Sequence record: OR896157.1
DNA: 64,000 nucleotides
Origin: a phage
Reading direction: 5' to 3' (one strand)
In this document: piece after piece, positions 1 to 64,000 of the stretch
Layout: each line of letters begins with the position of its first letter
Position numbering within the stretch: the stretch's first letter is position 1
The notes under the pieces: generated by a model
The model's database searches: none
Told to the model about the DNA's origin: nothing
What the model saw: only the letters and a program-made list of their open reading frames with translations
Program-made: the position numbers and the translations under genes

Positions 1-16
1 GGAATTACAAATTGAA

Positions 17-784
17 TCATTTCCATTTGCCTTTGTAGTCAGATTTCTTAACATCAATCCGGCCGGTTTGACGATAATGGTCAACCAGATAGAAATGACG
101 TTCATACACATGCAGAGACCCAGCGTTCCAAATAATGTCGCCTGGAACATATTTTTCACCAGAGCCTGCATTAACTGTTTCTACTAATGATTCTAACACA
201 TATTTCTGCCAAGCATAATCATTGCGGAAACCAAATACAACATCATTGCTTCGCATATTAACGACAGCGTTTACACGACCATCACGAATAAGATATTGAA
301 CTGTGTTAGTGCACATGAAATCACTCATACCATCACGTTCAAAATCAACTTGCATACTTGGACGAGTGTAAATCATAATTGCGCGGCGAGAGTCTGGTTT
401 TTCAATCAGCTCAGTTGCACAGAATGAGAATTGATTATAGTTTTCAGCAGACCAGATTGCCCAGCCATAGTTTGAGTTAATTTCACCCTTTGAAGATGAA
501 ACTTGTTCCCAAATTGCCGGAGTACCACCCGGAATATCTTTCACGAACAGAGACTTGGATTTGTACCACGCAAGTTCACGTTCAACATATTCTTGGTTAA
601 CTGTTCCGAAAATTGAATCTTCGGTTACTACAAAAGATGGACCAATTAACTCAATGGTCTTTGCGCCAGTTTTGTCAATTACAAACATCTCGTTGAACAG
701 AGCATGGCACAGTTCATCACGAATATCTTCGTTAGTCAGTGGAGTTACAATCATTTTGCCTCTTCGTAGTTTTTCTTCATACAA
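17..784 (-). CDS. 42: dCMP hydroxymethylase (T4 gp42)
   Basis: 255-aa ORF closely matching remembered T4 gp42 over full length (e.g. SDFMCTNTVQYLIRD, NMRSNDVVFGFRNDYAWQKYV). Confidence 0.93.
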   Translation of the reverse strand: MYEEKLRRGKMIVTPLTNEDIRDELCHALFNEMFVIDKTGAKTIELIGPSFVVTEDSIFGTVNQEYVERELAWYKSKSLFVKDIPGGTPAIWEQVSSSKGEINSNYGWAIWSAENYNQFSFCATELIEKPDSRRAIMIYTRPSMQVDFERDGMSDFMCTNTVQYLIRDGRVNAVVNMRSNDVVFGFRNDYAWQKYVLESLVETVNAGSGEKYVPGDIIWNAGSLHVYERHFYLVDHYRQTGRIDVKKSDYKGKWK

Positions 785-1191
785 CGTTTAAATGCTTCAT
801 ATTGGCCAGAAGACCTGAAGTTTTCAAATGCGTTGATATTTTTGCGGGTAGGATTATTATACATTGTTTGATATAAAGCAGCACCATGGAATTCAACGAT
901 AGCTTGGCACTTACGAGCAGCTACTCGCTTTTCATAAGTAGCGTCAAGTTCTCGCTGCTTTTTCATAACGCGTGCTTGGTCACGAGCGATAGGGTCATTA
1001 GCCTGCTGCTGAGCAAGATATTCTTCGCCTTCACGAATAGAAGACTGCTTGACCTGCGGAGTTGAACGAGCATACACCAGACCAGTGCCGCCTACATACT
1101 TAACTTGCCCTACAGTACTAGCATGAACAGTGTCTCCTTGATAAGCACAACCTGCCAGTAACATAGCAGCAGCTACTGCTAAAAATTTCAT
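751..1191 (-). CDS. predicted lipoprotein (signal peptide + lipobox LLAGC) at the imm locus position
   Basis: 146-aa ORF between 43 and 42; N-terminal hydrophobic signal with LAGC lipobox; not similar to T4 Imm by eye. Confidence 0.55.
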   Translation of the reverse strand: MKFLAVAAAMLLAGCAYQGDTVHASTVGQVKYVGGTGLVYARSTPQVKQSSIREGEEYLAQQQANDPIARDQARVMKKQRELDATYEKRVAARKCQAIVEFHGAALYQTMYNNPTRKNINAFENFRSSGQYEAFKRCMKKNYEEAK

Positions 1192-1201
1192 TTCAATATC
1201 C

Positions 1202-1426
1202 TCATCTGTGAGTTACAAGTTTATAAGTCCAATCACTTTCATCTTCACGATAGATGTTAACGATAGAAGTCTCTTTGAGTTTAGCTCGTAGATTCTTTTC
1301 AGTGATTTCAATACCATCATCAAAGAAAATCTTATCAGCACCGCCAGCACTCAGGAAGTAAAAAGTGCTTTTGAGATTGAACTTCAGTACTGGAATGTAG
1401 CTATCGTCGGTGATTGAGTAAATCAT
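1202..1426 (-). CDS. hypothetical protein
   Basis: 74-aa ORF, co-oriented, preceded by sigma70-like promoter at 1453-1481. Confidence 0.45.
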   Translation of the reverse strand: MIYSITDDSYIPVLKFNLKSTFYFLSAGGADKIFFDDGIEITEKNLRAKLKETSIVNIYREDESDWTYKLVTHR

Positions 1427-1452
1427 TTTATTCTCCTTTTGTGTATAGAAGA

Positions 1453-1481
1453 ATTATACCACATCCGTGTGGTAATGTACA
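1453..1481 (-). promoter_or_regulatory. candidate sigma70-type early promoter (-10 TATAAT, -35 TGTACA)
   Basis: minus-strand TATAAT at 1453-1458 with 17-nt spacer to TGTACA; upstream of ORF 1202-1426. Confidence 0.4.
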
Positions 1482-1486
1482 ATGCT

Positions 1487-4195
1487 TTAGAAATCAAACA
1501 TATTGTCTAAAGACGCTTTTTCTTCATAGTCTAATCCAGAAGCTTCTGACATACCAGCAAGTGGCTTAACGAAAGACTTTTGGAACAGAGTCGTATAGTC
1601 CAACCAAGCCAGAACATCTTGACGAATTTCCTGCGGAAGTTCAGTACCTGATGGCCAGGCGATACACTTGTCACCGAATGGGTTACCCTGACGAAGTGGA
1701 AGAACCATCACCTTGTTACCCTCGAGAATCGGAGTGACAGAGAATCCTGCCGTTGCACGATTATAAGTCAGTGCACCACGAACGTGATATGGACATTTCA
1801 GACCAGGGAAACCATTATCGTCATATTTACCAATGTCATTACAAGTTTTAACTTCTGCAATAACTTTGTAGTCCAGCTGACGATATTCCTTCTCAAACTG
1901 TTTGTAGTATTCTTGCAGTGATTCTTCGCCTTCTTGAACCATACGACGAATACTTTCTTCCAGTGCTTTCTGAACTGCTTTTGGCGTAGAAGACTGCTGA
2001 GTTTCCATGCCCATAATCTTCAAGTGTGGTTCAGCATAACGCTTATCTTCCATGTCGTAAACGTTCAGTGCATAACGTTTCTTAGCTTTCCAGAATCCAC
2101 CACAACCTTTTGAACCAAGCGGCGGACATGAAATAGCTTCTCGGTCCATGTGCATAAGATGTTCACGGTTATTGAAATATTCGCACAGTTCACGATAAGC
2201 AGTATCAATCATCGGTTCCATTTTCTTCTTACCGAATTGGTTCATAAATTCAACCACTTCGTCAGTCGTTTTGAAACGTTCAAGACCTACTTTTTCAATA
2301 ACTTTGTCAACAGAAACGTAGATTGAGTCAGTATCACCTGCTGCGATGAAATCAAATCCTTCAGTTCCACACACTTTATTCAGATACTCGTTAACTTTAC
2401 GAGCAATCCAACGAATACCTACTTGACCAAACAGTGTAATAGCAGATGCGTTACGAAGGTCATAATAACGGAAGTAGATGTTACCCAAAGCACCATAAAG
2501 ACTGTTGATAAGAATCTTACGGTTCAACTGGTTTGTGTTTGCTAGAATAGCAGCAGCTTCACATCGAGCCAGCATAGTTTCCAACACCAACTTCGTGTAC
2601 TTATTCAGTGATGCTTTCTGTTCGTCAGTGTACTGAGTGTAACGAGTTTCATCTGGAGTATCAATGTCACCGAATACGCCAGCTGCCAGAACTTTCTTAA
2701 TTTCTTCTGCGTTACGTTCTTCTGCGAACATCTTTTTCTTCCAATCTTTACGCTGGAAGAATACCTTAGCGATTTCTACTGGGATGACACCTTCAATATC
2801 TTTACGATACATCCAACCGTTCGGTGAGCAAGAATACTCGTCACTTGGACGTGGTGCAGTCTTATTGATATAAGCTTCAATATCATAAAGTTTGAATTGA
2901 CCAACAATAGTTTCCGGAGAAATATTCACCTGACGAATGATACTCGGATACAGAGATGTTAAGTCAAAACTCATGATGTACTTACGAGCGCATGCTAATG
3001 GTTCAAATACATATGCACCTGGATAACTTTGCTTGATATGACGCTTACCTTGAGGAACAACTTTGTTCTGTTCTTTCAGGGAGTTAAAGATAATTGCGTC
3101 CCAAGTTTTAATCGGAGACATTACACCACCAAACGGCATCTTGGCATAATAAGACATACTAAGTGCCAGGTCAATGAATCCACGAACTCGGTCAATACCA
3201 CCTACGGACTCAACGTCCATAATGTTATAGCTAATGTATCGTTGGTGATTTGTTTCACGAAGTTTGTTAATTGGACCATCGTATGGCAACTTACCACGTT
3301 TAGTCTCGTATAGAGCGATGTAGTCCAAGTTATAAGTTGGTTGGTTCGTGAATGAATACTTCTTGTACAAATCCATGTAATCCAGAATTGTTACACCATC
3401 AATACTGAATACTTCTTTTTCACCGTACATGTTCTGAATGAGTTTTGAATTCACTCGATTGATTGGAGAGAATCGTTTCATTGAACGTTCACCCAATACA
3501 TGCTTAACACGGTTCATGATGTATGGAATATCGAAGCCTTCAATGTTCCAACCCGTGAAGATTGCTGGACGCTTTTGTTCCCAGAGATTGATATATTCCA
3601 GAAGAAGTTCTTTCTCTGAATGGAAAGGCATGTACACTACACGGTCGAGAATATGTTGTGGAACTTCGTCTCCACCTTCTTTATCACTTCGTGCAGCTAA
3701 CTTCGCGTCCCATTCTGAAACTGAGCCATACAGAGAATCTAACAAATCGAAAACGTAGAACTTATCATCGATTGAATCATAATGAGTGATTGCATCGATT
3801 TCGTACATAGCTTTCATTGGGTCTGGGAATTTATCACCTGTAACTTCGATGTCACAGTTCGCAACACGAATGAATTTCTTGTCATAAACAATTTCAGAAC
3901 CATAAGTGTCGGAGATATAAGCGAGTTTGAAGTCATCCATACCCATGGCTTCAAGACCGATATCTTCCATACGACGAATCCAATCACGAGCATCTTTCAT
4001 GGTTGGGAATGTGTTTTTGATACATGGTTTCCCATAGATATCAAAGAACTTTGTCTTCACACCTTGTTGAGCATGAGAAAACATAGTTGGAGAATATTCA
4101 ACTCGTCGTTGACGTTCTACACCATTGGAGTCAATATAACGTTCAATGATGTCATTACCTGCGGTTTCAATAGAGATATAAAATTCTTGTGCCAT
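1487..4195 (-). CDS. 43: DNA polymerase (T4 gp43, family B)
   Basis: 902-aa ORF collinear with remembered T4 gp43; exonuclease and polymerase motifs (DIE, YGDTDS, KILINSLYGALG). Confidence 0.97.
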   Translation of the reverse strand: MAQEFYISIETAGNDIIERYIDSNGVERQRRVEYSPTMFSHAQQGVKTKFFDIYGKPCIKNTFPTMKDARDWIRRMEDIGLEAMGMDDFKLAYISDTYGSEIVYDKKFIRVANCDIEVTGDKFPDPMKAMYEIDAITHYDSIDDKFYVFDLLDSLYGSVSEWDAKLAARSDKEGGDEVPQHILDRVVYMPFHSEKELLLEYINLWEQKRPAIFTGWNIEGFDIPYIMNRVKHVLGERSMKRFSPINRVNSKLIQNMYGEKEVFSIDGVTILDYMDLYKKYSFTNQPTYNLDYIALYETKRGKLPYDGPINKLRETNHQRYISYNIMDVESVGGIDRVRGFIDLALSMSYYAKMPFGGVMSPIKTWDAIIFNSLKEQNKVVPQGKRHIKQSYPGAYVFEPLACARKYIMSFDLTSLYPSIIRQVNISPETIVGQFKLYDIEAYINKTAPRPSDEYSCSPNGWMYRKDIEGVIPVEIAKVFFQRKDWKKKMFAEERNAEEIKKVLAAGVFGDIDTPDETRYTQYTDEQKASLNKYTKLVLETMLARCEAAAILANTNQLNRKILINSLYGALGNIYFRYYDLRNASAITLFGQVGIRWIARKVNEYLNKVCGTEGFDFIAAGDTDSIYVSVDKVIEKVGLERFKTTDEVVEFMNQFGKKKMEPMIDTAYRELCEYFNNREHLMHMDREAISCPPLGSKGCGGFWKAKKRYALNVYDMEDKRYAEPHLKIMGMETQQSSTPKAVQKALEESIRRMVQEGEESLQEYYKQFEKEYRQLDYKVIAEVKTCNDIGKYDDNGFPGLKCPYHVRGALTYNRATAGFSVTPILEGNKVMVLPLRQGNPFGDKCIAWPSGTELPQEIRQDVLAWLDYTTLFQKSFVKPLAGMSEASGLDYEEKASLDNMFDF

Positions 4196-4217
4196 GAGTT
4201 TCCTTAGTTTTTCCTAT

Positions 4218-4235
4218 AGACCGAGTGATTGGTCT
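4218..4235 (-). promoter_or_regulatory. gp43 translational operator-like hairpin (5-bp stem, 8-nt loop) just upstream of the gene 43 Shine-Dalgarno
   Basis: minus-strand AGACC-AAUCACUC-GGUCU followed by AUAGGAAAAACUAAGGAAACUC-AUG; same architecture as the T4 gene 43 operator. Confidence 0.5.
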
Positions 4236-4246
4236 TTGGTATGTCT

Positions 4247-4271
4247 ATTATACTCCGCTCTGCTGATAGCA
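4247..4271 (-). promoter_or_regulatory. candidate MotA-type middle promoter for gene 43
   Basis: minus-strand TGCTA (MotA-box-like) then 14 nt then TATAAT. Confidence 0.35.
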
Positions 4272-4272
4272 G

Positions 4273-4292
4273 AAAGGGCCCGAAGGCCCTTT
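4273..4292 (-). terminator. GC hairpin AAAGGGCC-UUCG-GGCCCUUU (UUCG tetraloop); copy 1 of 4
   Basis: perfect palindrome GGGCCCGAAGGCCC flanked by A3/T3; lies between regA-distal small ORF and gene 43 leader. Confidence 0.5.
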
Positions 4293-4294
4293 AA

Positions 4295-4456
4295 TTAAAG
4301 CGTAATTTCTTCATACTGAATTACATCATTTTCGTCTTTGTATGGCAGAGTAATCACTGTTCCTTCTGGATAAAGAGGAGTGCCATCTGACGAGAACTGA
4401 CTTTTAAGTGAAGCAATTTGACGAGCTAGTTGTTCTTGTGGAGTACCTTCAAACAT
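4295..4456 (-). CDS. hypothetical small protein (53 aa), start overlaps regA stop (TAATG)
   Basis: ORF in track trimmed to ATG sharing A with regA TAA stop; no T4 counterpart recalled. Confidence 0.35.
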   Translation of the reverse strand: MFEGTPQEQLARQIASLKSQFSSDGTPLYPEGTVITLPYKDENDVIQYEEITL

Positions 4457-4821
4457 TATGCACCTATCGTGTATTTTGATTTGAGAGTCCATTCAGATTT
4501 CTGCTGGAATGTGATAACACGGAAGTTATTCTGCATTTCAGCAAGATGAACATCCGGAGTCACGATATCAAGTAAGCCCCATCCTTGTAACAGTTGGGCA
4601 ATTGAATCTCGACGGATGTAGTCTTCAGAATCAATAGTAACAGGACGACCATCAAGCTTCAACATTTCTTTGAAGTGAACGATGTAGTACTTGCCCTGTT
4701 TCTGAAGAATGTGGCAACTTTGATATAGTACCTTATCTTTGTTATTAGCAATACCCATACGAGTTAGGGTTTCTTTCACTTTCAGAAAATCTTCAGGTTG
4801 TTTCAGAGTAATTTCAATCAT
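4456..4821 (-). CDS. regA: translational repressor RegA
   Basis: 121-aa ORF nearly identical at N-terminus to remembered T4 RegA (MIEITLKxPEDFLKVKETLTRMGIANNKDKVLYQSCHILQK). Confidence 0.92.
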   Translation of the reverse strand: MIEITLKQPEDFLKVKETLTRMGIANNKDKVLYQSCHILQKQGKYYIVHFKEMLKLDGRPVTIDSEDYIRRDSIAQLLQGWGLLDIVTPDVHLAEMQNNFRVITFQQKSEWTLKSKYTIGA

Positions 4822-4822
4822 T

Positions 4823-5386
4823 TTACCATTCCAATGCTAATTTTTTAAGTTGCTTTTGTTCTTTCACGTTTTTAGTAATGCTTTTGACCAGCTCATCAGT
4901 CACTGTACCTTTAAGACGTTTTAATGTCTCAGACAGTTTATTTTTGTTGGCTAGAGTCACTCTATAACGCTCAGCGTCATTGATATTGATTGTATAATGA
5001 TTCATCAATACTTTCAGAATGAGTGTCTCCTGGGCGCTCTCGTTTAACTTAGCCCACTTACCAAAACGGCGTCCTCGAGGAACAGCCGCTTTCAGATAAT
5101 TGAAATGAGCTTCATCTGACAATCCAGAACCAACTAAATTCATCACATAAACTGATGGCATGCATTCTGGAAATTGAGATAGAGCATTTTCTACCATGAA
5201 CTTCGAATAATCACGAGTTCCGATTGATATATCTTTCTTCTCGTTAATTGCACCGATTATTGCGAAGAATTCATTTTCTGCTGTTTCTTTGAAAGTATCA
5301 GAGAGACGTTTAATCTCCGCCTCATCTTTACTATACCAAGCAATCTGGTGTTCGTTCAGCTGAACGTCATCTTCGAATAAACTCAT
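4823..5386 (-). CDS. 62: clamp loader small subunit (gp62)
   Basis: 187-aa ORF matching remembered T4 gp62 (same length, C-terminal [16 protein letters not shown]). Confidence 0.9.
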
Positions 5387-6342
5387 TTGAATTGCATCTC
5401 TACAACAAGTTGCATGAACATATAAGTTATGTGCAGTTCTGTCGAAGCTGCTACACCATGATATTGATTGTTCTCACCGACAATCTCATACATCCTGATG
5501 ATACTTGCTTTATCAACTTTCGTGTAAAGCTCGTTAGCAAGTTTCTCGATAAACCAAGAATAATTAGTCGCATACTTAGGAGCTAATGCACGAAGTTGTT
5601 TAACATCTTTTGATTTCAGTGCATCAATAACATCACTGATATCACCAGAAGTTTTCGTCACCAAATCCAAAATTCCAGAGTCAATAACGCCTTTGGAAGA
5701 ATAATGGTCCAAATCACCAATCGTCTTACGAAAATCTGGGAAGTTCTTGTTAACCAAAGCCGCGATGACTTTAAGGTCTTCAATTTTGATATTCTCGTTT
5801 TTACAGATTTCTACGCAACGGCGAATCATTTCTTTCATCATGCTGCGTTTATCGTCATCAGTCGCTTGACCGAATTTGATAACACGACAACGAGATTGAA
5901 GTGGTTCAATGATACCGTCAATGTTGTTAGCAGTGATGATGATTGTACAGTTGCTTGAATAAGCTTCCATGAAAGAACGTAAGTGACGTTGAGATTCAGC
6001 AAGACCTGAACGGTCAAATTCGTCAATCACAATAACTTTCTGCTTACCGGATAATGAGGCAGCTGTTGCAAAGTTTGTCAGTGGCCCACGTACGAAATCA
6101 ATCTTACAATCTGAACCGTTAACGAACATCATTTCAACACCGACGTCGTTACAAAGTGCTTTTGCTAAAGTAGTTTTGCCTGTACCCGGAGATGCAGATA
6201 CCAGAATCATATGAGGGATGGTGCCTTTCTTGATGATAGCATCGAATACTTGGCGGTCAAATTCCGGAAGAATACATTCCGAAATTGATTGTGGACGATA
6301 TTTCTGTTCGAAGATGTGTTCTTTTTCGTTAATGCTTAACAT
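5383..6342 (-). CDS. 44: clamp loader large subunit (gp44, AAA+ ATPase)
   Basis: 319-aa ORF, Walker A SPGTGKTT, Walker B VIVIDEFD; position between 62 and 45. Confidence 0.93.
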
Positions 6343-6401
6343 AATTTCCTCATATTGAATTAATCAAATCAGTGGATGGTCCGAAGACCATCCTATCACA
6401 A

Positions 6402-7088
6402 TTAGAAATCGTGAGTACTATCTGCTTCCATTGCTACTACATAACTTGCATGTTCACCTTCGAACTTAGCAGCAGTTTTCTTACCTTGTGCCCAGAGCAG
6501 CAGTTTATAATCGGCAGGCTGCATCTTCATGTTACCCATGTTGATAACGAAGTTGAAGTTATTCGTGCCATCATAATCACCGAGAGTCAGAGAATATTTG
6601 GTACGAACAAGTGCAGAATCTTCTACCTTATTGAAGCCGTTCAGAACAATCTTACCATCTTTATTAGTGATGGTGATTGTGTCAATCTGCAGACCGCGAG
6701 ATACTCGCATCAGCTGTTGCAAGTCTTCAGATTTGAAGTCAACGATAACAGAAGCAACCGGGAATGGAATTGGCTTGCTTGGGAATACGATAGTGCTTGG
6801 GTCAGCTGCTGGCCAGAAAATGGTTGAACGAGCATCAGCAATTTTGATGTTACCGTCATCAGCCAGAGAAATTTCTGCATCTTCATTGACCAGAGACAGA
6901 ATACCAAGGAAGCCGTTCAGTTCATAAATCGCAACTTCAAAATCAATTTCATCTGCAATTTTAGCTTCAGCATAAGTTGTACCATTAACTGCTCGAGTCA
7001 TGATGAACTTACCAGGTTTCAGCATAATACCAGAGTTGATGGTAGAGAAGTTTTTCAGAATATTCAGAGTTTCTTTAGACAGTTTCAT
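6402..7088 (-). CDS. 45: sliding clamp (gp45)
   Basis: 228-aa ORF, same length and position as T4 gp45. Confidence 0.88.
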   Translation of the reverse strand: MKLSKETLNILKNFSTINSGIMLKPGKFIMTRAVNGTTYAEAKIADEIDFEVAIYELNGFLGILSLVNEDAEISLADDGNIKIADARSTIFWPAADPSTIVFPSKPIPFPVASVIVDFKSEDLQQLMRVSRGLQIDTITITNKDGKIVLNGFNKVEDSALVRTKYSLTLGDYDGTNNFNFVINMGNMKMQPADYKLLLWAQGKKTAAKFEGEHASYVVAMEADSTHDF

Positions 7089-7096
7089 GTTTTTCC

Positions 7097-7522
7097 TTAG
7101 TTCAATTCAATTTCAGTTTCAGATGATTCAGATTTTACAACAAATGGAGCGAAGCTATCATAAACTTCTTGAGCAACGATTTCAGCAGCTACCAACAGCT
7201 GTTCATCAGCGTTAGTACAGAATTCGTCTTCCAGACGTTCACCACCGACCTTATCGAGAATAACTTTAGCGCCGGCTTTAATTGAACGGTCATAGTGCTT
7301 ACGCATTACTTCAATCCACTTTTCAGAGACTGAATTATCAACAGAAGAGTAATAAGCGAAACGAACTTCTGCATCAGGCAGTTTACGTTTGATAGCTTCT
7401 TTAATTTCTTCAGGCAGCATCAGAACCCATGCTCGACGGATTTTATTCTGATTGTTAGGGTTGGAGTCAGTACGTACGTTTTTAGGTTGGATTTCTTTAA
7501 CATCAGTAACGATATTCAGCAT
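7097..7522 (-). CDS. rpbA: RNA polymerase-binding protein RpbA-like
   Basis: 141-aa ORF in the 45/46 interval where T4 has rpbA; assignment by synteny. Confidence 0.5.
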   Translation of the reverse strand: MLNIVTDVKEIQPKNVRTDSNPNNQNKIRRAWVLMLPEEIKEAIKRKLPDAEVRFAYYSSVDNSVSEKWIEVMRKHYDRSIKAGAKVILDKVGGERLEDEFCTNADEQLLVAAEIVAQEVYDSFAPFVVKSESSETEIELN

Positions 7523-7531
7523 ATTATTTTC

Positions 7532-7723
7532 TCATTCAAAAAATTCAGAAACTGTCCAAGCAGGATGCCTGTTGGAAGATATTTTATCATAGTCTTTACC
7601 GAAAGCATCTTTTAAATGCTGGTCGGTAACTACGTGTTCTTCACCAGAAAAATTATTGATGAGAACGTACTTCTTTATTTCAGGGAACGTTAGTAACTCG
7701 TTCCCGGTTGCGTATTGTTTCAT
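7532..7723 (-). CDS. hypothetical protein (45.2 position)
   Basis: 63-aa ORF between rpbA-like and 46. Confidence 0.45.
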   Translation of the reverse strand: MKQYATGNELLTFPEIKKYVLINNFSGEEHVVTDQHLKDAFGKDYDKISSNRHPAWTVSEFFE

Positions 7724-9408
7724 TCCAGTACCGTAAAGCGTCCAACTTTCTTCATTTGAAGATGTTGTCCGTATGCTTGAGGGTCATGGTCTCGGTGAGA
7801 AATTATAAAAATATTTGAATTTGGCATTTTACTAAGAATGTTATTAATTGCTTTAACACCCTCAGCATCGGTGGCGGAGTCAAAAATTTCATCTAAGAAC
7901 AGACAACTTATTTTAACACCAGATACCAATTCAGCAATATCACGCCAAGTAAATAACAGCGCAATATCAATACGAGCTTTCTCGCCTTGACTGAAAGAGT
8001 TATAACTAAACTCTTCGCGTCCTCGGGATTTAATCGTTTCGTTGAACTCTTCATTCAACGTAAAGACGTAATCCGCATCCATTATCTTCAAGTATGTATT
8101 AATCTGCTTATTGAACAGAGGAATGTACTTCTTAATGATTGCGCCTTTAATACCAGAATCCTTGAACATTTCTGTAAGAATACCACGTTGATATTTTTCC
8201 ATAACAATGTTGGATTTGGTATCAACTATTTTATTCAATTCTTCTGTAAGCGTTTTGATTTCATCTGAATAATCAATGAACTCTTCAGCTGCTTTATCAA
8301 TAGCTGCTTTAATCTTACGAATACGCTCTATAGCTGCTTTTAACTCTTCGGTTTTGGCTGCGACTTGTCCTCGGATGTCTCTGGCTCGGCGTTTAACCGC
8401 TTCATATTCAATTTGGGAAGCCTGAAGATTCTCTAGATGCGTTTTTAACTCAGCATGTTTGATATTACATTCATCAACTTTCGAGTTAATCTGGCCGATT
8501 AGAGCATCACTAGAGTGCAAATCCTGCAAACATGTTGGACAATGACCGCCTTTATCATACAACGACAGAACTTTTGTGTATGACTCGATGCGGTTCAGAA
8601 TAGTCATCCCAGCCATCTGAGTTTTCTGAATTCCTTCAGACACATCATCTTCTTCGCCAATTACGATGTTAGCCAAGTTCTTGTTCAGCTCGTCGATAGT
8701 TGAACGAATGTTACGAGCATCAGCCATAGACTCTTCGTACATACTCTGCCAACGAGCAACGTTTTCGCCAGAAAGTTTCTTTTGCTTCTCTATGTTTTCT
8801 TCATAGATTTTGATTTGTTGCTGAATTCCGTCTTTCTTTGCATCAAGAACTTGAACTTGAGAATTCAGTTCTCGAACCAAAGACTTATTCAGTTTATCCA
8901 TTTCAGCAATGATTGAAACTTCAAGCAGGTCTTCTACTAACTTTCTCCGAGCGGGTGTACTAAGACCCATAAACGGAGTGTAGCCTGCTGTTCCGAGTAC
9001 CACGACCTGCTTGAAACTCGTGTATGACATTCCAATGAGTTCTTCGAAATAACTTTGGAAGTCTTTAACTGAAGCTGCTTCATCAAGTTTAGCACCGTCG
9101 CGTTCAATTTCAAAGACATTTGGTTTCTGTCCACGTTTGATGTAATACGAATGACCGTCATATTCCATCCACAATTCGCAGAGCAATCCTTTCTTATTGG
9201 TGGAATTAATTAATTGGCCTTTCTTGAAATCACGGAATGGCTTACCAAACAATGCGAACGTAATCGCTTCAAGCATTGTACTTTTACCGGCACCATTCTT
9301 ACCAGTGATTAATGTTTTGTGAACCTTATCAAGTTGAATATCAATGGGCTGTCCGCCCACTGACATAATATTTTGATACTTGACTCGGTTCAATTTGAAA
9401 ATCTTCAT
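7720..9408 (-). CDS. 46: recombination endonuclease subunit gp46 (SbcC/Rad50-like ATPase)
   Basis: 562-aa ORF; Walker A GKNGAGKST, coiled-coil middle, signature and D-loop at C-terminus; synteny with 47. Confidence 0.9.
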   Translation of the reverse strand: MKIFKLNRVKYQNIMSVGGQPIDIQLDKVHKTLITGKNGAGKSTMLEAITFALFGKPFRDFKKGQLINSTNKKGLLCELWMEYDGHSYYIKRGQKPNVFEIERDGAKLDEAASVKDFQSYFEELIGMSYTSFKQVVVLGTAGYTPFMGLSTPARRKLVEDLLEVSIIAEMDKLNKSLVRELNSQVQVLDAKKDGIQQQIKIYEENIEKQKKLSGENVARWQSMYEESMADARNIRSTIDELNKNLANIVIGEEDDVSEGIQKTQMAGMTILNRIESYTKVLSLYDKGGHCPTCLQDLHSSDALIGQINSKVDECNIKHAELKTHLENLQASQIEYEAVKRRARDIRGQVAAKTEELKAAIERIRKIKAAIDKAAEEFIDYSDEIKTLTEELNKIVDTKSNIVMEKYQRGILTEMFKDSGIKGAIIKKYIPLFNKQINTYLKIMDADYVFTLNEEFNETIKSRGREEFSYNSFSQGEKARIDIALLFTWRDIAELVSGVKISCLFLDEIFDSATDAEGVKAINNILSKMPNSNIFIISHRDHDPQAYGQHLQMKKVGRFTVLE

Positions 9409-10427
9409 TGATTCTGAGCCTCAACATAAAGAGCTTGTGCAAATTTTTTCAATGCAGCATTATCAGTTGGAGATAAGTCTTCCAATGCATCAATATATTC
9501 TGACATCAAATCTAATAAGCTTTTAACTTCGATATCTTCTTCGTCATCAGATTCAACTGAGTTGTCAATCTTAGAAACCATACGAAGCTCGTGAACTACT
9601 TTTTCGAGTTCAGTTTCAAACTTCGTGATGTCTTTATCAACATCAGTGACAATTACTCGGACTGAAAGATTTTTGTAGTCGTTGTAATCAATCTTACCTG
9701 TAAATGGATATTGAAGTCTTACATGCCAAGTGGTTTCGTTTGGCACAAAATCCATACTTTCCGTTGCGGTATCGAAAATCCAGAATCCGCGAGGGTCGTT
9801 CTCGTCACCTGCTGTAAGGGTCCAGGGAGTGCCGATATACTTAACATTGGCAGCAGAGGATATAGTATGGAAATGCCCTGACCACACTTGCTTATATGAC
9901 TTAAGGAAATCTGGCTCGAGACCATGAGATTTTAAACCCTTGTAGTAATAGAAGCCATTAAGCTCCCAGTGTCCAATACAATACTCTGCAGATGATTCTT
10001 TAACATGCTTCATAATAGAAGCTACGTTTTCATCACAAAGCCATGGAATTAGGTCGATTAAGCATCCATCAAAATCAACAGTAGTAGGCACATCATAAAT
10101 TTTGATGTGGTCATGTTTGCCCAATACTTCTGTGATAGCGTTAGGATGAATTTTATTCTTATAATGCATATCGTGGTTTCCGATGATTGTATGCATCGTA
10201 ATCCCAGCTTCTGCTAGCATATCAACTATTTCACGAGCGAATTCCATCGTCTTGTGAGTAATAGCTTTACGTACGTCAAAAATATCTCCATACTGAATCC
10301 ACACGGTAATTCCATGCTTCTTCGAGTACTCAATTTTTTGACGAATACCATCACGTTGAATTTCTTGAAGCCAAGGGTCATCACCCTTTACGCCCAGATG
10401 CCAGTCACCTGTGTGAAGAATTTTCAT
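9405..10427 (-). CDS. 47: recombination endonuclease subunit gp47 (SbcD/Mre11-like phosphoesterase)
   Basis: 340-aa ORF; calcineurin-like motifs (GDWH, GDIFD, GNHD). Confidence 0.9.
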   Translation of the reverse strand: MKILHTGDWHLGVKGDDPWLQEIQRDGIRQKIEYSKKHGITVWIQYGDIFDVRKAITHKTMEFAREIVDMLAEAGITMHTIIGNHDMHYKNKIHPNAITEVLGKHDHIKIYDVPTTVDFDGCLIDLIPWLCDENVASIMKHVKESSAEYCIGHWELNGFYYYKGLKSHGLEPDFLKSYKQVWSGHFHTISSAANVKYIGTPWTLTAGDENDPRGFWIFDTATESMDFVPNETTWHVRLQYPFTGKIDYNDYKNLSVRVIVTDVDKDITKFETELEKVVHELRMVSKIDNSVESDDEEDIEVKSLLDLMSEYIDALEDLSPTDNAALKKFAQALYVEAQNQ

Positions 10428-10542
10428 TTCTTTTTCCTCAATTTAAGACGGCGATGTGGAAGTTTTATTTTAATCGCAGATGTATGTTCTCTTTTACCTG
10501 ATATTTGAATCCAGTTAATTTTCATATTTCACCTCAAAGAGA

Positions 10543-10566
10543 TTATATTCTATACTCCAGAAAGCA
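10543..10566 (-). promoter_or_regulatory. candidate MotA-type middle promoter upstream of 47/46
   Basis: minus-strand TGCTTT box, 12-nt spacer, TATAAT. Confidence 0.4.
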
Positions 10567-10567
10567 G

Positions 10568-10587
10568 AAAGGGCCCGAAGGCCCTTT
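10568..10587 (-). terminator. GC hairpin AAAGGGCC-UUCG-GGCCCUUU; copy 2 of 4
   Basis: identical palindrome GGGCCCGAAGGCCC; downstream of ORF 10586-10774. Confidence 0.5.
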
Positions 10588-10774
10588 AAATTTTACTGTA
10601 TGTGATAGTTACTTCGGCTTTTGCTTTATCATATGACATCTTGAACCGCCTCATCATTTCAGTCTTGCCGTTATGAATCTTTGCATAATCAATAGCTCTT
10701 TCTAAAGCTTCAGCCGAATAAACAGTTCCGTTGCGGGATACTACAGCAGCTTTTAATATTACAGCTTCCACCAT
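10586..10774 (-). CDS. hypothetical protein
   Basis: 62-aa ORF in 47-55 interval. Confidence 0.4.
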   Translation of the reverse strand: MVEAVILKAAVVSRNGTVYSAEALERAIDYAKIHNGKTEMMRRFKMSYDKAKAEVTITYSKI

Positions 10775-10968
10775 GGCTTCACCATAATTGTATCAGCCCA
10801 GACTAATTCCTTTTTAGTAGCTTTAACTACTGGATTGATAGGACCGGTTTCACCCAAGACTTTGTAATGGGTTTCAGATACTTTAATAGCCATTACACCA
10901 TCAGCAACAGACAAAGTGAAACCTGCGTTTACTTTCAGACGTTTGAATTTAACCTGCTTTATAGCCAT
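10759..10968 (-). CDS. hypothetical protein
   Basis: 69-aa ORF in 47-55 interval. Confidence 0.4.
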   Translation of the reverse strand: MAIKQVKFKRLKVNAGFTLSVADGVMAIKVSETHYKVLGETGPINPVVKATKKELVWADTIMVKPWWKL

Positions 10969-11317
10969 TTAAAATTTCCCAGATCTGACGACGAGTGGTT
11001 TCCCATTGGACTTTGATAAGCTCGTCATTGAATGGTTGACGTAAGATTTTACGAGATTTTTCAATCGCATACTTATACGCCGCGAAGTTGTTATCGAGAA
11101 CTGATTGCTGAGCATGTTTGTTCAAACGTTCAAGTTCGCGACTATTTTTCTTGATAATTTTATCAGCTTTAGATTTAGCATTTGCTGCAATTCGAGCTTG
11201 TGCTTCTTCAATAGCTGCAAGACGATCTTCTTCCATTAATTTCTGATGGTCTGGATCTTCAATCAACTGGTCTTGATATTCAAGTTCTGCTTTGAATGCT
11301 TCGCCTGGTTGTAGCAT
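10949..11317 (-). CDS. hypothetical coiled-coil protein
   Basis: 122-aa ORF, charged helical sequence. Confidence 0.45.
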   Translation of the reverse strand: MLQPGEAFKAELEYQDQLIEDPDHQKLMEEDRLAAIEEAQARIAANAKSKADKIIKKNSRELERLNKHAQQSVLDNNFAAYKYAIEKSRKILRQPFNDELIKVQWETTRRQIWEILNGYKAG

Positions 11318-11323
11318 AATTCC

Positions 11324-11578
11324 TCATTCTGGAAAGTATTCTAATGTGATATAAAAATCATCATCAGATATATGGTAATTGTAGTTCAAGTCTTTGCCAT
11401 CGCACTTGAACTCTGTATCATGTGGGTTCTTGGGGTCGATGTGAATGTCCAAATCCAATACCTCCCTCATATACATTTTAAGCAAATAAGGGATAGCATC
11501 GTAATCGGGCACTTCTTCTAAAAATCCTGCGAGGTTAATCGTCAGCCTCATATAAAAAATCCAAACTTGGACCTTCAT
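11324..11578 (-). CDS. hypothetical protein
   Basis: 84-aa ORF downstream of gene 55; listed start overlaps 55, true start probably internal. Confidence 0.4.
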
Positions 11579-12068
11579 CTACAACATCGCTCTTTTTGTC
11601 AGACCCTGGCTGTTTGTAGGTGGAGGTTTCGTAATGCGTCATTTTATCATAGATGTCTTGAATAAAAGTTTCATCTACTAACGCAACCATATCATCGTCA
11701 CGAGCATCATAGACGTTGTGAACGAAATAGCTATACTTCTTAGCAACTTCCTTACGCTCTTTCTTGATACGTTGGACGAATGCGTTAAAGCAAGCACGGG
11801 TTATATACGCATGCGGGTTGTCATACTTTGTTTCATCGAAGTTGTGTAGACCTTTAATCGAAGCTTCTACACCGTCTGAAATCATTTCATCTTTCCAAGA
11901 GCGGGTGTACCCTGAAAAGTTAAAACGCTTACTCAGACCCTCAGATATCAACATAATTGCTCTGCCGATAGTATCATTCTGACGAACGGGTTTACCAGCT
12001 TCGCGGCATTGCTGTTTCCACTCAGTGATGGCTTTCAGCAACTCCTTATTATTTACATAGTTAGCCAT
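11535..12068 (-). CDS. 55: late-transcription sigma factor gp55
   Basis: 177-aa ORF nearly identical in core to remembered T4 gp55 ([28 protein letters not shown], [12 protein letters not shown]). Confidence 0.93.
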
Positions 12069-12134
12069 ATTACCTCTTCCGCTTCATTTAATAAGAATAT
12101 TATAACACGTTTGGAGGAAGAGTATTTTAAGCAT

Positions 12135-12431
12135 CTATTTAAGGAGTTCGTAAAGCGAAAAGCACTTAATCATGAGTTTGCGGAAAGTAACAAAATCGAG
12201 TTCAGGCTCAAAAGCATTTTCATTACAGAATCTGAGCCATGATTTCCATAATTCGATGTAGCCATTTTCATTCAGCTTAGATACATGGCCTCGCCAGACA
12301 TATTCAAGACTAGGACCAGGTTCATTTGAGTCTGAGAATGTAATTCCCATCCACTTATCAACGAAAAATTCACCCAGCCCAGTAACACGGAATGAGGCGA
12401 TTTCAATATTATCTAAAGTAATTCGGCTCAT
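12135..12431 (-). CDS. hypothetical protein
   Basis: 98-aa ORF. Confidence 0.45.
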   Translation of the reverse strand: MSRITLDNIEIASFRVTGLGEFFVDKWMGITFSDSNEPGPSLEYVWRGHVSKLNENGYIELWKSWLRFCNENAFEPELDFVTFRKLMIKCFSLYELLK

Positions 12432-12679
12432 AAGTCAAATACCTTAAAAGTATCTTCGATTAAAGTCTTAAACGTATTGTAGTGCATAGGTTCAAGGTCT
12501 TCGCAAGTTTCTTCACAGAATTCGCGATAAAGAATATCTGGAGTGTAATCGCGGAAAATAGCAATATCAGATTCCCAGTAAGCACCAGTCTCTTCATCAG
12601 AGAAATAAACGGTACCATCACGACGAATAACCCAATCGCCATAATTCAATACGGTGATAGTGAATTGATTGTATTTCAT
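12428..12679 (-). CDS. hypothetical protein
   Basis: 83-aa ORF, 4-nt overlap coupling. Confidence 0.45.
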   Translation of the reverse strand: MKYNQFTITVLNYGDWVIRRDGTVYFSDEETGAYWESDIAIFRDYTPDILYREFCEETCEDLEPMHYNTFKTLIEDTFKVFDL

Positions 12680-12903
12680 AGAATAAGCTCCTTAGCGCAT
12701 TCAATAGCTTCATCCATACTTCCGAATGCATCTACTGAGTGATAATCTTTCCCAGTGTATTCATAAACCCACCAGGCGTCAAAATCTTCTTCAATAACAA
12801 AATCAACATCGTTCTTTGAAGTACCTTCAATCATCAAGCGACCGTCTTCAGTTCGCTTTGTTTGAAATCCGGCTAGATGCAGATCATTTTCAATTTCATT
12901 CAT
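12676..12903 (-). CDS. hypothetical acidic protein
   Basis: 75-aa ORF. Confidence 0.45.
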   Translation of the reverse strand: MNEIENDLHLAGFQTKRTEDGRLMIEGTSKNDVDFVIEEDFDAWWVYEYTGKDYHSVDAFGSMDEAIECAKELIL

Positions 12904-13238
12904 TTGGCAGCCTTAACAATTTTGAGGTCGACGAAGCCTTTCTTGCGCTGGTTCTTCATCTTACGGATAGTGCTGTCAGAGATTTCTTTGCGCTTGGTAG
13001 TTGGAATACCGAAAGCATCAAGGCTAAATTCGGACAGAATGTAAGCAACGACCAGTTCACGGATACGAGCTTTACCAATTTTCTGGTCGTTCTCTTTCAT
13101 CGTACCATGCAACTCAACTTCCCACTTATCCAGCAACTTAGGAGTCACGATAACGTCTTTGAACTCACCATCAACTTTCATTGCTTCTACCTTCGGGAAT
13201 ACGAAAGCGTTCAGTACGTTTTTGATAGCCTGTGACAT
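12900..13238 (-). CDS. hypothetical protein
   Basis: 112-aa ORF. Confidence 0.45.
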   Translation of the reverse strand: MSQAIKNVLNAFVFPKVEAMKVDGEFKDVIVTPKLLDKWEVELHGTMKENDQKIGKARIRELVVAYILSEFSLDAFGIPTTKRKEISDSTIRKMKNQRKKGFVDLKIVKAAK

Positions 13239-13303
13239 ATTGATTTCCTCATTTTAACTAAGTTTGACATAAGAGATTCTATTCTGAATCCCTTATAGCA
13301 AAA

Positions 13304-13570
13304 TTAGCAGTTTTTAATATGCTCGTAGATAGCACGAGTCAGTTCAGATGCTTCTTCTTTGTTGATGTCTGAAATCAAAGCGTAGATAGCATTAGTGATT
13401 GAACTTGGGCGATGGCGCGCAGTGCTGATTGCAACTTCTGTCATACAAGAACGTCCGCGGAAGATGATTTCAACATTGTTGATTTCAATATTCATGCGTT
13501 CTTGGTCACGGGATTCAGAACGTACCAGAACTTCCAGTTCAACAGAAACTTTCTTTTTCAGTAAAATCAT
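13304..13570 (-). CDS. hypothetical protein (88 aa)
   Basis: track ORF trimmed to ATG at 13570 preceded by AAGGAG; the longer listed start would run through the terminator and promoter. Confidence 0.5.
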   Translation of the reverse strand: MILLKKKVSVELEVLVRSESRDQERMNIEINNVEIIFRGRSCMTEVAISTARHRPSSITNAIYALISDINKEEASELTRAIYEHIKNC

Positions 13571-13597
13571 GTTACTCTCCTTGGTTGATATAAGAGT

Positions 13598-13627
13598 ATA
13601 GTAACACCTTCTGCAACAGATGTAAAC
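13598..13627 (-). promoter_or_regulatory. T4-type early promoter (GTTTAC-N18-TACTAT)
   Basis: minus-strand -35 GTTTAC and -10 TACTAT with 18-nt spacer. Confidence 0.6.
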
Positions 13628-13630
13628 GGT

Positions 13631-13664
13631 CATAGAAATAAAAATGGGGACCACCAGGGTCCCC
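13631..13664 (-). terminator. intrinsic terminator (7-bp GC stem + U-run)
   Basis: minus-strand GGGGACC-CUGGU-GGUCCCC followed by AUUUUUAUUU. Confidence 0.6.
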
Positions 13665-13715
13665 GAAGATGTGAGCCATATGTTTATATGGACTTCAAAA
13701 GAAAGTGTCTTAGAG

Positions 13716-14025
13716 TTAATCCAGTGAATCGAGGTCGTAACCTAGTTCACCAAGTCTCTCTTTTATTGTTCTTAGATTTGGGTAATATACACCACCGAGG
13801 ATGACGACCGGGTAATTGACTCGCTTGCTTGGGAAAACTCCTGAGGCTTTAGCGGCTTCTTCAATCGCTTTGTAGTTGTATTGGACCGGCCATGTAGATA
13901 ACGTCGATGAACTCATACGGAATTTTGAATTCGTCAAAAATTTCTTTGACCGTTGCGCAACCAGCGCAGCGGTAGACGTCTTCCGGAATTCCATAAATTT
14001 TAGCTCTTAGTTGTGAGTTTTCCAT
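13716..14025 (-). pseudogene. nrdH: NrdH/NrdC-like glutaredoxin split across two reading frames (frameshift)
   Basis: frame A: KIYGIPEDVYRCAGCATVKEIFDEFKIPYEFIDV (CxxC half); frame B: AIEEAAKASGVFPSKRVNYPVVILGGVYYPNL (cis-Pro/GG half); at nrdH position. Confidence 0.5.
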
Positions 14026-14275
14026 TGACTGTAACCTCAAGCTTATCATCTAAACCAATATCCTTAAGCGCATCAGTCATTCGACGAATACGAGCAGTAA
14101 CTTCTTCGGGAGAAAGTTTAGGTTTATCATCGGTCTTAGGAGCGATAATCACTGCCAGTCCGAATACCAAAAGTGCAGGTACAGCAACAATGATTCCGTA
14201 AGCAATAACAAGATAAGCCAGAAGCTTAGATAAAGCAGTACGAGTCCCGTTGAAGAAAGATTTGATGTATTTCAT
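14000..14275 (-). CDS. hypothetical membrane protein
   Basis: 91-aa ORF with one strong hydrophobic helix. Confidence 0.45.
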   Translation of the reverse strand: MKYIKSFFNGTRTALSKLLAYLVIAYGIIVAVPALLVFGLAVIIAPKTDDKPKLSPEEVTARIRRMTDALKDIGLDDKLEVTVNGKLTTKS

Positions 14276-14374
14276 GTTTTTCCTTAGGAGAAAGTTACGA
14301 TACCAGCGAAAACGTACAGAGCAGGGAATTCTTCGCCCCAGCTTTGAATGATGAAGTTTGCGTTTAGTGCGAGT

Positions 14375-14860
14375 TTATTCAGGATGTTCATTGTGTTCCT
14401 CATTCCAAGTTCCGCTGTTAATCCACAGCCTTTGATTGTCACTGCCTCTCCAAAGCTTTTTAGTTGGTAGAGACTGTTCATATTTACCATCGATAATAAC
14501 ATCAACATAATTTAGCAGTTCCAAGTCCTTGATATCTTCGAACTTGTAGCCCGTCCACATCCAAACATCTTTATGAGGATGACTAGTGTGTAAGCACTTA
14601 AGTAGTGCTTCTATAGTTTCTCTGTTGTCTGGATAAAGAGGGTCTCCACCTGTAAGAGTGATTCCTTGAATGTAATCTTTGCTTAAAAGCTCTCTGATTT
14701 CTCCAATGGTTTCACCGGTGAATTCTGTTCCATTACGCGGATTCCATGTAGATTTATTGTAACATCCTTCACATTTATGCAAACACCCGGTGACAAAAAG
14801 AACGACCCTGCAACCAGGGCCATTCACAAAATCACAAGGATAGATTCTGTCATACTTCAC
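14375..14860 (-). CDS. nrdG: anaerobic ribonucleotide reductase activating protein NrdG (radical SAM)
   Basis: 161-aa ORF; cysteine cluster CLHKCEGC; directly downstream of nrdD. Confidence 0.9.
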   Translation of the reverse strand: MKYDRIYPCDFVNGPGCRVVLFVTGCLHKCEGCYNKSTWNPRNGTEFTGETIGEIRELLSKDYIQGITLTGGDPLYPDNRETIEALLKCLHTSHPHKDVWMWTGYKFEDIKDLELLNYVDVIIDGKYEQSLPTKKLWRGSDNQRLWINSGTWNEEHNEHPE

Positions 14861-16679
14861 AGTGCTTTGTCCTATGCATTATTTCTTTGTTTTTACCAAG
14901 ATTAAATCCACGTTCAGATGGATTGCCAAGATATCCACAAGTGCGTCGTATTGTGTTCATCTTTTTAGGGTCTGATTCACCACATTCATGACAGACAAAT
15001 CCATCTTCCGTTGGAGTCATTTCATGAGTTGAACCGCATGTAAAGCACTTATCAACTGGCATGTTTACACCGAAGTAATCAAGATGCTCAACAGCATAAT
15101 CCCACACTGCTTCAAGACCTTTAAGGTTGTTCTTCATATCAGGAAGTTCTACATAACTGATATGACCACCCTTAGCGATGAAGTGGAAAATAGCTTCACG
15201 GTCAATTTTACCAAATGGAGAAATCTTTTCTTCTACTGAAACATGGAAACTGTTGGTGTACCACCCTTTATCGGTGACGCCTTTGATATCACCATGGACT
15301 TCAGCGTCAATCTTACAGAAGCGATAGCACAAATTCTCTGCTGGAGTTGAATAAAGACTAAAAGCAAAGCCAGTCTCTTTAGTCCATTCAGCAAGATAAT
15401 CATTCAGGCATTTCAGAAGAAGCTTACCGATATCAGCACCCAATAGAGTTTGAACTTCATGGATTCCGATGTACCCTAACGAAATTGAAGAACGACCATT
15501 TCGGAAGATGTCGAGAATCTCATCGTTTGGCTTAAGACGAACACCAAAAGCACCTTCTTGATAAAGAATAGGAGCTACAGAAGCTGTTACACCACGAAGT
15601 GATTCAATACGAGCTAAAAGAGCTTCTTTACAAATCTTCAAACGGTCATCAAGAATGTGGAAGAACTTGGTCAAGTCTGGACGGCCATCAACCATACAAT
15701 CGAGTGCTACTCGTGGTAGGTTAATTGTCACTACACCAAGATTATTACGACCATCGAGAATTTCTTCGCCGTCTTTGTTCTTCCATACGCCCAGGAATGA
15801 GCGACATCCCATTGGAGAAACTGGAACAGAAGAGCCAGTGATTAGACGGTTATTCTTTGAACTAATGATGTCAGGATACATTCGCTTACTTGCACATTCC
15901 AATGCAAGTTGTTTGATGTCATAGTTCACATCAGTAGGATGAAGGTTAATTCCTTCTTCAACAAACATAACGAGCTTAGGAAAAATCGGAGTGATTCCGT
16001 CTCGTCCAAGACCTTTGATTCTATTTTTGAGAATAGCTTTTTGAATCATTCGTTCATAATCGCTTGTACCAGTACCAAAGGTAATTGTCACGAATGGAGT
16101 TTGTCCATTTGAACTGAACAAAGTATTGACTTCATATTCATAAGCTTGGAATGCGTCGTATACGTCTTTTTCTGTTTTCTCAATCGCGTATACATAGTCA
16201 TTGACATGCTCAATGCCGTATCTTTCTGCATCGTGTAAATGCTTAAAGAAAGTCTTCTCTACAAAAGGAGCAAGTACAACATCAACATTAGCAAATGTCG
16301 TTCCACCATATTGATGTGAAGCTACTTGAGCAGTGATTTGAGCCATAATAGCAGTTGCTACACCAATTGACTTTGGAGTCTCAATTTGAGCATTACCAAG
16401 TTTAAATCCATTGCTGAGCATACCCTTCAAATCGACTAAGCAACAGTTAGTGAATGGAAGAGCTGGAGAATAGTCTAAGTCATGAAAATGAATAAGACCT
16501 TTATCATGAGCATTTAGAACAGTAGGAGAGATAACCTGACGAGCAATGTGTTTTGAAACAATTCCTGCCATCAGGTCTCGTTGAGTTGGAAAAACACGAG
16601 AATCTTTATTAGCATTCTCGTTTAGTAAGTCTTTGTTGGTGCGGTTGATTAAACCCTGGATTTCTGATTCAATTGTCAT
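14850..16679 (-). CDS. nrdD: anaerobic ribonucleoside-triphosphate reductase NrdD (uninterrupted, no intron)
   Basis: 609-aa ORF; C-terminal zinc ribbon CxxC...CxxC and glycyl-radical motif RTCGYLG. Confidence 0.95.
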   Translation of the reverse strand: MTIESEIQGLINRTNKDLLNENANKDSRVFPTQRDLMAGIVSKHIARQVISPTVLNAHDKGLIHFHDLDYSPALPFTNCCLVDLKGMLSNGFKLGNAQIETPKSIGVATAIMAQITAQVASHQYGGTTFANVDVVLAPFVEKTFFKHLHDAERYGIEHVNDYVYAIEKTEKDVYDAFQAYEYEVNTLFSSNGQTPFVTITFGTGTSDYERMIQKAILKNRIKGLGRDGITPIFPKLVMFVEEGINLHPTDVNYDIKQLALECASKRMYPDIISSKNNRLITGSSVPVSPMGCRSFLGVWKNKDGEEILDGRNNLGVVTINLPRVALDCMVDGRPDLTKFFHILDDRLKICKEALLARIESLRGVTASVAPILYQEGAFGVRLKPNDEILDIFRNGRSSISLGYIGIHEVQTLLGADIGKLLLKCLNDYLAEWTKETGFAFSLYSTPAENLCYRFCKIDAEVHGDIKGVTDKGWYTNSFHVSVEEKISPFGKIDREAIFHFIAKGGHISYVELPDMKNNLKGLEAVWDYAVEHLDYFGVNMPVDKCFTCGSTHEMTPTEDGFVCHECGESDPKKMNTIRRTCGYLGNPSERGFNLGKNKEIMHRTKHCEV

Positions 16680-17149
16680 TTTAAACTCTTACGAAGTTGC
16701 TTTTTGAATGAAGCAACAAGCTTTGGTTTGGAATCATCTTCAGAATAGGTAAACCCGTAAGCATTCATTTCAGCTATCATCTCGGGTTTACCAAGTCGAC
16801 TGAATTCTTTTGACTTATCGCCAATGAAATTAGGATGAATGTTGTTTTTAGTATAGTCATTCTTCAGATAGGTCAGCAAACTCTCAAGCCACTCGAGGTA
16901 GTCGACTTCACGACCTTTCAAACCAGAGCGGTTGAACTTATGCTTCATTTGACCTTCTGCTGCGTTACACAAATTACACAGTAAACCACGAACTTTACCG
17001 GCTTTTGGTCCGTTCAATTCATGGTCGTGGTCAAGGTGGTTACTTTGAACATCGCTGTCTAATTCACGTTTACAAATCGGACAGATACCATGCTGTGCAT
17101 CAAATAGTCTTTGTTTTTCTTCTTTGTAGAGTTTGCTGGTCAATAACAT
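16676..17149 (-). CDS. 49: endonuclease VII (gp49, Holliday junction resolvase)
   Basis: 157-aa ORF nearly identical to remembered T4 gp49 (HLDHDHELNGPKAGKVRGLLCNLCNAAEGQMKHKFNRSGLKG). Confidence 0.95.
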   Translation of the reverse strand: MLLTSKLYKEEKQRLFDAQHGICPICKRELDSDVQSNHLDHDHELNGPKAGKVRGLLCNLCNAAEGQMKHKFNRSGLKGREVDYLEWLESLLTYLKNDYTKNNIHPNFIGDKSKEFSRLGKPEMIAEMNAYGFTYSEDDSKPKLVASFKKQLRKSLK

Positions 17150-17183
17150 AGTTCACCTCAATATTAGATGAACTATTTATAGT

Positions 17184-17648
17184 TTAGAACTTCCTGGAGT
17201 TAAACTCCAATTGAGATTCAAGCCAACGAATATAATCTGCAGCAGCTTGCATCAAATCGTATTCTTCGGAATCACAATTTTCTTGACCAGCCATTTTATA
17301 GAGCTGCGCAGTAATATCTTTTCCGTTAAAAAGATTACGAGGGATATCTTCAGAAGAGCCGTATTGGTCAGAAGAAAGTTCTTCAAGTTCTTCTAAATGA
17401 TCAATCTCATCAGAGTAGAAGCACCAGAACCATGAATCTTGACCACTAATTTCTGGATGAGTAGCAGTTTTAACATGAACATAAGGGCCGTTCTTAAATT
17501 GAACAGAAGTCATGCCAGTTGATTCGCCTACTTTACTGATGCTCAGAACTTTAAATTCTGCACCCTTTACAAATTCAGGGAATTGAGAAAGCAGCTCTTC
17601 ATCTTCTTCAATAACACGAAAAACTTTATTCAGGAAACTCATATCCAA
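17184..17648 (-). CDS. pin: Pin-like protein (protease inhibitor locus)
   Basis: 154-aa ORF immediately downstream of 49, as pin is in T4; similarity not verified. Confidence 0.45.
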   Translation of the reverse strand: MDMSFLNKVFRVIEEDEELLSQFPEFVKGAEFKVLSISKVGESTGMTSVQFKNGPYVHVKTATHPEISGQDSWFWCFYSDEIDHLEELEELSSDQYGSSEDIPRNLFNGKDITAQLYKMAGQENCDSEEYDLMQAAADYIRWLESQLEFNSRKF

Positions 17649-17756
17649 ACTCCATATCGATTAATTCATTGTTGGTAGGTTCATTATAATCATCTTCAGG
17701 AAAGCGTTCTTCTTCCTCTGGCTCGAGAGTTTCCCATCGAGCCGCATACCAAGGTT

Positions 17757-18068
17757 TTAGAGCGTAACCCATTCTGTGATAGTCTTAGTTACTTTACGCT
17801 CGCGTTTCTCAACTAACGAGACATCAGGCTCCATATAGTACCAATCAGTATGATACGAACCAGAACGAGTTTCATTTACAGCGACGTGAACGTCATGTTT
17901 CTTGCTGTAGTAAACTACTTGACGATATTGATACTTGTGGTTCTGAGTCCATTCATCATGGTCTACTTCTTCAAGATAATCAGAGTCTTCAAAGTCGTAA
18001 TACTCTGAATGTCCATCATGGTCTTCCATGATTTCTTTCAGAATTTTTTCTTTCATTTCAGAAATCAT
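17757..18068 (-). CDS. hypothetical acidic protein
   Basis: 103-aa ORF. Confidence 0.45.
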   Translation of the reverse strand: MISEMKEKILKEIMEDHDGHSEYYDFEDSDYLEEVDHDEWTQNHKYQYRQVVYYSKKHDVHVAVNETRSGSYHTDWYYMEPDVSLVEKRERKVTKTITEWVTL

Positions 18069-18069
18069 T

Positions 18070-18243
18070 ATTCACCTCGTAAAGTTTCAAGAACTTCATC
18101 ATCAACCCAAGATTCTAAACCACTTGGAAGAGAACGTTCGACTTCCCAAAGTAAAGCTTCGCATTCGCGAAGACGAGCAAGCTCAGCAGAGCAAATTACT
18201 TCTTCTGTCTTTGGGTCAATCAATACAGAGTTCAGACTCATTT
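18070..18243 (-). CDS. hypothetical small protein (57 aa, not in track)
   Basis: manual translation: MSLNSVLIDPKTEEVICSAELARLRECEALLWEVERSLPSGLESWVDDEVLETLRGE; fills an otherwise empty 170-nt gap. Confidence 0.3.
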
Positions 18244-18534
18244 CAAATATTCCTTCAATTCAGTAAATCCACCGATAGGCGAACCTTTTTCATCAAAAAT
18301 CTGGGGCATTGTCAAACCAACACGAGATGGTCTATTCAGACGCGTCAGAAGCTCAGAGATAACTTCTTCATTAAAGATTGGTGTACCATCTTCATTATTA
18401 CCTGAAGTCACAGAGATGAACTCGTAATCTTTACGTTTAGCATCTAACAGACGCTTAGAGTTAATGCATGGAACACATTTAAAATGCTTGCTGTCGTAAC
18501 CGAAAACCTTGAATGTCACTAGAGATGTCCTCAA
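18238..18534 (-). CDS. nrdC: thioredoxin/glutaredoxin NrdC
   Basis: 98-aa ORF resembling remembered T4 NrdC (FKVFGYDS..KCVPC, GLTMPQIF, GGFTELKEY). Confidence 0.85.
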   Translation of the reverse strand: MRTSLVTFKVFGYDSKHFKCVPCINSKRLLDAKRKDYEFISVTSGNNEDGTPIFNEEVISELLTRLNRPSRVGLTMPQIFDEKGSPIGGFTELKEYLK

Positions 18535-18772
18535 TAACTGATGAGACTACTTTATCGTAGTCGGGATGATTTTGCGTGCGATGGTCCCATTTAACACCAA
18601 GACGTTTTGCAACTTCACGGTTAATTGAGCCAAACGCAAATGAATGAGCACGGGTTAAAGCACTCTTCAAAACTGAATAAGAATCCGGCATTTTACCGTG
18701 GTCTTTATGATAAGCTACCATCATTCGGAGGAGGCTGTCTTCAGCCTCAATCATATATTCTTTACGGCTCAT
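18479..18772 (-). CDS. hypothetical protein
   Basis: 97-aa ORF; 3' end overlaps nrdC start. Confidence 0.4.
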   Translation of the reverse strand: MSRKEYMIEAEDSLLRMMVAYHKDHGKMPDSYSVLKSALTRAHSFAFGSINREVAKRLGVKWDHRTQNHPDYDKVVSSVIEDISSDIQGFRLRQQAF

Positions 18773-19062
18773 AATTCTGTAACTCGTTTATAAGCTTCAT
18801 GAGCTGCGATTGCAATCTTCTCATTAATATCAAGAGAAGTTTCAGGTTGATTATTTAACTGATGGCAAGCGTATGTTTTAAACATTATAACATCGAAATC
18901 AACCATTGCACTAATGCTTCGGTGAACGTGGTCCATATTCAGTTCTACACCTTTTTCTTCAGCGTACTGAAGACAGATTCTAGCGTTAATTTCACGAAGC
19001 TCCTTGAATAAGGATTTCAATTCAGGAGAATCAGCAATTGCTTCACCTTTAAATGGATTCAT
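18769..19062 (-). CDS. hypothetical protein
   Basis: 97-aa ORF. Confidence 0.45.
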   Translation of the reverse strand: MNPFKGEAIADSPELKSLFKELREINARICLQYAEEKGVELNMDHVHRSISAMVDFDVIMFKTYACHQLNNQPETSLDINEKIAIAAHEAYKRVTEL

Positions 19063-19394
19063 TTGACCGCCTTAACGCCAGAAATGTTACGGATAGCTTC
19101 GTGTACTTCATCGAAGTCTTCTTTATTGACTGTAACTACCAGAGTTCGAGTAGTTTGTTTCTTTTTCCAGCGTTTGAAGAAAGTTTCTAAACGAAGGTCA
19201 TGAGCAGCAAAACTATCTTCGTCATTTTTGTAAACATAACCAGATTCGATTTCAACTACTGTGTATGGAGATGGGTTTTCATATTCTTCTACTTCTACAC
19301 CATCAAATAAGATTAGTGTATCATCGTGGTAATAACCTTCCCAGAAGGCTTCATCGTTATAGAATTCTTTCCAAAGTGCACCAGTAGTTTTCAT
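19059..19394 (-). CDS. hypothetical protein
   Basis: 111-aa ORF. Confidence 0.45.
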   Translation of the reverse strand: MKTTGALWKEFYNDEAFWEGYYHDDTLILFDGVEVEEYENPSPYTVVEIESGYVYKNDEDSFAAHDLRLETFFKRWKKKQTTRTLVVTVNKEDFDEVHEAIRNISGVKAVK

Positions 19395-19906
19395 TTCTTC
19401 ACCTCAGGAAATGCAGCTTCAATACGTTTAGCAATTGCTTTATCAAGACATTCACCGAAATTAGCATTTAAACGAGCAACTACTAGTTCTTCCCAGCGGT
19501 GTTCAGTCATTCGCATAGTGTCTTCAATGCGGTTTTCTAACTTTTTGACTGCTTCATCAATAATTTTAACAATTCGGTCTTGAATTGCATTAGCAGCTAC
19601 TCGTTCAGCTTCTTTATGCATGCGAGAATCAAGTTCCATCGTTGATTCAACATCGTTCCAACCTTTCTTTGTAAAGAAATCCTGGAGTTGATTCTTAATA
19701 GCCGCGTTTACATTAGGAATTCGAGCTCCAAGTAATTCAATTTCCTGCGAAACTGCTTTACGAATTTTGTTATCAGAGTCTTTAAGCACCATCTCTTTGA
19801 CGATGTTCTGAATAACTGACTGTTGCAAGGCGGCACGAATTTCAGTGCCTTCTGGGAACAGTTGACGAATTGTGTTGGTATCTAATTTTAAATCAATGAG
19901 TGACAT
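19391..19906 (-). CDS. hypothetical protein
   Basis: 171-aa ORF. Confidence 0.45.
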   Translation of the reverse strand: MSLIDLKLDTNTIRQLFPEGTEIRAALQQSVIQNIVKEMVLKDSDNKIRKAVSQEIELLGARIPNVNAAIKNQLQDFFTKKGWNDVESTMELDSRMHKEAERVAANAIQDRIVKIIDEAVKKLENRIEDTMRMTEHRWEELVVARLNANFGECLDKAIAKRIEAAFPEVKK

Positions 19907-19918
19907 AACAATTTCCTC

Positions 19919-20344
19919 TTAAATATCTGAATTCATCCAATCAATTGCTGATTGAGGTAAACATACTATCACAGAAAAGAATAAAGCAAGTACATAAGTG
20001 ATAACATAAAGGAATGCTGAACCAAATGACCAAGCAGCATTCCAGCCTTGACGATACTCTGAATAGATTAACTCAGGTCGTATTTCCAAATCGTACATTG
20101 AACCAACTTGTGCCATGCTATAAAATGCAGGTGAAATTTCTCTGTCAAATCTTCGACCATTTTGGTCTTCATAAACAGCAATGAATTCCAGATGAGAATA
20201 TTTTCCAGTTGAAGTTCCGGAATAAAGTTGAACTAATTCTGCTTTAACGAGCTGTTCCTTTGAAAAGTCAGGACGCACATCAGTAAAAATAGAGAAACAC
20301 CAAAAGCAAATTGCCGCTACAAGAAATTTCATGCGAGTTGTCAT
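19919..20344 (-). CDS. hypothetical membrane protein
   Basis: 141-aa ORF with N- and C-terminal hydrophobic helices. Confidence 0.45.
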   Translation of the reverse strand: MTTRMKFLVAAICFWCFSIFTDVRPDFSKEQLVKAELVQLYSGTSTGKYSHLEFIAVYEDQNGRRFDREISPAFYSMAQVGSMYDLEIRPELIYSEYRQGWNAAWSFGSAFLYVITYVLALFFSVIVCLPQSAIDWMNSDI

Positions 20345-20598
20345 TTTAATTCCTTCACAAATTTATGGAAACAGATTCGGCATTTCATCTGAAGTTGAGG
20401 AGTTTGCCAGTTAACTAATTGTACTTGAATACTATCACATTTTGGGCAAGGCGTAACTTGTTTAGCTGCTGCTTCACGTCGTTCAACCATTTCAATCATA
20501 GCATTCCAACGGGTAGCGGCCATAAGCCGCTCCATTCCTTCAGGGTCGTCTAAAATTTCTTGACTTAAGTCAATATCTTCTGCTAATTGCTTTTTCAT
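20341..20598 (-). CDS. hypothetical zinc-ribbon protein
   Basis: 85-aa ORF with CPKC...CRIC. Confidence 0.45.
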   Translation of the reverse strand: MKKQLAEDIDLSQEILDDPEGMERLMAATRWNAMIEMVERREAAAKQVTPCPKCDSIQVQLVNWQTPQLQMKCRICFHKFVKELK

Positions 20599-21593
20599 AC
20601 ACCAGCCTTAGGTTCAGAGATAACTTCTAACGAAATTCGCAATGTTTCCATCTGCCGTTTTAACTGAATGGTACGTGAACTGATTCGCGAAACTTCGTCG
20701 TTAAGATTACGCTTTTTCATTTCAAGTTCATTGAACTCTTCTTCAAGCTCGTTGATTTTTGCTTTAATAACTTTGCTTGCGTCTGCAGGAGTTTCAACAA
20801 TTTCTTTAACCGTGTTAGGAGTCATAATCGGCTCTTCTGGAGCAACGAAATCTTCCTTTTTCTTAATATTCAAGTTAACCATAATTTGATGCTGACGTGG
20901 CGTTTCAACAACAAGATTATAGAAACGGACAATATTCATTCGTTTAAGAGCTGAAATAATCTGCTTAGAGATTCGTTCCATATCACCATTTTCACGGCCA
21001 GCACGAATGGTGATAGTCATTACATCATCACTTTCTTCAATAAATGAAATTGTCGGAATGGTCCATTTACTAGTTGAAAGCATGAAGTTAGTTTTAGCTT
21101 TGTCGTTTTCAGTCAGAAAAGCTGCACCCAAACGTAACAGACGAGGAAACTCAAAAGAAAACTGATTAATGATGAAATTAACAGCGCTTTGATTATGCAT
21201 TTTATTTGTGTGCACATTAGTTTTATCACCATCAGCGTTATAATAAAGAGCATTGTATTCGTCAGGAGCTTGCATTAAGTAATGACGAAGACGGTTATTT
21301 GCTTTAACACGACGGAGAATTCCACTGGTGCGCAGTACATCAATCCAGGCGTCGGGTTTGTTCGCATCTCCAGCAGCTATTCGCGTAGAGTTGATGCGAG
21401 CGTCAATTCCCATTTTACCAAATTCAGTGTTTAAAATGGTTGAAATCCACTGACGAATACATCCAAGTTTTTCAATTCGGTCAGCTCGTAATCCTTCGCC
21501 TGGGACGAAGTTGAAAGATGCTTCAGCATTAGCAATAAGTTCTTTGATGTAAGTATTGAAATTGTTGTTGGTCAACACATTTACTAATTTCAT
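20595..21593 (-). CDS. hypothetical protein (332 aa, C-terminal coiled coil)
   Basis: long ORF, nrdC.x region. Confidence 0.55.
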   Translation of the reverse strand: MKLVNVLTNNNFNTYIKELIANAEASFNFVPGEGLRADRIEKLGCIRQWISTILNTEFGKMGIDARINSTRIAAGDANKPDAWIDVLRTSGILRRVKANNRLRHYLMQAPDEYNALYYNADGDKTNVHTNKMHNQSAVNFIINQFSFEFPRLLRLGAAFLTENDKAKTNFMLSTSKWTIPTISFIEESDDVMTITIRAGRENGDMERISKQIISALKRMNIVRFYNLVVETPRQHQIMVNLNIKKKEDFVAPEEPIMTPNTVKEIVETPADASKVIKAKINELEEEFNELEMKKRNLNDEVSRISSRTIQLKRQMETLRISLEVISEPKAGV

Positions 21594-21633
21594 TTCTATT
21601 CCTTCATTGTCAGGCGTAAATTTGATTGAGAAT

Positions 21634-21665
21634 CCGTGAAACCATTATACATCACGGATTCCTAA
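21634..21665 (-). promoter_or_regulatory. 10-bp perfect inverted repeat hairpin (GAATCCGTGA...TCACGGATTC)
   Basis: intergenic between ORFs 21673-22446 and 20595-21593; no clear U-run. Confidence 0.4.
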
Positions 21666-21672
21666 AGCATTT

Positions 21673-22446
21673 TTAAATTTTTACTTTTGTTGGACGCTTA
21701 AAGAACGAATGAGTGCTATCGTCTTTAGCATGCTCAAAAGTTGCAGAGAATTCAATAATTCCACGATAATCCATCGGAACTGCTTTTGGTAATGAGCCAT
21801 AAACAGTAGCACCGTTTTCAAGACGGACAGTCATTTTGACTTGCATTCCATAATAGTCTTCCCAGCACTTAACTGAAACGACTTTACCTTTCACTGTTTG
21901 CTTACCAGTGGGTGCTTCACCTTTATTCTTTTTGAATGATTCATATAGTTCATCAAAGAATTTCTTAGAAGCTTCTTGAATAGCCATAAGAATGTTCTTA
22001 TGAGCTCTGACTTCAACCATCATAACAGTGGTGAAATCTTCAAGTTCCCAGCGTTTGTAAGGCTCACGGACCTCGATAGGGCAACCGTAAAGCTTAAGTT
22101 CAACATACATTGCTGCAGTTAAACGAAGTTTCCACCATCCATGGTCTCTTGTGTACTCTGGTTTGTCAAAGTAATCAAGTTCCGTAACGTATGGAAGATA
22201 ACTACCAGCGTGATATGCTTCCACTTCGCCATGTTCATTTTCCCAGAGATAACCATCGAACGGAGCATGTGGACGATCATCAATTCCCCAGGTTGGAGCA
22301 ACCACCTTATCAAATCCTTCACGACCGTAGTGGGTCTTCGCCCATCCAGCATTCAATTCCAAAGCGCGTTCTTCAACTTTCGCCCGGCGTGCAGCATGTG
22401 CTTTACGATTTTCATCTAAGATTGAGTCGATGATTTCAGTTAGCAT
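21673..22446 (-). CDS. hypothetical protein (257 aa)
   Basis: track ORF trimmed to ATG at 22446 with GGAGA SD, 23 nt downstream of predicted TSS. Confidence 0.55.
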   Translation of the reverse strand: MLTEIIDSILDENRKAHAARRAKVEERALELNAGWAKTHYGREGFDKVVAPTWGIDDRPHAPFDGYLWENEHGEVEAYHAGSYLPYVTELDYFDKPEYTRDHGWWKLRLTAAMYVELKLYGCPIEVREPYKRWELEDFTTVMMVEVRAHKNILMAIQEASKKFFDELYESFKKNKGEAPTGKQTVKGKVVSVKCWEDYYGMQVKMTVRLENGATVYGSLPKAVPMDYRGIIEFSATFEHAKDDSTHSFFKRPTKVKI

Positions 22447-22476
22447 TTTGTTTCTCCGTTGGTTGATTACGAGACT

Positions 22477-22506
22477 ATCATATACTAACTTTTTGTTGTT
22501 GTAAAC
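22477..22506 (-). promoter_or_regulatory. T4-type early promoter (GTTTAC-N18-TATGAT)
   Basis: minus-strand -35/-10 with 18-nt spacer; drives ORF 21673-22446. Confidence 0.6.
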
Positions 22507-22516
22507 GGTTGAATGC

Positions 22517-22548
22517 GGATTCACCAGAACGGTTGAGAGGAACTTTCT
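22517..22548. repeat. 32-bp element GGATTCACCAGAACGGTTGAGAGGAACTTTCT, copy A (identical copy at 45549-45580)
   Basis: exact 32/32 repeat 23 kb apart, both immediately upstream of the -35 of an early promoter and downstream of a terminator. Confidence 0.7.
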
Positions 22549-22580
22549 TAGGAAGGATGATAAATCATATTACGAGGATA

Positions 22581-22605
22581 CAAAAATGCCCCAGCGAAGC
22601 CGGGG
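22581..22605 (-). terminator. intrinsic terminator
   Basis: minus-strand CCCCGGC-UUC-GCUGGGG followed by AUUUUUGUAU. Confidence 0.55.
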
Positions 22606-22611
22606 CGAACT

Positions 22612-23040
22612 TTAGTGATAAGCTGGAGTATTAGGGTCGCCAGAGAACCACACAGACTTTTCTATAACAGCTGTTTGCATTTGATTGTTATAAAGAGTCT
22701 CATTGATAATTTTTTCCATCTCAAATAAATGCGCAGCTTGCAGTTGCTCACGGTCCATTGCGATTAAAGCTTTACATTTTTCTTTCATATAAGTTCGTTT
22801 GCCAATCTGTCTTCCTACCAATGGCACTTCACTTCCCAATTTAAGCCAGTTATTAAAAGCAGCATCCGTAGAGTTTTTGTATTCTGCTATAGAATCAGTC
22901 ATACGATTATAAAAGTCTAATTTTGCTTCTTTGTTGTTCTTTCGAAGCATTTCTAAGGCTGTAGATTTCAAACTCACCGCTTCCACTCCTCTGTTCGACC
23001 TATTCGGTCCGGGTGACAATTCCAGAAATAGTCCTTGCAC
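22612..23040 (-). CDS. hypothetical protein
   Basis: 142-aa ORF; start uncertain (overlaps upstream ORF). Confidence 0.4.
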   Translation of the reverse strand: MQGLFLELSPGPNRSNRGVEAVSLKSTALEMLRKNNKEAKLDFYNRMTDSIAEYKNSTDAAFNNWLKLGSEVPLVGRQIGKRTYMKEKCKALIAMDREQLQAAHLFEMEKIINETLYNNQMQTAVIEKSVWFSGDPNTPAYH

Positions 23041-23408
23041 TTATTTCCATTAGTGCGACAAAACTTTTGCTGGTATGATTTCTTTTTAAATGGCTCACCG
23101 CAACTTGGACATACTAATGTAGTGCCAACTTTCATTAATGCATTATTTCGGTAGATGGGTTCCATGATATCATACCTGGTTGTTGTGGCCTTCTTTTGAG
23201 GACTTTGACTATTATGCTCTTTGACTTCTGTAAGCTTTCTTTCTCGAGTTGTGCTAGTCCTTTGACTACTGTTGAGAAGTCTGAGGACTTCAATTCGGTC
23301 ACCATGCAAGTTGATGGGCCGAGGCTCGTGACCATATTCTTCATTTTCATAGTCTTCGTCTTCATAATCATCATACCAATCGTTTAGTTCATCTAATCCG
23401 TAGCCCAT
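22974..23408 (-). CDS. hypothetical zinc-finger protein
   Basis: 144-aa ORF; acidic N-terminus, CPSCGEP...CRTNGNKCKDYFWNCH. Confidence 0.5.
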   Translation of the reverse strand: MGYGLDELNDWYDDYEDEDYENEEYGHEPRPINLHGDRIEVLRLLNSSQRTSTTRERKLTEVKEHNSQSPQKKATTTRYDIMEPIYRNNALMKVGTTLVCPSCGEPFKKKSYQQKFCRTNGNKCKDYFWNCHPDRIGRTEEWKR

Positions 23409-23624
23409 TCATTTACCTACAATTAAAACACCAACCATGAAAATAATCCAGAATGGATAGAATAAAATCATAGACCATTCTGCTAACCATTTAACTACTT
23501 TTTGTTTAGTAGTGTGACAGCTTGATGCCGGCATTCCAAGACACCAAGCGAAAGTTTTAAGAAAAGCAACTCCACCTAGTAAATAAACCACTATTGCTAA
23601 AGCAATAAGAACTGGAATTACCAC
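23409..23624 (-). CDS. hypothetical small membrane protein
   Basis: 71-aa ORF, two hydrophobic helices. Confidence 0.45.
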   Translation of the reverse strand: MVIPVLIALAIVVYLLGGVAFLKTFAWCLGMPASSCHTTKQKVVKWLAEWSMILFYPFWIIFMVGVLIVGK

Positions 23625-23800
23625 GGGCTTGAATCCTTAGGAATATCAGAAGCCCACACCGCTGCCGTGGCTATTTCTTCACCTTCTAATGTTAACGTTA
23701 CGCGCATAGTTGAGTCTTTGTAAGATGGAGCATAGACATCAAATTGCGCATTCTCTTTTAAATAAGTTTTGATGAACTCTTTGAGTTGTTCACTTGTCAT
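23618..23800 (-). CDS. hypothetical protein
   Basis: 60-aa ORF. Confidence 0.35.
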   Translation of the reverse strand: MTSEQLKEFIKTYLKENAQFDVYAPSYKDSTMRVTLTLEGEEIATAAVWASDIPKDSSPW

Positions 23801-24257
23801 GAGTTTTCACCATTTCGTCATACACTTCAATGCATTTAATCCACAATTGAGGAGTTACTGTATCATACATTGCTGAATTGATTTCTTTTGCTTTAAGCTT
23901 CCATTCGTTGTAATAAGCATTTACTGCTTGATGTCCTTTATAAACTTCATCCATTTTACGGACAGCTTCTTTGGCCCAGTACAAGAACTCGCCAATTACC
24001 TTAGCCCAATAAGAATCTAGAACAAAGATATTTTCTGAATCACTTTCGGCCATTTTCATTGTAACTTCGAGTTCTCGCCAGGATGCTCTAAGTTCACCTA
24101 AGACATTTGGCTGGTTACCATGATTAAACCTATATAACTCTTCACAAAGTTTAATAGCGAGCTTCTCTTGTTTACCTTGAACCATTCCTTGGTAAATATG
24201 CGCCGGAGGGTAAACAGAAGTTTGTGCAACCCAGTCTTTTACTTTTTGAATGCTCAC
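23790..24257 (-). CDS. hypothetical protein
   Basis: 155-aa ORF. Confidence 0.5.
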   Translation of the reverse strand: MSIQKVKDWVAQTSVYPPAHIYQGMVQGKQEKLAIKLCEELYRFNHGNQPNVLGELRASWRELEVTMKMAESDSENIFVLDSYWAKVIGEFLYWAKEAVRKMDEVYKGHQAVNAYYNEWKLKAKEINSAMYDTVTPQLWIKCIEVYDEMVKTHDK

Positions 24258-24757
24258 AGTTTCACCTCAACTCGTTCTTTACTTTTAACGCCCTTCCCAT
24301 TATCAGAATATTTGCGTTCCATAACAAAATCATATGGGTCATCAATATCCATACACATCCAGAAAACACCGAGCTGAATATTTTTAGGGTTACAATTTTC
24401 TGAACCTGTGCAACGCCCTTGGTCACGACGAGTATAACGATGACAACCATTTTCGTCCATAATAGTTTCGTAACCTGTACGACGGTCTGGGCCAAGGTCT
24501 TTGAATTTCGTCATCAAGACTTTATCACCAGATAGAGTTTCGTAAGTCCAACCTTCTTCGAAATAAGATGGATTTCCGTCTTTTGATTGAACCATAACAA
24601 TAACGTCTTCAATGTTCTGGTCATCATTATAAGTGCCAAGATGCCATACAGCTTGATATTGATTCTCGGCTTTTACAGTTGCTACACGGAACTTTTCGTC
24701 CCAAATACCGTTGACAAAACGCTTAAATTTAATTTCATAAGTGATTAATTTACTCAT
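24254..24757 (-). CDS. hypothetical protein
   Basis: 167-aa ORF. Confidence 0.5.
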   Translation of the reverse strand: MSKLITYEIKFKRFVNGIWDEKFRVATVKAENQYQAVWHLGTYNDDQNIEDVIVMVQSKDGNPSYFEEGWTYETLSGDKVLMTKFKDLGPDRRTGYETIMDENGCHRYTRRDQGRCTGSENCNPKNIQLGVFWMCMDIDDPYDFVMERKYSDNGKGVKSKERVEVKL

Positions 24758-24767
24758 TATAATTTCC

Positions 24768-25118
24768 TCAGATTAAGCCTAATGCACGTTTTTCTTCAGG
24801 GTTCAATTTAGATAAAGCATATTGTTTTACTTTTTCTAAACGAGCAACTCGTTCTGCTTCTGTTTCAGTGCGAATTTCAAAACCATCTTTCTTTAAGAAA
24901 GAAAGTTTGCTTCCGTCTTCAAAGGTAAGTGTCAAAGCTTTGACAGGATGCCGGTCAACTGTACCGTTTGAACCATACCAGGATTTACCAGCGACACTCT
25001 CTTCAGCTTTAAAATAAGAGTCATAGTAACCATAAACTTCTGAGCGGCGGTCGTCTGGTGAAACTCTGGCGACATAGACGTCTGATTCTTTTACACTGAT
25101 TACTTTCATTGTACCCAT
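24768..25118 (-). CDS. hypothetical protein
   Basis: 116-aa ORF. Confidence 0.5.
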   Translation of the reverse strand: MGTMKVISVKESDVYVARVSPDDRRSEVYGYYDSYFKAEESVAGKSWYGSNGTVDRHPVKALTLTFEDGSKLSFLKKDGFEIRTETEAERVARLEKVKQYALSKLNPEEKRALGLI

Positions 25119-25252
25119 TCTCCATTTTCGTCGATATAATTAATCCAGTTTGAAATAGTCCAAGAAGAAGTATTTCCTTTAGGAACATCAACAATATACA
25201 TTCCGCTTTTAAATAAAATTCGCTTTACATCATTGGAAATTAAAGAAGCCAT
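25116..25252 (-). CDS. hypothetical small protein (45 aa, not in track)
   Basis: manual translation MASLISNDVKRILFKSGMYIVDVPKGNTSSWTISNWINYIDENGEWVQ; ATGA overlap with next gene. Confidence 0.3.
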
Positions 25253-25268
25253 AATATTTTCCTCAATT

Positions 25269-25282
25269 GGGGCTTTCGCCCC
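25269..25282 (-). promoter_or_regulatory. GC hairpin GGGGC-GAAA-GCCCC between ATPase gene and small ORF
   Basis: perfect 5-bp stem with GAAA/UUUC loop; no U-run. Confidence 0.4.
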
Positions 25283-25290
25283 GTGGTTGA

Positions 25291-26268
25291 TTATTTCAGC
25301 ATAGTTACTTCAGCAATTTCAGTCCAGTTTTTCTCGTCAGTAGCGACGAAATCTGCCAGGTAAAGAGCTGTGCGGAGAGATACATTACGAAGACGATTAA
25401 CGTTGTTTTGCATAAATGCCAGAACGTCAAGTACTTGGTAGTGTTTTAATCCGCGATTTTGCAACATGTCGGTTGTCATAATAACATCTTCAACGCGAGA
25501 CATGATTTCTTCGTTTGTGTGAACTCCGAGGTCCAAATAAACAGAACGAGATACTAAAGCAGAAAGATGTGGAGCTAATTTGCTGCCGCGTTCTAATTCT
25601 TTATCAATATCAACGTTAGTGATGAATACGACAGTACCTTCAAATTCAAATTCGTTTGGAATATCTTTTTCTTCCAGGAAAGCAGAAGCAGTTGACCAGC
25701 AAACTTTACGTTTTTCGCCAGAATCAAGAGCAGCTTTCAGAAGGTTCAGAATGTCCATATCAGAAAATACATCCACATCGTCAATAAGCAGAACAGAATT
25801 TGAATGACGAGATTCCCAGAGACGGCAGTAAAGACCGATACCAGAAATTTTACCGTTAACCATTTTGTATTCAATATCACCGCGAGCATCTGCTTTAGTT
25901 AATGCTTTATCTAAGGAGAAAGTTTTACCGATACCAGCAGCACCTGAGATAATCAGTGAACGAATGTTCCCGTTAACCAGACCAGCAGTCATTAACCCCA
26001 TAACGTTGAAGCGTTTAGCGATACGTGCTTTCATTTCTTCAACAGATTCGGTCAAAACTTCTTTGACTTCTTGACCTTCAATTTTGTAATCACCGTGGAA
26101 AACCCATACTCCGCGTTTCTTACCATCGATGTTTACGAATACTTTACCATCACCCTGAGCAGCATCAGATTCTGATAAATCTTTTGGGAACCACTCGCCC
26201 AGAAGTTCGAAGGTACCAGAGATTTCTTTACCGAAGTTAGTACCTTTAGCGATAGTGATGGTTTTCAT
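25291..26268 (-). CDS. P-loop NTPase (AAA-like)
   Basis: 325-aa ORF; Walker A GAAGIGKT, Walker B-like LLIDDVD. Confidence 0.6.
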   Translation of the reverse strand: MKTITIAKGTNFGKEISGTFELLGEWFPKDLSESDAAQGDGKVFVNIDGKKRGVWVFHGDYKIEGQEVKEVLTESVEEMKARIAKRFNVMGLMTAGLVNGNIRSLIISGAAGIGKTFSLDKALTKADARGDIEYKMVNGKISGIGLYCRLWESRHSNSVLLIDDVDVFSDMDILNLLKAALDSGEKRKVCWSTASAFLEEKDIPNEFEFEGTVVFITNVDIDKELERGSKLAPHLSALVSRSVYLDLGVHTNEEIMSRVEDVIMTTDMLQNRGLKHYQVLDVLAFMQNNVNRLRNVSLRTALYLADFVATDEKNWTEIAEVTMLK

Positions 26269-26305
26269 TTTATTCTCCGAGTTTCTATTTGTTTGGTATG
26301 AGGTA

Positions 26306-26335
26306 ATAGTATCATCATCTCATACCGTTGTAAAC
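26306..26335 (-). promoter_or_regulatory. T4-type early promoter (GTTTAC-N18-TACTAT) embedded in 8-bp dyad
   Basis: minus-strand motifs; GGTATGAG...CTCATACC flank the -10. Confidence 0.6.
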
Positions 26336-26342
26336 AATATTT

Positions 26343-26560
26343 TTAAACTAATTCTAAAATTTCGTTGATGTAGTAAGGACGAACTTTAGAGTCCAAGAAG
26401 AACTCATCAACGAAGTCAATCAGTTCGTCAGTAGTACCAAAGATGTTTGCTAATTTAGAAAAAACTTCCCCGACCATCAAAGCTTCAAATTTAACATTGT
26501 ACTGACGAGCTACTTCTTCGGCTTTTGCAACGTTGTTTACTACGATTTGTAAAGTTTTCA
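26343..26560 (-). CDS. hypothetical protein (72 aa)
   Basis: track ORF trimmed to ATG at 26560 with GGAGA SD. Confidence 0.5.
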
Positions 26561-26589
26561 TTTTGTTCTCCTTTGGTTTTGATAGTGCT

Positions 26590-26619
26590 ATAATACCATA
26601 TGCTATAGCACTTGTAAAC
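26590..26619 (-). promoter_or_regulatory. T4-type early promoter (GTTTAC-N18-TATTAT)
   Basis: minus-strand motifs; AGTGCTATA...TATAGCACT dyad around -10. Confidence 0.6.
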
Positions 26620-26626
26620 AATATTT

Positions 26627-26911
26627 TTAAGCAATGTATGGAGTTGCTGAACCGTCTGAATAACGCGCCCATACTTCGTTGCCGACGTTGAAAAGTTTTG
26701 CTTTACGACCGTTAGGCATCTGAACCATTTTGCTTTTAACCGGAGTTACAGCTTCAATCAAAGTTCCAGCAGCTTTTGCATTTTCTTTAGTTTTAAGAAT
26801 TTTTTCCATGTATTCAACGTATTCGATGATAGCAGGTGCCATATGCTGTTTGTGGCCCATACCGCCAAAATCGAATTCAGTTACTGCGTAGAAAGTTTTT
26901 GAAGTAGCCAT
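26627..26911 (-). CDS. hypothetical protein
   Basis: 94-aa ORF. Confidence 0.5.
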   Translation of the reverse strand: MATSKTFYAVTEFDFGGMGHKQHMAPAIIEYVEYMEKILKTKENAKAAGTLIEAVTPVKSKMVQMPNGRKAKLFNVGNEVWARYSDGSATPYIA

Positions 26912-26952
26912 TTTATTATCCTTGATTTTTGTTACCGTTTAGTTGATAGAGA

Positions 26953-26982
26953 TATAGTATCAAAACTTAAAGCATCTGTAAA
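26953..26982 (-). promoter_or_regulatory. T4-type early promoter (GTTTAC-N18-TACTAT)
   Basis: minus-strand motifs. Confidence 0.6.
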
Positions 26983-27030
26983 CACTTTTTGAAAACTTTC
27001 TTCAAAAACAACAAAACCTCCCGAAGGAGG

Positions 27031-27291
27031 TTATTTTGAGTGTTTTTCTAGCTGACGTTCAGCAAACAGCTTTGGCTGCATTAACAACCAACTTAAGATA
27101 CGCCAGATGACTTGTATGACACCGACAGGTAGCCATAATATAATACTAAACAAGTAATTAAAAGGTGTCTCTATGAACCCTCGTTTAACGAGAGCGTTTG
27201 TGATGAGCCACCCGACGGCTAGATAAACCAATACAATAAAGACGGGCATAATCCACCATAGTTGAGCCAAAAGTAAAGTAACCATAATCAC
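27031..27291 (-). CDS. hypothetical membrane protein
   Basis: 86-aa ORF, two hydrophobic helices. Confidence 0.5.
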   Translation of the reverse strand: MIMVTLLLAQLWWIMPVFIVLVYLAVGWLITNALVKRGFIETPFNYLFSIILWLPVGVIQVIWRILSWLLMQPKLFAERQLEKHSK

Positions 27292-28298
27292 CTGTAGTAA
27301 GAGTTGTGGTTCGCCAGATAAACTTCTTCAAGGAACTTGTCCCAGAATGTCATGTCAACTTTATCAGGCATACCGTTTTTAGAAGCGATGATGCTTTGAC
27401 GTTCAACTTCATCTACACAGTTTTCTAACCACTCTTGAACTTCTTTGAATGGAATAGTGCCGGCTTTAACTTTCTTGATGAACTCAGCATCTTTAAGCGG
27501 ATAAACCAAATCACCGGTTGTGTAGATTTCCTGGAGCTGAAGACCACCACGAAGAGCATGAGACAGAGCTTTCCAGTCTACACCTTCGTTAGCTTCTGCT
27601 TTACGAGCACGTTCACCGTATTCGTTCCAGAGCTTAGTAAGACTGTATTTCATTTCGGCAACAGTGATTGTTGTCTGGAATTTACGACCAAGCACGTTGT
27701 AGAACTTCTGAACGCCAGATTTGTGGTCAACAAAATCAGTCCACTCAAGGAACTCTGAAGTTGGAAGCAGATGAGCAATATCAGCAACTTTCCAACGAAC
27801 ATTGTGAGCTTTATCTTTTGGACGGTCTTCGTATTTCCATTCTGGATAAGGCTCTAATACTTCAAGAACTTTACGAAGTTCAGCTAAACGAGAACCTTTG
27901 ACACCATACTTAGCTGCTTGCTTACGAACATAACCAAGATAAGCTTTCATATCGGTGGTGTAGAAACGCCAGCGGTTGTCTTGGATAAATTTCCAGACAT
28001 CAGGCAGGTCAGATTTAACAATCAGATTAGCAGGAGTATGAAGCATATCAAGAGCAACAGTTTCTCCTGACTGAGCGAGTTCCAACCAATACTTGAGAGA
28101 ATAGAGTTCATGGTCAACGTCATCGTGAGAATTCTTTGTTGAAGTGTTGTTAGTATTCATATTAGTATGGTTCATTGCACGACCCATAAGAATATCTTTT
28201 GGGTGTGGAACGAAGATTTCTTTGAAGTCCGTGTCACTTTCTGGTGTTGACGTACCGTAAAGATGGCTACCGAAGTAGCCTTTCATAACTGTTTTCAT
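27288..28298 (-). CDS. nucleotidyltransferase-fold protein (Pol-beta superfamily motif GS-x9-DxD)
   Basis: 336-aa ORF; N-terminal FGSHLYGTSTPESDTDF; helical C-terminal domain. Confidence 0.5.
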   Translation of the reverse strand: MKTVMKGYFGSHLYGTSTPESDTDFKEIFVPHPKDILMGRAMNHTNMNTNNTSTKNSHDDVDHELYSLKYWLELAQSGETVALDMLHTPANLIVKSDLPDVWKFIQDNRWRFYTTDMKAYLGYVRKQAAKYGVKGSRLAELRKVLEVLEPYPEWKYEDRPKDKAHNVRWKVADIAHLLPTSEFLEWTDFVDHKSGVQKFYNVLGRKFQTTITVAEMKYSLTKLWNEYGERARKAEANEGVDWKALSHALRGGLQLQEIYTTGDLVYPLKDAEFIKKVKAGTIPFKEVQEWLENCVDEVERQSIIASKNGMPDKVDMTFWDKFLEEVYLANHNSYYR

Positions 28299-28849
28299 TT
28301 AGTCGGTTGACCCCATGTGAATTGACCACCGAAAGCCGCAATCAATGAAGTGTCATTCAGATTAACTGGCAGACCGTCGCCGCTTTCGGATTCGAGGAAC
28401 ATTGTACCACCATTTTTAGTGATAGCAATTACAGTGAATTCTTTAGAACCCTTTTGGAAGACATCACCAACAACTACCGGAATATTTTTAAAACCAGAAG
28501 CTTCCGCTTCATATGTTTCTGTATATCGGCCGTCTTTTGGTCTGAAATTAGTGAAATCAACCAGGTACTTATTACGAATTGAAGTTACATACACATTAGT
28601 AACACCATATGATGTAATTTTATCTTCATCATAAATGAAGAGTTCAATCATTACACGAGTTGAATATACTTTTAAAACAGCTCGTTGATTTTTATTGATT
28701 TTAAGGAAAATATGAGTTGCTCCTTGGCAACGGCTAATAAAATCAATTTCACCATCAAATTCTGTTGTTCCGGATTGAACAGTAATTGAGCGTCCAACTT
28801 CAAGTTCTTTCTTTACAATGCCTTTAGCTTTCACTTGACGAATAAACAT
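28295..28849 (-). CDS. hypothetical protein
   Basis: 184-aa ORF translationally coupled upstream of the NTase gene. Confidence 0.5.
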   Translation of the reverse strand: MFIRQVKAKGIVKKELEVGRSITVQSGTTEFDGEIDFISRCQGATHIFLKINKNQRAVLKVYSTRVMIELFIYDEDKITSYGVTNVYVTSIRNKYLVDFTNFRPKDGRYTETYEAEASGFKNIPVVVGDVFQKGSKEFTVIAITKNGGTMFLESESGDGLPVNLNDTSLIAAFGGQFTWGQPTK

Positions 28850-28858
28850 AATATTTTC

Positions 28859-29080
28859 CTATAAGAAGCGCCATGAGCCATTACGATATGCAACTGAACG
28901 GTCCATCATTTCGGAAGAGGTAGAACTTCCGCTGAGTTTGTCATGAACTACTGTAATTTTGCGTCCGTCAGCAAAAATAAATTCGGCTACTGGACGCAGG
29001 CCAGTAAAGCCTTTGTCCACAGTTGCATTAAATTTAGCAGATTCACCGTTGATAATATAGTTCTGGTCTTGTTTAAGCAT
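28859..29080 (-). CDS. hypothetical protein
   Basis: 73-aa ORF. Confidence 0.4.
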   Translation of the reverse strand: MLKQDQNYIINGESAKFNATVDKGFTGLRPVAEFIFADGRKITVVHDKLSGSSTSSEMMDRSVAYRNGSWRFL

Positions 29081-29532
29081 TATTTAAATTCCAAAGTTGG
29101 GCAGAACTTCTCTTTGCGAGCTTTAATGAAAGCAATAATGATATTAGGTTGTGGTTCAACGTAAGTACCATTTCTGATAGCTTCCCATTTTTTATCTTCT
29201 TTCTTTTCTTTTCGTCTTTGAACGACTCGATAAATTCCGTAACCAATACAGAAAATTGTACCAAAAATAGCCGCCAACAAAATCCAACCAATAATCATTC
29301 CAGGGACAAATGCTACAGCAGACGAAAGAATCACACCACATTGAGCGAATAACCAAGTAGCTAAATCTACACCACTAGCCCATCCAACAAAAACTACAGC
29401 ACAAACAGCGAATAGCAGGAGGAAAGCATGCCAAACACCTTTCCAAAAATATGGACACAGAGAACGTGGAGCGCTTTCAGCGCCATTCATAGTAACGAGT
29501 TTGTAGTGCCAAGAGTTAGTATTGATTTGCAT
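29080..29532 (-). CDS. hypothetical membrane protein
   Basis: 150-aa ORF with 3-4 predicted TM helices. Confidence 0.5.
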   Translation of the reverse strand: MQINTNSWHYKLVTMNGAESAPRSLCPYFWKGVWHAFLLLFAVCAVVFVGWASGVDLATWLFAQCGVILSSAVAFVPGMIIGWILLAAIFGTIFCIGYGIYRVVQRRKEKKEDKKWEAIRNGTYVEPQPNIIIAFIKARKEKFCPTLEFK

Positions 29533-29553
29533 TATAATTTCCTTTCAATTCAG

Positions 29554-29799
29554 TTATTTAAAGTTTTTAGAAGTGGTCATATGAGGTATTGTAACCTGCA
29601 ACCATGAAAGCAATTTCTCAGCTTCTTCTTTAAGAAGCTCAACTTCTTCGCCTTGGGAAATAATTGTGAGAATATCTTTATCGGCATTAACGAAGAGCAT
29701 TGTTTTAATATCAGCATGACCACCATAAACTGATTCAGCTTTATAGTTGATAGTAGCATCTAACCCTGGGACGTTCCAATCTAAAGTGCACTTAGTCAT
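29554..29799 (-). CDS. hypothetical protein
   Basis: 81-aa ORF. Confidence 0.45.
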   Translation of the reverse strand: MTKCTLDWNVPGLDATINYKAESVYGGHADIKTMLFVNADKDILTIISQGEEVELLKEEAEKLLSWLQVTIPHMTTSKNFK

Positions 29800-30085
29800 T
29801 TACTTGTTCCTTACGAGCTCGTTCTTTAAGTTGCTCTTGAATTTTGAGCATTGTTTCTGTATATTCTTCTGAATTAGCTCTTACTATACTAGAAGAATAT
29901 GGAAGCGATTCATGATATTTCAAAAATCTCTCAAGATGCGGTTTGTATTGAGTAGAGAAATTGTACATCAAAAATCCCGTAGCACTTACGTGAGTACAAA
30001 TTTCATACTGAAATGTTCCGTCATATTGACGAGTAACAATAATATCTTTTAACTCAAGACTTAGGCTCATTGACTTCTCCTGCAT
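29792..30085 (-). CDS. hypothetical protein
   Basis: 97-aa ORF. Confidence 0.45.
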   Translation of the reverse strand: MQEKSMSLSLELKDIIVTRQYDGTFQYEICTHVSATGFLMYNFSTQYKPHLERFLKYHESLPYSSSIVRANSEEYTETMLKIQEQLKERARKEQVND

Positions 30086-30260
30086 AAAGTTTAAGAATGA
30101 AAAACGCTACCTTTAAAGCCTCTTCTTTACTTAAATGAAGAGGAGAGCCGGCATAACATGCTCCTTCAGGGACAGCATGCTCCAAAACAATTTCATCTTC
30201 TTTAGTGCGAATGTCTAAACTTCCTAGATGAAATTGTTCATATCCCCAAGGGTCTTTCAT
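30054..30260 (-). CDS. hypothetical protein
   Basis: 68-aa ORF. Confidence 0.4.
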   Translation of the reverse strand: MKDPWGYEQFHLGSLDIRTKEDEIVLEHAVPEGACYAGSPLHLSKEEALKVAFFILKLYAGEVNEPKS

Positions 30261-30550
30261 TGCATCTCCTGAATAGCTTTTAAGAAGTTATCAAGATTCT
30301 CTTTACTGCAAAAAGATACGCATCCGTAGCTTCCATCTTTTGCTTCAAAAGTAAATGAATCATCACCATAATCAGTGTAATCAATATTAGGGCATTGATT
30401 GCATTCAATCAGATGTGCTTTGTCCAGACGAAAATGGATTTTGAACAAATCTTCATCGCCTTCATGACCAAGTTTGCAAAAGTTTCCACGTACTTCAAGA
30501 ACCAGAGGACCATGTACTGAACCGCTTTCAAATGTATATTTCATAATCAC
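30257..30550 (-). CDS. hypothetical protein
   Basis: 97-aa ORF. Confidence 0.45.
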   Translation of the reverse strand: MIMKYTFESGSVHGPLVLEVRGNFCKLGHEGDEDLFKIHFRLDKAHLIECNQCPNIDYTDYGDDSFTFEAKDGSYGCVSFCSKENLDNFLKAIQEMQ

Positions 30551-30816
30551 CTCAATTGCGAATCTTTTGAACCGCGTCTGTTATAAGACGCTTTAATGAT
30601 AGTATCATGTGAGCTTTGGCAAGCTACACAACGAGTGCATCCTTTTTGAGCTTTGCGTCTAGCTTCCGGAATTTCTCCGTCACAATCTTCACAGTATTTT
30701 TCACTCTCACGATTTTGAGATTTGATGAGCTCTAAACGAGCCCATTCAATTCCATCACTTACTGTAGCCTCAATAGCTGCAAATCCGTCGTCACTTGGAC
30801 CCCATCCACTTGCCAT
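30547..30816 (-). CDS. hypothetical zinc-ribbon protein
   Basis: 89-aa ORF with CEDCDG...CTRCVAC. Confidence 0.5.
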   Translation of the reverse strand: MASGWGPSDDGFAAIEATVSDGIEWARLELIKSQNRESEKYCEDCDGEIPEARRKAQKGCTRCVACQSSHDTIIKASYNRRGSKDSQLR

Positions 30817-30840
30817 TACAAACTCCTTTGAACGAGGTCT

Positions 30841-30870
30841 ATTATACCATTAACTAAGTTGTATGTAAAC
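30841..30870 (-). promoter_or_regulatory. T4-type early promoter (GTTTAC-N18-TATAAT)
   Basis: minus-strand motifs. Confidence 0.6.
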
Positions 30871-30922
30871 AACGGATTGTGGTATTGAACAAACAGATAA
30901 AGCAGTACAAATACTGTTCTCA

Positions 30923-31459
30923 TTACCAGCCTGCCGTGTCAAATTCACCATCATCGTAGATGTCCCAAGCCATTCTTTCTTCAAGAACTCGGACTGGTGT
31001 CCAATAGTCCGCATATTCCTGGTCTTCTGGAGAAGAGAATTTATTTGCTTTAAGTTCAGCCATAAATTCCAAAGCGGATTCAACATCACCGAACAGACGG
31101 TTCAAGTTGTGAGGTTTACGTTCAGGGTCTTCAAATACTGCGTTATCACCAGGGCAAATTTGAGTACGATAAGAACGCTTTGTTTCGCCGTTGATGTCAG
31201 TATACTCGCAGATGATATCAACCATCAAGATATCTGATGTTGGGCTACGATATGGTTTACTGAGGATAATGTACTTGCTAACTTCATCCAGCGACACAGT
31301 AGTTTCAGTACGAGATACACCGTACACATGATACATGATGCGGCCTGGAACGAAATCAGATAATTTAGTAATGCGATTCATGATGTTCTCCTCTTGTTTG
31401 TGTAAGGTCATAGTATCACCTTTTGAAGAGGATGTAAACGGTTCCTTTAAAAACAACAA
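30923..31459 (-). CDS. hypothetical protein
   Basis: 178-aa ORF. Confidence 0.5.
   Translation of the reverse strand: MLFLKEPFTSSSKGDTMTLHKQEENIMNRITKLSDFVPGRIMYHVYGVSRTETTVSLDEVSKYIILSKPYRSPTSDILMVDIICEYTDINGETKRSYRTQICPGDNAVFEDPERKPHNLNRLFGDVESALEFMAELKANKFSSPEDQEYADYWTPVRVLEERMAWDIYDDGEFDTAGW
31409..31438 (-). promoter_or_regulatory. T4-type early promoter (GTTTAC-N18-TACTAT)
   Basis: minus-strand motifs. Confidence 0.55.
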
Positions 31460-31484
31460 AAGCCCTGACCAAAAAAGTCAGGGC
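31450..31484 (-). terminator. intrinsic terminator (8-bp stem + U-run)
   Basis: minus-strand GCCCUGAC-UUUUUUG-GUCAGGGC followed by UUUUGUUGUUUU. Confidence 0.65.
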
Positions 31485-31489
31485 TCAAA

Positions 31490-31882
31490 TTATTCCAAAG
31501 ACAGCAAGTATTTGGTTTGAAACACTATACCATTGATTTCGTCAATTGTGTTTCTGATTGCTCCAGGCATCTTGTCGTAGATGCTTTCAGCTTTTGCTGT
31601 GATGCTATCGAGCATCTCAATCGTGTCAGTAGGCAAATCCTGTTGCGATGGTATAGATGGGGTGTACTTTTTACCGGACCATCCAAGCCATTGCTCTCCG
31701 AACTTGTCGGTTAACTCAGGGATTGCATCAAAGAAGAAATTGTATGCTTTGTGACGAGCATAGCTTTTAGTTTCAAAATGAGCTGAGTGGAAGTATGATG
31801 CAGAAGCCATCAAAAGACCAATGAACTCATCCTCTGGAAGTTTCTTTCCGGTTGTTATGAAATCTTCAAATTTCGTTTTCAA
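31490..31882 (-). CDS. hypothetical protein
   Basis: 130-aa ORF. Confidence 0.5.
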   Translation of the reverse strand: MKTKFEDFITTGKKLPEDEFIGLLMASASYFHSAHFETKSYARHKAYNFFFDAIPELTDKFGEQWLGWSGKKYTPSIPSQQDLPTDTIEMLDSITAKAESIYDKMPGAIRNTIDEINGIVFQTKYLLSLE

Positions 31883-32141
31883 GTTTAACCTTCGTTAGAG
31901 AAACATATTGCTTACCAGCATGAACTCCTTCTTCAGTGCACTGGGTAGTACAACTTGAAGCTGCCCATTTCTGCTTAATGAAAGAAAAGAAACGTTCAGA
32001 TTCTTCTTTAGAAGGTTCTTTGAACTTGCTATATACTACCATAGCGCCATCAGCGTATTGTTCAAAGTTTGCTTCTTCTGCCGATACGGGCGAGATTAAA
32101 GTGGCTGCAAATAAAATCGCAGCCAATGCACGTAGAGTCAT
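31866..32141 (-). CDS. rI: lysis-inhibition regulator RI-like periplasmic protein
   Basis: trimmed to MTLRALAAILFAATLISPVSA signal/SAR-like N-terminus; C-terminal FFSFIKQKWAASSCTTQCTEEG resembles remembered T4 RI; lies before tk as in T4. Confidence 0.55.
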   Translation of the reverse strand: MTLRALAAILFAATLISPVSAEEANFEQYADGAMVVYSKFKEPSKEESERFFSFIKQKWAASSCTTQCTEEGVHAGKQYVSLTKVKLENEI

Positions 32142-32148
32142 AAAAGCC

Positions 32149-32361
32149 TCAGCGTTGTCCTGTATTAAGTTTGTGCTGAAGAACAGCCTTAACTTTATCG
32201 AGGTATTTTTGCAGCTGGCGTTTACGCAAATAGTCTGGGCGTGCACCATGCTGGCGAAACTCTTCGTTTAGACTTGAGATAGCGTGGCCAATCTCGCACT
32301 TAATTTCTTCCAGTTGAGATACACCAAGATTACGAAGTTGCTTATCGTTCAAATGCTTCAT
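32149..32361 (-). CDS. hypothetical protein
   Basis: 70-aa ORF preceded by late-promoter motif. Confidence 0.5.
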   Translation of the reverse strand: MKHLNDKQLRNLGVSQLEEIKCEIGHAISSLNEEFRQHGARPDYLRKRQLQKYLDKVKAVLQHKLNTGQR

Positions 32362-32385
32362 ACATACCTCATTAGTTAGTAATAG

Positions 32386-32393
32386 TATTTATA
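32386..32393 (-). promoter_or_regulatory. T4 late promoter motif TATAAATA
   Basis: minus-strand TATAAATA about 25 nt upstream of ORF 32149-32361, immediately after palindrome GGGGAGCATGCTCCCC (32396-32411). Confidence 0.5.
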
Positions 32394-32420
32394 AAGGGGA
32401 GCATGCTCCCCAATTTAACT

Positions 32421-32792
32421 TTAGTCCCACAAAATTTGGCACAGACCTTTCTCATACTTACGAGCAGCCTTTTCGTCCCAATTATAGTCCGTATCGTTTC
32501 TCAACGAGCGTTTGATTTCCATCTTGTGAAATACACGAGGAATCGGTGAAGCATAGCGCATCCAGCGCAGAGTCTTCCAGAATGAATCACGATGGCGCTT
32601 TTTCATCATAGAAGCAAGCTCTAACGGTCTTTCCATGTTTTCTTTAATTTGCTTATCGATATATTCATTACGCCAAAGAGAAGTTCTCTCGTAGTCATAA
32701 TCTTTGATATAAGCAAATGGGTTGTTCTTCTGGTCGTGCCATTTAGAAGAAGTGGTTACGTGCCAGCCTTTACGACGAATAGTTCTTGACAT
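32421..32792 (-). CDS. hypothetical basic protein
   Basis: 123-aa ORF. Confidence 0.5.
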   Translation of the reverse strand: MSRTIRRKGWHVTTSSKWHDQKNNPFAYIKDYDYERTSLWRNEYIDKQIKENMERPLELASMMKKRHRDSFWKTLRWMRYASPIPRVFHKMEIKRSLRNDTDYNWDEKAARKYEKGLCQILWD

Positions 32793-32955
32793 ATCTACCT
32801 CTTGAGTTAAAGTACCTCAATGGTAGTAAAATCCTGCTTTAAAATATTTCATGGTGATACTTTCCCTTCAATTAAAATCTTTAAGAATCCAAGTAAAGCT
32901 GCTATGATAAACCCAGCAGCTGGAAAAGCGAATAACCAAAATAATACATCAATAA

Positions 32956-33087
32956 TCATCCTAATGTTACCTTGCATTTGCATTTTGGACATTCAACTTC
33001 TTTTACGCGAAGACGCTTTGTCTTCGAGCGCGGCGCTGTATCATGGTCATAAACATGAAGACATCGATAGCAAATGACTAATTTCAT
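32956..33087 (-). CDS. hypothetical small zinc-ribbon protein (43 aa, not in track)
   Basis: manual translation MKLVICYRCLHVYDHDTAPRSKTKRLRVKEVECPKCKCKVTLG. Confidence 0.3.
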   Translation of the reverse strand: MKLVICYRCLHVYDHDTAPRSKTKRLRVKEVECPKCKCKVTLG

Positions 33088-33114
33088 CAGTAGATAGCCT
33101 CGAAGATTTTTACA

Positions 33115-33714
33115 CTATTCATAAATACCAGTCATTTCACACCAATGTTTTCGACAGAGTGAGACGTATTTGTCTTCACCACCTAATTCAATAGTATCAC
33201 CTTCTACGATAGCATTTCCTTCTTGGTCAACACGAGCAACCATTGTTGCTTTACGACCACAATGGCAAACACCCTTCAGTTCGCAGAGTTTATCTGCAGT
33301 TGCCAGAAGAGCGGCAGAGCCCTTAAATAGGTTACCACGGAAATCTGTACGAAGTCCATAGGCCATCACTGGAGTATTATAGAGGTCAACAATTTGACAT
33401 AATTGAAGAACGTGAGACTGGGTCAAGAATTGAGCTTCGTCAACAAACACACAGTGAATATCTTTTTGAGTCTGCGCCCATTTGAAAAACTCAAGAATGT
33501 CCATGTCTTCAGTGATGGTATTTGCTTCAGCATGTAGACCAACACGAGATACAACTTCATTTGCTGAATCTCGCGTGTCAATAGCTGGCTTAAGAATGAG
33601 CGTTCCCATTCCACGCTCTTTATAGTTATGAGCTGCTGTAAGCAGAGATGCTGATTTACCAGCATTCATTGAAGCATAGTTAAAATAAAGCTGAGCCATT
33701 ATTCGCCGTCCCAA
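33115..33714 (-). CDS. tk: thymidine kinase
   Basis: 199-aa ORF; AAMNAGKSASLL P-loop, zinc ribbon CHCG...C; strong match to remembered T4 Tk. Confidence 0.93.
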   Translation of the reverse strand: MGRRIMAQLYFNYASMNAGKSASLLTAAHNYKERGMGTLILKPAIDTRDSANEVVSRVGLHAEANTITEDMDILEFFKWAQTQKDIHCVFVDEAQFLTQSHVLQLCQIVDLYNTPVMAYGLRTDFRGNLFKGSAALLATADKLCELKGVCHCGRKATMVARVDQEGNAIVEGDTIELGGEDKYVSLCRKHWCEMTGIYE

Positions 33715-34154
33715 TCAACTACAATAATATCAACATTTGGAGTGAACATATTAATTAATGCTTCAATCTTTTCCCAATCGCCACCAGCAATGCCGGCGCC
33801 AATGCGAGGAATATAAACATCCATTTTGAACAAAGAACCAGATAAGAATTTGTCCATTTTCTGAAAAGCATTAATTAATGCGCCATAATCAAGATTAGGA
33901 CCTGGTTCGTATTGAGTGTAAAGATTAAAGCAAGCACCACCATTTAATGCTAACGCTAAGCTAAAAGTTCCAAGCTTTTTATGGTCAGCATAATCTGTAG
34001 CTGCTTTGTCAGTTGACAAAATAACCGGAAATTTTGAAGCAAGTTGTCCTGCTACGCCAGCACCCATAGTATGGAAACAGTTACAACCATGAGCAATAAC
34101 TTTGCCTTCAGAATATAGCTTAACAATATCGCCTTTAATGTAATTTACAATCAT
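33699..34154 (-). CDS. macro-domain protein (ADP-ribose binding/processing)
   Basis: 151-aa ORF; macro signatures HGCNCFHTMGAGVAGQL and IGAGIAGGDWEKIEALI. Confidence 0.6.
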   Translation of the reverse strand: MIVNYIKGDIVKLYSEGKVIAHGCNCFHTMGAGVAGQLASKFPVILSTDKAATDYADHKKLGTFSLALALNGGACFNLYTQYEPGPNLDYGALINAFQKMDKFLSGSLFKMDVYIPRIGAGIAGGDWEKIEALINMFTPNVDIIVVDWDGE

Positions 34155-34570
34155 CTTTTCCTCAACTCAGGTATGCTTTTAAATTGATAAGTAGCGTAGT
34201 TTTCAAATTCATCGTAAACTCGTGCATAAATTTCTTCGCCACATGTTAACTTTTTGAAAGACTTCAAATCTCTTTCAGAAAAATCTATCGATACTCCGTT
34301 GATGATTCCGGAGGATTTGGCTCCGCAACCTCGAAAATGAATTGAACCACCCGGAATAATAGCTTGGTCTTCTTTGTTAGAGTAATTGTAAAATGATACA
34401 CCAAAAGCTTTCTTTTTAGGATAGTAAGAAACTTCAATATTCTTTTTAAACGAACCAGTTGTTTCAACTAGCTTACCATCAATAGCGTAGATATTATCAG
34501 GATAGCCTGGGAGTTTTTCCCAGGCATTTACCGATAATGGTAGAGCTAGCAGAAATGCTGCTATTTTCAC
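34151..34570 (-). CDS. hypothetical secreted protein (signal peptide)
   Basis: 139-aa ORF, N-terminal MKIAAFLLALPLSVNA. Confidence 0.5.
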   Translation of the reverse strand: MKIAAFLLALPLSVNAWEKLPGYPDNIYAIDGKLVETTGSFKKNIEVSYYPKKKAFGVSFYNYSNKEDQAIIPGGSIHFRGCGAKSSGIINGVSIDFSERDLKSFKKLTCGEEIYARVYDEFENYATYQFKSIPELRKR

Positions 34571-34893
34571 TTAGATAATCCCGCTATATACACCCTCAAT
34601 AACGTATCACGATATTCTTCGCATACGTTTACATCAGGTGCATTATCACACAACGACTCAAGGTCTTTAGCCTTACGAGCCACCAAGGTAGACCATTTAA
34701 AGCGGCTACCAGAATCAGTTTGTCCTTCAGCATAAGTTTTGTCAAAGTCAAATGACAAAATGTTCAAACACTCTGTATTAGTCTTAGTGCAGAATTGCTT
34801 TGCTAATACTAAAGAATCATCTTGTTCAGTAGCAAAATCAACTTTACACCCAGATAGAGCAAAAACTATTAGAAGTACAAACAACTTTTTCAT
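34567..34893 (-). CDS. hypothetical lipoprotein (lipobox LSGC)
   Basis: 108-aa ORF, signal peptide + Cys; several further Cys. Confidence 0.5.
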   Translation of the reverse strand: MKKLFVLLIVFALSGCKVDFATEQDDSLVLAKQFCTKTNTECLNILSFDFDKTYAEGQTDSGSRFKWSTLVARKAKDLESLCDNAPDVNVCEEYRDTLLRVYIAGLSK

Positions 34894-35441
34894 TATTCCA
34901 CCGTATAATGAAGTATTTTACGAGATTTCAAGTAATTCGCCTTTGCTAATACTTCAGAGGCGTACTTGTTGCCGGCTTTCCACTTGTTTCCTGCGTTGTA
35001 TGATGCTATGGCTTTTCTCATATCACCGTTATGACGGTCTAACCAATAACTTAACTCAATATACGCCCAAGCGGCGGAGTGCTTCCGGCTCTTTGCCATG
35101 CGGATGATTTCAGCGTCTGTCATTGACCATCCGGCTTGTTTAACTCTTTCCCTAAGTGTAGGAAGATAATTTTGAAATATCCCGTAAGCTTGATGCCCAT
35201 GTTTACCAGTTGTACGTAAGCCTGCAGAACTTTCCTGCCAGACTAGTGCAGCCATAATGTAACCAAGTCCATCATTGTCATAGCGCTTACTATGGTCTTT
35301 ATACTTCCCATTCTTCTGAAATTGTTCACCAAACGAATATGCGTATTGCAAATTGTCGAGTTGGACATTACTGAAGGTGTGTTCGGACGCGAATCCTAGA
35401 GACGAAACTAGGAGTAACGCCGCGCATAGAGCTTTTTTCAT
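34893..35441 (-). CDS. secreted lytic transglycosylase-like protein (SLT domain)
   Basis: 182-aa ORF; signal peptide; SLT-type motif LVWQESS...AYGIFQ. Confidence 0.55.
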   Translation of the reverse strand: MKKALCAALLLVSSLGFASEHTFSNVQLDNLQYAYSFGEQFQKNGKYKDHSKRYDNDGLGYIMAALVWQESSAGLRTTGKHGHQAYGIFQNYLPTLRERVKQAGWSMTDAEIIRMAKSRKHSAAWAYIELSYWLDRHNGDMRKAIASYNAGNKWKAGNKYASEVLAKANYLKSRKILHYTVE

Positions 35442-35459
35442 GTTTACCTCAAATTAAAG

Positions 35460-35930
35460 CTATAACTTGATAATCTTTGTGCTGATTTTACCTTTCAAGC
35501 GTTTATCATTTACGAATGCCATGCGACATTGCATGGAGTGACCGCGGAACGGATGTTCTGGGTTTGGTAGAGAGACAGTCATTCCAAGCCATAGAGTACC
35601 ATCTGTGATTTCCAGACGTTGAGGTCTGTACTCTACTTCTGGGTCAATTTCCGATGGGTCAATTGGAAGCATCGGCATTTCTAAGAACTCGTGAATTTCT
35701 GTTACATGGTTGTGTACTTTGTGGAACAGAGCGAACACATACTCTTCATCAATTTCTCGCTGGATAGCACGGTCCAGGAGGTGATTAGAATATTTAATAA
35801 AGAAAGCTGGAATACCAGCAGATGCGCAAGCACTACGTATAGAATCGTTTACACTCTTGAATTCAGTCTCAAAGCGGCGACGTAGCTTGTTTCGGCGGAT
35901 GAATACTTCTGGGTTAGTTGTCATTTTCAA
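35460..35930 (-). CDS. regB: endoribonuclease RegB
   Basis: 156-aa ORF closely matching remembered T4 RegB (EVFIRRNKLRRxFExEF, HLLDRAIQREIDE, QCRMA). Confidence 0.92.
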   Translation of the reverse strand: MKMTTNPEVFIRRNKLRRRFETEFKSVNDSIRSACASAGIPAFFIKYSNHLLDRAIQREIDEEYVFALFHKVHNHVTEIHEFLEMPMLPIDPSEIDPEVEYRPQRLEITDGTLWLGMTVSLPNPEHPFRGHSMQCRMAFVNDKRLKGKISTKIIKL

Positions 35931-35950
35931 TCTCCTTTGTTGATAGGGCT

Positions 35951-35980
35951 ATAGTATCATAGCCCTTGGAGAAAGTAAAT
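35951..35980 (-). promoter_or_regulatory. T4-type early promoter (ATTTAC-N18-TACTAT) within palindrome GGGCTATAGTATCATAGCCC
   Basis: minus-strand motifs upstream of regB; 27-nt block identical to 53138-53164. Confidence 0.55.
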
Positions 35981-35982
35981 AG

Positions 35983-36255
35983 TCAGTAGTTATGGTCATC
36001 GTAGAACACTTGAAGCAGAACATTGCTACGCAGCTTCTTGGTGTCCGCGATGCGTTGACGGAGCTTTGAGATTTTGTCCTGAACAGCATTGAAAGCATCA
36101 GAAGTCTTAGGGTCATGAAGACCCATAGACTCATCCACAAGCTGCTCCATCTTTTCTTCCATAGCATTGATAGCTTCGGAGAAAGACTCGGAGACTTTGT
36201 TGCGGATAGACATTAATACTTTTCTTCTGGTTGAAATACTGAACGGCATGCCCAC
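35983..36255 (-). CDS. hypothetical protein
   Basis: 90-aa ORF. Confidence 0.45.
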   Translation of the reverse strand: MGMPFSISTRRKVLMSIRNKVSESFSEAINAMEEKMEQLVDESMGLHDPKTSDAFNAVQDKISKLRQRIADTKKLRSNVLLQVFYDDHNY

Positions 36256-36494
36256 ATAGAAGCTTCTTTCAAACGATCAATTGCATTACGAATCTGAGTG
36301 ATTCTAGAATGAGCTAGATCGAATTCTTCGTCGCTTATAGTGTCAACATCCAAGTCCATGTAAACTTTGACATGCTCTTCTTCTAAGGCTTTGAAAATCA
36401 AGCCAAGACGTAATTCAGCATCTTTGATAGCGTTCACTTTACCAATTTTGTCATCAGTGTGTGGTTTATAGCCTTTGATATCTTCAATTGACAT
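36213..36494 (-). CDS. hypothetical protein
   Basis: 93-aa ORF. Confidence 0.45.
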   Translation of the reverse strand: MSIEDIKGYKPHTDDKIGKVNAIKDAELRLGLIFKALEEEHVKVYMDLDVDTISDEEFDLAHSRITQIRNAIDRLKEASMWACRSVFQPEEKY

Positions 36495-36856
36495 TACATT
36501 TCCTTAGTGAAAGTGCGTGAAATAACGTCGCGCTGTTGCTCTGGAGTTAGAGCATTAAAACGAACGGCATAGCCAGAAACACGAATAGTCAGCTGAGGAT
36601 ATTTTTCTGGATGTTGAACTGCATCTTCTAAAGTTTCTTTAGACAGCACGTTCACGTTCAAATGCTGTCCACCTTCAACTTTAACTGTAGGCTTGGTTTC
36701 AATTCCAATTTCACGAGATTCAAAACCAAAGAAAGTTTCTACATCAACTATAGAATCTTCTGGCAAAGTTTTAGATACAATCACACGGGCTTTATCACCA
36801 TCTTCAAGATAAATTGTGCCTTTATGAGTGCCGTTCAAAATTTGATATGCGTTCAT
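36494..36856 (-). CDS. grcA: autonomous glycyl radical cofactor GrcA (YfiD-like)
   Basis: 120-aa ORF; C-terminal ~80 aa near-identical to remembered E. coli GrcA ([41 protein letters not shown]). Confidence 0.85.
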
Positions 36857-36865
36857 AGTAGTTCC

Positions 36866-37102
36866 TTATGGGTATTGAATTTCTTCGTCAGTCTCTTTAT
36901 CATACTCACGAATTTTGATTGGTTCATTAATTCCGTAGCCACTTACAGTAAGACCAGTTTTAGCGTCTTCCCACTGTTTGGTTTCTTCATTCCACACACC
37001 GTTAGCATGCGCTTCCATTAAATCCTGTTCGCCTTGGTTTGAAAACCAGCCGCAGAAAGATTCAACCAGGTGGTCGGGGATGTCGATAATAATTTGCGCC
37101 AT
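36866..37102 (-). CDS. hypothetical acidic protein
   Basis: 78-aa ORF. Confidence 0.45.
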   Translation of the reverse strand: MAQIIIDIPDHLVESFCGWFSNQGEQDLMEAHANGVWNEETKQWEDAKTGLTVSGYGINEPIKIREYDKETDEEIQYP

Positions 37103-37437
37103 GTTGGCTCCAAAGAAATGACCTTGCGGTCGTAAGTAATTAAGCTTGAAGTTTTAATGCCTTTGCATGGGCCAGAGATAAACTCTACTTCAAACCATGG
37201 ATGCTCATTCATCAGACCCACATCTGGCGAAGTGCAGAGGAACAACGAGCCTTTAAAAGGCCCATCTAAAAATCGATACAGCTTTGGCTCAAGAACTGCC
37301 CCATCTGAAAATTTGATATGCAGAATATTAATCAAAGATTCTACATTACATTTTCCAGTAGAACGCAAAAAGCGGATATATTCACCTGTAGTCATTCTAA
37401 GGGCCCGAAGGCCCTTATTAAAATTTTCTTTCATCAT
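37018..37437 (-). CDS. hypothetical protein (start ambiguous)
   Basis: 139-aa ORF; ATGATGA coupling start at 37437 has SD, but a GGGCCCGAAGGCCC hairpin lies in codons 8-12; alternative ATG at 37395. Confidence 0.4.
   Translation of the reverse strand: MMKENFNKGLRALRMTTGEYIRFLRSTGKCNVESLINILHIKFSDGAVLEPKLYRFLDGPFKGSLFLCTSPDVGLMNEHPWFEVEFISGPCKGIKTSSLITYDRKVISLEPTWRKLLSTSPTTWLNLSAAGFQTKANRI
37398..37417 (-). terminator. GC hairpin GGGCC-UUCG-GGCCC; copy 3 of 4
   Basis: identical palindrome; inside or just upstream of ORF 37018-37437 start. Confidence 0.45.
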
Positions 37438-37988
37438 TGCATTCCTATCACAAAGAATAATGGAATCATCTCTTCACCAGTAACGTGTGATTGATGAACA
37501 CATGCATAAAATGGACCTTTGAAATGGGCTTCATAGAACTTTTCCATTTCAGGGAGTTTCATTGGTTCTTCTATAATATACAAGATTCTGTTAAGCTTTC
37601 GACCGCGGGCCTTTGAACCACCATCGCTCAGAAAACTTCGCACAGTGTCCATGATAATCATGCGTTTGGCTTCATCTGGATTTGCTTGATGAATGAGTTC
37701 TTTCTCATAACAAGCTCTTATTAGTTTTGCGGTTTCTTCTGAATTTCGTTGATGAGTGCTAATAATCCATACAGTTCCGCCATCATGTAACCAATCTGCT
37801 GCAAATTCGGCAACAGCTTTAGTCTTGCCTGATTGACGTCCGCCATCGATTTTTAGCGTAGCATATTCGCGTAGAATATCTATAGGAGTGTAATGACTTT
37901 CTTTGAGGATTTCTATACAATCATCAGCACGGATTTTGAAGGCGTGCATCAGGGATAGATATGGGGCAAATAGAGATTTTATTTTCAT
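37434..37988 (-). CDS. P-loop NTPase-like protein
   Basis: track ORF (TTG at 38024) trimmed to ATG 37988; Walker A-like GGRQSGKT, Walker B-like LYIIEEP. Confidence 0.45.
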   Translation of the reverse strand: MKIKSLFAPYLSLMHAFKIRADDCIEILKESHYTPIDILREYATLKIDGGRQSGKTKAVAEFAADWLHDGGTVWIISTHQRNSEETAKLIRACYEKELIHQANPDEAKRMIIMDTVRSFLSDGGSKARGRKLNRILYIIEEPMKLPEMEKFYEAHFKGPFYACVHQSHVTGEEMIPLFFVIGMQ

Positions 37989-38029
37989 TTTGTTTACCGT
38001 TAGTGAGGGCCTTCCATGGCTCAAGAATT

Positions 38030-38170
38030 TCCATCAGCTAGCGGGATTGCTAGGACCCTGATTGTAACTGGCTTTACCGCACTTGGGCTCGACCTTTTCA
38101 CAGGTACCAGAAGCTACTTCACTCAGAGGACACGACGTTCATGAGGAGAGGTCCAGGTTGGCTTTTTGAT
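38030..38170 (-). ncRNA. GC-rich non-coding island (candidate structured RNA)
   Basis: ~140 nt markedly more GC-rich than flanks, no credible ORF on either strand. Confidence 0.25.
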
Positions 38171-38176
38171 TGAAGA

Positions 38177-38473
38177 TTAACTAAACGGGTCGTGAAGCTT
38201 ATTACCAATACGACGGAACACTTTAGCTGCAAATTTATTGGAAGGGTTATCAACCATAATTTTGCGCATGTGACCGGTCGCGACTGTTCGAGCAGCCTTA
38301 TAACCAGCAATGTTATCTTTCAAAGTAATTCGACCTTTTCCTTTAGGGTCGTCAATGGTCACTTTGTAAGTTCCCATATCTTCGCCAGGCTTAATTTCTT
38401 CAATCCAGATATAACCACCTGGAACTCGCTTTTGTTCAGCTGCTTCATTTAAAAATTCATTATAGGTTTTCAT
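38177..38473 (-). CDS. internal head protein (capsid-targeting sequence [11 protein letters not shown])
   Basis: 98-aa ORF from internal ATG; N-terminus matches T4 IP capsid-targeting consensus MKTYxEFIxE; adjacent to e as ipII/ipIII in T4. Confidence 0.6.
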
Positions 38474-38954
38474 ATGCTTTCCATGTTCCAACTCGGAATG
38501 TTTCAATTACTCGTTTAGCACGATTTGGTGTCTGACGATACCACTTGGAATTAGCAAGCTCTTTTGCAGCCGCTTCCCATTGTTTTGATTTAAGCAGACG
38601 CATTGATGCTGGGAAACCAGCTACACCTGTTACGCCCATCTGAAACACCATATTAATAAGTGCAGCACGACGAACTCCATCAAGTACATCATATACTGGT
38701 TTTAATACAGCATTTCCGAGAATCCCTCGAGTTGCTTTATCGACGTCTTTCGCAAAAATAGCTTCTGCTTCAGCTTTTGTGATTTGACCATTACATGGAC
38801 GCCCCACAAGCTTATCAAGTTCTCGTTTAGCAGCATCAAGAGAAGGGTCACGTGTCAAAAGGTGACCGATACCGATTGTCCAAAAACCTTCAGTATCTTT
38901 ATAGATTTTAGAATCGTATCCTTCATCGATACGAAGCATGCCAAAAATGTCCAT
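38460..38954 (-). CDS. e: lysozyme (T4 e, endolysin)
   Basis: 164-aa ORF, near-identical core to remembered T4 lysozyme ([32 protein letters not shown]). Confidence 0.96.
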
Positions 38955-38987
38955 GAGGACCTCCTATCAGTTGATAGGAGTATTTAT

Positions 38988-39467
38988 TTAGCATTCCCAA
39001 AGAGCGTCTTGAATGACCTTTGGATAAAGTTTCTGCATAACAGAGAAAAGACTTGGGCCCATTACTACATTCCACATACGCGGCTGAATCAAAGCAAACG
39101 CATCGATTTCCGGAAATTCGTTTCCATCTTCGTCCGTATGATATGCCGTGCAAATACAATCTCTGAATTGAGAGTGTTCCACTGGGAACGGATATTCAAA
39201 GATATGTATATCTTTATTGCTAGCATAATCATGTCGGCCTAGGTCCACTAGATGTCCTGGATTATAATCAACGAATCCACTTTCTTCTCTGCATTCACGA
39301 ACTGCAGCTTCAAGAGGAGATTCACCTGGCTCGATATGACCCTTTGGAATGTCCCAGCGAGATGGTCCACCACCTAGTCCAGAATTAGTTACTCGACCCA
39401 TGAACAGTTCTTTGTCTTTTGTAAAGAACAGAATACCAGCAGAGACTTCTTTAATTTTCTTACTCAA
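38988..39467 (-). CDS. nudE: Nudix hydrolase NudE
   Basis: 159-aa ORF; Nudix box GHIEPGESPLEAAVRECREESG; adjacent to e. Confidence 0.85.
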   Translation of the reverse strand: MSKKIKEVSAGILFFTKDKELFMGRVTNSGLGGGPSRWDIPKGHIEPGESPLEAAVRECREESGFVDYNPGHLVDLGRHDYASNKDIHIFEYPFPVEHSQFRDCICTAYHTDEDGNEFPEIDAFALIQPRMWNVVMGPSLFSVMQKLYPKVIQDALWEC

Positions 39468-39694
39468 ATTTCACCCCAACTAATTTCACGAAGTCTTTGC
39501 ATGATTGACTCAACTTCTTCAATCATATCTTCATCGCAGTCAAATGAACCTTCTACCATCCAATCACTAATTGGAGTGAACATTTCAAGGTCCGTAGATA
39601 GACGATTACGAATATCATCTACTGATTCATTGTCGTTGAAGGAGTACAGGTAAGAATCAGCCGATTCAGATTTAACAAATACCGCAATACTCAT
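39464..39694 (-). CDS. hypothetical acidic protein
   Basis: 76-aa ORF. Confidence 0.45.
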   Translation of the reverse strand: MSIAVFVKSESADSYLYSFNDNESVDDIRNRLSTDLEMFTPISDWMVEGSFDCDEDMIEEVESIMQRLREISWGEI

Positions 39695-40002
39695 ACCTTT
39701 TCCTCTAAGAAGTCAGACAGTTTAAAATCTTTACGGTCCATCAGACCATAGTGAATGTTCTTCAGCGTATCGTACATGTCCCAGTACTTTTCTTTTAGCA
39801 TATTACCAAATGGTGGAATATAAAGCTTATCCCATTTAGCAGCTAACTCACCATTGCGCAGTTCTCCTGGAACATTTTCAACGATACGTAAAACTTTAGT
39901 TGCAACCTCATAATCGGATGGCGGAATCCATCCCCAATTATGATGTACTGAACCGTTAATTTCGCCATTCAGCGAAGTAAAAATCGTAGCTGGACAACTC
40001 AT
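39691..40002 (-). CDS. hypothetical protein
   Basis: 103-aa ORF. Confidence 0.5.
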   Translation of the reverse strand: MSCPATIFTSLNGEINGSVHHNWGWIPPSDYEVATKVLRIVENVPGELRNGELAAKWDKLYIPPFGNMLKEKYWDMYDTLKNIHYGLMDRKDFKLSDFLEEKV

Positions 40003-40361
40003 CGTGTACCTCTAATACCTTGAATAAAGTTTAAAGCATCTTCACCTGGTGGAACTTCTTTAGACTTAGATTTTCGTTTAAAGAGTTTCCACTCTTTCTT
40101 TTGGTCGAAGGTTCCACGTTGAACCTGCCCAAGATAAAATAACCACTTTCCAATCCAGTAGAATGGAGTTAAAATGCCAGCCATCCAGCCAACAAAAAGT
40201 AATTGTTCACCATACAAAGGACTAAAGAAGTACAATCCCCAATATGTTCCAAACCCATAAAGCATTGTGAACATAAAGCAAATAATTATTGTACAAACAG
40301 CCCATCCAAAATTATCATATGAACCAGCATCTTTGAATCCGCGAAATAATGTTTTAATCAT
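39999..40361 (-). CDS. small 2-TM membrane protein, paralog 1 (C-terminal NFIQGIRG)
   Basis: 120-aa ORF; two hydrophobic helices; C-terminal motif shared with next four genes. Confidence 0.5.
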   Translation of the reverse strand: MIKTLFRGFKDAGSYDNFGWAVCTIIICFMFTMLYGFGTYWGLYFFSPLYGEQLLFVGWMAGILTPFYWIGKWLFYLGQVQRGTFDQKKEWKLFKRKSKSKEVPPGEDALNFIQGIRGTR

Positions 40362-40717
40362 CGTTTAATCCTGCATCTGGAGATAAAGTTCTCTAAATTT
40401 TGTTTGTCGTCGTAAATGGCCTTGGCTTTAGTAAACAATTTAACATGAATTTTACAATAACACCACTTAATAAAAGAAGCAACAACAATGACAACGAATA
40501 GTGAACATAATGCGCTTAGTGGTACAGAGATAATCATTTCAGCTACAAATCCATTGAACCACCAAACTACGAAATTTGATATGAAGACAGTAAGTATAAT
40601 AATTGCCCAACAAACGTCGTCTTCGTATTTCGACTTGAATCTATCTTCAATTTCTCGTTCAAAATGTCTGATATTCATTTTAGGATTGTATTTCATTTTT
40701 ACCTCGACATTCCGCAA
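40358..40717 (-). CDS. small 2-TM membrane protein, paralog 2 (C-terminal NFISRCR)
   Basis: 119-aa ORF; two TM helices; FIxxCR tail. Confidence 0.5.
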   Translation of the reverse strand: MRNVEVKMKYNPKMNIRHFEREIEDRFKSKYEDDVCWAIIILTVFISNFVVWWFNGFVAEMIISVPLSALCSLFVVIVVASFIKWCYCKIHVKLFTKAKAIYDDKQNLENFISRCRIKR

Positions 40718-41036
40718 TGAATTCTTCTGATTCTCGGATTATTCTATTACGAAGAACTTTAGCATTCTGTTCAGCTAAACGTTTATTTTCTGGTCGCATT
40801 ACCCACCAGATTGCAATATCATGAGTTTTAGGATGAGCCCAAATCATAAATGGAAGCGAAAGAAAAGTTGTAGTTGCAAACCAAATTGGAGCATATGGGT
40901 CTTCTAACAACAGTGACGGAATAAAAACGAAAAGTGACACAAATGTGCATAAAATTAAAACTGCCATTAAGTGCCAAAAGTCTACTTTAGCTTCAAATTC
41001 TCTTAATTTTAATTCAATCTTTGGCTGATATCCCAC
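40680..41036 (-). CDS. small 2-TM membrane protein, paralog 3 (C-terminal EFIAECRGK)
   Basis: 118-aa ORF; two TM helices; FIxxCR tail. Confidence 0.5.
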   Translation of the reverse strand: MGYQPKIELKLREFEAKVDFWHLMAVLILCTFVSLFVFIPSLLLEDPYAPIWFATTTFLSLPFMIWAHPKTHDIAIWWVMRPENKRLAEQNAKVLRNRIIRESEEFIAECRGKNEIQS

Positions 41037-41038
41037 GG

Positions 41039-41413
41039 TTATTTCCTCGCTTTCCGGCAGTTGTCAATGAAACCTTCAAATCGTTCAGCTTTACCAAGCT
41101 TTGACACTATACTGTTTCTTCGTAAGCCAATTAAAGTTTGGGCAATCACATTGACAAACTCACCTATCAACATAATGATTATTGGTAACATTCCCCAACC
41201 AAAGCATATGAATACAGCAATCGCTCCAGCAGAATTAGCTCTTTCTTCTTTTGGAAGCTCTGTAATACCATACCAACCCCAACACGCAATAATTGCATAC
41301 AGTGACAATCCTATGACCCAACAAAACTTTTCATTCCTGGTCAAAATGTATCTGACCTTGGTTGAGAATGAATCTGTTTTAGCAATTTTAGCTTTAAGTT
41401 CATTTGAATTCAT
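41039..41413 (-). CDS. small 2-TM membrane protein, paralog 4 (C-terminal GFIDNCRK)
   Basis: 124-aa ORF; two TM helices; FIxxCR tail. Confidence 0.5.
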   Translation of the reverse strand: MNSNELKAKIAKTDSFSTKVRYILTRNEKFCWVIGLSLYAIIACWGWYGITELPKEERANSAGAIAVFICFGWGMLPIIIMLIGEFVNVIAQTLIGLRRNSIVSKLGKAERFEGFIDNCRKARK

Positions 41414-41425
41414 TTTATTTTCCTC

Positions 41426-41445
41426 ATAGGGCCCGAAGGCCCTTT
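41426..41445 (-). terminator. GC hairpin GGGCC-UUCG-GGCCC; copy 4 of 4
   Basis: identical palindrome directly upstream of the SD of ORF 41039-41413. Confidence 0.5.
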
Positions 41446-41446
41446 A

Positions 41447-42364
41447 TCATTTGAACGGACGAATCATATCAAAGTTTTCTTTAAAGCGTTTGACATAATC
41501 AGTCTTTCCAAGTTTCTTATGCATTGCAACTATCTTGTGGTAGTTTTCCCATGCATATTCGCGGAACCAACCAGATGTAATAGAAGTACAAACTTTTTCC
41601 AAAGCGTACATAAATGAACCAGTAGGGTCCGGGTTAAAGTTATTTGGAATTTGATGACGTTCCAAAGCAAGTACGCAAGTTTCTTCATATACACCCGCAA
41701 GTTTAATTTCTTCAGGCAGAGAATCAAATTTCTCTTTTGAAGTCATTACTTCAGAACCGTCTTTCATATAGAAAGTGTAAGCAGGACGGCCTGCTAAGGC
41801 TACTGCTTCATGAATTGAGTCATGGTCGTAGATGTAAAAATCATCTTTGAAGAAAGAATCTTTATCTACATCCAGATTAGGATGAGAATATGCTAATGTC
41901 TCTTTCTGACGCAGTTCGGAAATCTTTTTAAGACTTTCGTCCAAAACAATTCCTTTATTACGCAAGAAACGAATATGATGCATAGTCTTTTGGAAGAAAC
42001 GAGTGTTCTTCTTGAAGCGATGAGACAGTTTAATTGCTAAACACATCTCAGGAGTTGCCCAGTACATCTGAGACAGCGCATCGTAGCAGTCACGGAACAG
42101 CGCATAATTTGCAAGCATTTCAGATGAAGTGTTTTCATCATATTCAAAAATGTATGCTTCAAAATAAGTCTCACGACCGTTGTGCATGCATTTGAAAGCT
42201 TGTACATTAGGAGATTGAACTTCAACCTCTGTGCCGTTCATACGGTTTTTGAAATGAAGCCATTCGCCTGGAGACGCAATGAAGTCCCAATCAGAGTTCT
42301 TAACATCACTATAATCAATGAGACCATGGTGATGTAGTGCTCGAGAACCAATAACCAGCAACAT
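41447..42364 (-). CDS. hypothetical protein (305 aa)
   Basis: long ORF preceded by early promoter at 42393-42422. Confidence 0.55.
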   Translation of the reverse strand: MLLVIGSRALHHHGLIDYSDVKNSDWDFIASPGEWLHFKNRMNGTEVEVQSPNVQAFKCMHNGRETYFEAYIFEYDENTSSEMLANYALFRDCYDALSQMYWATPEMCLAIKLSHRFKKNTRFFQKTMHHIRFLRNKGIVLDESLKKISELRQKETLAYSHPNLDVDKDSFFKDDFYIYDHDSIHEAVALAGRPAYTFYMKDGSEVMTSKEKFDSLPEEIKLAGVYEETCVLALERHQIPNNFNPDPTGSFMYALEKVCTSITSGWFREYAWENYHKIVAMHKKLGKTDYVKRFKENFDMIRPFK

Positions 42365-42392
42365 AATATTTTCCTCTTTAGACTGTAGAACT

Positions 42393-42422
42393 ACTATAAC
42401 ACACTTGACTTCTGTTGTAAAC
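42393..42422 (-). promoter_or_regulatory. T4-type early promoter (GTTTAC-N18-TATAGT)
   Basis: minus-strand motifs. Confidence 0.55.
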
Positions 42423-42801
42423 GGTTCTTTCTCTGGTTCTTTCTACAAATTCTTATGAAATTTTCAATAGGTTCTTCTGGGGTCTTAATTGGATAACATT
42501 CTTTCCAATTCCAACCACCTAGCAAGTCAAAGATTTGGTCAGGAAGAGAATCCCATGGATGTTCTCTTTCACTGAGTTGAATTATGATGTCGCCAGCAGC
42601 TTCTCTGATTCCGGTATTAAGTTTTCCGTTACAAATCACAACATTCATGAGTGCAGAAAGACAACAACTATCATGGCTTCCATATTTGTTCGGATAGTAA
42701 AAATAATGGTCAATGATATAGCAGTAATTAGGATTTAAGCCTTTCATAGTGTTCCTCCAGTGATTCTGGGGAAACTTTTCAGTCTCCCCATATATTACCA
42801 T
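42394..42801 (-). CDS. hypothetical soluble protein with the same C-terminal motif (ENFIRICRK)
   Basis: 135-aa ORF, no TM helix, shares FIxxCR tail with the four membrane paralogs; 3' end overlaps the promoter (see 42393-42422). Confidence 0.45.
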   Translation of the reverse strand: MVIYGETEKFPQNHWRNTMKGLNPNYCYIIDHYFYYPNKYGSHDSCCLSALMNVVICNGKLNTGIREAAGDIIIQLSEREHPWDSLPDQIFDLLGGWNWKECYPIKTPEEPIENFIRICRKNQRKNRLQQKSSVL

Positions 42802-43034
42802 TAACAGCTGCTAGTATACCACACAGAGCCGTCCTCGTTAACCCCAAAGGTCTCAGAGTTACCTTCGCCATAGCAATCAGAAGACTGCCAATCGTTAAAG
42901 GTCAGATATCCGCCAGAAACTTCCATGCCAAAAGAAGCTTCATTCGCCATAGTTTCAAGTTTACCAAGAAGTTTAGCTACTTCAACTGCAACTTCTTCGA
43001 TTTCTTTACGTTTTTCTTCACGAGTTTTAGTCAT
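42801..43034 (-). CDS. hypothetical protein
   Basis: 77-aa ORF. Confidence 0.45.
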   Translation of the reverse strand: MTKTREEKRKEIEEVAVEVAKLLGKLETMANEASFGMEVSGGYLTFNDWQSSDCYGEGNSETFGVNEDGSVWYTSSC

Positions 43035-43042
43035 AATTTACC

Positions 43043-43354
43043 TTAGCACATATCAGAGGAAGAAAGCCAAACGCCTTCTACAAGTTTTTCATTTTCATCA
43101 ACTTCTACACCATGATGACCTACAAGCCAATGAGCGTCATAGCCTACTGGATAATAAGTACGGCCGTTTCCATAATCACCTACATCAAAAGTCAAACAAT
43201 GCTCATCAGCGATAACTTCAGCAGCTTGTTCAATTTCTTCTGACTGCTCCAGAAGTTTTGCAATAGCTGCTGCAGCAGATTTACGGTCGTTATATTCAGG
43301 AATTTCAATCTGAATTACTTTGTTCATTTCTTGTTCTCTTTGCAATCTGCCCAC
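43043..43354 (-). CDS. hypothetical acidic protein
   Basis: 103-aa ORF. Confidence 0.45.
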   Translation of the reverse strand: MGRLQREQEMNKVIQIEIPEYNDRKSAAAAIAKLLEQSEEIEQAAEVIADEHCLTFDVGDYGNGRTYYPVGYDAHWLVGHHGVEVDENEKLVEGVWLSSSDMC

Positions 43355-43970
43355 GGCAGTAGTTAATGAAATCGGAAACGTCCGCTCCGATATGGCTTCC
43401 AGGAACCTGTAGTTTTTCTACAAGATTATTCATTTCAGCTGAAAAATGCTTAACAAGATATTCTCGTGATGGGCCACGGAATGATTGAGCTTCTTCAAGA
43501 TTATTATCAGCAATAAATGAGAAAATAAACTTTCCACCACGAGTATTATAGTGAACTTCAATAGCTCCACAGAACCAATGACCCATTGAATAACGGTGTC
43601 CTTCGCCTTCTTTTCTAACTTCAGAAGTCAAATTATTCAATGAAATTGATGAATAATGATATGAATGCGCACCCTTATAAGCAATACTGCATCCGTCAGC
43701 AATTAAAGCAGAAAGCATACGACGAGCATCTTTCAAGCTGTTGATGTAAACGTGGCCTGGAACTTTTCGTTCTTTAAGCTGATGATCGTCCATACGCAAA
43801 GAACAATCATCGTATGCCGGAGCCAAAGGTTCAATGATATTGATTAAACGTTTTGGCATACCAGAATATTCTAATTGGCTACGAACATATTTCCCAAACT
43901 TATTTCCAGTACCCTTTGTGATAACTTTAGACTCTTTCTTAGGTTCATTAAAATCATCATAAAAAGCCAT
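43305..43970 (-). CDS. hypothetical protein
   Basis: 221-aa ORF. Confidence 0.5.
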   Translation of the reverse strand: MAFYDDFNEPKKESKVITKGTGNKFGKYVRSQLEYSGMPKRLINIIEPLAPAYDDCSLRMDDHQLKERKVPGHVYINSLKDARRMLSALIADGCSIAYKGAHSYHYSSISLNNLTSEVRKEGEGHRYSMGHWFCGAIEVHYNTRGGKFIFSFIADNNLEEAQSFRGPSREYLVKHFSAEMNNLVEKLQVPGSHIGADVSDFINYCRGQIAKRTRNEQSNSD

Positions 43971-43988
43971 AATCTTCTCCTCTATTAT

Positions 43989-44014
43989 CCCGAAAACCGG
44001 GGATTTCTCCCCGG
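43989..44014 (-). terminator. intrinsic terminator
   Basis: minus-strand CCGGGGA-GAAA-UCCCCGG followed by UUUUCGGG. Confidence 0.6.
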
Positions 44015-44022
44015 TGTATTTC

Positions 44023-44625
44023 TTAGCCTTTCAGACTTTCCAGATATTCCTGGAGATCAGCGGTGGTGGTTTCAATACCAGCAGGAGTGGTGTTGAAGGT
44101 ATCAATACGAGACAGAGTAGTCTGTACATCAACTTTCATCAGAGATGCAGATTCGATGATATCTGCTACATTGTCCAGACCCATGGAGTTAGCAGCACGA
44201 GTTTCACGGATGTACTCGAGTTTCACTTTAAGGTCTTCGCGCTGATCGTCCAGAGCTACAACAGTATTTTCAATTTCAGTGAGCATCTGTGTCAGTTCAG
44301 TTGCTTTGTTACGCAGAGCTTCTGCGGTACGACGATACAGAAGACCGAGTTTAGCATGGGTCTGTACGTCAGCGTTAGGATTTTCAGCCAGAATTCGGCG
44401 AATTTCTTTTTCTTTACTTTCAGCTTGTGCATCTTTTTCTGCAGCAGCTTTAAGTTTATCGTTAATTTCACGTGTTGCCGTCACATGACGAGTTTTCAGT
44501 TTATGAACTTCAGAGATAATATGCTCAGCAGCATGTGTCATCTGGTCTTCTACCGAAGTGTTCTTGGTCATGAAGGTGCCCAGTTTAATGCGGATGAATT
44601 CAACAATTTTCTTCAGAATAGCCAT
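44023..44625 (-). CDS. coiled-coil protein, possibly PspA/IM30-like
   Basis: 200-aa ORF, all-helical charged heptad sequence with amphipathic N-terminus; weak by-eye resemblance to E. coli PspA. Confidence 0.4.
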   Translation of the reverse strand: MAILKKIVEFIRIKLGTFMTKNTSVEDQMTHAAEHIISEVHKLKTRHVTATREINDKLKAAAEKDAQAESKEKEIRRILAENPNADVQTHAKLGLLYRRTAEALRNKATELTQMLTEIENTVVALDDQREDLKVKLEYIRETRAANSMGLDNVADIIESASLMKVDVQTTLSRIDTFNTTPAGIETTTADLQEYLESLKG

Positions 44626-44679
44626 GTTTATTTCCTTTCAGTTTAAAGTAGAGTTATTTTAAATCAAATTTTTAAAGCA

Positions 44680-44916
44680 TTACTCATATGAATTGATGAG
44701 TTCTTCCATTTTATCTAGCACATCGCAATCAATGATGCGCATTACTGCTGGGTCACTGCCGTACTTTTGCATACCATCTGCAATGATACGAGTTATTGTA
44801 TCAAGAGCAGCTTGCCGTTCTTCACCTGACGGGAAGTTTGGAGTTTTACCAAACAGACGATAAAACGAACTAAAATACGTCTGGGCAGCAGCTCTTGCTT
44901 TATCAGGATAATGCAT
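44680..44916 (-). CDS. hypothetical protein
   Basis: 78-aa ORF with GAGGA SD. Confidence 0.5.
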   Translation of the reverse strand: MHYPDKARAAAQTYFSSFYRLFGKTPNFPSGEERQAALDTITRIIADGMQKYGSDPAVMRIIDCDVLDKMEELINSYE

Positions 44917-44919
44917 ATT

Positions 44920-45118
44920 GTGTTCCTCACATACGATGACCGATTACCAGCTTAGCAGTAGGCCAGTTAGTAACAGAATACTCGATTACGTCTTTGACAT
45001 CTTTAGCTTCAACAATGTCAGTCACATGATATTCATGGGTCACCTGTATTCAGGATTGCACGATAATGAGTAACTTCACCGAAATTGTTAGTAATTTCGT
45101 GGATTGTAGAAGTGTTAA
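44920..45118 (-). pseudogene. small gene split across two frames (30 codons then 38 codons)
   Basis: ATG at 45118 with GGAGA SD and own promoter; frame 0 stops after MKFNTSTIHEITNNFGEVTHYRAILNTGDP, frame +1 continues QVTHEYHVTDIV...GHRM to a stop abutting the next SD. Confidence 0.35.
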
Positions 45119-45160
45119 ATTTCATTTTATTCTCCGATTCAATTTTGTTTTGATGAGGTA

Positions 45161-45190
45161 ATAATACCACACTACCTCATCATTGTAAAC
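45161..45190 (-). promoter_or_regulatory. T4-type early promoter (GTTTAC-N18-TATTAT)
   Basis: minus-strand motifs, 9-bp dyad GATGAGGTA...TACCTCATC around -10. Confidence 0.6.
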
Positions 45191-45194
45191 AATT

Positions 45195-45455
45195 TTATTT
45201 CATTCTGTTGAAATATTTTTCAGCTGCTTCGTCATCTTTATGGTAGGTCTTAGTCAAAGCTACCGGGCGAACGTTGAAAGTGTTAAGAGAATCGCGAGCA
45301 ATCACGATAGTAAACCAACGGCCATCATCATTACCTAAAGCAGCATAACGATAAGTATCCCATACGAATTGCTTAATGCTTTTGATATCGTTCAAAGAAT
45401 TTGCTAAATCTGAATGACCGTTCTTAGCGAGTTTTTCTGTGATGATGTTGAACAT
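45195..45455 (-). CDS. hypothetical protein
   Basis: 86-aa ORF. Confidence 0.5.
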   Translation of the reverse strand: MFNIITEKLAKNGHSDLANSLNDIKSIKQFVWDTYRYAALGNDDGRWFTIVIARDSLNTFNVRPVALTKTYHKDDEAAEKYFNRMK

Positions 45456-45487
45456 TTTCTTTTACTCCGTTTGTTTTTGATGGAGCT

Positions 45488-45516
45488 ATAATAACACATC
45501 TAGAACCAATGTAAAC
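45488..45516 (-). promoter_or_regulatory. T4-type early promoter (GTTTAC-N17-TATTAT)
   Basis: minus-strand motifs. Confidence 0.55.
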
Positions 45517-45548
45517 GGCTGAAGTGAAAGATTTTAAAGAAGAGATTT

Positions 45549-45580
45549 GGATTCACCAGAACGGTTGAGAGGAACTTTCT
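45549..45580. repeat. 32-bp element GGATTCACCAGAACGGTTGAGAGGAACTTTCT, copy B
   Basis: identical to 22517-22548; same position relative to promoter and terminator. Confidence 0.7.
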
Positions 45581-45610
45581 AGAAGGGAATGATTAAACCA
45601 TTGGCTATAC

Positions 45611-45649
45611 ATACAAAAATGCCCTGAGTGTCATAGAGATACCCAGGGC
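45611..45649 (-). terminator. intrinsic terminator
   Basis: minus-strand GC stem (GCCCUG...CAGGGC) followed by AUUUUUGUAUG. Confidence 0.5.
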
Positions 45650-45656
45650 ATTAAAA

Positions 45657-46310
45657 TTACTTAGTTTCTACCTTTTTGAGTGCTTTGGCACGAACGTCCA
45701 CACGGTGCGCCGACTCTATATATTTGCGAACTTCTTTAGCTATGCCAGTAGTGTAAGCTACAGTTTCGACTGTCGTATACAAGTCCATCAGCTCAGGAGT
45801 GTCGATGTTGCTGATGTTACGACCTCTGCGGATTTTAGCAAACTGAGTTTTAAGTGCAGCACCATCTTTAGAAATTTCGTTGAGAAGAGCGAGAATCTTC
45901 TCATACTTGTTTACGATGCCTTTAACGTCAAACTTGTAAAGGTCTGCGCTAACTTTAGGAGCCGGCGTCGCTTTAGGTGTCTGAACTGGAGCTGCAGGTT
46001 TAACTGCTGGTGCCGCTTTAGGAGCAGGAGCTTTCACTGCAGCAGCTTTAGGTTCTTTTGGTGCTTTTGCCGGAGATTTAATGCCTCTCAGAGTTTTAAA
46101 AGCATTTTGTACTTTGTAATAATCTTGTGGATTAGAAGTTCCAATACCATAAAGTTTTTGGACTGATGCAGCAAATTTCATGAAGTCGTTACGTTCGCCA
46201 GGAGGAACTAAATCCATAGCACTCTGCCACTTCATTTTAGTCATGCGTTCGCCAGCTTCAGTAATCATGTTGAAGCTAGATTCTGTAATAAATTCTTTAA
46301 AGTTAAGCAT
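45657..46310 (-). CDS. internal head protein-like (capsid-targeting sequence MLNFKEFITE) with Ala/Pro/Lys-rich linker
   Basis: track ORF trimmed to internal ATG 46310; N-terminus resembles T4 IP targeting peptide; low-complexity KAPKEPKAAAVKAPAPKAAPAVKPAAP segment. Confidence 0.5.
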   Translation of the reverse strand: MLNFKEFITESSFNMITEAGERMTKMKWQSAMDLVPPGERNDFMKFAASVQKLYGIGTSNPQDYYKVQNAFKTLRGIKSPAKAPKEPKAAAVKAPAPKAAPAVKPAAPVQTPKATPAPKVSADLYKFDVKGIVNKYEKILALLNEISKDGAALKTQFAKIRRGRNISNIDTPELMDLYTTVETVAYTTGIAKEVRKYIESAHRVDVRAKALKKVETK

Positions 46311-46329
46311 AATAGGGTTCCGTGTTAGT

Positions 46330-46585
46330 TTATTGTTGTATTTATATGCAACAACACCCCGTCCGAAGACAGGGCGTAAGAATCGACAGCACCACCTACT
46401 GGCAGATGGCCTGCAGAAGTTCATTCCCAGCGACTCGGAGGCATCAGTCTCGCCCCTGGGAATATAGCGTCGTGGAGGTGTCACTTTGCAGGTGATTAAC
46501 AACCGGTGGCTCCGTAGAACCGTTGCGGCAAGGGCTAACCTTCTCTTCTAACACGACGTCTTCATACGAGAGCTGCAACTCTCTG
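46330..46585 (-). ncRNA. GC-rich structured non-coding island (candidate ncRNA)
   Basis: ~250 nt far more GC-rich than flanks; minus-strand CCCUGUC-UUCG-GACGGGG hairpin at 46353-46370; reading frames through it give R/P/C/G-rich junk. Confidence 0.3.
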
Positions 46586-46587
46586 TA

Positions 46588-46788
46588 TTAGCTTAGATGC
46601 TTAACCGCATCGCAATCGTAAACAAAATAACTCGTTCCATATGGGTCAGAGATATTATTGAAATAATCATAAACTTTCTGTTCAGCTTCTCCATCAGAGT
46701 CAGCATCTACTGTGAACAGTTCTTCTTTAATTCTTCCGCCGTCTTCCATGTATTCTGCGATTTTATAACGTACTTGAACTAAACGCAT
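46588..46788 (-). CDS. hypothetical acidic protein
   Basis: 66-aa ORF. Confidence 0.4.
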   Translation of the reverse strand: MRLVQVRYKIAEYMEDGGRIKEELFTVDADSDGEAEQKVYDYFNNISDPYGTSYFVYDCDAVKHLS

Positions 46789-46803
46789 TGTGTTTTCCTC
46801 ATT

Positions 46804-46879
46804 TGGTGCCGGTTAACGGATTCGAACCGCTGACCCTCTCATTACAAATGAGCTGCTCTACCAACTGAGCTAAACCGGC
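46804..46879 (-). tRNA. tRNA-Thr (anticodon UGU)
   Basis: manual fold: acceptor GCCGGUU/AACCGGC, D GCUC..GAGC, anticodon loop UUUGUAA, T-loop GGUUCGAAUCC, CCA encoded. Confidence 0.8.
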
Positions 46880-46880
46880 T

Positions 46881-46965
46881 TGGTGCATCAAGAGGGATTC
46901 GAACCCTCAATCCTTTCGGCGGGGCATTTTAAGTGCCCTGTGTATACCAGTTCCACCATTGATGC
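46881..46965 (-). tRNA. tRNA-Leu (anticodon UAA), class II
   Basis: acceptor GCAUCAA/UUGAUGC, anticodon loop CUUAAAA, 13-nt variable arm, T-arm GAGGG-UUCGAAU-CCCUC. Confidence 0.8.
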
Positions 46966-46971
46966 GAAATT

Positions 46972-47056
46972 TGGAGCTAGGAGTGAGATTCGAACTCACG
47001 AAGGGATACCCGGCGGATTTGCAATCCGCTGCCTTTGGCCACTCAGCAACCCTAGC
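46972..47056 (-). tRNA. tRNA with class-II architecture and anticodon GCA (Cys-type)
   Basis: acceptor GCUAGGG/UCCUAGC, anticodon stem-loop GCGGA-UUGCAAA-UCCGC, 13-nt variable arm CGGGUAUCCCUUC; assignment tentative. Confidence 0.5.
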
Positions 47057-47060
47057 AAAT

Positions 47061-47138
47061 TGGTCGAGGTAGAGGGATTCGAACCCGTCGACCTGTGGAT
47101 TAGAAGTCCACTGCTCTATCCAGCTGAGCTATACCCCG
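47061..47138 (-). tRNA. tRNA-Arg (anticodon UCU)
   Basis: acceptor CGGGGUA/UACCUCG, D GCUC..GAGC, anticodon loop CUUCUAA; T-stem has only 3 clean pairs. Confidence 0.7.
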
Positions 47139-47142
47139 AGTG

Positions 47143-47268
47143 TGTTCAGACAGGACTCGAACCTGTAAGCATGTTCTTGCGGCGTTTTACCACCGTCGTC
47201 AGCATATGATTCAATATGCGAACTCAAAAGGTGTTGGACCCCTTGTCTACCAATTCCAGCACTGAACA
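47143..47268 (-). ncRNA. 126-nt tRNA-like stable RNA candidate (possibly rnaC/rnaD-type)
   Basis: 7-bp acceptor-like helix UGUUCAG/CUGAACA and canonical T-arm ACAGG-UUCGAGU-CCUGU enclose ~93 nt with D-loop-like AAUUGGUAGA but no canonical anticodon arm. Confidence 0.4.
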
Positions 47269-47278
47269 ACTTTATTTA

Positions 47279-47503
47279 TTACATATCAACTTGAGTAAAC
47301 CAGTTGATTTTGAAATACTCATCAAAATGAAGAGCAGGTTCAACTTGAGTATCTTCCTCAAGAAGAATTAAATTCTTTCTTACAATCGGGTCAAGATGAG
47401 TTGTGTTTAAGCAGCTATCATGCCAATATGTAAGAACTCGATTTGATTCAGTATCAACGAGATAACGAACATTCATATCAGGATGTCGGTACAGATTAAT
47501 CAT
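47279..47503 (-). CDS. hypothetical protein
   Basis: 74-aa ORF. Confidence 0.45.
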   Translation of the reverse strand: MINLYRHPDMNVRYLVDTESNRVLTYWHDSCLNTTHLDPIVRKNLILLEEDTQVEPALHFDEYFKINWFTQVDM

Positions 47504-47506
47504 AAT

Positions 47507-47956
47507 CTATTTCTCTTGAAGCATTTTGCGTAAACGATAGAGCTGATTACAAAATTCCTTTTCAGTCAAAACTGTTTCAGAGATTTTGTTCTTGCCCATA
47601 CTGTGGGTTAATGTTGCGTTACGAGTAGCAATCAATGCTTTTTGGAATCCAGTGTTTTGAGCAAGTGCGTCATAAGCTCCAGTTAAAAGATTCTGGTATG
47701 CTTCAGATGCTCGATGAATAGGAACACCCTTCCAATAAAGTGTTTGAGTAGGCCACCAACGCTTCTTCTTACCTTTGAACTTTGCTGCCTTTCCAACCAA
47801 TGTGCAAACATGAGCTTGCATTTCAGGGTTAGAAAATTTGAGGGATTGTAAAAATCCCTCCATTGAAGCACATTCTACACCATCATAAACGAAAGCATGT
47901 GGTGCAAAGTTACTTAAAGCACAAGAAGGATATGAACTTCCAGAGCCAATGTCCAT
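47507..47956 (-). CDS. NADAR/YbiA-like protein (DUF1768), candidate ADP-ribose glycohydrolase
   Basis: 149-aa ORF; SNFAPHAFVYDGVECASMEGFLQSLKF resembles remembered E. coli YbiA core (SNFA..DG..SEHYFQAQKF); downstream W...ALxAT pattern also shared. Confidence 0.5.
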   Translation of the reverse strand: MDIGSGSSYPSCALSNFAPHAFVYDGVECASMEGFLQSLKFSNPEMQAHVCTLVGKAAKFKGKKKRWWPTQTLYWKGVPIHRASEAYQNLLTGAYDALAQNTGFQKALIATRNATLTHSMGKNKISETVLTEKEFCNQLYRLRKMLQEK

Positions 47957-48187
47957 TTAATTACCGTGAGATATTCTAGAAGGTTTCTTACCAAAATAAT
48001 ATTCATATGAGCCATCTAAACGACCTGCTTTAGTGCGGCAATATGAATCCCATTTCTTATAATGCCGCCATTCATCATTGTATCTTGGATGACGGTCAGC
48101 GATTAAAATCTCTAATGGCCAACCAGGCGCAAAGGAACGGAGCCGTTCGACCTTTCTAATGTATCTTTTCTTTAAGATTTTCTTCAT
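47957..48187 (-). CDS. hypothetical basic protein
   Basis: 76-aa ORF. Confidence 0.45.
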   Translation of the reverse strand: MKKILKKRYIRKVERLRSFAPGWPLEILIADRHPRYNDEWRHYKKWDSYCRTKAGRLDGSYEYYFGKKPSRISHGN

Positions 48188-48405
48188 ATAGATTCCGACA
48201 TTACGTGAGTAGTTCTCTTTCTGATTGTAAATTGAGTTAATTCATCAACTTCACCACAACGCCAAGCGTCATCTTCAGTTTCAAAACCAAGAGCCTCGAA
48301 TAAGTTGCCTAAACGCCAACCTTCGTCAAACTCGGGGTCTCCTGAAAAATAGTAATAGTAATCGCCAGTTACTAAATCTTGAATTACAAAATCAAACTTT
48401 TCCAT
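48184..48405 (-). CDS. hypothetical acidic protein
   Basis: 73-aa ORF. Confidence 0.45.
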   Translation of the reverse strand: MEKFDFVIQDLVTGDYYYYFSGDPEFDEGWRLGNLFEALGFETEDDAWRCGEVDELTQFTIRKRTTHVMSESI

Positions 48406-48902
48406 CAGATACTTACCACAGTAATAGCTTCAGGAGCTTTAGGAATAACGATATCTTCTTCAATGTAGAAGAGCTTAAATGTTTCAGCTACACGCATAAA
48501 GTCAATATCATAACCGACTGGAGTTCCAATCAATTCTTGAATCTTATCCATCACTTTATACTGAACTTGATAGAAATCTTCAAGACGAGCATCGAATTCA
48601 TCTTCAGTATAATCACCTTCTGGGATTACAAAGCCAAGCACTTCTGAACAGAACTCTGGAGTGATTTCTTCATTTTCAACACAGTATTCAAAGAAAGCAT
48701 CACCGGAATAATCTTCATTACCCATTCCATTAGGGTCTGAATTATCAGATGCAAAACATTTAGCAACGGCACACCAACCTGAAACGTGTCTAGCATTTAC
48801 AGCATAAATCACATTCTCTTGATAATCATCGCCATCGTTTTCCCATGATACACATGATACTGCATAACCTTTAGGGATAGTTTGACCAAAGCGGAGTTCC
48901 AT
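48405..48902 (-). CDS. hypothetical acidic protein
   Basis: 165-aa ORF. Confidence 0.5.
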   Translation of the reverse strand: MELRFGQTIPKGYAVSCVSWENDGDDYQENVIYAVNARHVSGWCAVAKCFASDNSDPNGMGNEDYSGDAFFEYCVENEEITPEFCSEVLGFVIPEGDYTEDEFDARLEDFYQVQYKVMDKIQELIGTPVGYDIDFMRVAETFKLFYIEEDIVIPKAPEAITVVSI

Positions 48903-48912
48903 AATATTTCCT

Positions 48913-49287
48913 TCAATTAAATGGTGGAAGAGATTTCTTATATAAATCTATCATCATTCGCCATTTAGCAATTACTTTAGAATACGGAGATTTATGAGAG
49001 AATTGCGAAATGTCAGAATAATCAAGTTCAGGCAGTGGAGTTAAATGACCCATCAGCTCACGAGGAAATTGATGAAAACAATTCATCAAATCTTTGTAAA
49101 CATAATCAAGTAAGTCTTTAACATCAAAGAATTGGGTATTTAGTCCTTCTTTGGAATAACGATATTTCAAAAATTTCCAATGACCGGACTTAGAATCTTG
49201 AGTAAACGCGTAATCACTATGAAGCATGATATCGCGAACAAAATCTTCAGAAAAGAAGATGGAGTGAGTGCAACCATAATAAATCAT
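48913..49287 (-). CDS. hypothetical protein (124 aa)
   Basis: track ORF trimmed to ATG 49287 (GAGGA SD) so it no longer overlaps tRNA-Met. Confidence 0.5.
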   Translation of the reverse strand: MIYYGCTHSIFFSEDFVRDIMLHSDYAFTQDSKSGHWKFLKYRYSKEGLNTQFFDVKDLLDYVYKDLMNCFHQFPRELMGHLTPLPELDYSDISQFSHKSPYSKVIAKWRMMIDLYKKSLPPFN

Positions 49288-49305
49288 AATATTTTCCTCA
49301 GAATT

Positions 49306-49382
49306 TGGTGACCCCAGCAGGACTCGAACCTGCAACCTAGCGATTATGAGTCGCGTGCTCTAACCAATTGAGCTATAGGGCC
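49306..49382 (-). tRNA. tRNA-Met (anticodon CAU), elongator-type
   Basis: acceptor GGCCCUA/UGGGGUC, D GCUC..GAGC, anticodon loop CUCAUAA, T-arm GCAGG-UUCGAGU-CCUGC, CCA encoded. Confidence 0.8.
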
Positions 49383-49409
49383 AAAGTCCTCCTAAGAGGA
49401 CCGAGGGTA

Positions 49410-49634
49410 TTATTCAACCATGAAATCTGCTACTTCATCAAAGTCGTTATTGATGACAACAGTAAATGGCAGAGCTTCATCACTTGTTTTGATAGTCAGC
49501 TTAACAAAACCATCAACAGTTTCAACCAAACCAACGATTTTATCTGAACGCACTACAGCACGAGCTACGTCAACAATTTTACCAGTCATTGCAAATGTAG
49601 CGATTTGGTTAACTTCAACAACGATACGTTTCAT
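49410..49634 (-). CDS. hypothetical protein
   Basis: 74-aa ORF. Confidence 0.45.
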   Translation of the reverse strand: MKRIVVEVNQIATFAMTGKIVDVARAVVRSDKIVGLVETVDGFVKLTIKTSDEALPFTVVINNDFDEVADFMVE

Positions 49635-49695
49635 TCTTTTTCCTTAGTGGTTTTGATAAGGTAATTATATACTGAATTTTTAAAGCGTTTTCACT

Positions 49696-49729
49696 AAAAA
49701 GCCCCGTAACAGATTTCTCTGCTCGGGGC
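49696..49729 (-). terminator. intrinsic terminator at the distal end of the tRNA array
   Basis: minus-strand GCCCCG...CGGGGC stem followed by UUUUUAGUG. Confidence 0.55.
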
Positions 49730-49735
49730 GTCATT

Positions 49736-49810
49736 TGGTGGGAAGTGTTGGAATCGAACCAACCTCTCATGCTCTTCAGGCACGCGCTAATCCATCTCAG
49801 CTAACTTCCC
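49736..49810 (-). tRNA. tRNA-Phe (anticodon GAA)
   Basis: acceptor GGGAAGU/ACUUCCC, anticodon stem-loop CGUGC-CUGAAGA-GCAUG, T-arm GUUGG-UUCGAUU-CCAAC. Confidence 0.65.
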
Positions 49811-49813
49811 GAT

Positions 49814-49890
49814 TGGTCGGTGCGGCAGGATTTGAACCTGCGACCCCTTGGTCCCAAACCAAGTGCTCTACCAAACTGAGCTACACACCG
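49814..49890 (-). tRNA. tRNA-Pro (anticodon UGG)
   Basis: acceptor CGGUGUG/CGCACCG, D GCUC..GAGC, anticodon loop UUUGGGA, T-arm GCAGG-UUCAAAU-CCUGC. Confidence 0.85.
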
Positions 49891-49896
49891 TTAATT

Positions 49897-49971
49897 TGGA
49901 GCATCCAGAGAGAATCGAACTCTCATCTACTGGGTGGAAGCCAGTCATAATAGCCGCTATACGATGGATGC
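49897..49971 (-). tRNA. tRNA-Gly (anticodon UCC)
   Basis: acceptor GCAUCCA/UGGAUGC, anticodon stem-loop ACUGG-CUUCCAC-CCAGU, T-arm GAGAG-UUCGAUU-CUCUC. Confidence 0.8.
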
Positions 49972-49978
49972 AATTTGT

Positions 49979-50070
49979 ACGGAACGCCTGGATTCGAACC
50001 AGGTTAAATTGCGATTGACGTCACAATTTATCTTATGAAGGCCATGCCTCTACCATATCCGAACGTTCCG
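49979..50070 (-). tRNA. atypical tRNA-like gene / possible pseudo-tRNA with CAU-type anticodon loop (UUCAUAA) and a 9-bp hairpin insertion
   Basis: perfect 7-bp acceptor CGGAACG/CGUUCCG and T-arm CCUGG-UUCGAAU-CCAGG, but weak D and anticodon stems and a 26-nt perfect hairpin before the T-arm. Confidence 0.35.
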
Positions 50071-50121
50071 TCAAAAACGCTACTCGGCTTACGGCTTAGG
50101 CAATTCCTCGAACCGATAATT

Positions 50122-50195
50122 TGGCAGGCCCCGTAGGAATCGAACCCACGTCACTGAGGTTGGAGCTCAGGATAATACCACTATACGAGAGACCT
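50122..50195 (-). tRNA. tRNA-Trp (anticodon CCA)
   Basis: acceptor AGGUCUC/GGGGCCU (two G-U), anticodon stem-loop CUGAG-CUCCAAC-CUCAG, T-loop UUCGAUU. Confidence 0.7.
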
Positions 50196-50199
50196 AAAA

Positions 50200-50293
50200 T
50201 GGAGGAAGCGGTGGGATTCGAACCCACGGACCGTATCACTACGGCCTCCGCATTTCAAGTGCGGTGCAATTAACCAGACTCTGCCACGCTTCC
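50200..50293 (-). tRNA. tRNA-Ser (anticodon UGA), class II
   Basis: acceptor GGAAGCG/CGCUUCC, anticodon stem-loop CCGCA-CUUGAAA-UGCGG, long variable arm, T-arm GUGGG-UUCGAAU-CCCAC. Confidence 0.85.
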
Positions 50294-50297
50294 GAAT

Positions 50298-50373
50298 TGG
50301 GGTGACCGATGGGAGTTGAACCCATGACTACGAGAATCACAATCTCGAGTTCTACCAACTGAACTACGGCCAC
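50298..50373 (-). tRNA. tRNA-His (anticodon GUG)
   Basis: acceptor GUGGCCG/CGGUCAC, D GUUC..GAAC, anticodon stem-loop CGAGA-UUGUGAU-UCUCG. Confidence 0.85.
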
Positions 50374-50587
50374 ATCAATATTCACTCCAGCAATCATGAT
50401 GCCTTCACACGAAATTGAGAGAAGAGTGATCAGTTCAACCCTTGTAGACGCGTCAAGTAAATATTGATGTGACAGCTTATTTAAGAAGAGTGAGAGTCCC
50501 AGTCTTGTACGGAGTAACCATTTATGCATTGGCAGCTATCGCGCGGTTCGCACTTCCGATAAATGGACTTACCGTTACACTCTAATT

Positions 50588-50662
50588 TGGCTGGACTATC
50601 TGGATTCGAACCAGAGATACCGGAGTCAAAGGCCGGTGACTTAACCGCTTGTCTATAGTCCA
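50588..50662 (-). tRNA. tRNA-Gln (anticodon UUG)
   Basis: acceptor UGGACUA/UAGUCCA, anticodon loop CUUUGAC, T-arm UCUGG-UUCGAAU-CCAGA. Confidence 0.8.
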
Positions 50663-50668
50663 ATTGTT

Positions 50669-50745
50669 TGGAGGCGGGTGATGGACTCGAACCATCGCGT
50701 AACGGGATATGAACCCGTCATTCTACCAACTGAAGTTAACCCGCA
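50669..50745 (-). tRNA. tRNA-Met (anticodon CAU), initiator-like features
   Basis: anticodon stem ACGGG/CCCGU with three consecutive G-C pairs next to loop UUCAUAU; position 1:72 mismatched; T-arm GAUGG-UUCGAGU-CCAUC. Confidence 0.65.
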
Positions 50746-50898
50746 TCTATCCGGATTCTTGAAGTACTAACAAGTAGCTTGATGTAGAACACGCTAAAGA
50801 TATAATCTTACGAATATAGAGCTTATTCCGTGGGAACAAACAGCTTCGTCCTCGGCATTATCTTACAGGACTCTGACTTATCTTCAAGAACTGCCTCG

Positions 50899-51363
50899 TT
50901 ATTTTATGAACTTATTTATGAATCGTCTAGCTTGAGTATGACTGACTCCAAGTTCATTTGCAAATTTTACTAATGCACCACGTTTTGTGAAATCAATAGA
51001 ATTATATAAATCTATTCTTAAAGCAATTTCATCTGCAGTGAATTTATGAGCATGATTTTCTGATATTTTTATTTTTGTTTCATCAGAATGATTATGTCCA
51101 GTAAAACCAGTAGATACGATTCTTCCATTTGCGCCAGCGTCTTTAGCATTTTGCGCATTAGTTGCGCAATAAATGTTATCCAAAGAATATGGTCCAACAT
51201 CTCCTTTACGACACATACAATAATTATCTGAGGCTCTACCGCGCAAATGATATTTGCCAGTAGCTTTCCACCATGATAGCCATTCATCAAATGTCAGTTT
51301 AAATTCAATACCTCTTGATTTAGCATGCACTTTTTGCATGCGATACTTTTCATAATCTTTCAT
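50899..51363 (-). CDS. putative freestanding homing endonuclease-like protein (nuclease-like N-half, HTH-like C-half) inside the tRNA array
   Basis: 154-aa ORF; N-terminal GIEFKLTFDEW...NYCMCRKGDVGPYSLDNIYCATNAQNAKD, C-terminal helix-turn-helix-like; T4 carries segB at the analogous place. Confidence 0.4.
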   Translation of the reverse strand: MKDYEKYRMQKVHAKSRGIEFKLTFDEWLSWWKATGKYHLRGRASDNYCMCRKGDVGPYSLDNIYCATNAQNAKDAGANGRIVSTGFTGHNHSDETKIKISENHAHKFTADEIALRIDLYNSIDFTKRGALVKFANELGVSHTQARRFINKFIK

Positions 51364-51377
51364 ATTACTCTCATATT

Positions 51378-51454
51378 TGGCAGTGCTGACGGGTTTCGAA
51401 CCCGCGATCTCTCCCGTGACAGGGGAGTGTCTTGACCATCTCGACTACAGCACT
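51378..51454 (-). tRNA. tRNA-Asp (anticodon GUC)
   Basis: acceptor AGUGCUG/CAGCACU, anticodon stem-loop CUCCC-CUGUCAC-GGGAG, T-loop UUCGAAA. Confidence 0.85.
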
Positions 51455-51699
51455 ATAAATTTACTTTCGTGAGTATGGGATTACCCTCAAGCCTTCCGGA
51501 AAGCTGAATAGGCGTTATTGGCTCTCATATACCCGTGCACAGATATAATCTTCATTAACGCAATAACTTCATCAATATACTCCGAAAGTAAACTTTCGGC
51601 GCCGTATTTAATTTTGACTGTGTAGTTATCGTTGAGGGAACTCACAGACAGGGATTAAAGTGCCGACGACTTATCAGAACGTCTTCTGACTTCTACATT

Positions 51700-51785
51700 T
51701 GGCGGGCCGTGCAGGTATCGAACCTGCCTAGTCATTTCTGACACGGATTAACAGTCCGTCGCTTACCCTCTCAGCCAACGACCCA
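51700..51785 (-). tRNA. tRNA with anticodon GUU (Asn-type) and a 15-nt variable arm
   Basis: acceptor GGGUCGU/ACGGCCC, anticodon stem-loop ACGGA-CUGUUAA-UCCGU, extra hairpin GUCA-GAAA-UGAC, T-arm GCAGG-UUCGAUA-CCUGC. Confidence 0.55.
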
Positions 51786-51789
51786 AATT

Positions 51790-51864
51790 TGGTTCTCCGT
51801 AAGAGAATTGAACTCTTCTTTCCGACGTGAAAGGCCGGCGTCCTAACCGATAGACGAACGGAGA
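51790..51864 (-). tRNA. tRNA-Glu (anticodon UUC)
   Basis: acceptor UCUCCGU/ACGGAGA, anticodon stem-loop CCGGC-CUUUCAC-GUCGG, T-arm AAGAG-UUCAAUU-CUCUU. Confidence 0.85.
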
Positions 51865-51865
51865 T

Positions 51866-51943
51866 TGGTAGGACGTGAGGGAGTTGAACCCATCGACATT
51901 CCGATTAAAAGTCGGATGCTCTAACCAACTGAGCTAACGTCCT
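51866..51943 (-). tRNA. tRNA-Lys (anticodon UUU)
   Basis: acceptor AGGACGU/ACGUCCU, D GCUC..GAGC, anticodon stem-loop UCCGA-CUUUUAA-UCGGA; T-stem only 3 clean pairs. Confidence 0.75.
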
Positions 51944-51981
51944 GTAGATATTTATAATAACAAAAATATCTTTAAGCAAAT

Positions 51982-52057
51982 TGGTGGGAATAACTGGGCT
52001 CGAACCAGTGACCTAACGATTATCGGTCGTTTGCTCTACCAACTGAGCTATATTCCC
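51982..52057 (-). tRNA. tRNA-Ile (anticodon GAU)
   Basis: acceptor GGGAAUA/UAUUCCC, D GCUC..GAGC, anticodon stem-loop AACGA-CCGAUAA-UCGUU (C at position 33). Confidence 0.7.
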
Positions 52058-52063
52058 TGAATT

Positions 52064-52151
52064 TGGTGGGGAGTGATGGAGTCGAACCACCCGAGTCGCA
52101 ATGACAACAGATTTACAGTCTGCACCGCTACCTCTACGGAATTAACTCCCC
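52064..52151 (-). tRNA. tRNA-Tyr (anticodon GUA), class II
   Basis: acceptor GGGGAGU/ACUCCCC, anticodon stem-loop GCAGA-CUGUAAA-UCUGU, long variable arm; 5 nt between acceptor and D-stem. Confidence 0.75.
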
Positions 52152-52156
52152 GAAAT

Positions 52157-52516
52157 TTATTTAAGAACTGTTGAGTTCATCGATTTAACCAAGAAAACTT
52201 GGTGCGGTGAACGAAGTGAACCTTCAATAGTGCGATGTTCTGGAAAATTGGTTGAAGTCTGAAAACCAGCTACACGGTAACCTTGCTCAGTCCATCCTAA
52301 AAGGATACCAACCATACAGCCAGAATATTTTCCGCTTTTATCCAAAGCTACAATATCACCAGGAGCAATTTCATTACCCATTGAATCAGGCTTAATCCAT
52401 TGTGGAGTAACCAGTTCTATAGGTATATTTATACCGCTTGAAAAGCTGTAATATTCGTCTGAACGTAAGCCCTGAATGCTTTTAAAGACTTTATGCCAAG
52501 TTTTGCTGATGCTCAT
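52157..52516 (-). CDS. hypothetical protein
   Basis: 119-aa ORF directly upstream of the tRNA array. Confidence 0.5.
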   Translation of the reverse strand: MSISKTWHKVFKSIQGLRSDEYYSFSSGINIPIELVTPQWIKPDSMGNEIAPGDIVALDKSGKYSGCMVGILLGWTEQGYRVAGFQTSTNFPEHRTIEGSLRSPHQVFLVKSMNSTVLK

Positions 52517-52742
52517 AATGTTCTCTCGCAGTGTTTTGGTGAATCAACGATAATTCATCGAAGATTGACTTCATTGCATTTTTCACAAAAATTTTTTCAG
52601 AAGGCTCCATCGACGTATTGTTGATGATTCTCGCCATTCGTTCTTTAAGCTTCTTTTTCCGATTCCGGACCGTCTCCTTGGAAGCGGTCCTCATGTGAGC
52701 AAGATTAGTCATCATGTTCCGTCGATAGATTAATAATATCAA
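52491..52742 (-). CDS. hypothetical basic protein
   Basis: 83-aa ORF. Confidence 0.45.
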   Translation of the reverse strand: MILLIYRRNMMTNLAHMRTASKETVRNRKKKLKERMARIINNTSMEPSEKIFVKNAMKSIFDELSLIHQNTAREHYEHQQNLA

Positions 52743-52758
52743 GTAACTCTTTAAGCAT

Positions 52759-52995
52759 TTAACCGCGTTTATACGCGTGATGAATCAAAATACCAAGTAC
52801 ACCACAAGAAACTATAACGCTTTTAATAACAGTTAAAACAACGCCAGTAGCAACGCCGATAAGAATCCAGTCAAACTTATTCATCGGAGAATCGACATCA
52901 TAAGTTTTCTTAACCCATGCTTTAGCTTTGGTGTACAGTTCTTTAATTTGGTTCATTTGCAATTTTATCCATAACGAATGAAATGATACCAGCAA
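52759..52995 (-). CDS. hypothetical membrane protein
   Basis: 78-aa ORF with C-terminal TM helix. Confidence 0.45.
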   Translation of the reverse strand: MLVSFHSLWIKLQMNQIKELYTKAKAWVKKTYDVDSPMNKFDWILIGVATGVVLTVIKSVIVSCGVLGILIHHAYKRG

Positions 52996-53149
52996 CGAGT
53001 GTAAGTACTACGCTACTGATGAGTTCAGAATTTGAAAGGAACGGCCATCCGAAGATTGAAGTTCCAAGTGCTCCCAGGGTTACTACAGTAAAGATGTTTC
53101 CGATGATTTCGCAACGTTTCATTTTTAATCTCCTTGTGTTGATAGGGCT

Positions 53150-53179
53150 ATAGTATCATAGCCCTCAAGGAAAGTAAAC
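53150..53179 (-). promoter_or_regulatory. T4-type early promoter (GTTTAC-N18-TACTAT) within palindrome GGGCTATAGTATCATAGCCC
   Basis: minus-strand motifs; 27-nt block identical to 35939-35965; positioned to transcribe the small ORFs and tRNA array. Confidence 0.55.
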
Positions 53180-53187
53180 GGCTAAAA

Positions 53188-54198
<1,011 letters not shown>

Positions 54199-54202
<4 letters not shown>

Positions 54203-54927
54203 TTAATTACCTTTTCAATTTTAGAATAGAGGTCCTCTAAAGAACCATCGTTTGTTATTACAATATCACCGTCTCTGATTGGTAAACCAGCTTCAGTGAT
54301 GTGAGTATCTTGTGAACTTTCACTATCTGGACGAACTACATGAATTACTGTAGCACCCATCGCCCGAGCAGCATCGAGTTCATGGTCCTGACGAGTATCT
54401 GGAACAATGTAAAAATCCAGGTCGTCGTGGAAGCTATCGACATAATCAATAGCGAATAACTTCAACCAATACATGCGGTCAACCATGTTGCAGAAAATAT
54501 CAGTCCCAAGGGTCTGCATGAGACGACGTACTGTCCATGGTTTGGTATTTTTATTTATTAGGGCTTCAATCTTGGTATTTCCACTGAATGAAAAATCACC
54601 ATTGTCATGAATGAAGAACCCGTTTTCTCTTTTTCCAGCTTTTAATTTTCTGTCCAAAAGACGATAAACACACCGTTTCATGTAATCGATGACGTCTTTG
54701 TTATTCAGCAACAGAATCTGTTCGCGGTCATAACCTTTACCTTCAAAATCAAGGCGGTTCAAAGATACACCAGTTTTTTGGGTCAAATCTGGATTCCAGC
54801 AATCAGCTAATGTATCTTTAATTGGACCAGCAAGCTGGAACTTTTTAGTTTTGTAGTTATTCGCAAGATAGTCAGCGGTGGTATCTTTACCTGACCGTTT
54901 CTTACCTATGATGAAAATAAGTTTCAT
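54199..54927 (-). CDS. 1: deoxynucleoside monophosphate kinase (gp1)
   Basis: 242-aa ORF; P-loop GKKRSGKDT; C-terminal block near-identical to remembered T4 gp1 (YIVPDTRQDHELDAARAMGATVIHVVRP, HITEAGLPIRDGD). Confidence 0.93.
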
Positions 54928-54928
54928 A

Positions 54929-55519
54929 TTACCTCATAGAAGGATGCATTCCAACAGATGAACGAGACTGAGCAGCCTGTTCGATATTTTGTTTACCTAC
55001 TATGATTTTACCATCTTTTTCTATTTGCAAATACTTGAATGGGAACATTGCAGTGCAAATAACAGCTGGGTCAGTATCTTCAGTATAGCTGAATTCTACT
55101 TCGCCTAAATCAGAACACCAAGCTCCATAATAATGAAAACTCATTACAATTTTCTTCTTGGAGTTATCAAGCATATGCACAGAAACATGAGGTGGAACGA
55201 ATCCGGGTTTCCACGCTTGAGAGTTAAAATCTACGTAGTTGTTAATCGAAAGCATCCATTGATACATCTGAAGCCAAGAGTTTAGGTCTTCATCGACTAA
55301 AAAGCGTATGACCAGTGGGTCATGCTCAAAAGTTGAGCCTGGCAGTTGAGAACGTGCTAGACCACCTTGTCCAGATGGAGTTTCAGTGATAGGGATGCGT
55401 ATACCTGGTATATTAGCTGATTGCACGTTAAGCGTAAAAGCTTTTGTCAATCCAGCATCAGGAATATCTACTATAAAGTTAGTAATATTCGTTTGGTTAA
55501 AAAGTTGATTGGCGTCCAA
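54929..55519 (-). CDS. 3: tail completion / sheath stabiliser protein gp3 (TTG start)
   Basis: 196-aa ORF between genes 1 and 2; first in-frame start is TTG with AGGAAA SD; no in-frame ATG near 5' end. Confidence 0.65.
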   Translation of the reverse strand: MDANQLFNQTNITNFIVDIPDAGLTKAFTLNVQSANIPGIRIPITETPSGQGGLARSQLPGSTFEHDPLVIRFLVDEDLNSWLQMYQWMLSINNYVDFNSQAWKPGFVPPHVSVHMLDNSKKKIVMSFHYYGAWCSDLGEVEFSYTEDTDPAVICTAMFPFKYLQIEKDGKIIVGKQNIEQAAQSRSSVGMHPSMR

Positions 55520-55544
55520 TTCGCTTTCCTTCTGAAGTAGTTAT

Positions 55545-55582
55545 AATGGTTTTGAGTTCTTCCGGAGCAATCAATATCAATC
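55545..55582 (-). promoter_or_regulatory. 10-bp inverted repeat hairpin between genes 2 and 3
   Basis: CTTCCGGAGCAATCAATATCAATCAATCCGGAAG; followed on the minus strand by late-promoter-like TATAACTA. Confidence 0.35.
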
Positions 55583-55600
55583 AATCCGGAAGAAGATGGA

Positions 55601-56443
55601 TTAAGATTTCCAAACAGCAGTAGCAGAATAACGTTTGCCTTTTGACATGAACTGTTGAGTTGGTAACATAACAACGTTAGCCCAGTCTGCTGGCTTAATT
55701 TCTACTAAACTTCCTTTGATATGACCAGGAAGATAAGCTTTAATCATCTTATCCGCGCCAGCGAAACCCTTAACTTGACTCCAATTAATCTTCAACTTAG
55801 TTTTGTTAGTAATAGTCGGAGTGTTAGCATATTGCTTTAGCAACTCTTCGAGAAACTGTTGTCGTGCTTTTGGTGGAATATAGTGCAAGTTCAAGCCATA
55901 CATCAACGTAGTTGAGCCTTGTTTACCCAATCCCAAATAAATAATCAATGGAAATCTATCCCAGAATGGAAGTGTGTCTTTATGTTTAGCATCATACATA
56001 TAAGCATAAAGTTTTCCTGGAGTAGGTTTTGATACCTGATGACCACGAATATTTTTCTTCATTGTCTCGTTGAACCAACGAGCTGACTTATTGTTAACAG
56101 CTGCGCCTTCGTTAGCAATCTTTTGACGAATGCTCTGACGGAAACTGTTAATCATCACAAGTTGTCTTTCTTGACGAGTAAGTTTCTTTGGATTCTTTCC
56201 TTCGAGTTTAGCAACTTGAACAGCTGTCTTAATTCTCGAAGAATATCTGCTCATAGCTTTTGTGAATGTAGCATATTTTATGCCTTTTTCTTCGGCAAAA
56301 GATTTGGCGGTGGCACCTTTCTTTTTCGCTTCAGCATATTCTACACCTATCTCTACCCATTTTCTTTCGTCTTTAGGGACTGTTCGAGCTATCGGTTGAG
56401 CACCTTCATTAAGCAATTCAAATATAGCCATTAGCCTTTCCAC
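55601..56443 (-). CDS. 2: DNA end-protector / head completion protein gp2
   Basis: 280-aa ORF in gp2 position and size. Confidence 0.7.
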
Positions 56444-56880
56444 CCTAATCTCTTCAGACCATCTTCTGTAAGCAATCTGAATTTGATGTTATTCTTTTCA
56501 GCAACCTTTTGAGCAGCTGTCCATTTATCCTGATTCACGCTCCACGTGTATATCTCATCGATATATCTTTTCTTTGCTGCTGTTGTAAGTTTAGCAGGCT
56601 TTGGAGGCGGTTGAGTCTCTTTCTTTGGTTTAACTTCAACAAAGAATTCTTGGCCATTTACATCTCTGAACCAAAAATCCATAAAGTATCTACGTTTTTT
56701 ACCATCCGCATTACAGAAATAAGGAATAACAACTTCTTCACTATTCCATTTAACTATTTCTGGATTTGCATCGAGCCATTTCATGAACCACGACTCCCAG
56801 GATGAGCGATATGTAATTTTACGAATATCACCCCTGTACTTTTCATGGTTCTTAGGCATGAATTTGCCGGAGTACGCCAT
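56431..56880 (-). CDS. 4: head completion protein gp4
   Basis: 149-aa ORF in gp4 position and size. Confidence 0.75.
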
Positions 56881-56902
56881 TTCATTTTCCTCTAATAAAT
56901 AA

Positions 56903-56910
56903 TATTACTA
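56903..56910 (-). promoter_or_regulatory. T4 late promoter TATAAATA for gene 4
   Basis: minus-strand TATAAATA ~25 nt upstream of gene 4 start, in the divergent 4/53 intergenic region. Confidence 0.6.
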
Positions 56911-56929
56911 TTTATAAAGTGGAGGCTTT

Positions 56930-57505
56930 ATGTTATTCAGCTTTTTTGACCCTATTACATACACCGCTAAAACGGTTGATGAAAACGCTAAGCCTATTTC
57001 CATGACAGACATTTTCAGAAACTATAAAGCATACTTCAAAAGAGTTGCTGCTAACTATCGTCTGCGCACATATTATATCCAAGGTTCTCCACGACCTGAA
57101 GAGTTGTCTAACATCATTTATGGCAACCCTCAATTGTATTGGGTACTTCTGATGTGTAATGATAACTATGACCCTTACTACGGTTGGATTACAAGCCAAG
57201 AAGCGGCTTATAGAGCTTCTGAACAGAGATATGAAAATGCTGGTGGAAATCAGGTGTTGTACCATGTTGATGCTAAAGGAGAAAGATACTATAACTTAGT
57301 AGAATCTGAAACTAATCCAGGCACATGGTATGACAAAGGAGATACTCTTCAAGAACATCCTCAATATCAAGGTGCTTTAGCAGCTGTAGATGTTTATGAA
57401 GCAGCTATTCTTGAAAATGAAAAGAAACGTCAAATCAAAATTATTTCTCCTGCTGATATTGACACTTTTATTGCAGACTTAATCCGTGAGATGGAGATTG
57501 CATAA
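56930..57505 (+). CDS. 53: baseplate wedge protein gp53
   Basis: 191-aa ORF, first gene of the plus-strand late block, T4 order 53-5-6-7. Confidence 0.8.
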   Translation: MLFSFFDPITYTAKTVDENAKPISMTDIFRNYKAYFKRVAANYRLRTYYIQGSPRPEELSNIIYGNPQLYWVLLMCNDNYDPYYGWITSQEAAYRASEQRYENAGGNQVLYHVDAKGERYYNLVESETNPGTWYDKGDTLQEHPQYQGALAAVDVYEAAILENEKKRQIKIISPADIDTFIADLIREMEIA

Positions 57506-59241
57506 TGGAAATGATTAGTAACTCTCTTCAATGGTTCACAGGGGTTGTTGAAGATAGAATGGACCCGCTTAAGCGTGGTCGCGTACGCGTAAGAGTGCAT
57601 GGGCTTCATCCATTCCAGAAGACTCAAGGCCCTGTGATGGGTGTTCCAACTGAAGACCTTCCATGGATGAGTCCAATATTTCCAGTGACATCTGCAGCTA
57701 TTTCTGGCGTTGGCGGTTCAGTTACTGGCCCTGTTGAAGGAACTCACGTGTATGGTCATTTTTTAGACAAATACAGACAAAACGGAATTATTCTTGGAAC
57801 GTATGCAGCAAACGCAACTGCTCGTCCAAATAGAACTGAAGGATTCTCTGACCCGACTGGACAGTATCCTCGATATCTTGGTAATGACACTAACGCATTG
57901 AACCAAGGCGGAACCGAAGGCGACGATTATACAGCAAACATAGTTCAAGATAACAATCTTGACACCGGTATTAATCCAGATGATACCGACCTTGCTAATA
58001 TCCCAGAAGATAATAATCCTAACTATACGATTGAAGACATGATTCGCCGTGATGAAGGTCTTCGTTTGAAAGTTTACCGTGATTTAAACGGGCGCGGGTG
58101 GACAGTAGGGTTCGGTCACTATATTAGTGATAACCCAAATTTAACTAACGACCAAATAAATTCCGAATTATCTAAACAGGTTGGGAGAGAAGTAACTGGA
58201 AATCCAGGCTCTATTTCAATGGATGAAGCTTCAAAACTGTTTAAAGAAGATTTAGAAAAAGTTCAAAGAGACATGAGAAATAATGCAGCTGTTTCTCCAG
58301 TCTATATGAAAGTGAACAGATCTCGTCAAATGGCTCTTGAAAATATGAGTTTCCAGATGGGCATAGGCGGATTAGCCAAATTCACAAAAATGCTAGACGC
58401 CATGTTAATAGGCGATTGGAAAACTGCCTATAATGAAGCAAGAAATTCTCGTTGGTTCCAACAGACCAAAGGACGAGCATCTCGTGTTTCAATGATTATA
58501 TTGACCGGTAACTTGGAGTCATATGGTATTCCAGTATCTCCTCCAAGCCCAAAAAGTTTATCAGCGGCTGCTGTAGCTATGGCAACTGGGTCATCTGACC
58601 CGTGGGGACCACCAGTTCCTCAAACCGGAAGAATACTTTTTAAAGAACCGCCATCGTCATATAACGGTCAATATCCATATGTCCATACAATGGAAACTGA
58701 GTCTGGACATATTCAAGAATTTGATGATACTCCAGGATATGAACGTTATCGTATTGTTCATCCAACCGGAACATACGAAGAAGTTGCTCCTGACGGACGA
58801 AGAACAAGAAAAACTGTAGGCGACCTTTATGATATGACCGGTGGTGACGGAAATATTTTAATTTCAGGCGATAAGAAAGTCAACGTCGGTGGTGATGAAA
58901 CTTATTACAATATGGCTAATAAGATTAATCAAATCGATGGAAACAATACTCTCTTTATTCGTGGTGATGAAACTAAAACTATTGAAGGCGACGGAACCCT
59001 TTATGTGAAGGGTAATATCAAAATTGTTGTTGATGGAAATGCTGATATTCTTGTGAAGGGCGATGCAAAAACACAAGTTGAAGGCAACCACGACTACACT
59101 GTCAATGGTAATGTCACTTGGTCTGTTAAAGGTAACGTGTCAATGAATGTCACCGGAAACTGGGCTGAAACTATGCAGACAATGAGTTCTAAAGCATCTG
59201 GTCAGTACACTGTCGACGGTTCACGTATCGATATCGGTTGA
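57505..59241 (+). CDS. 5: baseplate hub / cell-puncturing protein gp5 with lysozyme domain
   Basis: 578-aa ORF; internal lysozyme domain (YTIEDMIRRDEGLRLKVYRD, GWTVGFGHYIS); C-terminal beta-helix repeats (VxGxxxxx). Confidence 0.93.
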   Translation: MEMISNSLQWFTGVVEDRMDPLKRGRVRVRVHGLHPFQKTQGPVMGVPTEDLPWMSPIFPVTSAAISGVGGSVTGPVEGTHVYGHFLDKYRQNGIILGTYAANATARPNRTEGFSDPTGQYPRYLGNDTNALNQGGTEGDDYTANIVQDNNLDTGINPDDTDLANIPEDNNPNYTIEDMIRRDEGLRLKVYRDLNGRGWTVGFGHYISDNPNLTNDQINSELSKQVGREVTGNPGSISMDEASKLFKEDLEKVQRDMRNNAAVSPVYMKVNRSRQMALENMSFQMGIGGLAKFTKMLDAMLIGDWKTAYNEARNSRWFQQTKGRASRVSMIILTGNLESYGIPVSPPSPKSLSAAAVAMATGSSDPWGPPVPQTGRILFKEPPSSYNGQYPYVHTMETESGHIQEFDDTPGYERYRIVHPTGTYEEVAPDGRRTRKTVGDLYDMTGGDGNILISGDKKVNVGGDETYYNMANKINQIDGNNTLFIRGDETKTIEGDGTLYVKGNIKIVVDGNADILVKGDAKTQVEGNHDYTVNGNVTWSVKGNVSMNVTGNWAETMQTMSSKASGQYTVDGSRIDIG

Positions 59242-59248
59242 GGTAATA

Positions 59249-59752
59249 ATGGTTGACATACTTCCAGTAAACACTGAGCTGCCTGATATTCAAGAAGGCG
59301 GTTCAGTTAATCAAACATTCACGGCTCAATTAGAAGCAACAGACACATTAGAGTCTATAAATATAATTGATTTTCAACCTACTCCTGGGATTACGGTTTC
59401 AGGAGCCAATTACAGCGGCGTATATGAAAGCGTCTTTTCCTTTGGAGGAGATGCTCTTAAATATCGAGAAGGTGATGAATTTAAAGTAGCCCAATCGTGG
59501 GAATCTTTACCACCTTCTGGTACAGCCGATTTATACCTCTGGAAAGCCCCCTCTAAACTTGAGAGGACCTTTACATACACAGTTAAGGTTATATATTGGA
59601 GACAAGGTGAAGACACTACAGGACCATCTGGTGAACCTGTCACACCTCCTCCAGTTAAAATGGAAATGACCAAAACTTATTCTCAGTTAGTGTATGGTAA
59701 TTGGAGCAAATGGGCTGAACAACTTCGTTCATACGTATATGCGAGACCATAA
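59249..59752 (+). CDS. gp5.1-like hypothetical protein
   Basis: 167-aa ORF between 5 and 5.4. Confidence 0.55.
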
Positions 59753-60048
59753 TGGCCGGATTAAGTTATGACAAAGCTTTAACTGCAGGCCACTCTGCTT
59801 ATCCTCCAACGCAAGTAAATGCGACACAGGGAAAAGTATTTGTTGGTGGAATTGCAGTTCTAGTAGATGGAGACCAAATAACTCCTCATACTAAAACAGT
59901 TAAACCCTACGACACTCACGGGGGTTCTGTTCAACCTCGTACAAGTAAAGTGTTCGTTACAGGAAAGAAAGCCGTTCAAATGGCTGACCCTATTTCTTGC
60001 GGTGACACTGTAGCCGAATCGAGTAACAAAGTATTCATTCACGGATAA
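59752..60048 (+). CDS. 5.4: PAAR-repeat spike tip protein gp5.4
   Basis: 98-aa ORF between 5 and 6; size and position of T4 gp5.4. Confidence 0.75.
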
Positions 60049-60052
60049 AACA

Positions 60053-61999
60053 ATGGCAACTACTGAACCCTTTAACTATCAATTAAAAAGAACCGCGAAT
60101 GCGATTCCTGAAGTTTTCATCGGCGGCACGTTCCAAGAAATTAAAAAGAACTTCGTTGACTGGCTGCGCGGCCAAAATGAGTTTTTAGATTATGATTTCG
60201 AAGGTTCACGCATGAACGTACTGCTGGACCTCTTAGCATACAACACTCTTTACATTCAGCAATTCGGTAATAGCGCAGTGTATGAATCATTCATGCGTAC
60301 TGCCAACCTCAGAAGCTCAGTTGTTCAAGCAGCTCAAGATAATGGATATCTTCCATCTTCTCGTTCGGCAGCTAAAACACAAATCATGCTGGAATGTACT
60401 CATGCATTGAATGAAAACAGTTTAAGAATTCCTCGCGGAACAAGATTCCTTGCATACGCTCGAGACACAAGCGCTGACCCGTATCCATTCGTAACTACTG
60501 AAGACGTAATTGCGTTAAAAGACCAAAACAACCTGTATTTCCCTCGTGTTAAATTAGCACAAGGTCGTATTGTTCGCACTGAATTAAAATACAATAAGTT
60601 GAAACCAATTATCATCAGGGACGAAAATATCGACCGGTCAGAGGTTCGTTTGTTCGTTGATGGTGCAGAATGGACTAACTGGACTTACAAGTCAATGGTA
60701 CATGCTGGTTCTACATCAACAATTTATTACATGCGCGAAACTGTAGATGGTCACACCGAATTCTTCTTTGGAGAAGGTGAGCAATCTGTTTCCGTCGCTG
60801 GCGCAGCTTTAGAAGCTAACTACATCGGCGGGTTAAAACCTATTCAAGACCAAACTATCGTTATTGAATATATTCGTACTGATGGTGAACGAGCAAACGG
60901 TGCTACTGAATTTTCTTATGCTGATACACTCCCGTATATAAGTGTACAGAAAATCTACGAAAACCCAGATGATTCTCCAGATTACGTTGGTGCTGATGGT
61001 GGTGGTGACCCTGAAGATATTGAACGTATTCGCGAACTCGGAACTATTAAAAGAGAAGCTCAAGCTCGTTGCGTAACCGCAACTGACTATGATACTTTCG
61101 TTTCAGAGCGTTTCGGTTCAATAGTTCAAGCTGTACAGACATTTACTGACCAATATAAACCTGGCTATGCATTTATTGCAATTAAACCAAAATCTGGACT
61201 GTACTTAACTTCTGTTCAAAGAGAAGACATTCAGAACTATCTGAAGCCATTTAACTTGGCTACGATTACTCCATCTGTTATTTCTCCGAACTATTTGTTC
61301 TTGAAGCATAAAATTAAAGTTACTTATGCTTTAAACAAACTTCAAGAATCAGAGCAGTGGTTACATGGACAAATCATCGATAAAATTGATGAGTATTACA
61401 CCAATGAAGTTGAAATTTTCAATGCTCAATTTGCTAAGTCAAGAATGTTGACTTATGTTGACAGAGCAGACCATTCAATTATCGGTTCATCTGCCGAAAT
61501 TGAAATGATTCGTGAAGTTCAAAACTTCTTTGAAACTCCATCTTCAGGTATTAAATACTATAACCAGATTACTCCACGCAGTTTAAAATCAAGCGAATTC
61601 AAATTCATTAAAGGCTCTTCATCTTACATGGTACGTTTAGCTGGTACTGTCGGTGATGGCAAAAAAGGTAAAATTGTTCTTGGGCCATTTAAAGCCGGGG
61701 ATTTAGCAGCTACTCCAGCCGCTCCAATTTATACCGGTAGTGATTTTGAAAAGCTTCCAGTAACTGATGGAAGAAATACATATTTCGTTGTTGGTGAAGT
61801 AGATTATCCATCTGATTATATCTATTGGAATATCGCAGCTCTTAATATTAACTCAAGTTTATTTGACGTTCAATCAATTGAGCTTTATTCTTCACCAAAA
61901 GAAAACAACATTTTCACTAAAGATGGTTCATTGATTGTATTTGAGAATGATCTTCGTCCTCAATACACGACCATCACATTGGAGCCTATTGCACAATGA
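60053..61999 (+). CDS. 6: baseplate wedge protein gp6
   Basis: 648-aa ORF in gp6 position and size. Confidence 0.88.
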   Translation: MATTEPFNYQLKRTANAIPEVFIGGTFQEIKKNFVDWLRGQNEFLDYDFEGSRMNVLLDLLAYNTLYIQQFGNSAVYESFMRTANLRSSVVQAAQDNGYLPSSRSAAKTQIMLECTHALNENSLRIPRGTRFLAYARDTSADPYPFVTTEDVIALKDQNNLYFPRVKLAQGRIVRTELKYNKLKPIIIRDENIDRSEVRLFVDGAEWTNWTYKSMVHAGSTSTIYYMRETVDGHTEFFFGEGEQSVSVAGAALEANYIGGLKPIQDQTIVIEYIRTDGERANGATEFSYADTLPYISVQKIYENPDDSPDYVGADGGGDPEDIERIRELGTIKREAQARCVTATDYDTFVSERFGSIVQAVQTFTDQYKPGYAFIAIKPKSGLYLTSVQREDIQNYLKPFNLATITPSVISPNYLFLKHKIKVTYALNKLQESEQWLHGQIIDKIDEYYTNEVEIFNAQFAKSRMLTYVDRADHSIIGSSAEIEMIREVQNFFETPSSGIKYYNQITPRSLKSSEFKFIKGSSSYMVRLAGTVGDGKKGKIVLGPFKAGDLAATPAAPIYTGSDFEKLPVTDGRNTYFVVGEVDYPSDYIYWNIAALNINSSLFDVQSIELYSSPKENNIFTKDGSLIVFENDLRPQYTTITLEPIAQ

Positions 62000-64000
62000 C
62001 TGTAAAAGCACCTTCTGTTACAAGTCTCAGAATAACAAAACTATCTGCAAACCAAGTTCAAATTAAGTGGGATGACGTTGGTGCTAACTTCTTCTATTTT
62101 GTTGAACTTGCAGAGACTCGTAACCAAAACGGGGAGATTATACTCCCCGAAAATTATCAATGGAGAAATTTAGGCTATACTGCCGAAAATGAATTTTTCG
62201 AAGACAACTACATTCGTCCATTAAGTTATTATGTTATGCGTGTAGCTGTGGCTGCTGAAGGGTTTGAGCAATCAAATTGGAAAATGACTGAAGAATTTCA
62301 GACGTTTGAAACGAACGTTTATACGTTTGAAATGATGCGTCAGATGACTTTATCTAAGCAGTTCATTGAAGAAAAATTCACTAAAGATAACCAAGATTTT
62401 GTGAATTTTAACCGTGATACTATCATGGCATCTTTGATGGATGAAACATTCCAATTTTCTCCTGAATATCGCACGGCTTCTTCTGTTAACAATTTTATTC
62501 TTAAAGAAGATGAATACCATGAAATTCAAGGCGACATAGCTAAAATCTGTAAAGATAAAGAGCGTGTAATGCTTATGGAATCTGAGGGAGTTCTTTATCT
62601 CTTTGAAAGATTCCAGAATATCGTTAAAGTATCAAACGATAAAGGACAGACTTGGAAGGCCGTACGATTACTCAATGATCGCGTAGGGAACCCAGTATCA
62701 AAAAATGTATATTACCAAACGCGGAACACTACGTATCTCCTGGGATACGACAGGGTCTTCTACGGACGTAAGAGTAATGACATTCGTTGGTCGGCAGATG
62801 ACGTAAAATTTAGTTCACAGGATGTTACGTTTGCTAAAATTGGTGACCAACTTAAACTCGGATTTGATGTAGAAATTTTTGGTACTTATGCTCGGCTTCC
62901 ATTAGCAGTTCAGAAATATGCTGAAGCTATCACAGCAACAGATAGTATGATTTATGTTGCTGGTCGTGATGTTGTTTACAGAGCTAAGACTAGAAATGCT
63001 CCTATCGACCAAGACCCATTATCACCTACGTTTGGTGAAAAACTGTTCGATAATTGGACTTCAAGAATCACTGGTAATTCAAAAGCAGTTTGTCATAACT
63101 TAGTTTCCGTAGATGGTGTAACTTTAGCATTAATCACTGGTGAAGTTAGAAACGAATTAGACGATCGTACTATTCCAGATAATGTTATCGATTCAGAATC
63201 TAAAGGTGTTTATCTTTTAGAAGGGGATAACTGGGTAAGAGTCTTTGGAAACACTGCAGAAGAACGTAGACGTATAGAACATGGTTATACTTCAATGTCT
63301 ACTAATGGAACTGATATTTTCTTCAGTTCAAGTAACTTTAAGTTTCTGGACTCTAATGTGGTACCAGACCCAGAAACAACTGCAAAATATGGTCTTTTAG
63401 GCGCTGTTAAGTATGAATTCACAAGAGAATGGTTGTCTGACAAACATTATCATATGATGAGTTTCAGAACCAATTCTAAGAGCGGATTTAAAACTTTTGT
63501 TCCAGGCGCGATGAATTACTACGCTGAACCATTCTTTAACTGGTCTCGTAAATCAAAAACTCGTTGCTGGATTGACACATCATACAGAATTGCGGTTGTT
63601 TATTCTGATATCACTCACTCTAAAGTCATTGATATTAATGGCTCGGGTTCTCCTGACCGAGTGTTGCATGAATACTGGGATAAAGGCACTTGTACAGTAA
63701 CAAGTCCTAACATTCAGTTTGACAATTTCACAAAATATGCTTCTGGTATTTTATTCCACAAAATGTCAGGTGAAATCATTTCATACTTCGAATTTGATTA
63801 TCGAGTTCGTGATGAAGTGTCTATCATATGGAAACCATCTGAAATTTTCTTAAAAGCATATCTTCAGAACCAAGAAAGAGTTGTTCCTTGGACTCCAGAC
63901 AATCGTGACGGACTTAAAGACCCTGATTTGCGTCCATTACTGAATACAATGATGCCAGATAGCTATTTGTTAGAAGAAAGCAACTTTGAGGCTTTCTGCG
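61996..64000 (+). CDS. 7: baseplate wedge protein gp7 (5' partial, continues beyond window)
   Basis: ATG overlapping gp6 stop (ATGA); open frame to the window end, not in the ORF track because it lacks a stop. Confidence 0.85.
   Translation, partial: MTVKAPSVTSLRITKLSANQVQIKWDDVGANFFYFVELAETRNQNGEIILPENYQWRNLGYTAENEFFEDNYIRPLSYYVMRVAVAAEGFEQSNWKMTEEFQTFETNVYTFEMMRQMTLSKQFIEEKFTKDNQDFVNFNRDTIMASLMDETFQFSPEYRTASSVNNFILKEDEYHEIQGDIAKICKDKERVMLMESEGVLYLFERFQNIVKVSNDKGQTWKAVRLLNDRVGNPVSKNVYYQTRNTTYLLGYDRVFYGRKSNDIRWSADDVKFSSQDVTFAKIGDQLKLGFDVEIFGTYARLPLAVQKYAEAITATDSMIYVAGRDVVYRAKTRNAPIDQDPLSPTFGEKLFDNWTSRITGNSKAVCHNLVSVDGVTLALITGEVRNELDDRTIPDNVIDSESKGVYLLEGDNWVRVFGNTAEERRRIEHGYTSMSTNGTDIFFSSSNFKFLDSNVVPDPETTAKYGLLGAVKYEFTREWLSDKHYHMMSFRTNSKSGFKTFVPGAMNYYAEPFFNWSRKSKTRCWIDTSYRIAVVYSDITHSKVIDINGSGSPDRVLHEYWDKGTCTVTSPNIQFDNFTKYASGILFHKMSGEIISYFEFDYRVRDEVSIIWKPSEIFLKAYLQNQERVVPWTPDNRDGLKDPDLRPLLNTMMPDSYLLEESNFEAFC

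Follow-up and report, generated by a model that had tools for sequence, protein, structure and literature searches.

A Karamvirus orthologue of T4 NrdC.11 is a long-form RlaP-family nucleotidyltransferase with a probable role in RNA repair

What does a nucleotidyltransferase (NTase) encoded by a T4-type phage do, and does the gene that overlaps its start take part in the same task? These questions are raised by a stretch of 64,000 nucleotides of phage DNA (sequence record OR896157.1; hereafter, the window), in which an ORF of 336 aa with an NTase motif follows an ORF of 184 aa. The host genome of the pair is that of a Karamvirus, a CC31/PG7-like T4-type Enterobacter phage. Both ORFs, previously described from the letters of the DNA, exist as described on the minus strand, the NTase gene at 27288..28298 and the 184-aa gene at 28295..28849. 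The 4-nt overlap that had been reported is also present; at 28295..28298, an ATGA (read from the sequence in the direction 28298 to 28295) contains both the NTase start codon and the stop codon of the 184-aa gene. Since the NTase has 2887 database relatives and occurs in 1558 of 50,697 phage records, and since the 184-aa protein has a phrog_10164 match of 8e-81, both are true genes and not chance ORFs.

The family of the NTase is clear. In Pfam, PF10127 (RlaP) matched the protein with E=3.2e-13 and 50.4 bits (cut-off, 23) over residues 8-136, corresponding to profile positions 25-144 of 249, and all 120 of 120 relatives among the matches listed had a precomputed PF10127 assignment. The protein also matches phrog_388, 'nucleotidyltransferase', at 1e-127, and deposited proteins that are 96-99% identical to it carry the same label. 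It shares 68.5% identity with T4 NrdC.11 over residues 1-336, the two proteins being equal in length; the orthologue is named nrdC.11 in the CC31, RB32, and RB43 records, and a homologue of nrdC.10 (phrog_1250, 1e-157) is located downstream at 25291..26268. Many GenBank records label the homologue 'thioredoxin', a label that no family match found here backs. We conclude that the NTase is orthologous to T4 NrdC.11 and is the Karamvirus version of this long-form member of the RlaP family (PF10127). Gene and family are both known, and the window adds one more orthologue only. The sequence-only reading had called for assignment to an NTase subfamily, and this assignment gave RlaP, not the CCA-adding, CD-NTase, or MNT group.

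The N-terminus of the NTase is YFGSHLYGTSTPESDTDF. The Pol-beta motif that had been noticed there is genuine and its catalytic residues are intact, although its spacing is GS-x10-DxD, which is inside the Pol-beta range, and not GS-x9-DxD as first given. The codons for G10-S11 and D22-x-D24, which form the Pol-beta NTase signature and include the first two metal-binding carboxylates, are at 28227..28271 on the minus strand. In an alignment of 64 homologues (33-68% identity), G10, S11, D22, and D24 are invariant, and D60 and D62 are conserved at 90% or more. D60-V61-D62 is encoded at 28113..28121 (minus strand); D62 is probably the third catalytic carboxylate, judging from its conservation, from the alignment with RlaP, and from the AF2 model, in which it opens strand 61-67. 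By profile-profile alignment with hhalign (probability 93.6%, E=2e-7), GS, DxD, and D62 of the NTase were aligned with GS, D37xD39, and D73 of canonical RlaP paralogues, among which D73, the counterpart of D62, is invariant. The motif residues thus coincide with NTase catalytic positions, the point on which the sequence-only reading had staked its assignment. Beyond the N-terminal 115-130 residues, no homology to canonical RlaP could be detected, and the C-terminal half is unaligned at the profile level. A search of PDB sequences with the NTase, both as a single sequence and as a profile, yielded no relative; the set evidently did not include the PfRlaP structure.

In the AF2 model (pLDDT 83.6), an alpha/beta NTase core occupies the N-terminal part and is followed by a C-terminal domain of helices, whose last element is a long helix. 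The helical domain had been anticipated; a beta-hairpin insert at about residues 184-208 is an addition to the earlier description. Five residues of the C-terminal domain, R230, D241, K243, H247, and R250, are invariant in the 64 homologues. They form a polar cluster (R230...D241-W-K243...H247...R250, codons at 27549..27611, minus strand) on the helices at 213-235 and 242-261 of the model, and by analogy with the description of PfRlaP (PMC12776372) they may line an NTP/RNA-binding cleft.

RNA or tRNA repair is the best-supported function of the NTase. Two bacterial enzymes, PfRlaP and PaRlaP, attach one or two NMPs to the 3'-OH ends of RNA, favouring the 5' half of a cleaved tRNA as substrate and Mn2+ as the metal, and RlaP rescues the aminoacylation of a tRNA that is short of one nucleotide (PMC12776372). 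In the crystal structure of PfRlaP, an N-terminal NTase domain and a C-terminal helical domain form a cleft, and T4 NrdC.11 is listed as a member of the family (PMC12776372). The source of this biochemistry is a single preprint of December 2025, which is not peer-reviewed and in which the authors flag unresolved issues (PMC12776372). It had been predicted earlier that RlaP restores the nucleotides excised by RloC (PMC7824862).

The cellular homologues of the long clade (33-42% identity, full length) have RNA-repair genes within 4 kb at 21 of 80 loci, namely a tandem canonical RlaP, Pnkp (PF16542), Hen1 (PF12623), T4-type Pnk together with Rnl1, and Ro60/TROVE. In phages, PG7, a 96%-identical relative, encodes both pseT and rnlA, although neither is a neighbour of the NTase gene, from which they are about 85 kb distant. 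Among the 50,697 phage records, the genus counts of RnlA and the NTase are nearly identical, a match that is confounded by the shared ancestry of T4-like phages. The nrdC.11-mobD.3 block of T4 can be deleted under laboratory conditions (PMC9825161), which fits the expectation for an accessory gene.

By analogy with the characterised enzymes, we lean toward the view that the NTase is an accessory counter-defence enzyme extending the classical T4 tRNA-repair pathway, with RlaP-type addition taking place before sealing by Pnk and Rnl1. In such a scheme, a pair of divalent metal ions (probably Mn2+) would be bound by D22, D24, and D62, and the NTase, working without a template, would draw on NTPs to add one or two NMPs to a broken RNA at its 3'-OH. 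Its substrate is likely to be the 5' half of a tRNA cut in the anticodon loop by a nucleotide-trimming host anticodon nuclease of the RloC type. With the lost length restored by the added NMPs, some of the tRNA could be sealed by the phage Pnk (PseT) and the 5'-phosphate ligase Rnl1 into a functional form, which would keep phage translation running. If this role is right, T4-type phages hold a third tRNA-repair enzyme beside Pnk and Rnl1, and they may survive 'smart' anticodon nucleases, which remove a nucleotide to frustrate re-ligation. The repair hypothesis itself is already published, both as Burroughs and Aravind's prediction, as cited by Iyer et al. 2021, and in Carruthers et al. 2025.

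An unlikely variant, which nevertheless fares best among the alternatives, is that the long NrdC.11 clade performs a distinct step, differing in nucleotide or end specificity or making a HalB-like short oligonucleotide. Its phage members would then be dedicated counter-defence factors, directed at anticodon nucleases that excise a nucleotide or at a defence system gated by nucleotides, and would do more than repeat the RlaP activity already described. The reasons for considering it are the invariant C-terminal cluster that the clade has as its own, the beta-hairpin, and the side-by-side occurrence with canonical RlaP in bacterial Pnkp/Hen1 operons. Tandem arrangement with canonical RlaP is frequent for the long clade in cellular genomes, which suggests non-redundant roles for the two forms.

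The tRNA-end repair that the sequence-only reading had thought conceivable holds as far as RNA or tRNA repair is concerned, but the end in question is probably a different one. If the NTase were a tRNA 3'-end (CCA) adding or repair enzyme for the phage's own tRNAs, its target would be the 19-tRNA array at 46804..52057. The presence of this large array in the same window favours such an activity, as does the labelling of full-length tRNAs in total RNA by RlaP enzymes, which in turn have little NTP specificity, a property that speaks against CCA addition (PMC12776372). CCA is already encoded by 18 of the 19 phage tRNA genes, and in Pfam the NTase matched none of the CCA-adding or poly(A) polymerase families, PF10127 being the sole match. 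Assignment to the CCA-adding enzymes or poly(A) polymerases, judged by their head-domain family and a tRNA-binding body/tail, was accordingly rejected. The likely repair target is not the CCA end but an internal 3' end, left where the anticodon loop of a tRNA has been cut and filled in before ligation. Deutscher, Foulds and McClain are said to have found in 1974 that some T4 tRNAs require the host cca enzyme, which argues against a CCA-adding activity of T4's own. We consider CCA addition very unlikely, and the array, which had been taken as a pointer to a repair role, is not evidence for that role either way.

The chance is similarly slim that the NTase is an oligonucleotide synthase for signalling or anti-defence. 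Three models come under this heading: a HalB-like producer of oligodeoxyadenylate, which would serve as a decoy for a system of the Hailong type; a CD-NTase-like enzyme; and an AMPylating mimic of MNT-type antitoxins, by which host HEPN RNases would be neutralised. In favour of this reading, dATP is among the nucleotides that RlaP is able to use on the ends of RNA (PMC12776372). HalB is the nearest structural neighbour of the NTase, but at 13% identity and a Foldseek E-value of 0.02-0.09 the resemblance is at the level of the fold only; Hailong HalB membership, judged by family-level similarity and an adjacent HalA-type effector, was rejected. PADLOC gave no hits for the NTase or the 184-aa protein, NCBIfam gave nothing meaningful for either, with GatB and MntA hits far below the cut-off, and no CD-NTase or cGAS-DncV family or fold match to the NTase was found. 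The signalling role named in the sequence-only reading therefore drew no support from family, PADLOC, or fold comparison. As for an MNT antitoxin of the HEPN/MNT type VII toxin-antitoxin system, the MntA model scored 11.8 bits, far short of its cut-off of 60, and of the two genes next to the NTase one encodes an all-beta orphan and the other a small membrane protein, neither being an HEPN toxin. Furthermore, the cellular homologues sit in RNA-repair operons, not in defence or signalling operons.

We now turn to the upstream gene, which had been presented as a coupled partner; with the NTase, it would make up a two-component module of an enzyme and a specificity, regulatory, or toxin-like partner. 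The ATGA overlap speaks for such a module, and so does a diverged relative of the 184-aa protein, which immediately precedes the NTase in 18 of 80 viral loci and is found one gene further upstream in about six more; among the 18 are loci of Aeromonas phages, in which the identity of the NTase is just about 50%. Against it, co-occurrence across phages is poor; the 184-aa gene was found in 169 phage records versus 1558 for the NTase, i.e., about a tenth. T4, T2, RB32, RB43, and Acinetobacter phages do not have the gene and carry unrelated ones in its place, and the genes upstream of the NTase in the 80 viral loci fall into 30 families, the commonest being the phrog_944 membrane protein. In CC31 and many Karamviruses, a gene of 141 aa comes between the two. 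Overlaps of 4 nt are routine, as they account for 23 of the 108 minus-strand gene junctions in the window (21%), and such an overlap often joins the NTase to unrelated upstream genes in other phages as well. No neighbour of the 184-aa type was found beside cellular NTase homologues (80 loci), and no HEPN or other recognisable fold was found in the 184-aa protein.

Upstream neighbours were also considered as remote homologues of one hidden conserved partner; CC31p099 matched its Roth21 counterpart (71% identity) and not the RB32 neighbour. One upstream cluster (c2), a candidate relative of the 184-aa protein, proved to be the phrog_944 membrane protein, and a hidden partner was rejected. Upstream of the NTase in diverse viral contigs, Pfam identified a P-loop kinase, NUDIX, DNA polymerase A, or an HNH endonuclease, or else no family, and no theme recurs. 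A two-component module is the least probable of all the explanations. The 184-aa gene is a lineage-specific neighbour and not a demonstrated partner, and the term 'coupled partner' should not spread as a two-gene system. We suppose that this gene is an unrelated lineage-specific all-beta orphan that was packed onto the NTase gene by the ATGA overlap usual in T4-type early operons.

The pair appears to belong to a longer transcription unit. The gene for a predicted membrane protein of 84 aa (phrog_6166 at 8e-35; homologue, CC31p097) starts 2 nt past the NTase stop and would be the last gene of the unit (27031..27285, minus strand). A terminator-like hairpin, AACCTCCTTCGGGAGGTT, followed by a T-run, was located by consensus scan at 27015..27032 (minus strand) and would close the unit. 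The best sigma-70-like promoter match, TTTACA-17-TATAAT with an extended -10 TG (11 of 12 matches in the consensus scan), is at 30841..30869 on the minus strand, and may serve as the promoter upstream of the 10-gene block that holds the pair. The 27 promoter-like sites found are not above the shuffled expectation of 23.6, and the operon boundaries are suggestions only.

Among known systems, HalB, the kanamycin, aminoglycoside, and lincosamide nucleotidyltransferases, and MNT-HEPN differ from the NTase, with 7-14% identity, no family-level sequence match, and unlike genomic contexts. The T4 Pnk-Rnl1 pathway, which counters the PrrC anticodon nuclease, matches the NTase in phage lineage and phage distribution, and a 5'-phosphate ligase such as Rnl1 needs a 3'-OH end, which is the product of the RlaP reaction (PMC12776372). 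The classical pathway, in contrast, runs without nucleotide addition, and NrdC.11 is encoded at the above-mentioned distance from pseT and rnlA. Bacterial RlaP (P. fluorescens and P. aeruginosa, in RtcB-RtcA operons) has in common with the NTase the PF10127 family, the GS/DxD/D catalytic residues, an NTase domain plus a helical domain (for the NTase, as predicted in the AF2 model), and cellular relatives that go with RNA-repair genes. The characterised RlaP enzymes have about 250 aa, whereas the NTase is about 85 residues longer and has a clade-specific beta-hairpin insert and the invariant cluster R230/D241/K243/H247/R250; in SSN clustering, T4 NrdC.11 is in cluster 5, not 1a, and the characterised enzymes are in another cluster (PMC12776372). 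As the C-terminal half and the beta-hairpin are clade-specific, the substrate or product could differ from that of canonical RlaP. The closest system is T4 NrdC.11 (38.9 kDa, nrdC-mobD region) with its Straboviridae orthologues, from which the NTase shows no substantial difference. In T4 as in the window, nrdC.10 is located downstream of the gene and the rI/tk region upstream of it, and the small flanking genes alone vary: in the window, genes of 184 aa and 73 aa separate the NTase from the phrog_944 membrane protein, and in T4 mobD occupies this place.

The 336-aa open reading frame (ORF) at 27288..28298 on the minus strand encodes a nucleotidyltransferase (NTase) that is almost certainly a member of the RlaP family and an orthologue of T4 NrdC.11. 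Family membership is established by the match to Pfam PF10127 (RlaP, 'RNA repair pathway DNA polymerase beta family'; 50.4 bits, gathering score 23), and the protein also matched phrog_388 'nucleotidyltransferase' at 1e-127. The T4 protein is 68.5% identical to the NTase across residues 1-336 (tblastn). A collection of 5.8 billion proteins contained 2887 relatives, and PF10127 was found on all 120 of those listed, among them proteins of T2, Bp7, and VR7 that go by the name NrdC.11. At E<=1e-3, 3123 relatives were retrieved from 1.84 billion cluster representatives, and tblastn detected the NTase in 1558 of 50,697 phage records. In GenBank and UniRef, many entries call the protein 'thioredoxin', apparently propagated from the neighbouring nrdC gene name, and one has it as 'HNH homing endonuclease'; neither name is backed by a family match.

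The N-terminus, YFGSHLYGTSTPESDTDF, contains G10-S11, ten residues, and D22-x-D24. The NTase motif noticed in the sequence-only reading (GS-x9-DxD) thus stands, apart from a trivial miscount of the spacing. In an alignment of 64 homologues (33-68% identity), G10, S11, G15, S21, D22, D24, Y131, R230, D241, K243, H247, R250, P267, and G280 were invariant, and D60, D62, and D84 were conserved at 90% or more. In a profile-profile comparison with ten canonical RlaP proteins of 255 aa, GS/D22xD24/D62 aligned with GS/D37xD39/D73 (probability 93.6%, E=2e-7, 115 columns); therefore, the motif residues do fall on NTase catalytic positions, and the catalytic residues are intact. The fold class is also established. 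The AF2 model (43-sequence alignment; pLDDT 83.6, pTM 0.68) consists of an N-terminal alpha/beta NTase core, a beta-hairpin inserted around residues 184-208, and, as had been proposed, a helical domain at the C-terminus. Sequence and profile searches found no related solved structure, and Foldseek with the model gave no match at E<=1e-3. The predicted fold places the protein among the 'minimal NTase plus helical domain' enzymes, not the CCA-adding enzymes or CD-NTases.

In DNA matches, the 2.6 kb around this gene and its upstream neighbour was 97.5% identical to Enterobacter phage KKP_3262, and 90-97% identical to PG7, CC31, and other Karamvirus genomes (T4-like Straboviridae). The CC31 homologue is annotated nrdC.11, 'predicted nucleotidyltransferase motif'; relative to transcription, rI, tk, and vs lie some way upstream of it and nrdC.10 downstream, the arrangement of the classical T4 nrdC-tk early region. 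The nrdC.10 homologue of the window (25291-26268, minus strand; 325 aa; phrog_1250 at 1e-157) lies three small genes downstream of the NTase. It has a P-loop, its matches to the AAA_22, AAA_16, and nSTAND NTPase models and to clamp-loader PHROGs are weak and stay below threshold, and it is probably a conserved T4-type ATPase. The best promoter-like site of the NTase-containing block (30869..30841) is followed first by a gene (30547-30816, minus strand) whose 89-aa product has a C4 zinc-finger motif and corresponds to a protein annotated as DksA/TraR-type in both CC31 and Roth21. Directly behind the NTase comes a gene for an 84-aa membrane protein, and immediately beyond that gene lies a perfect 7-bp GC-rich hairpin (AACCTCC-TTCG-GGAGGTT, 27015-27032), flanked by T-runs on the minus strand and scored as a terminator on both strands.

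We studied 80 bacterial and archaeal loci with full-length relatives of the long, NrdC.11-type clade (31-53% identity); the neighbouring genes were clustered, and the cluster representatives were scanned with Pfam. An RNA-repair gene was found at a distance of 4 kb or less in 21 of the 80, which establishes the RNA-repair context of the clade. Canonical RlaP lay immediately downstream of the long NTase in 11 loci; nearby genes encoded the Pnkp kinase-phosphatase-ligase (PF16542; 7 loci), Ro60/TROVE (4 loci), Hen1 (PF12623; 3 loci), and a T4-type Pnk with an Rnl1-type ligase (2 loci). Typical gene orders, each from one bacterial locus, were Hen1-Pnkp-long NTase (L137:894-6972), Pnkp-long NTase-RlaP (L138:3338-7802), and TROVE...long NTase-RlaP-Hen1 (L119:6001-9158). 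Because two different RlaP-type NTases occur in one bacterial repair operon, this arrangement suggests non-redundant activities, and the two enzymes may divide the work where they stand in tandem in Pnkp/Hen1 operons. Pnk and Rnl1 are established in the phage lineage; PG7, 96% identical in the NTase region, encodes pseT and rnlA. Records of RnlA and the NTase numbered 637 and 638 under the label Escherichia, 287 and 286 under Klebsiella, 83 and 83 under Shigella, and 56 and 56 under Enterobacter. This near-exact match is consistent with a shared pathway, though it is confounded by common descent.

The tRNA-end repair role put forward earlier is supported as to RNA repair by the context of the cellular homologues (Pnkp, Hen1, and Rnl1 neighbours), but repair of CCA ends is not supported: the family search gave no match to CCA-adding families, and 18 of the 19 phage tRNAs already encode CCA. 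Also counting against it, some T4 tRNAs rely on the host cca enzyme. The only member of the array without a terminal encoded CCA is a 95-nt 'tRNA-Met(CAT)' called by ARAGORN (49977-50071, minus strand), which may have been miscalled, or may be a tRNA that is unusual, degenerate, or interrupted by an intron. The suggestion that the NTase is a signalling enzyme, a decoy, or an MNT antitoxin is likewise not supported. It resembles HalB and HEPN-associated NTases at the level of the fold and no closer; there were no PADLOC or CD-NTase matches, the MntA score was far below the cut-off, and the cellular homologues sit in RNA-repair operons.

Both ORFs proposed for 27288..28849 are present, on the minus strand; the 184-aa ORF (28295..28849) is directly upstream of the NTase, and the 4-nt overlap is the ATGA at 28298..28295, common to the NTase start and the 184-aa stop. 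The description of the upstream gene as a coupled partner did not hold. Across phages, the 184-aa gene was found in 169 records, against 1558 for the NTase. The immediate upstream genes at 80 viral loci formed 30 sequence clusters, the largest being the 184-aa family (18 loci); the phrog_944 membrane protein came next, at 14 loci from T-even and Acinetobacter phages. Among T-even, RB32-type, and Acinetobacter phages, the phrog_944 gene directly adjoins nrdC.11 on the upstream side; in the window, its 150-aa homologue (29080..29532, minus strand) is two genes further upstream, with the 73-aa and 184-aa genes inserted between. The membrane protein carries the motifs NSWHYK ... ARK.K.CP..EFK. In CC31 and other Karamvirus genomes (e.g., loci L005 and L009), a 141-aa gene intervenes between the 184-aa gene and nrdC.11, which accounts for a 422-bp indel in the DNA matches. 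The indel maps to the window 28298/28299 junction against the comparison locus (L001:7296-7721) and separates Karamvirus genomes. This ORF (CC31p099), present in CC31 and many other Karamviruses and absent from the window and PG7, shares 71% identity with the ORF directly upstream of the NTase gene in Klebsiella phage Roth21, and is not related to the gene in that position in RB32. Overlaps of 4 or 1 nt with the NTase start are also seen for many of the unrelated upstream genes, and 23 of the 108 adjacent minus-strand junctions in the window are 4-nt overlaps. We conclude that the ATGA overlap is a product of the packing general to T4-type early operons, and that the 184-aa gene, rather than being a conserved partner, is an insert specific to its lineage. 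The sole match of its product was phrog_10164, a family without assigned function; Pfam, NCBIfam, PADLOC, and PDB searches gave no relatives, and the clusters of relatives, 6 from a single-sequence search and 20 from a profile search, were all from T4-like phages. Nothing supports a two-gene module of the NTase and the 184-aa protein; a lineage-restricted accessory interaction between them is conceivable, but likewise has no support.

For the phage enzyme, nucleotide addition to damaged tRNA is, in our estimate, a moderately probable mechanism. [quoted passage not shown] The gene has been deposited many times, annotated as nucleotidyltransferase or NrdC.11, assigned to PF10127, and named T4 RlaP in the literature; therefore, the finding is not new, and such a gene is usual in a T4-like genome. 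The remaining interest is modest, and lies in the putative activity of the phage enzyme and in the long-form/canonical RlaP tandem in bacteria. The T4 nrdC.11-mobD.3 block is dispensable in laboratory conditions (PMC9825161).

According to the Burroughs-Aravind prediction, as summarised by Iyer et al. 2021 (PMC7824862), RlaP NTases act beside RNA ligases; after nucleases such as RloC have taken nucleotides, they put these back before ligation. Two Pseudomonas RlaP enzymes were examined by Carruthers, Fatma and Huang (bioRxiv, Dec 2025; PMC12776372). These extend RNA 3'-OH ends by one or two NMPs (or dNMPs), do not modify DNA or protein, favour the 5' half of a cleaved-tRNA mimic as substrate, and have their highest activity with Mn2+. 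[quoted passage not shown] The main caveat to the mechanism proposed for the phage enzyme is that the NTase is alignable with these characterised enzymes over the N-terminal third only, and that the long clade has a C-terminal signature of its own.

Follow-up and report, generated by a model that had tools for sequence, protein, structure and literature searches.

A Tk.4-type (AdfM) macrodomain gene beside thymidine kinase in a PG7-like Enterobacter phage

The window considered here is a stretch of 64,000 nucleotides of phage DNA (sequence record OR896157.1), and the coordinates of its relevant features are collected in Table 1. The genes around the macrodomain open reading frame (ORF) all lie on the minus strand, in the order regB (PF10715, E=1e-69), vs.1 (SLT domain), vs (PHROG 1256), ORF139, macrodomain gene and tk, an arrangement that corresponds to the early block of T4. 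The 3-kb stretch around the macrodomain ORF shares 98.6% identity with Enterobacter phage PG7 (Karamvirus, Tevenvirinae) and about 30 close relatives, and the label given to this ORF in the RefSeq entry of PG7 is "phosphatase; Tk.4 hypothetical protein".

Table 1. Features of the macrodomain locus and related genes; positions refer to the window, except in the last row, where they refer to bacterial loci.
Feature	Position	Strand	Evidence or remark
Thymidine kinase gene (tk), directly downstream of the macrodomain gene	33115..33699	-	Pfam TK, E=1.7e-54; PG7 annotation
Macrodomain CDS, 151 aa, ATG start	33699..34154	-	ortholog of T4 Tk.4 (AdfM)
Loop 2, IGAGIAGG, residues 118-125, diphosphate-binding loop	33780..33803	-	sequence; I118, G119 and G121 invariant
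Q81 codon, at the catalytic Lys position of DarG (K80) and TARG1 (K84)	33912..33914	-	alignments
Loop 1, GAGVAG, residues 31-36, glycine-rich ADP-ribose-binding loop	34047..34064	-	sequence; G33 and A35 do not vary across the family
N25 codon, aligned with active-site N22 of DarG and N23 of PhiKZ AdfM	34080..34082	-	hhalign against DarG-type macrodomains
Shine-Dalgarno-like GAGGA, 4 nt 5' of the macrodomain ATG	34159..34163	-	sequence
ORF139, 139 aa, upstream neighbour of the macrodomain gene	34151..34570	-	PHROG 4957, no function given
vs (valyl-tRNA synthetase modifier), 108 aa	34567..34893	-	full PHROG 1256 profile matched
NudE-type NUDIX hydrolase, about 5 kb from the macrodomain gene	38988..39467	-	PHROG 1185, E=1e-68
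gp30.3/AdfN homolog, NADAR fold, C-terminus intact	47507..47956	-	PF08010 (Phage_30_3), E=1.4e-59
T4 57B homolog	53493..53951	-	PHROG 755, E=1.6e-63
NADAR-macrodomain loci of Ruegeria	L033:3472-4011; L045:3535-3993; L057:3532-4020; L067:3522-3995		

The stop codon of ORF139 and the start codon of the macrodomain gene overlap in ATGA, through which the two genes are translationally coupled, and at position 33699 the macrodomain stop overlaps the ATG of tk in TAATG; overall, the macrodomain gene appears to be translationally coupled within a long minus-strand operon. A scan of positions 32800-36300 returned numbers of promoters (11, against 9.0±2.7 in shuffled sequence) and of terminators (5, against 2.2±1.4) near expectation, and neither a T4 MotA-box motif just 5' of the macrodomain gene nor a dedicated regulatory element was found. 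Over both strands of the whole window, the MotA-box-like sequence WWTGCTTYA occurs 35 times against the 10.7±3.4 expected from shuffles, an excess that fits T4-type middle promoters. As for ORF139, which lies between the macrodomain gene and vs, its N-terminus is hydrophobic and resembles a signal peptide (MKIAAFLLALPLSVNA...), and neither Pfam nor PADLOC returned a match for it; the gene is not present in T4 at the equivalent position, and it was found in 247 phage records, the carriers being T4-like phages, for the most part ones that infect Klebsiella and Enterobacter. In RefSeq PG7, vs is a CDS of only 198 nt, and its database start codon is probably misplaced.

An earlier note on this DNA had described a macrodomain ORF with both glycine-rich loops next to a thymidine kinase gene, and this description stands: in the translated ORF the two loops are spanned by HGCNCFHTMGAGVAGQ (residues 22-37) and by PRIGAGIAGGDW (residues 116-127), and the neighbour is identified as tk by Pfam. 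In the profile check put forward with it, Pfam PF01661 (Macro) on its own scores 18.7 bits (E=0.0017), below its gathering cut-off of 22, but all the stronger tests, among them PHROG 335 (E=7e-64) and profile searches of the PDB, place the protein among the macrodomains; a precomputed PF01661 match is present in about half of the close homologs. Searched as a single sequence against the PDB with phmmer, the protein retrieves yeast Poa1p, Bt_1257, SCO6735, the DarG macrodomain of M. tuberculosis and human TARG1, and a profile made from 59 homologs retrieves Bt_1257 (E=1.6e-18), TARG1 (6.6e-16), Poa1p (7e-15), SCO6735 (3e-14) and DarG (1.5e-11). Together with an AlphaFold2 model of mean pLDDT 95.6 and pTM 0.90, and with a three-layer alpha/beta/alpha macro fold carrying two glycine-rich ADP-ribose-binding loops, these results identify the product of the ORF as a genuine macrodomain. 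In both sequence and structure it is nearer to the ALC1-like class (TARG1/DarG/SCO6735/Poa1p) than to the MacroD-, viral- or PARG-type macrodomains, and the PDB matches therefore assign it to the ALC1-like class and not to MacroD/YmdB, which makes the comparison with MacroD/YmdB proposed earlier unsuitable.

Over its full length, the window macrodomain can be aligned with T4 Tk.4 (NP_049723), at 51% identity (E=1e-61), and it is the ortholog of that protein, in PHROG 335. Homologs were found by tblastn at 2,817 places in total in 2,810 phage records, with one place given per listed record, and several among the matches listed are annotated as tk.4, "phosphatase" or "macro domain protein". The macro/A1pp nature of these proteins was recognized as early as the mid-2000s, and in GenBank the relatives are annotated as Tk.4 or "phosphatase"; the RefSeq entry of T4 states for tk.4 that it "contains A1pp phosphatase motif", and an A1pp domain match in tk.4 orthologs was already reported in a 2006 comparison of T4-like genomes (PMC1524935). 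The gene of the window is of an already known kind, an ortholog of Tk.4/AdfM carried by a phage similar to PG7.

The function of tk.4 emerged from a T4 transposon library grown on a host expressing DarTG2, in which tk.4 was the single significantly depleted gene; a clean knockout rendered T4 sensitive to DarTG2, and the gene was named adfM, for anti-DarT factor macrodomain (10.1101/2025.11.20.689424). With this ortholog, the role proposed in the earlier note, that of a counter-measure to an ADP-ribosylation-based defence such as DarTG, has been demonstrated in T4 (10.1101/2025.11.20.689424). Removal of ADP-ribose from DNA by T4 AdfM was deduced by the authors of the preprint, in whose words it "seems likely" (10.1101/2025.11.20.689424).

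The second role envisaged in the note, regulation of the phage's own ADP-ribosyltransferases, found no support. A related explanation is that the protein reverses the ADP-ribosylation of proteins or RNA, acting either on marks of the phage Alt/ModA/ModB type or on those of RNA-modifying defence transferases, and of the alternatives weighed here we consider it the least probable. The Alt/Mod enzymes modify arginine, and reversal of arginine ADP-ribosylation is not known for TARG1-type macrodomains, which counts against this explanation. It draws on the fact that genes for Alt-type transferases occur in T4-like phages (T4 annotation) and that macrodomains of the TARG1 class act on Glu/Asp esters of proteins as well as on nucleic-acid ends (PMC9411070), but of the conditions covered by the T4 screen DarTG2 was the only one under which tk.4 was needed (10.1101/2025.11.20.689424). 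Moreover, T-even phages are still sensitive to the mRNA ADP-ribosyltransferase system CmdTAC (PMC11618068), so that Tk.4 does not neutralise it.

The residues of the active site separate the protein from DarG and TARG1. DarG sequences gathered from PDB alignments with PhiKZ gp104 as bait were made into a DarG-type alignment, against which the phage family was compared with hhalign (probability 98.5%, E=3.5e-15). In this comparison N25 falls on the active-site Asn of DarG, a residue whose role has been described for DarG N22 and PhiKZ AdfM N23 (PMC13309987), and Q81 falls on the invariant FPTK lysine. Profile and multiple alignments likewise set TARG1 K84 against Q81, and TARG1 D125 against A123 of the window protein. 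Both residues are constant among the relatives, N25 wherever the position is covered (119/119 of the closest 90% clusters and 138/138 of the 50% representatives) and Q81 throughout (120/120 of the closest 90%-identity clusters and 138/138 further 50%-identity representatives). The LYTQ motif is shared by T4 Tk.4, and Gln also occupies the Q81 position in Bt_1257. The spacing between Q81 and Y90 is 8 residues, as in TARG1, compared with about 14 in Bt_1257 and a range of 8 to 16 among relatives.

In SCO6735, a glutamine at this position is known to support catalysis. According to a structure-based alignment, Gln85 of SCO6735 is the equivalent of DarG K80 and TARG1 K84; the enzyme removes ADP-ribose from thymidines of DNA at a higher rate than either DarG or TARG1, the Q85A/E substitutions abolish its activity, and the catalytically dead protein still inhibits DarT, by binding (PMC9411070). 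The Gln-for-Lys active site offers a concrete point from which to approach the biochemistry of T4-type AdfM.

As SCO6735 inhibits DarT by binding, protection by the window AdfM need not be purely catalytic, and the same observation speaks for an alternative in which the protein, as an antitoxin mimic, would owe most of its protective effect to binding of the DarT2 toxin, which it would block, with hydrolysis dispensable. Inhibition of DarT by the dead SCO6735 Q85A exceeds that by DarG K80A or TARG1 K84A (PMC9411070), and ICP1 AdfB counters DarT through direct interaction (PMC11481870), yet the window protein, with its 151 residues, has no counterpart of the C-terminal DarT-binding domain of DarG. 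In addition, thousands of relatives, among them bacterial proteins that stand alone and lack a DarT neighbour, show no variation at the ADP-ribose-binding and catalytic positions. This speaks for selection acting on the enzymatic function, and we regard toxin blocking as the main activity to be very improbable.

A further alternative takes the historical "A1pp phosphatase" annotation at its word, and would make the protein a phosphatase or esterase of small molecules, similar to Poa1p, with ADP-ribose 1''-phosphate or O-acetyl-ADP-ribose as substrate; it would clear NAD+-derived metabolites or signals during infection and have no part in DNA repair. The protein resembles Poa1p in fold and sequence, but the phosphatase name of Tk.4 was taken from a domain match (PMC1524935), Bt_1257 and TARG1 rank above Poa1p in the profile search, the invariant Gln matches that of SCO6735, a DNA de-ADP-ribosylase (PMC9411070), and DarTG2 sensitivity is the sole phenotype known for an ortholog (10.1101/2025.11.20.689424). 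Such a metabolic role is in our view unlikely, and as a name for PHROG 335 "phosphatase" probably misleads; "anti-DarT factor macrodomain (AdfM, Tk.4-type)" would be a better one. The practical value of the finding lies in annotation; PHROG 335 is present in about 2,800 sequenced phages.

The reading that we prefer, with a probability of roughly 0.7, is that the window protein is made during infection from the tk-regB operon and hydrolyses ADP-ribose off the DarT2-modified thymidines of single-stranded phage DNA. By analogy with T4 AdfM and SCO6735, it would be a free-standing, antitoxin-like enzyme, and would meet DarTG2 in Enterobacter hosts; host DarT2 toxins place ADP-ribose on thymidines of single-stranded phage DNA and thereby block replication. 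An identity to T4 Tk.4 of only 51% and the different host genus weigh against this reading. The ADP-ribose would be held in the cleft between the GAGVAG and IGAGIAGG loops, and hydrolysis of the bond between ADP-ribose and base would restore replicable DNA. Catalysis is expected to proceed at a SCO6735-type site that includes N25 and Q81, both of them invariant, and to depend probably on an activated water instead of the Lys of DarG and TARG1.

The window phage carries a second gene of this kind. Its AdfN homolog shares 43% identity with T4 gp30.3 in an alignment that extends through the last, C-terminal, helix; the gp30.3 allele of RB69 is inactive because its C-terminal helix is truncated (PMC11825919). 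T4 gp30.3 is AdfN, a DNA ADP-ribosylglycohydrolase of the NADAR type, which is both required and sufficient to counter DarTG1 (PMC11825919), and for this reason the claim in the earlier note of two distinct ADP-ribose-processing folds in this phage holds; as the role of tk.4 against DarTG2 and that of gp30.3 against DarTG1 are both published, that reading was right, and already known for the orthologs. The AdfN homolog lies in a region of tRNA genes about 14 kb from tk, away from the DNA ligase gene 30 that the gene adjoins in T4, and the CDS given in RefSeq PG7 measures 411 nt against 450 nt for the window ORF. AdfN would remove the guanine-linked ADP-ribose left by DarT1, so that with AdfM and AdfN together the phage would undo the two types of damage that DarT toxins are known to cause. 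Since T4 57B is the anti-CBASS nuclease Acb1 (HIDEN-SEQ preprint), the window holds at least three counter-defence genes, namely those for AdfM, AdfN and Acb1. The presence of AdfM and of an intact AdfN predicts resistance to both types of DarTG, and this prediction bears on the choice of therapeutic phages against Enterobacter. The window also encodes a NudE-type hydrolase, and T4 NudE has been reported to hydrolyse ADP-ribose, the product that AdfM and AdfN would release.

The family is very large. Its profile finds 17,290 clusters (50% identity) at E<=1e-3, and 1,052 at E<=1e-30, among 1.84 billion representatives, and when bacterial species were scanned with one genome each, 353 relatives at about 40% identity emerged. 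The bacterial relatives come from diverse phyla and are mostly stand-alone ORFs of about 150 aa. Beside 80 bacterial homologs, no partner gene was common to more than 8 loci, and Pfam scans of 10 tightly linked neighbours of bacterial relatives revealed no DarT domain. On this evidence, T4-type AdfM looks like one of the many members of a widespread, stand-alone Gln-type family and not like a captured DarG. A broader proposal, that this huge and mostly stand-alone Gln-type family is Lys-independent and erases ADP-ribose from nucleic acids more widely than the marks of DarT2 alone, forming with NADAR a general two-enzyme eraser kit, is tentative, and we consider it possible but doubtful.

Several gene neighbourhoods and fusions in the family merit a mention. 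In four Ruegeria chromosomes (4/80 loci), the gene for the Tk.4-like macrodomain is directly preceded or overlapped by a NADAR gene, a pair that mirrors AdfN and AdfM of the phage; PF08719 identifies the NADAR protein in L033, L045 and L057 (E about 1e-37), and in L067 it was recognized by sequence motif only. Some relatives are longer, with 243-247 aa (L005:2468-3211, on a metagenome contig, and P0075, P0100, P0111, P0115 and P0116), and the one examined among them, P0075, is a fusion of a Tk.4-like macrodomain with a NUDIX domain; about 2.4 kb downstream on its contig are NMNAT-like (CTP_transf_like) and NAPRTase-family genes. The phage homologs H64, H67 and H72 adjoin genes for NAMPT or PRPP synthetase. 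This suggests that part of the family is linked to phage NAD+ reconstitution pathways, and the NAD+-salvage neighbours of some phage homologs hint at other roles for that part.

Among the known systems with which the window protein can be compared, the DarG antitoxin macrodomain of DarTG2 (PDB 5M3E, 5M3I, 7OMU) has its catalytic Lys where the window protein has Gln. An identity as DarG was rejected: the score on the NCBIfam DarG equivalog NF048014 is 20.1 bits against a cut-off of 250, the Lys of FPTK is missing, the PADLOC match to DarG covers only positions 2-138 of the 329 in the profile, so that the C-terminal domain is missing, and no darT lies beside the gene, whose neighbours are tk and ORF139. 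SCO6735 of Streptomyces coelicolor and Bt_1257 of Bacteroides (PDB 5E3B, 2FG1/2AFC), which are ALC1-like proteins of the Gln type, share the replacement of the catalytic Lys, but their identity to the window protein is only 28-29%, and their mobile loop is about five residues longer than that of DarG and TARG1, an extension that the window protein does not have. With neither the Lys of DarG nor the longer loop of SCO6735 and Bt_1257, the activity of neither can be simply transferred to the window protein.

Two other phage factors against DarT were considered. ICP1 AdfB was set aside as an analogue, as it acts by direct interaction with DarT and no enzymatic removal of ADP-ribose has been reported for it (PMC11481870). 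The macrodomains of chimalliviruses, such as PhiKZ gp104, were independently named AdfM, and removal of the DarT2 mark by them has been demonstrated biochemically (PMC13309987). PhiKZ AdfM has in common with the T4 type the name and the nature of a stand-alone phage macrodomain that counters DarTG2, but it is DarG-like and of the Lys type (N23/K78), and is imported into the phage nucleus (PMC13309987). It matches DarG with E=9e-25 and the window protein only marginally (BLASTP E=0.004), and membership in the same family was rejected; the two proteins called AdfM therefore represent separate recruitments of the macro fold.

T4 AdfN is a functional partner, which shares with AdfM the role of an orphan, antitoxin-like de-ADP-ribosylating protein of phages, but its fold is unrelated, its substrate is guanine-linked ADP-ribose, and the system against which it protects is DarTG1 (PMC11825919). 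The nearest counterpart is T4 Tk.4 itself, with which the window protein, from a phage whose host genus is Enterobacter, unlike that of T4, shares its length class, the motifs LYTQ, HGCNC and PRIGAGI, and its position in the tk-vs-regB early block. The T4 order is tk, tk.1, tk.2, tk.3, tk.4, vs, and that of the window is tk, macrodomain gene, ORF139, vs; hence, the macrodomain gene overlaps tk where T4 has tk.1-tk.3 in between, and is separated from vs by ORF139, a gene that T4 does not have there.

Follow-up and report, generated by a model that had tools for sequence, protein, structure and literature searches.

The window, i.e., the whole stretch of 64,000 nucleotides that was analysed (record OR896157.1), shares 98.5% identity with Enterobacter phage PG7 and is that of a PG7-like Karamvirus, a T4-like phage (Straboviridae). 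Its minus strand carries three consecutive ORFs, a vs.1 orthologue, a vs homologue and an ORF of 139 codons (ORF139), each with a predicted export signal (Table 1), which bears out the preliminary description of a cluster of three exported proteins. The locus is the counterpart of T4 regB-vs.1-vs-tk.4 and has the same gene order, with ORF139, which T4 lacks, inserted. This zone is known for variable small ORFs in T4-like genomes. The stop and start codons of the three genes overlap, which suggests that the trio may be translated together, and of nine diverged genomes that were checked, most share the TAATG and NTGA junctions.

Table 1. Features of the vs.1-vs-ORF139 locus, in positions of the window
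Feature	Position	Strand	Basis
Promoter-like site (TTGAAA, 17 nt, GATTAT), lying in the regB 3' end, with vs.1 ~30 nt downstream	35470..35498	-	consensus match only
vs.1 orthologue, 182 aa	34893..35441	-	65% identity to T4 Vs.1; phrog_600; Pfam SLT
Predicted Vs.1 signal peptide, residues 1-19 (MKKALCAALLLVSSLGFAS)	35385..35441	-	rule-based scan
Predicted catalytic Glu70 codon (GAA) of Vs.1, in W-Q-E-S-S	35232..35234	-	sequence read; invariant column; aligns with E-S of EtgA
TAATG overlap, vs.1/vs	34893	-	sequence read
vs homologue, predicted 108-aa lipoprotein precursor	34567..34893	-	phrog_1256; 32% identity to T4 Vs
Lipobox L-S-G-C, Vs residues 13-16	34846..34857	-	sequence read
GTGA overlap, ORF139 start (GTG)/vs stop (TGA)	34567..34570	-	sequence read
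ORF139, 139 aa, GTG start, predicted exported	34151..34570	-	phrog_4957
Predicted ORF139 signal peptide, residues 1-16, cleavage between VNA and WEK	34523-34570	-	rule-based scan
ATGA overlap, ORF139/tk.4	34151-34154	-	sequence read

The rule-based scan used to assess export asked for Lys or Arg close to the N-terminus, for a hydrophobic stretch of nine residues, and for either a lipobox or small residues at -3/-1. Only six of the 128 ORFs in the window are signal-like by these rules, and three of the six are the trio. Vs.1 and ORF139 both have the n-h-c layout, positions -3 and -1 being occupied by small residues; in Vs.1, cleavage by signal peptidase I is predicted before EHTFSN (the site is also given as lying between LGFA and S). 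Export signals are kept in all of the homologues examined in the three families; across 10-15 diverged phages from about ten genera, their character persists although their sequence does not. A hydrophobic N-terminal segment, for example, is present in each of 15 Vs.1 homologues, including those from Ackermannviridae and Ounavirinae. All three products are thus predicted to leave the cytoplasm via the Sec pathway.

Vs.1 is 65% identical to T4 Vs.1 (NP_049725) over 177 residues and matches phrog_600 with an E value of 2e-62. The T4 protein has the same length, a signal-like N-terminus and the same place between regB and vs, with no substantial difference, i.e., it is an orthologue. Several GenBank records mislabel Vs.1 as 'RegB' or 'site-specific RNA endonuclease'. 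The predicted mature protein (163 aa, pI 9.6) contains an SLT domain, as had been proposed for this signal-peptide-bearing protein from its ESS...AYGIFQ motif: residues 62-155 match Pfam SLT (PF01464) with 23.6 bits (E 4e-5), above the gathering threshold of 21.3, and all 13 diverged homologues match it as well (E at most 0.01, best 1.7e-6). The motifs are WQESSAG at residues 68-74 and AYGIFQ at residues 85-90, the latter including G87-I-F-Q90, followed by S147-Y-N-A-G151. In the alignment of 13 sequences, down to 29% identity, E70, G87, Q90, Y148, N149, G151 and Y160 are invariant and S71 is at least 90% conserved. A catalytic Glu within an E-S motif that closes a helix, and motifs of the G-L-M-Q and A-Y-N-x-G types downstream of it, mark family-1 SLT enzymes, which cleave non-hydrolytically to 1,6-anhydroMurNAc products. 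The best solved structure for the Vs.1 family profile in the PDB is EtgA (8urn), a marginal match (E 0.015) that is nonetheless aligned across all motifs, whereas single-sequence searches of the PDB with Vs.1, Vs or ORF139 gave no meaningful match. Vs.1 is therefore predicted, with a putative lysozyme-like alpha-helical fold taken from sequence profiles, to be an SLT-domain, family-1-like lytic transglycosylase. It is separate from the canonical endolysin, as had also been stated, since gene e lies apart from the trio at 38463-38954; e, rI and rI.1 are all within a few kb. A paper of 2006 (PMC1524935) had already noted SLT similarity in T4 vs.1, and the literature covered contains nothing on Vs.1 function beyond that domain note and the HIDEN-SEQ tables discussed below.

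The middle gene product, Vs, matches phrog_1256 (E 1e-30) and is 32% identical to T4 Vs (NP_049724; BLASTP E 7e-8), which the Vs family HMM detects with an E value of 1e-30; in precomputed annotation, PF26829 is present on all relatives. T4 Vs likewise has a signal-like N-terminus, cysteines at four equivalent positions and a place directly after vs.1. The reading of the middle protein as a lipoprotein with an LSGC lipobox and multiple cysteines stood up well. Its N-terminus, MKKLFVLLIVFA-LSGC, satisfies the lipobox pattern [LVI][ASTVI][GAS]C after a positive n-region and a hydrophobic h-region. Lipid would be attached to Cys16, the first residue of the mature protein, and the residue at +2 is Lys, not Asp. 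An n-h-c signal is found in every family member examined (~45), and in seven a lipobox replaces the A-x-A site: an L-x-G-C box is present in all seven Karamvirus-type homologues (P0007-P0013), whereas other genera have A-x-A type sites, T4 Vs having SASA with predicted cleavage before D. The mature protein (93 aa) is predicted to form a four-helix bundle (AlphaFold2 pLDDT 86.4, pTM 0.76) and contains all four conserved cysteines. Its pI is 4.7 (acidic) here and 8.9 (basic) in T4, so that a single conserved surface property is not evident. A search of NCBIfam with Vs returned only sub-threshold lipoprotein and spanin noise, and a weak match to the PHROG Cor exclusion lipoprotein (E 0.003) spans profile positions 1-70 of 78; both were set aside as signal/lipobox similarity, the Cor alignment covering the signal/lipobox end.

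ORF139 matches phrog_4957 (E 3e-52) and occurs in 247 phage records, with vs as its neighbour in almost every case. The family comprises only 20 representative clusters among 1.84 billion proteins. Its two conserved cysteines lie only in the mature part (123 aa), for which an Ig-like beta-sandwich is predicted (AlphaFold2 pLDDT 77, pTM 0.71). This model was built from a shallow alignment because the homologue search gave few relatives; independent BFVD models of relatives match it at TM 0.86-0.87.

The three genes are contiguous in Karamvirus, Klebsiella phages, Moonvirus, Gelderlandvirus, Tegunavirus, Serratia 92A1, Bragavirus, Gualtarvirus and Acinetobacter Acj61, and they stay together where the neighbours change; in Acj61, none of regB, tk.4 and tk adjoins them. 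With respect to timing, the preliminary description called the genes early. This part stands by homology, as the T4 record for the homologous segment names it the '58.3 to 65.5 kb early region', whereas the numbers of sites found by promoter and terminator scans of the region were not above the shuffled expectation. Early expression of the trio is thus suggested by homology with the T4 early region only. No MotA-box middle promoter was found upstream of the trio. The 1986 T4 record does give a potential -35/-10 pair upstream of ORF 61.4 (= vs.1), at a position equivalent to that of the promoter-like site in Table 1.

Genetic data are available for T4, in which vs and vs.1 are both non-essential (HIDEN-SEQ preprint 10.1101/2025.11.20.689424, supplementary table 6, and for all values in this paragraph). 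In liquid LB, insertions in vs and vs.1 stood at 26.6 and 22.6, respectively, compared with 178.6 for regB, 289.6 for tk.4 and 652 for vs.3, i.e., approximately ten-fold below their neighbours. In M9, vs insertions dropped further (log2FC -2.19, adjusted p 0), and those in vs.1 did so less (log2FC -0.87, p 0.0055, adjusted 0.155). In the clinical strain CFE299, the values were -1.20 for vs.1 (adjusted p 0.015) and -1.04 for vs (not significant). A clean deletion of T4 vs gave poorer plaques in M9 glucose. The parallel depletion could in part be due to polarity of vs.1 insertions onto vs. Mutants of the two genes share a fitness cost, so that the cassette is of consequence to the phage and amenable to genetics.

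On balance, and with moderate confidence, we regard the trio as an exported peptidoglycan-remodelling cassette, the Karamvirus version of one conserved across T4-like phages. Vs.1 would be a soluble periplasmic SLT transglycosylase, with Glu70 as the acid, that cuts host glycan strands from the periplasmic side; among known enzymes, it may be most like small 'specialised' ones such as EtgA. Vs would be a small four-helix protein, probably with two disulfides, lipid-anchored in Karamvirus and soluble in T4 and most other genera. As its +2 residue is not Asp, the Karamvirus protein would probably be sorted to the outer membrane. ORF139 would be an Ig-like beta-sandwich protein. We infer an accessory role for Vs and ORF139, which may position Vs.1, restrain it or modulate it in another way, or which may share an envelope process with it. 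In sum, the host wall might be remodelled to a limited extent in the course of infection, a process that would be dispensable yet bring a fitness gain, larger in minimal medium. This physiological purpose, like the enzymatic activity of Vs.1, the sorting of Vs to the outer membrane and any physical contact among the three products, goes beyond what the sequences and data show, namely the genes, their export signals, the SLT motifs, the conserved synteny and overlaps, the two predicted folds and the parallel behaviour of the T4 mutants. The enzyme itself is not new, its SLT similarity having been reported in 2006, and it is the context that deserves attention: a lytic transglycosylase, predicted to be Sec-exported, that a lytic phage encodes in its early region, probably with translational coupling to two other predicted exported proteins in a trio conserved in many T4-like genera infecting Enterobacteriaceae and Acinetobacter.

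This reading sits badly with the name of the middle gene. Both phrog_1256 and the RefSeq T4 annotation label Vs a 'valyl-tRNA synthetase modifier', and citing papers credit Müller and Marchin 1975/1977 with describing T4 Vs as binding the cytoplasmic valyl-tRNA synthetase (PMC8076793), a binding that an envelope role leaves unexplained. Vs might accordingly be a cytoplasmic modifier of the synthetase whose N-terminus is no working signal or allows partial export, with its adjacency to vs.1 being accidental. The growth defect in minimal medium could fit such a translation-related role, and the predicted mass of mature T4 Vs, 11.0 kDa, is near that of the purified synthetase-modifying factor, reportedly ~10 kDa. 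However, this size implies that the signal is cleaved and therefore that the protein is exported, and the prediction is against a cytoplasmic location, given the signal peptide or lipobox in every member (the lipobox in seven of ~45) and the confinement of the four conserved cysteines to the mature part. Moreover, His-tagged T4 Vs produced in the cytoplasm was insoluble and formed inclusion bodies (PMC8076793), as might be expected of a protein whose normal folding site is the periplasm. The 1986 T4 record enters the vs ORF just as 'ORF 60.9', without a vs assignment, and the basis for giving ORF 60.9 that name was not found in the literature covered. Finally, vs.1 insertions behave as vs insertions do. 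A cytoplasmic Vs is therefore considered unlikely. The alternative, to which we tentatively give somewhat less than even credence, is that the Vs family consists of exported, disulfide-bonded envelope proteins (lipid-anchored in Karamvirus) that form a periplasmic module with Vs.1 and, in many phages, ORF139; 'modification' of the synthetase would then reflect contact after cell breakage, a side activity, or a name placed on the wrong ORF. If so, the need for vs in minimal medium would be an envelope phenotype. Settling the conflict between this long-standing label and the strong sequence evidence for export would set right an annotation that has spread widely or else point to a protein with two locations, which would be unusual.

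The trio might also be three independent exported proteins with unrelated jobs, in a region that just collects small accessory genes. Indeed, variable small ORFs are typical of this zone, ORF139 is missing from T4, and Vs.1 occurs alone in other phage families, as neither Vs nor ORF139 was detectable near its homologues in Ackermannviridae and Ounavirinae. Three genes lie between vs.1 and vs in Slopekvirus-type phages, and no recognisable Vs was found in Aeromonas phage 31; linkage of the trio is thus not obligatory. However, unrelated jobs make it difficult to justify contiguity and conserved overlaps across nine genera despite changing flanks, the concentration of half of the exported-looking ORFs of the window at one locus, or the parallel fitness patterns of T4 vs and vs.1 insertions. 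We consider such independence rather doubtful.

Two further proposals concern the purpose of the proteins. According to the first, superinfection exclusion, which the preliminary description had already raised, Vs and/or ORF139 would confer exclusion or immunity by inhibiting a wall-degrading enzyme (an incoming tail lysozyme or Vs.1), much as Spackle does gp5, or an altered wall would block later phages. The proteins are predicted to be periplasmic, are encoded in the early region and, like Spackle, are small and contain cysteines; in addition, Vs has its weak match to Cor, which nonetheless covers the signal/lipobox end. Lysozyme-inhibitor folds had been suggested as something to look for, but Vs and ORF139 bear no resemblance in fold or profile to Ivy, PliC/MliC, PliG or Spackle, and the Vs family profile in particular has no relationship to T4 Spackle. 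The T4 phenotypes, moreover, are defects in single-phage competition and in minimal-medium fitness, which exclusion would not obviously cause, and this purpose appears quite improbable. The second proposal, of similarly low probability, is that Vs.1 assists lysis by weakening or clearing peptidoglycan in advance, so that lysis by holin and endolysin is faster or fuller, above all in cells that grow slowly and whose wall is more cross-linked. The enzyme class, the proximity of rI, rI.1 and e, and the greater vs defect in minimal medium are consistent with it. However, the trio lies in the early region, away from the late lysis genes, and the window encodes endolysin e, which is sufficient for lysis in T4; no lysis phenotype was reported in the literature covered. 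That Vs.1 might travel in the virion and act at entry, as T7 gp16 and PRD1 P7 do, is highly improbable: SLT domains are common among phage entry proteins and Vs.1 has weak PHROG matches to a lytic tail protein (E 2e-5), but it has a predicted cleavable Sec signal, is small (163 aa when mature) and is encoded in the early region, transcribed with regB and tk and not with structural genes.

Within the context of known systems, T4 Spackle (Sp), the periplasmic inhibitor of the gp5 tail lysozyme, is also a small, exported, early cysteine protein, a likeness that amounts to a functional analogy only. The inhibitors Ivy, PliC/MliC and PliG share with Vs and ORF139 their small size and a periplasmic or lipoprotein location, which for the phage proteins is predicted. 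A parallel also exists between Vs.1 and EtgA of the EPEC type III system (PDB 8urn): each is a small, Sec-exported protein (as predicted for Vs.1) with a single SLT domain, encoded beside genes for envelope functions, and the E-S, G-x-x-Q and A-Y-N-A-G-Y motifs of the two align, although the overall similarity is marginal (E 0.015). VirB1 and IpgF also belong to this specialised family-1 type of lytic transglycosylase found in secretion systems. EtgA, however, serves such a system, whereas Vs.1, which has no known transenvelope machine, belongs to the early region of a lytic phage.

The genes vs.1, vs and ORF139 form a conserved coupled cassette, all of whose products are predicted to be exported. 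The 3.5 kb surrounding the trio shares 98.5% identity with Enterobacter phage PG7 (Karamvirus, Tevenvirinae), and the minus strand carries all genes of the local region, whose names come from annotated PG7 and T4 and from tblastn searches with T4 proteins. The regB-vs.1-vs-tk.4 order is common to T4; ORF139 is absent there. The three genes sit side by side in Karamvirus, Klebsiella phages, Moonvirus, Gelderlandvirus, Tegunavirus, Serratia phage 92A1, Bragavirus, Gualtarvirus and Acinetobacter phage Acj61; regB, tk.4 and tk are not adjacent in Acj61. A TAATG joins vs.1 to vs and an NTGA joins vs to ORF139; these junctions recur in most of nine genomes checked, and overlaps of this type usually mark translational coupling. 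What speaks against an obligate module comes from Dickeya phage Ds9CZ and Erwinia phage vEam_W_25, where a Vs.1 homologue stands without Vs or ORF139, from Slopekvirus-type phages, where vs.1 and vs are three genes apart, and from Aeromonas phage 31, where Vs is not detectable and neither Vs nor ORF139 is recognisable between vs.1 and tk.4. Just before tk.4 in that phage (locus L018, 2814-3254), a 146-aa ORF with a lipoprotein-like N-terminus (MKKSIATLIAIGMYGC...) encodes a different predicted lipoprotein, which may be an unrelated substitute occupying this position. In the PG7 reference (locus L001, 3198-3395), vs is split, with an annotated 65-aa product and a tblastn match in two pieces, unlike the intact 108-aa ORF of the window and other Karamviruses; PG7 either carries a frameshift here or was missequenced. 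Among the neighbours, T4 Vs.4 is known as the anti-CBASS sponge Acb2; T4 Tk.4 was named AdfM, an anti-DarTG2 counter-defence factor, in a 2025 preprint.

Features of the region around the vs.1-vs-ORF139 cassette
Feature	Coordinates	Strand	Remarks
rI	31872-32129	-	
rI.1	32152-32361	-	
tk	33115-33714	-	
tk.4	33699-34154	-	immediately downstream of the trio; 51% identity to T4 Tk.4; macrodomain; Pfam Macro match slightly under threshold
ORF139	34151-34570	-	
vs	34567-34893	-	
vs.1	34893-35441	-	
regB	35460-35930	-	
promoter-like site	35470-35498		just upstream of vs.1; position matches 'potential promoter' in 1986 T4 record
vs.4	36213-36494	-	61% identity to T4 vs.4; close upstream of regB
vs.6	36494-36856	-	78% identity to T4 vs.6; close upstream of regB; annotated GrcA-like glycyl-radical cofactor
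endolysin e	38463-38954	-	

The preliminary description, which proposed three exported proteins, one of them SLT-type, holds with regard to the ORFs and quoted motifs, all found in the window sequence, and to the predicted signal peptides and lipobox. A simple n-h-c/lipobox rule, run over the window's full set of 128 non-overlapping ORFs, was passed by six, three of which are the trio. Export-like N-termini were also noted on the minus strand in a 146-aa predicted lipoprotein (751-1191, MKFLAVAAAMLLAGC...) and a 141-aa protein (19919-20344, MTTRMKFLVAAICFW...). More persuasive than the rule scan, as a sequence argument for export, are the relatives extracted from the loci of approx. 15 diverged phages: every member of all three families combines a basic N-terminus with a hydrophobic run and small residues at the cleavage site, and these segments have freely diverged in sequence despite their kept organisation. 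The same type of N-terminus is present in 35 further Vs relatives from a large protein collection, and cysteines are conserved in the mature portions alone, with four in Vs and two in ORF139. Export of the trio is thus a well-supported prediction. Early expression, also proposed, would rest on the homologous early region of T4, since consensus scans gave no enrichment and no MotA box was found upstream of the trio.

The 182-aa Vs.1 (65% identity to T4 Vs.1) scores 23.6 bits against a Pfam SLT gathering threshold of 21.3, and Pfam SLT is also hit by 13 of 13 homologues, which extend down to 29% identity and include Ackermannviridae and Ounavirinae phages. Invariant in their alignment are E70, G87, Q90, Y148, N149, G151 and Y160, which make up the E-S, G-x-F-Q and S-Y-N-A-G signatures defining family-1 lytic transglycosylases; the predicted SLT assignment is well supported by sequence. 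Relatives are encoded in about 2,000 phage records. Several orthologues (GenBank records H21, H24, H35, H52 and H57, and 1624-2175 of another phage locus, L013) are labelled 'site-specific RNA endonuclease', 'RegB' or 'endoribonuclease', labels that appear to have spilled over from the adjoining regB, and in one record the protein is called a C-type lysozyme.

The 108-aa Vs (32% identity to T4 Vs; phrog_1256) is modelled in its mature form as a four-helix bundle (pLDDT 86, pTM 0.76; 36-sequence alignment). Its lipobox is restricted to the Karamvirus-type subfamily, whereas the Vs proteins of T4-type, Klebsiella and Acinetobacter phages carry sites for signal peptidase I. Under the enterobacterial lipoprotein sorting rule, the +2 residue sets the membrane destination; because this residue is Lys, Arg, Gly or Asn and never Asp, Karamvirus-type Vs is predicted to be an outer-membrane lipoprotein. 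ORF139 (139 aa) belongs to phrog_4957, to which PHROG assigns no function, and its mature model, built from eight sequences only, is an Ig-like beta-sandwich with one helix (pLDDT 77, pTM 0.71), on which independent BFVD models of relatives superpose at TM 0.86-0.87. The family is narrow (247 phage records; some 20 representative clusters in a set of 1.84 billion proteins), and a few long repetitive proteins among these clusters are probably spurious.

On balance, we lean slightly towards an exported peptidoglycan-remodelling cassette, in which Vs.1 would be an active transglycosylase at the centre and Vs and ORF139 may interact with it as accessory envelope factors; the membrane sorting and purpose of the products are likewise what we infer. 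Superinfection exclusion and control of lysis, both suggested previously, are conceivable purposes, but no observation in this analysis points to either. The inhibitor-fold test was negative, and the Vs profile showed no relationship to T4 Spackle.

Insertion data for T4, tabulated in the supplement to the HIDEN-SEQ preprint (10.1101/2025.11.20.689424), indicate that vs and vs.1 mutants behave alike. Both genes are classed as non-essential, with mean insertion counts in the liquid LB control of 26.6 (vs) and 22.6 (vs.1), compared with 178.6, 289.6 and 652 for the neighbours regB, tk.4 and vs.3. From LB to M9, insertions fall in vs (log2FC -2.19, adjusted p 0) and nominally in vs.1 (-0.87, p 0.0055, adjusted 0.155). 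On the clinical strain CFE299, depletion is significant for vs.1 (-1.20, adjusted p 0.015), with vs following the same trend (-1.04). A clean vs deletion, as confirmed by the same authors, impairs plaques in M9 glucose. A polar effect of vs.1 insertions on vs could account for some of this parallel pattern. It cannot be the source of the vs phenotype itself. In supplementary table 6, regB insertions rise from LB to M9 (log2FC +1.17, p 0.049, adjusted 0.80) as those in adjacent vs and vs.1 fall, so neighbours in one apparent transcription unit move oppositely.

The most interesting point is the conflict between the Vs label and its predicted location. Vs is everywhere named 'valyl-tRNA synthetase modifier', after biochemical work of the 1970s that later papers cite. 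Given its conserved signal peptide or lipobox and its conserved cysteine pairs, such a protein would not be expected to encounter an enzyme of the cytoplasm. T4 Vs with an N-terminal tag, when expressed in the cytoplasm, forms inclusion bodies. Predicted mature T4 Vs is 11.0 kDa, reportedly close to the size of the 1970s factor, a match that would itself imply signal cleavage. Because the 1986 GenBank record of the T4 segment lists vs only as 'ORF 60.9' (and vs.1 as 'ORF 61.4'), the vs name was attached later. Post-lysis association, dual location or mis-assignment could each account for the conflict.

Among solved structures, the best match of the Vs.1 family profile is EtgA, a type III secretion-associated transglycosylase, with aligned motifs and marginal similarity (E 0.015). 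The SLT similarity of T4 vs.1 was stated by Nolan et al. 2006 (PMC1524935), who credited earlier PSI-BLAST results. The finding is thus real, and an SLT-type enzyme at this position, which is most of the headline, was already known from T4; added to it are the conserved coupled cassette of three predicted exported products, the alike behaviour of T4 vs and vs.1 mutants, and the clash between the Vs label and its predicted location.

Follow-up and report, generated by a model that had tools for sequence, protein, structure and literature searches.

What is the short GC-rich stretch that separates an internal-protein (ip)-like gene from the vs.8 homologue in a T4-like phage: a gene in its own right, a control element of its neighbour, a DNA cassette or a small coding region? 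The question arises at positions 38030-38170 of a 64,000-nt stretch of phage DNA (OR896157.1, hereafter the window). An earlier note, made from the sequence alone, had described this island as rich in GC and devoid of a credible ORF, had placed it between an NTPase-like gene and an internal-protein gene, and had suggested that it may share an RNA element or an acquisition mechanism with another island at 46.3-46.6 kb. The phage is a Karamvirus-type T4-like, with 99% identity to Enterobacter phage PG7 relatives across the vs.8/island locus. The neighbouring genes had been correctly recognized, as they match the terminase-ATPase-like vs.8 and an ip-like gene. The genes nudE, e, ip-like and vs.8 all lie on the minus strand, and the island is housed in the 188-nt gap (37989-38176) between the last two. 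Its GC content is 0.511, against a mean of 0.394 across the window (sd 0.043, 141-nt sliding windows; z = 2.70), a value that only 1.4% of the sliding windows reach, and the elevation holds equally against the local background of 35-41 kb (z = 2.84). The remaining sliding windows of equal GC fall mostly in tRNA clusters and in the 46.3-46.6 kb island, and those outside tRNAs lie at 951-1112, 1621-1782, 22251-22412, 45931-46092 and 57521-57722.

The supposed lack of an ORF was borne out by six-frame translation of 21 homologues, in which no frame on either strand combines an open reading with a conserved start and freedom from frame-breaking indels; the 1-nt indels fall within the most conserved stretch of the element. 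One small ORF, of 63 aa on the minus strand (38119-38310), shares part of its sequence with the ip-like gene but is read in a different frame. Another, of 42 aa on the plus strand (38016-38144), runs antisense across the element and has been annotated in a single relative, KaAlpha (KAALPHA_132, L002 2120-2248); it has no PHROG match, and in other genera it is disrupted by 1-nt indels or lacks a start codon. Since no open frame with a conserved start was found in the 21 homologues, this annotation is likely spurious, a gene-caller artefact. A leader peptide of 7 codons (MNVVSSE) and an upstream ORF beginning at AUGGA were also considered and set aside on inspection, the frame and length of each varying among relatives.

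Homologue searches gave a different picture at the nucleotide level. With the island alone as the query, blastn found 767 phage records (787 places), T4 included, compared with 87 records for the surrounding 1.5 kb. The carriers comprise Karamvirus, Tequatrovirus, Mosigvirus-like phages, Gaprivervirus, Tegunavirus, Kanagawavirus, Moonvirus, Gelderlandvirus and Klebsiella T4-likes. Comparison with the same locus in relatives revealed vs.8 as the constant neighbour, following the element directly in at least nine genera, with ip genes, denV or hypothetical genes on the other side; the association with internal-protein genes stressed by the earlier note is thus incidental. Outside Karamvirus, the RNA core retains 80-93% nucleotide identity, compared with only 41-48% identity for the vs.8 protein, which is present in 1010 records. 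The element is therefore far better conserved than its neighbouring genes, although gapped pairwise identity is by itself uninformative on conservation, because non-homologous flanks likewise score about 0.75.

A covariance model (R1), constructed from ten long-form copies with a structure derived by hand, gave a single match in the 64-kb window (100.9 bits, E 6.5e-28), which delimits the whole element in Table 1, and identified 41 copies among loci fetched from relatives. The element measures about 145-165 nt across its forms and about 160 nt in the window phage, and in Tevenvirinae its 3' end lies 18-27 nt ahead of the vs.8 start codon. Second copies are located upstream of ip genes in two T4-likes (L015 and L027). 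A partial tandem duplication was observed in PEi20-like and related phages (L014 5051-5306 and L017 8965-9220), arranged as 5' domain and core, Karamvirus-type hairpin, a diverged second 5' domain and core, and a shared tail.

The surroundings of the element are more fluid than the element itself. The denV gene, which in PG7 is placed between the ip-like gene and the RNA element, is missing at 38176/38177 of the window, and CC31 contains both denV and an extra ip-like ORF at the same site. Position 38176/38177 is thus an indel hotspot bounded by the RNA element, and the gap sequence is intact in the window phage, PG7 and CC31 alike, with or without denV. PG7, CC31 and T4 each have denV beside a complete element, and an origin of the island as the scar of a denV deletion was rejected on this ground.

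Alignment of the copies shows a conserved predicted fold, consisting of a helix (P1) around a hairpin and the 5' strand of a pseudoknot, a three-way junction formed by Px, P2 and P3, the 3' strand of the pseudoknot and a T4-type tail (Table 1). All five pairs of P1 vary on both sides; pair 8:62 occurs as GC in 18, CG in 13 and AU in 8 sequences, with none unpaired, and P1 pairing is also maintained across phage families. In the pseudoknot, which joins columns 12-15 with 117-120, 89.9% of cells are paired, as against 66.2% in shuffles and 18-40% in slid controls, and the covariation score of 0.493 (0.132 when shuffled) was reached by 0 of 500 shuffles. Its pair 14:118 appears as CG 19, UA 11, AU 4, GC 1 and UG 1, again with none unpaired; in T4 the corresponding strands read CUG and CAG. 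The pseudoknot was absent from the alignment model and was noticed only afterwards, and it therefore constitutes an independent test of the fold. Moreover, an unbiased scan of all column pairs ranked a P1 pair first and a pseudoknot pair second. Over the R1 alignment, 93% of cells are paired, compared with 84% in shuffles and 20-46% in slid-partner controls, and covariation is 0.232 against 0.085 (0 of 500), the nested helices being scored here on an alignment fitted to those same helices. The covarying haplotypes may amount to only about ten independent events.

Table 1. Coordinates in the window of the RNA element, its predicted structural parts and the genes of the locus
Feature	Position	Strand	Remarks
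Whole structured RNA element	38007-38168	minus	Model R1; T4-type long form plus Karamvirus-specific insert
P1, 5' strand AAAGC	38161-38165	minus	Partner 38110-38114; outermost pair is an A-C mismatch in the window phage
P1, 3' strand GCUUC	38110-38114	minus	Partner 38161-38165
Pseudoknot, 5' strand CCUG	38154-38157	minus	Within the P1 loop; partner 38057-38060
Pseudoknot, 3' strand CAGG	38057-38060	minus	Partner 38154-38157
P1a hairpin CUCA..GAAC / GUCC..UGAG	38122-38145	minus	Variable tip; invariant among long forms
Px, 5' strand CUGGU	38106-38110	minus	Closes the three-way junction
Px, 3' strand A-G-CCAG	38068-38073	minus	Partner of 38106-38110
P2 hairpin ACCU-GUGAAA-AGGU	38092-38105	minus	Nearly invariant core; 100% paired
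P3 hairpin GCC-CAAG-UGC	38079-38088	minus	Core; two pairs solid, third usually mismatched
Karamvirus-specific inserted hairpin CUAGC-AAUCCC-GCUAG	38038-38053	minus	Read straight from the sequences
AUGGA motif	38030-38034	minus	Unpaired, conserved; GGA invariant in alignment A1 (21 sequences)
P5 hairpin GCC-AUGGAA-GGC	38009-38020	minus	GGA in loop; 18 nt ahead of the vs.8 start codon; invariant; T4-type forms only
vs.8 homologue	37434-37988	minus	P-loop, terminase-ATPase-like protein; 3' neighbour, outside the RNA
ip-like gene, 98 aa	38177-38473	minus	MKTYNEF leader; 5' neighbour, outside the RNA
Lysozyme e	38460-38954	minus	
nudE	38988-39467	minus	

The junction and loop nucleotides of the three-way junction are nearly invariant, and its helices show compensatory variants. 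Px occurs as CUGG/CCAG and as CCC/GGG, UCC/GGG, ACC/GGU or ACU/AGU, and the unbiased scan brought out an extra junction pair, 70:103 (UA 15, AU 10, UG 7, CG 3). P2, which falls in a 32-nt stretch common to other phage families, varies to GCCU/AGGC in two contexts. P3 (variants GUC/GAC and GCG/CGC) is the weakest core helix, its third pair being weakly supported. P1a drops one whole base pair (CUCA/UGAG to CUA/UAG) in phiR1-RT and NM4.3; its equivalent is a short hairpin in T4 types and is absent from compact forms. As P1a (within the long forms) and P5 are invariant, the alignment neither supports nor opposes their pairing. The Karamvirus-type insert covaries in L014 and L017 (CCAUC/GAUGG and CCACC/GGUGG). 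The T4-type 3' tail has two invariant GGA motifs, one in AUGGA and the other in the P5 loop, and the cross-family core has none. An additional helix, P4 (ACAU/AUGU), is weakly supported and overlaps the pseudoknot strand in T4-type forms, and a pairing of CCUCUCC with the vs.8 ribosome-binding site was not conserved on inspection; neither was retained. Folded as a single sequence, the element is not more stable than shuffles (z +1.55 for the minus and +0.50 for the plus strand). The strand was taken from gene and tRNA orientation, the wobble test being indecisive (G-U 12 vs A-C 14).

Known RNA classes did not account for the element. ARAGORN called 19 tRNAs in the window, none at 38.0-38.2 kb, and scanning the element with Rfam 15, the tRNA model included, yielded nothing at the gathering threshold; at E up to 10, there were two spurious matches (E 3.6-5.6, 10-12 bits, against gathering scores of 53-55). 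The Rfam scan proposed by the earlier note assigned the element to no known family, and the element is not a tRNA. Elsewhere in the window, the two tRNA searches differed in two places: a tRNA-like match at 52067-52151 on the minus strand, the 20th for the Rfam tRNA model (39.1 bits), has no ARAGORN call, and a 95-nt tRNA-Met called by ARAGORN at 49977-50071 on the minus strand is missing from the Rfam gathering-level list. Neither in the window phage nor in T4 was a promoter or terminator consensus matched on the gene strand at the element. The comparative data show the element to be a conserved, pseudoknotted non-coding RNA family of predicted structure, absent from Rfam and present in T4. 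No description of it was found in the literature searched; a 2023 survey lists thousands of unnamed candidate RNAs obtained from IMG/VR, and the motif may be among them.

The family extends beyond T4-type phages. A metagenomic scan with a loose pattern, in which true copies made up 3 of the 80 loci returned and the rest was noise, led to a compact form on L120, the contig of a T1-like siphovirus, with P1, Px, P2 and P3 present and the P1a hairpin absent. It is located in a non-coding gap of about 670 nt, with a consensus-like promoter site upstream and with tRNA-Arg and tRNA-Met genes on the same strand about 200 nt downstream; the larger RNA region of this contig matched no Rfam family besides its tRNAs. 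From this region, blastn reached Klebsiella siphoviruses, Pylas (Schitoviridae), Phapecoctavirus (DE16, SF1-1 and phiWec188) and PsgM04F. The compact copies of the T1-like siphoviruses, Pylas, Phapecoctavirus and PsgM04F score 32-47 bits, and all eight that were examined share the strand of neighbouring tRNA genes, at distances of 100-700 nt from these, with vs.8 absent. Identity in the three-way-junction core is about 90% in T1-like siphoviruses, Pylas and Phapecoctavirus, and sequence-level sharing with the other families is limited to 32 nt (38074-38105). P1 (GAAUG/CAUUC, GAGUG/CACUC) and Px (ACC/GGU, ACU/AGU) covary between families, and P1 is fully paired in the combined alignment. The cross-family link consists of this near-identical 32-nt core together with P1 and Px pairing, the E-values being rough. 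These comparisons show that the predicted RNA core has been exchanged between unrelated phage families.

In DE16, SF1-1, phiWec188 and PsgM04F, a segment of about 186 nt that includes the core directly follows tRNA-Thr (L191 1423-1608), and in DE16 and PsgM04F the RNA itself starts about 100 nt past the preceding tRNA and does not abut it. ESCO13 (L199 700-705) and most other Phapecoctaviruses are without this segment and give no covariance-model match, and the flanks are 98-100% identical. Since DE16 carries the core and ESCO13 does not, the core behaves as a gained or lost cassette. In non-T4 phages, a further covarying helix encloses the core (GUUGUGAC/GUCACAAC vs GUUGUGAA/UUCACAAC), and long hairpin modules flank it. 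These modules are repeated (L120 7700-8000, L190, L191 and L193-L198) and follow the pattern ACACAAC..AAGAGCAUUG...CAGUGCUCUU..GUUGUG; their ends, GUUGUG and CACAAC, could pair in alternative ways. In Klebsiella phage Pylas, a 1-kb gap without annotation holds an uncalled tRNA-like structure 3' of the core (L190, about 1640-1710). A 9-bp stem closes this domain, in which GCGGUUCGAUUCCGC resembles a T-arm and a hairpin resembles a D-arm.

The second island (46320-46600, minus strand) is likewise conserved and unannotated. It is flanked by an ip-like gene with its start at 46309 and by a 65-aa ORF next after tRNA-Thr. Its folding is more stable than that of shuffles (z -2.2), and it has a terminator-like hairpin at its end and shows no Rfam match; it is unrelated to T4 rnaC/rnaD and to the RNA of the other families, and is probably another stable RNA. 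Across 45800-47300, R1 scored at most 2.7 bits with filters off. Pairwise alignment of the islands, a check that the earlier note had proposed, was marginal, 11 of 300 shuffles scoring equally, and the 191 phage records that blastn found for the second island are a different set from those of the first. The suggestion of a shared RNA element therefore holds for the type of the first island, an RNA-type non-coding element as indicated by covariation, but not for the sharing, as R1 finds one copy in 64 kb. A shared acquisition mechanism gains indirect support for the first island only, its core being a cassette in unrelated families that is present or absent in near-identical Phapecoctaviruses.

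In T4, the element (L004 2320-2442; NC_000866 64819-64941, minus strand) is concealed by an annotation. The vs.8 ORF, annotated with 219 aa (L004 1754-2413; NC_000866 64253-64912), reads through it, and its start falls inside the RNA element. The closest relatives of T4 have stops within the stretch matching the vs.8 extension, and protein-level homology starts only at PYLSLM; these two observations imply that the T4 vs.8 start was probably annotated too far upstream. Translation probably begins at the downstream ATG (MRTFLTGPYLSLM) instead, for a protein of about 175 aa. As conserved coding sequence, the N-terminal extension was ruled out by the six-frame comparison. Two annotations are affected: the start of vs.8 in T4 needs correction, and the small ORF of KaAlpha falls away as spurious.

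Given hundreds of T4-type copies and the presence of the core near tRNAs in unrelated families, the element is probably a functional RNA gene. We lean, if only slightly, towards regarding the island as one copy of an unnamed pseudoknotted RNA family, a horizontally exchanged RNA gene that would be processed from a longer transcript and would act on its own. A stand-alone RNA is favoured because the core occurs beside tRNAs and without a constant downstream gene. As the locus has no promoter or terminator of its own, the RNA would belong to the minus-strand e / ip / vs.8 transcript. It may fold while it is being synthesized and then be released by processing as a separate stable RNA, in the manner of T4 rnaC and rnaD, which are processed from the tRNA precursor. 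Its action would presumably depend on the invariant junction and loops, through the binding of a factor that is common to the hosts of these phages or is widely shared, most plausibly one tied to tRNA or translation, and it may spread between phages as a small cassette via recombination. A bolder and more tentative proposal, possible although the balance is against it, is that the family represents an undescribed class of mobile, pseudoknotted, trans-acting RNA, either a new ribozyme or processor of tRNA transcripts or a decoy or sponge for a host tRNA, translation or defence factor. Such a class would span Straboviridae (T4 included), Stephanstirmvirinae, Schitoviridae and T1-like siphoviruses.

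The main rival reading assigns the element to the vs.8 operon as a regulatory RNA that acts in cis, as a leader or between cistrons; it would affect translation initiation or mRNA stability of vs.8, perhaps with a protein or ligand attached. This rival is kept alive by the T4-type tail with its two invariant GGA motifs, which is specific to the vs.8 setting, and by strict synteny: in Tevenvirinae, vs.8 follows directly in at least nine genera, the other neighbour varies, and the element stops 18-27 nt short of the start codon. The lack of a promoter or terminator of its own is also in accordance with a leader. Furthermore, vs.8 activates EcAvs2 when co-expressed (bioRxiv 10.64898/2026.04.30.721860), which makes tight control of vs.8 plausible. 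Yet in four other phage groups the core occurs in tRNA clusters without vs.8 or a consistent downstream ORF, second copies are found ahead of ip genes, no sequestration of the ribosome-binding site is visible, and an expression platform of the terminator type is lacking. We consider this reading somewhat unlikely, though worth serious attention.

The other readings have lower standing. A self-cleaving ribozyme or RNA-processing element that cuts polycistronic or tRNA-precursor transcripts, by analogy with the theta ribozymes beside phage tRNAs, would agree with the tRNA-cluster association, the invariant junction nucleotides and the existence of tandem copies, as well as with the order P1(5')/PK(5')/hairpin/P1(3')/junction/PK(3'), in which the pseudoknot is nested much as in HDV-like ribozymes. 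In the comparison with their nested double pseudoknot, the order of P1 and the pseudoknot matches P1/P2, but P1.1 was not seen, P1 has 5-6 bp, and the P3-equivalent has 6-8 bp in long forms and is absent from compact ones. HDV-like ribozymes need a catalytic C at the first J4/2 position (PMC10879173); at the corresponding position, directly behind the 3' strand of Px, the long forms, the T4-type forms and the window phage all have U. With no Rfam ribozyme family matched even at E up to 10, and with the RNA of DE16 and PsgM04F starting about 100 nt past the preceding tRNA, a ribozyme appears improbable. Still less credit is given to a recombination or mobile cassette acting at the DNA level without RNA function, similar to the promoter-early stem-loop (PeSL) type, in which the island would be a homology anchor for the shuffling of ip, denV and tRNA-cluster modules. 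Its position at the edge of the hyperplastic ip/denV region, its near-identity across genera and families and its presence/absence polymorphism would suit such a cassette, but the compensatory changes in four helices and the pseudoknot imply selection on a folded single strand, and neither the promoter by which PMC4122927 defines a PeSL nor a terminator is present. Finally, a small protein, whether the plus-strand 42-aa ORF, the vs.8 N-terminal extension or a short upstream ORF, can practically be dismissed. KaAlpha does annotate the plus-strand ORF, the 219-aa T4 vs.8 does read through the element, and an AUG lies within the conserved AUGGA motif; but no frame is free of stops or frame-breaking 1-nt indels in all genera, conserved start codons are lacking, stops close the T4 extension in the closest relatives, the 42-aa ORF has no PHROG match, and the vs.8 proteins become alignable only from PYLSLM onwards.

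Few genomes have been studied as thoroughly as that of T4, and yet the element has remained unannotated there, hidden under the vs.8 start. The covariation-backed pseudoknot, the nearly invariant junction and the exchange among unrelated families of phages that infect enterobacteria suggest a function worth retaining after transfer, which may connect with tRNA biology or with the nearby anti-defence genes: ip, vs.8 (the Avs2 trigger) and vs.3. The last of these, in the same gene cluster as vs.8, encodes the anti-Thoeris protein TadIV-1 and was expressed in the work on that protein from what the authors called the vs.8 promoter. Given Avs2 activation and TadIV-1, regulation of the vs.8/vs.3 operon could matter, and the question is directly testable in T4.

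Several known systems invite comparison. Like PeSLs (PMC4122927, PMC2839356), the element is a conserved non-coding cassette at the border of variable modules in T4-type phages, and both are linked to modular shuffling. A PeSL consists of a short stem-loop and, after it, an early promoter of sigma-70 type, which in the T4/PST pair reads TTTACW-N17-TAYWAT (PMC4122927), whereas the element has about 145-165 nt, is GC-rich and contains several helices and a pseudoknot; with neither consensus matched, a promoter/terminator cassette was ruled out. The likeness to HDV-like and theta ribozymes (PMC10879173) lies in the nested pseudoknot topology and the association with phage tRNAs, and the differences in helix lengths, in the lack of a hairpin inside P1 in compact forms and in the absence of an Rfam match. 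Neither is the element built like a riboswitch: no terminator was found, and the SD region lies downstream of P5 and is unpaired by eye. The contexts downstream of the element or core differ as well, being vs.8, ip genes, tRNAs or nothing.

The leaders of T4 gene 32 and of ribosomal-protein operons are likewise structured RNAs with pseudoknots that directly precede a coding region of a polycistronic phage or bacterial mRNA. They are gene-specific and autoregulatory, whereas the core also occurs without a downstream ORF in the tRNA clusters of unrelated phages, and it is probably unrelated to them in sequence. The GGA motifs of the T4-type tail presumably resemble CsrA sites or rpsA-leader sites, and Rfam scans at the element matched no family, any CsrB/CsrC models in the library included. 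GOLLD and ROOL are structured RNAs of unclear function, often found in phages or prophages near tRNA genes. In contrast to the element, they are 500-800 nt long, come chiefly from Firmicutes and other hosts outside the enteric bacteria, and have entries in Rfam, where the element gave no such match.

T4 rnaC and rnaD provide the remaining comparison. Homology was not detected, as local alignment was at shuffle level (103-169 of 300 shuffles as good) and blastn-short returned nothing significant. They lie at the 3' end of the tRNA cluster, whereas the element is upstream of vs.8, several kb from the tRNA clusters in both the window phage and T4, and rnaC has tRNA-like 3' ends where the element has a predicted pseudoknot and three-way junction. 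In general character, however, they are alike, all being small, GC-rich, structured and promoterless RNAs or predicted RNAs of unclear role in T-even phages. rnaC and rnaD are cut from a longer transcript and associated with tRNAs, an association that in the present family is displayed by the compact forms of other phages.
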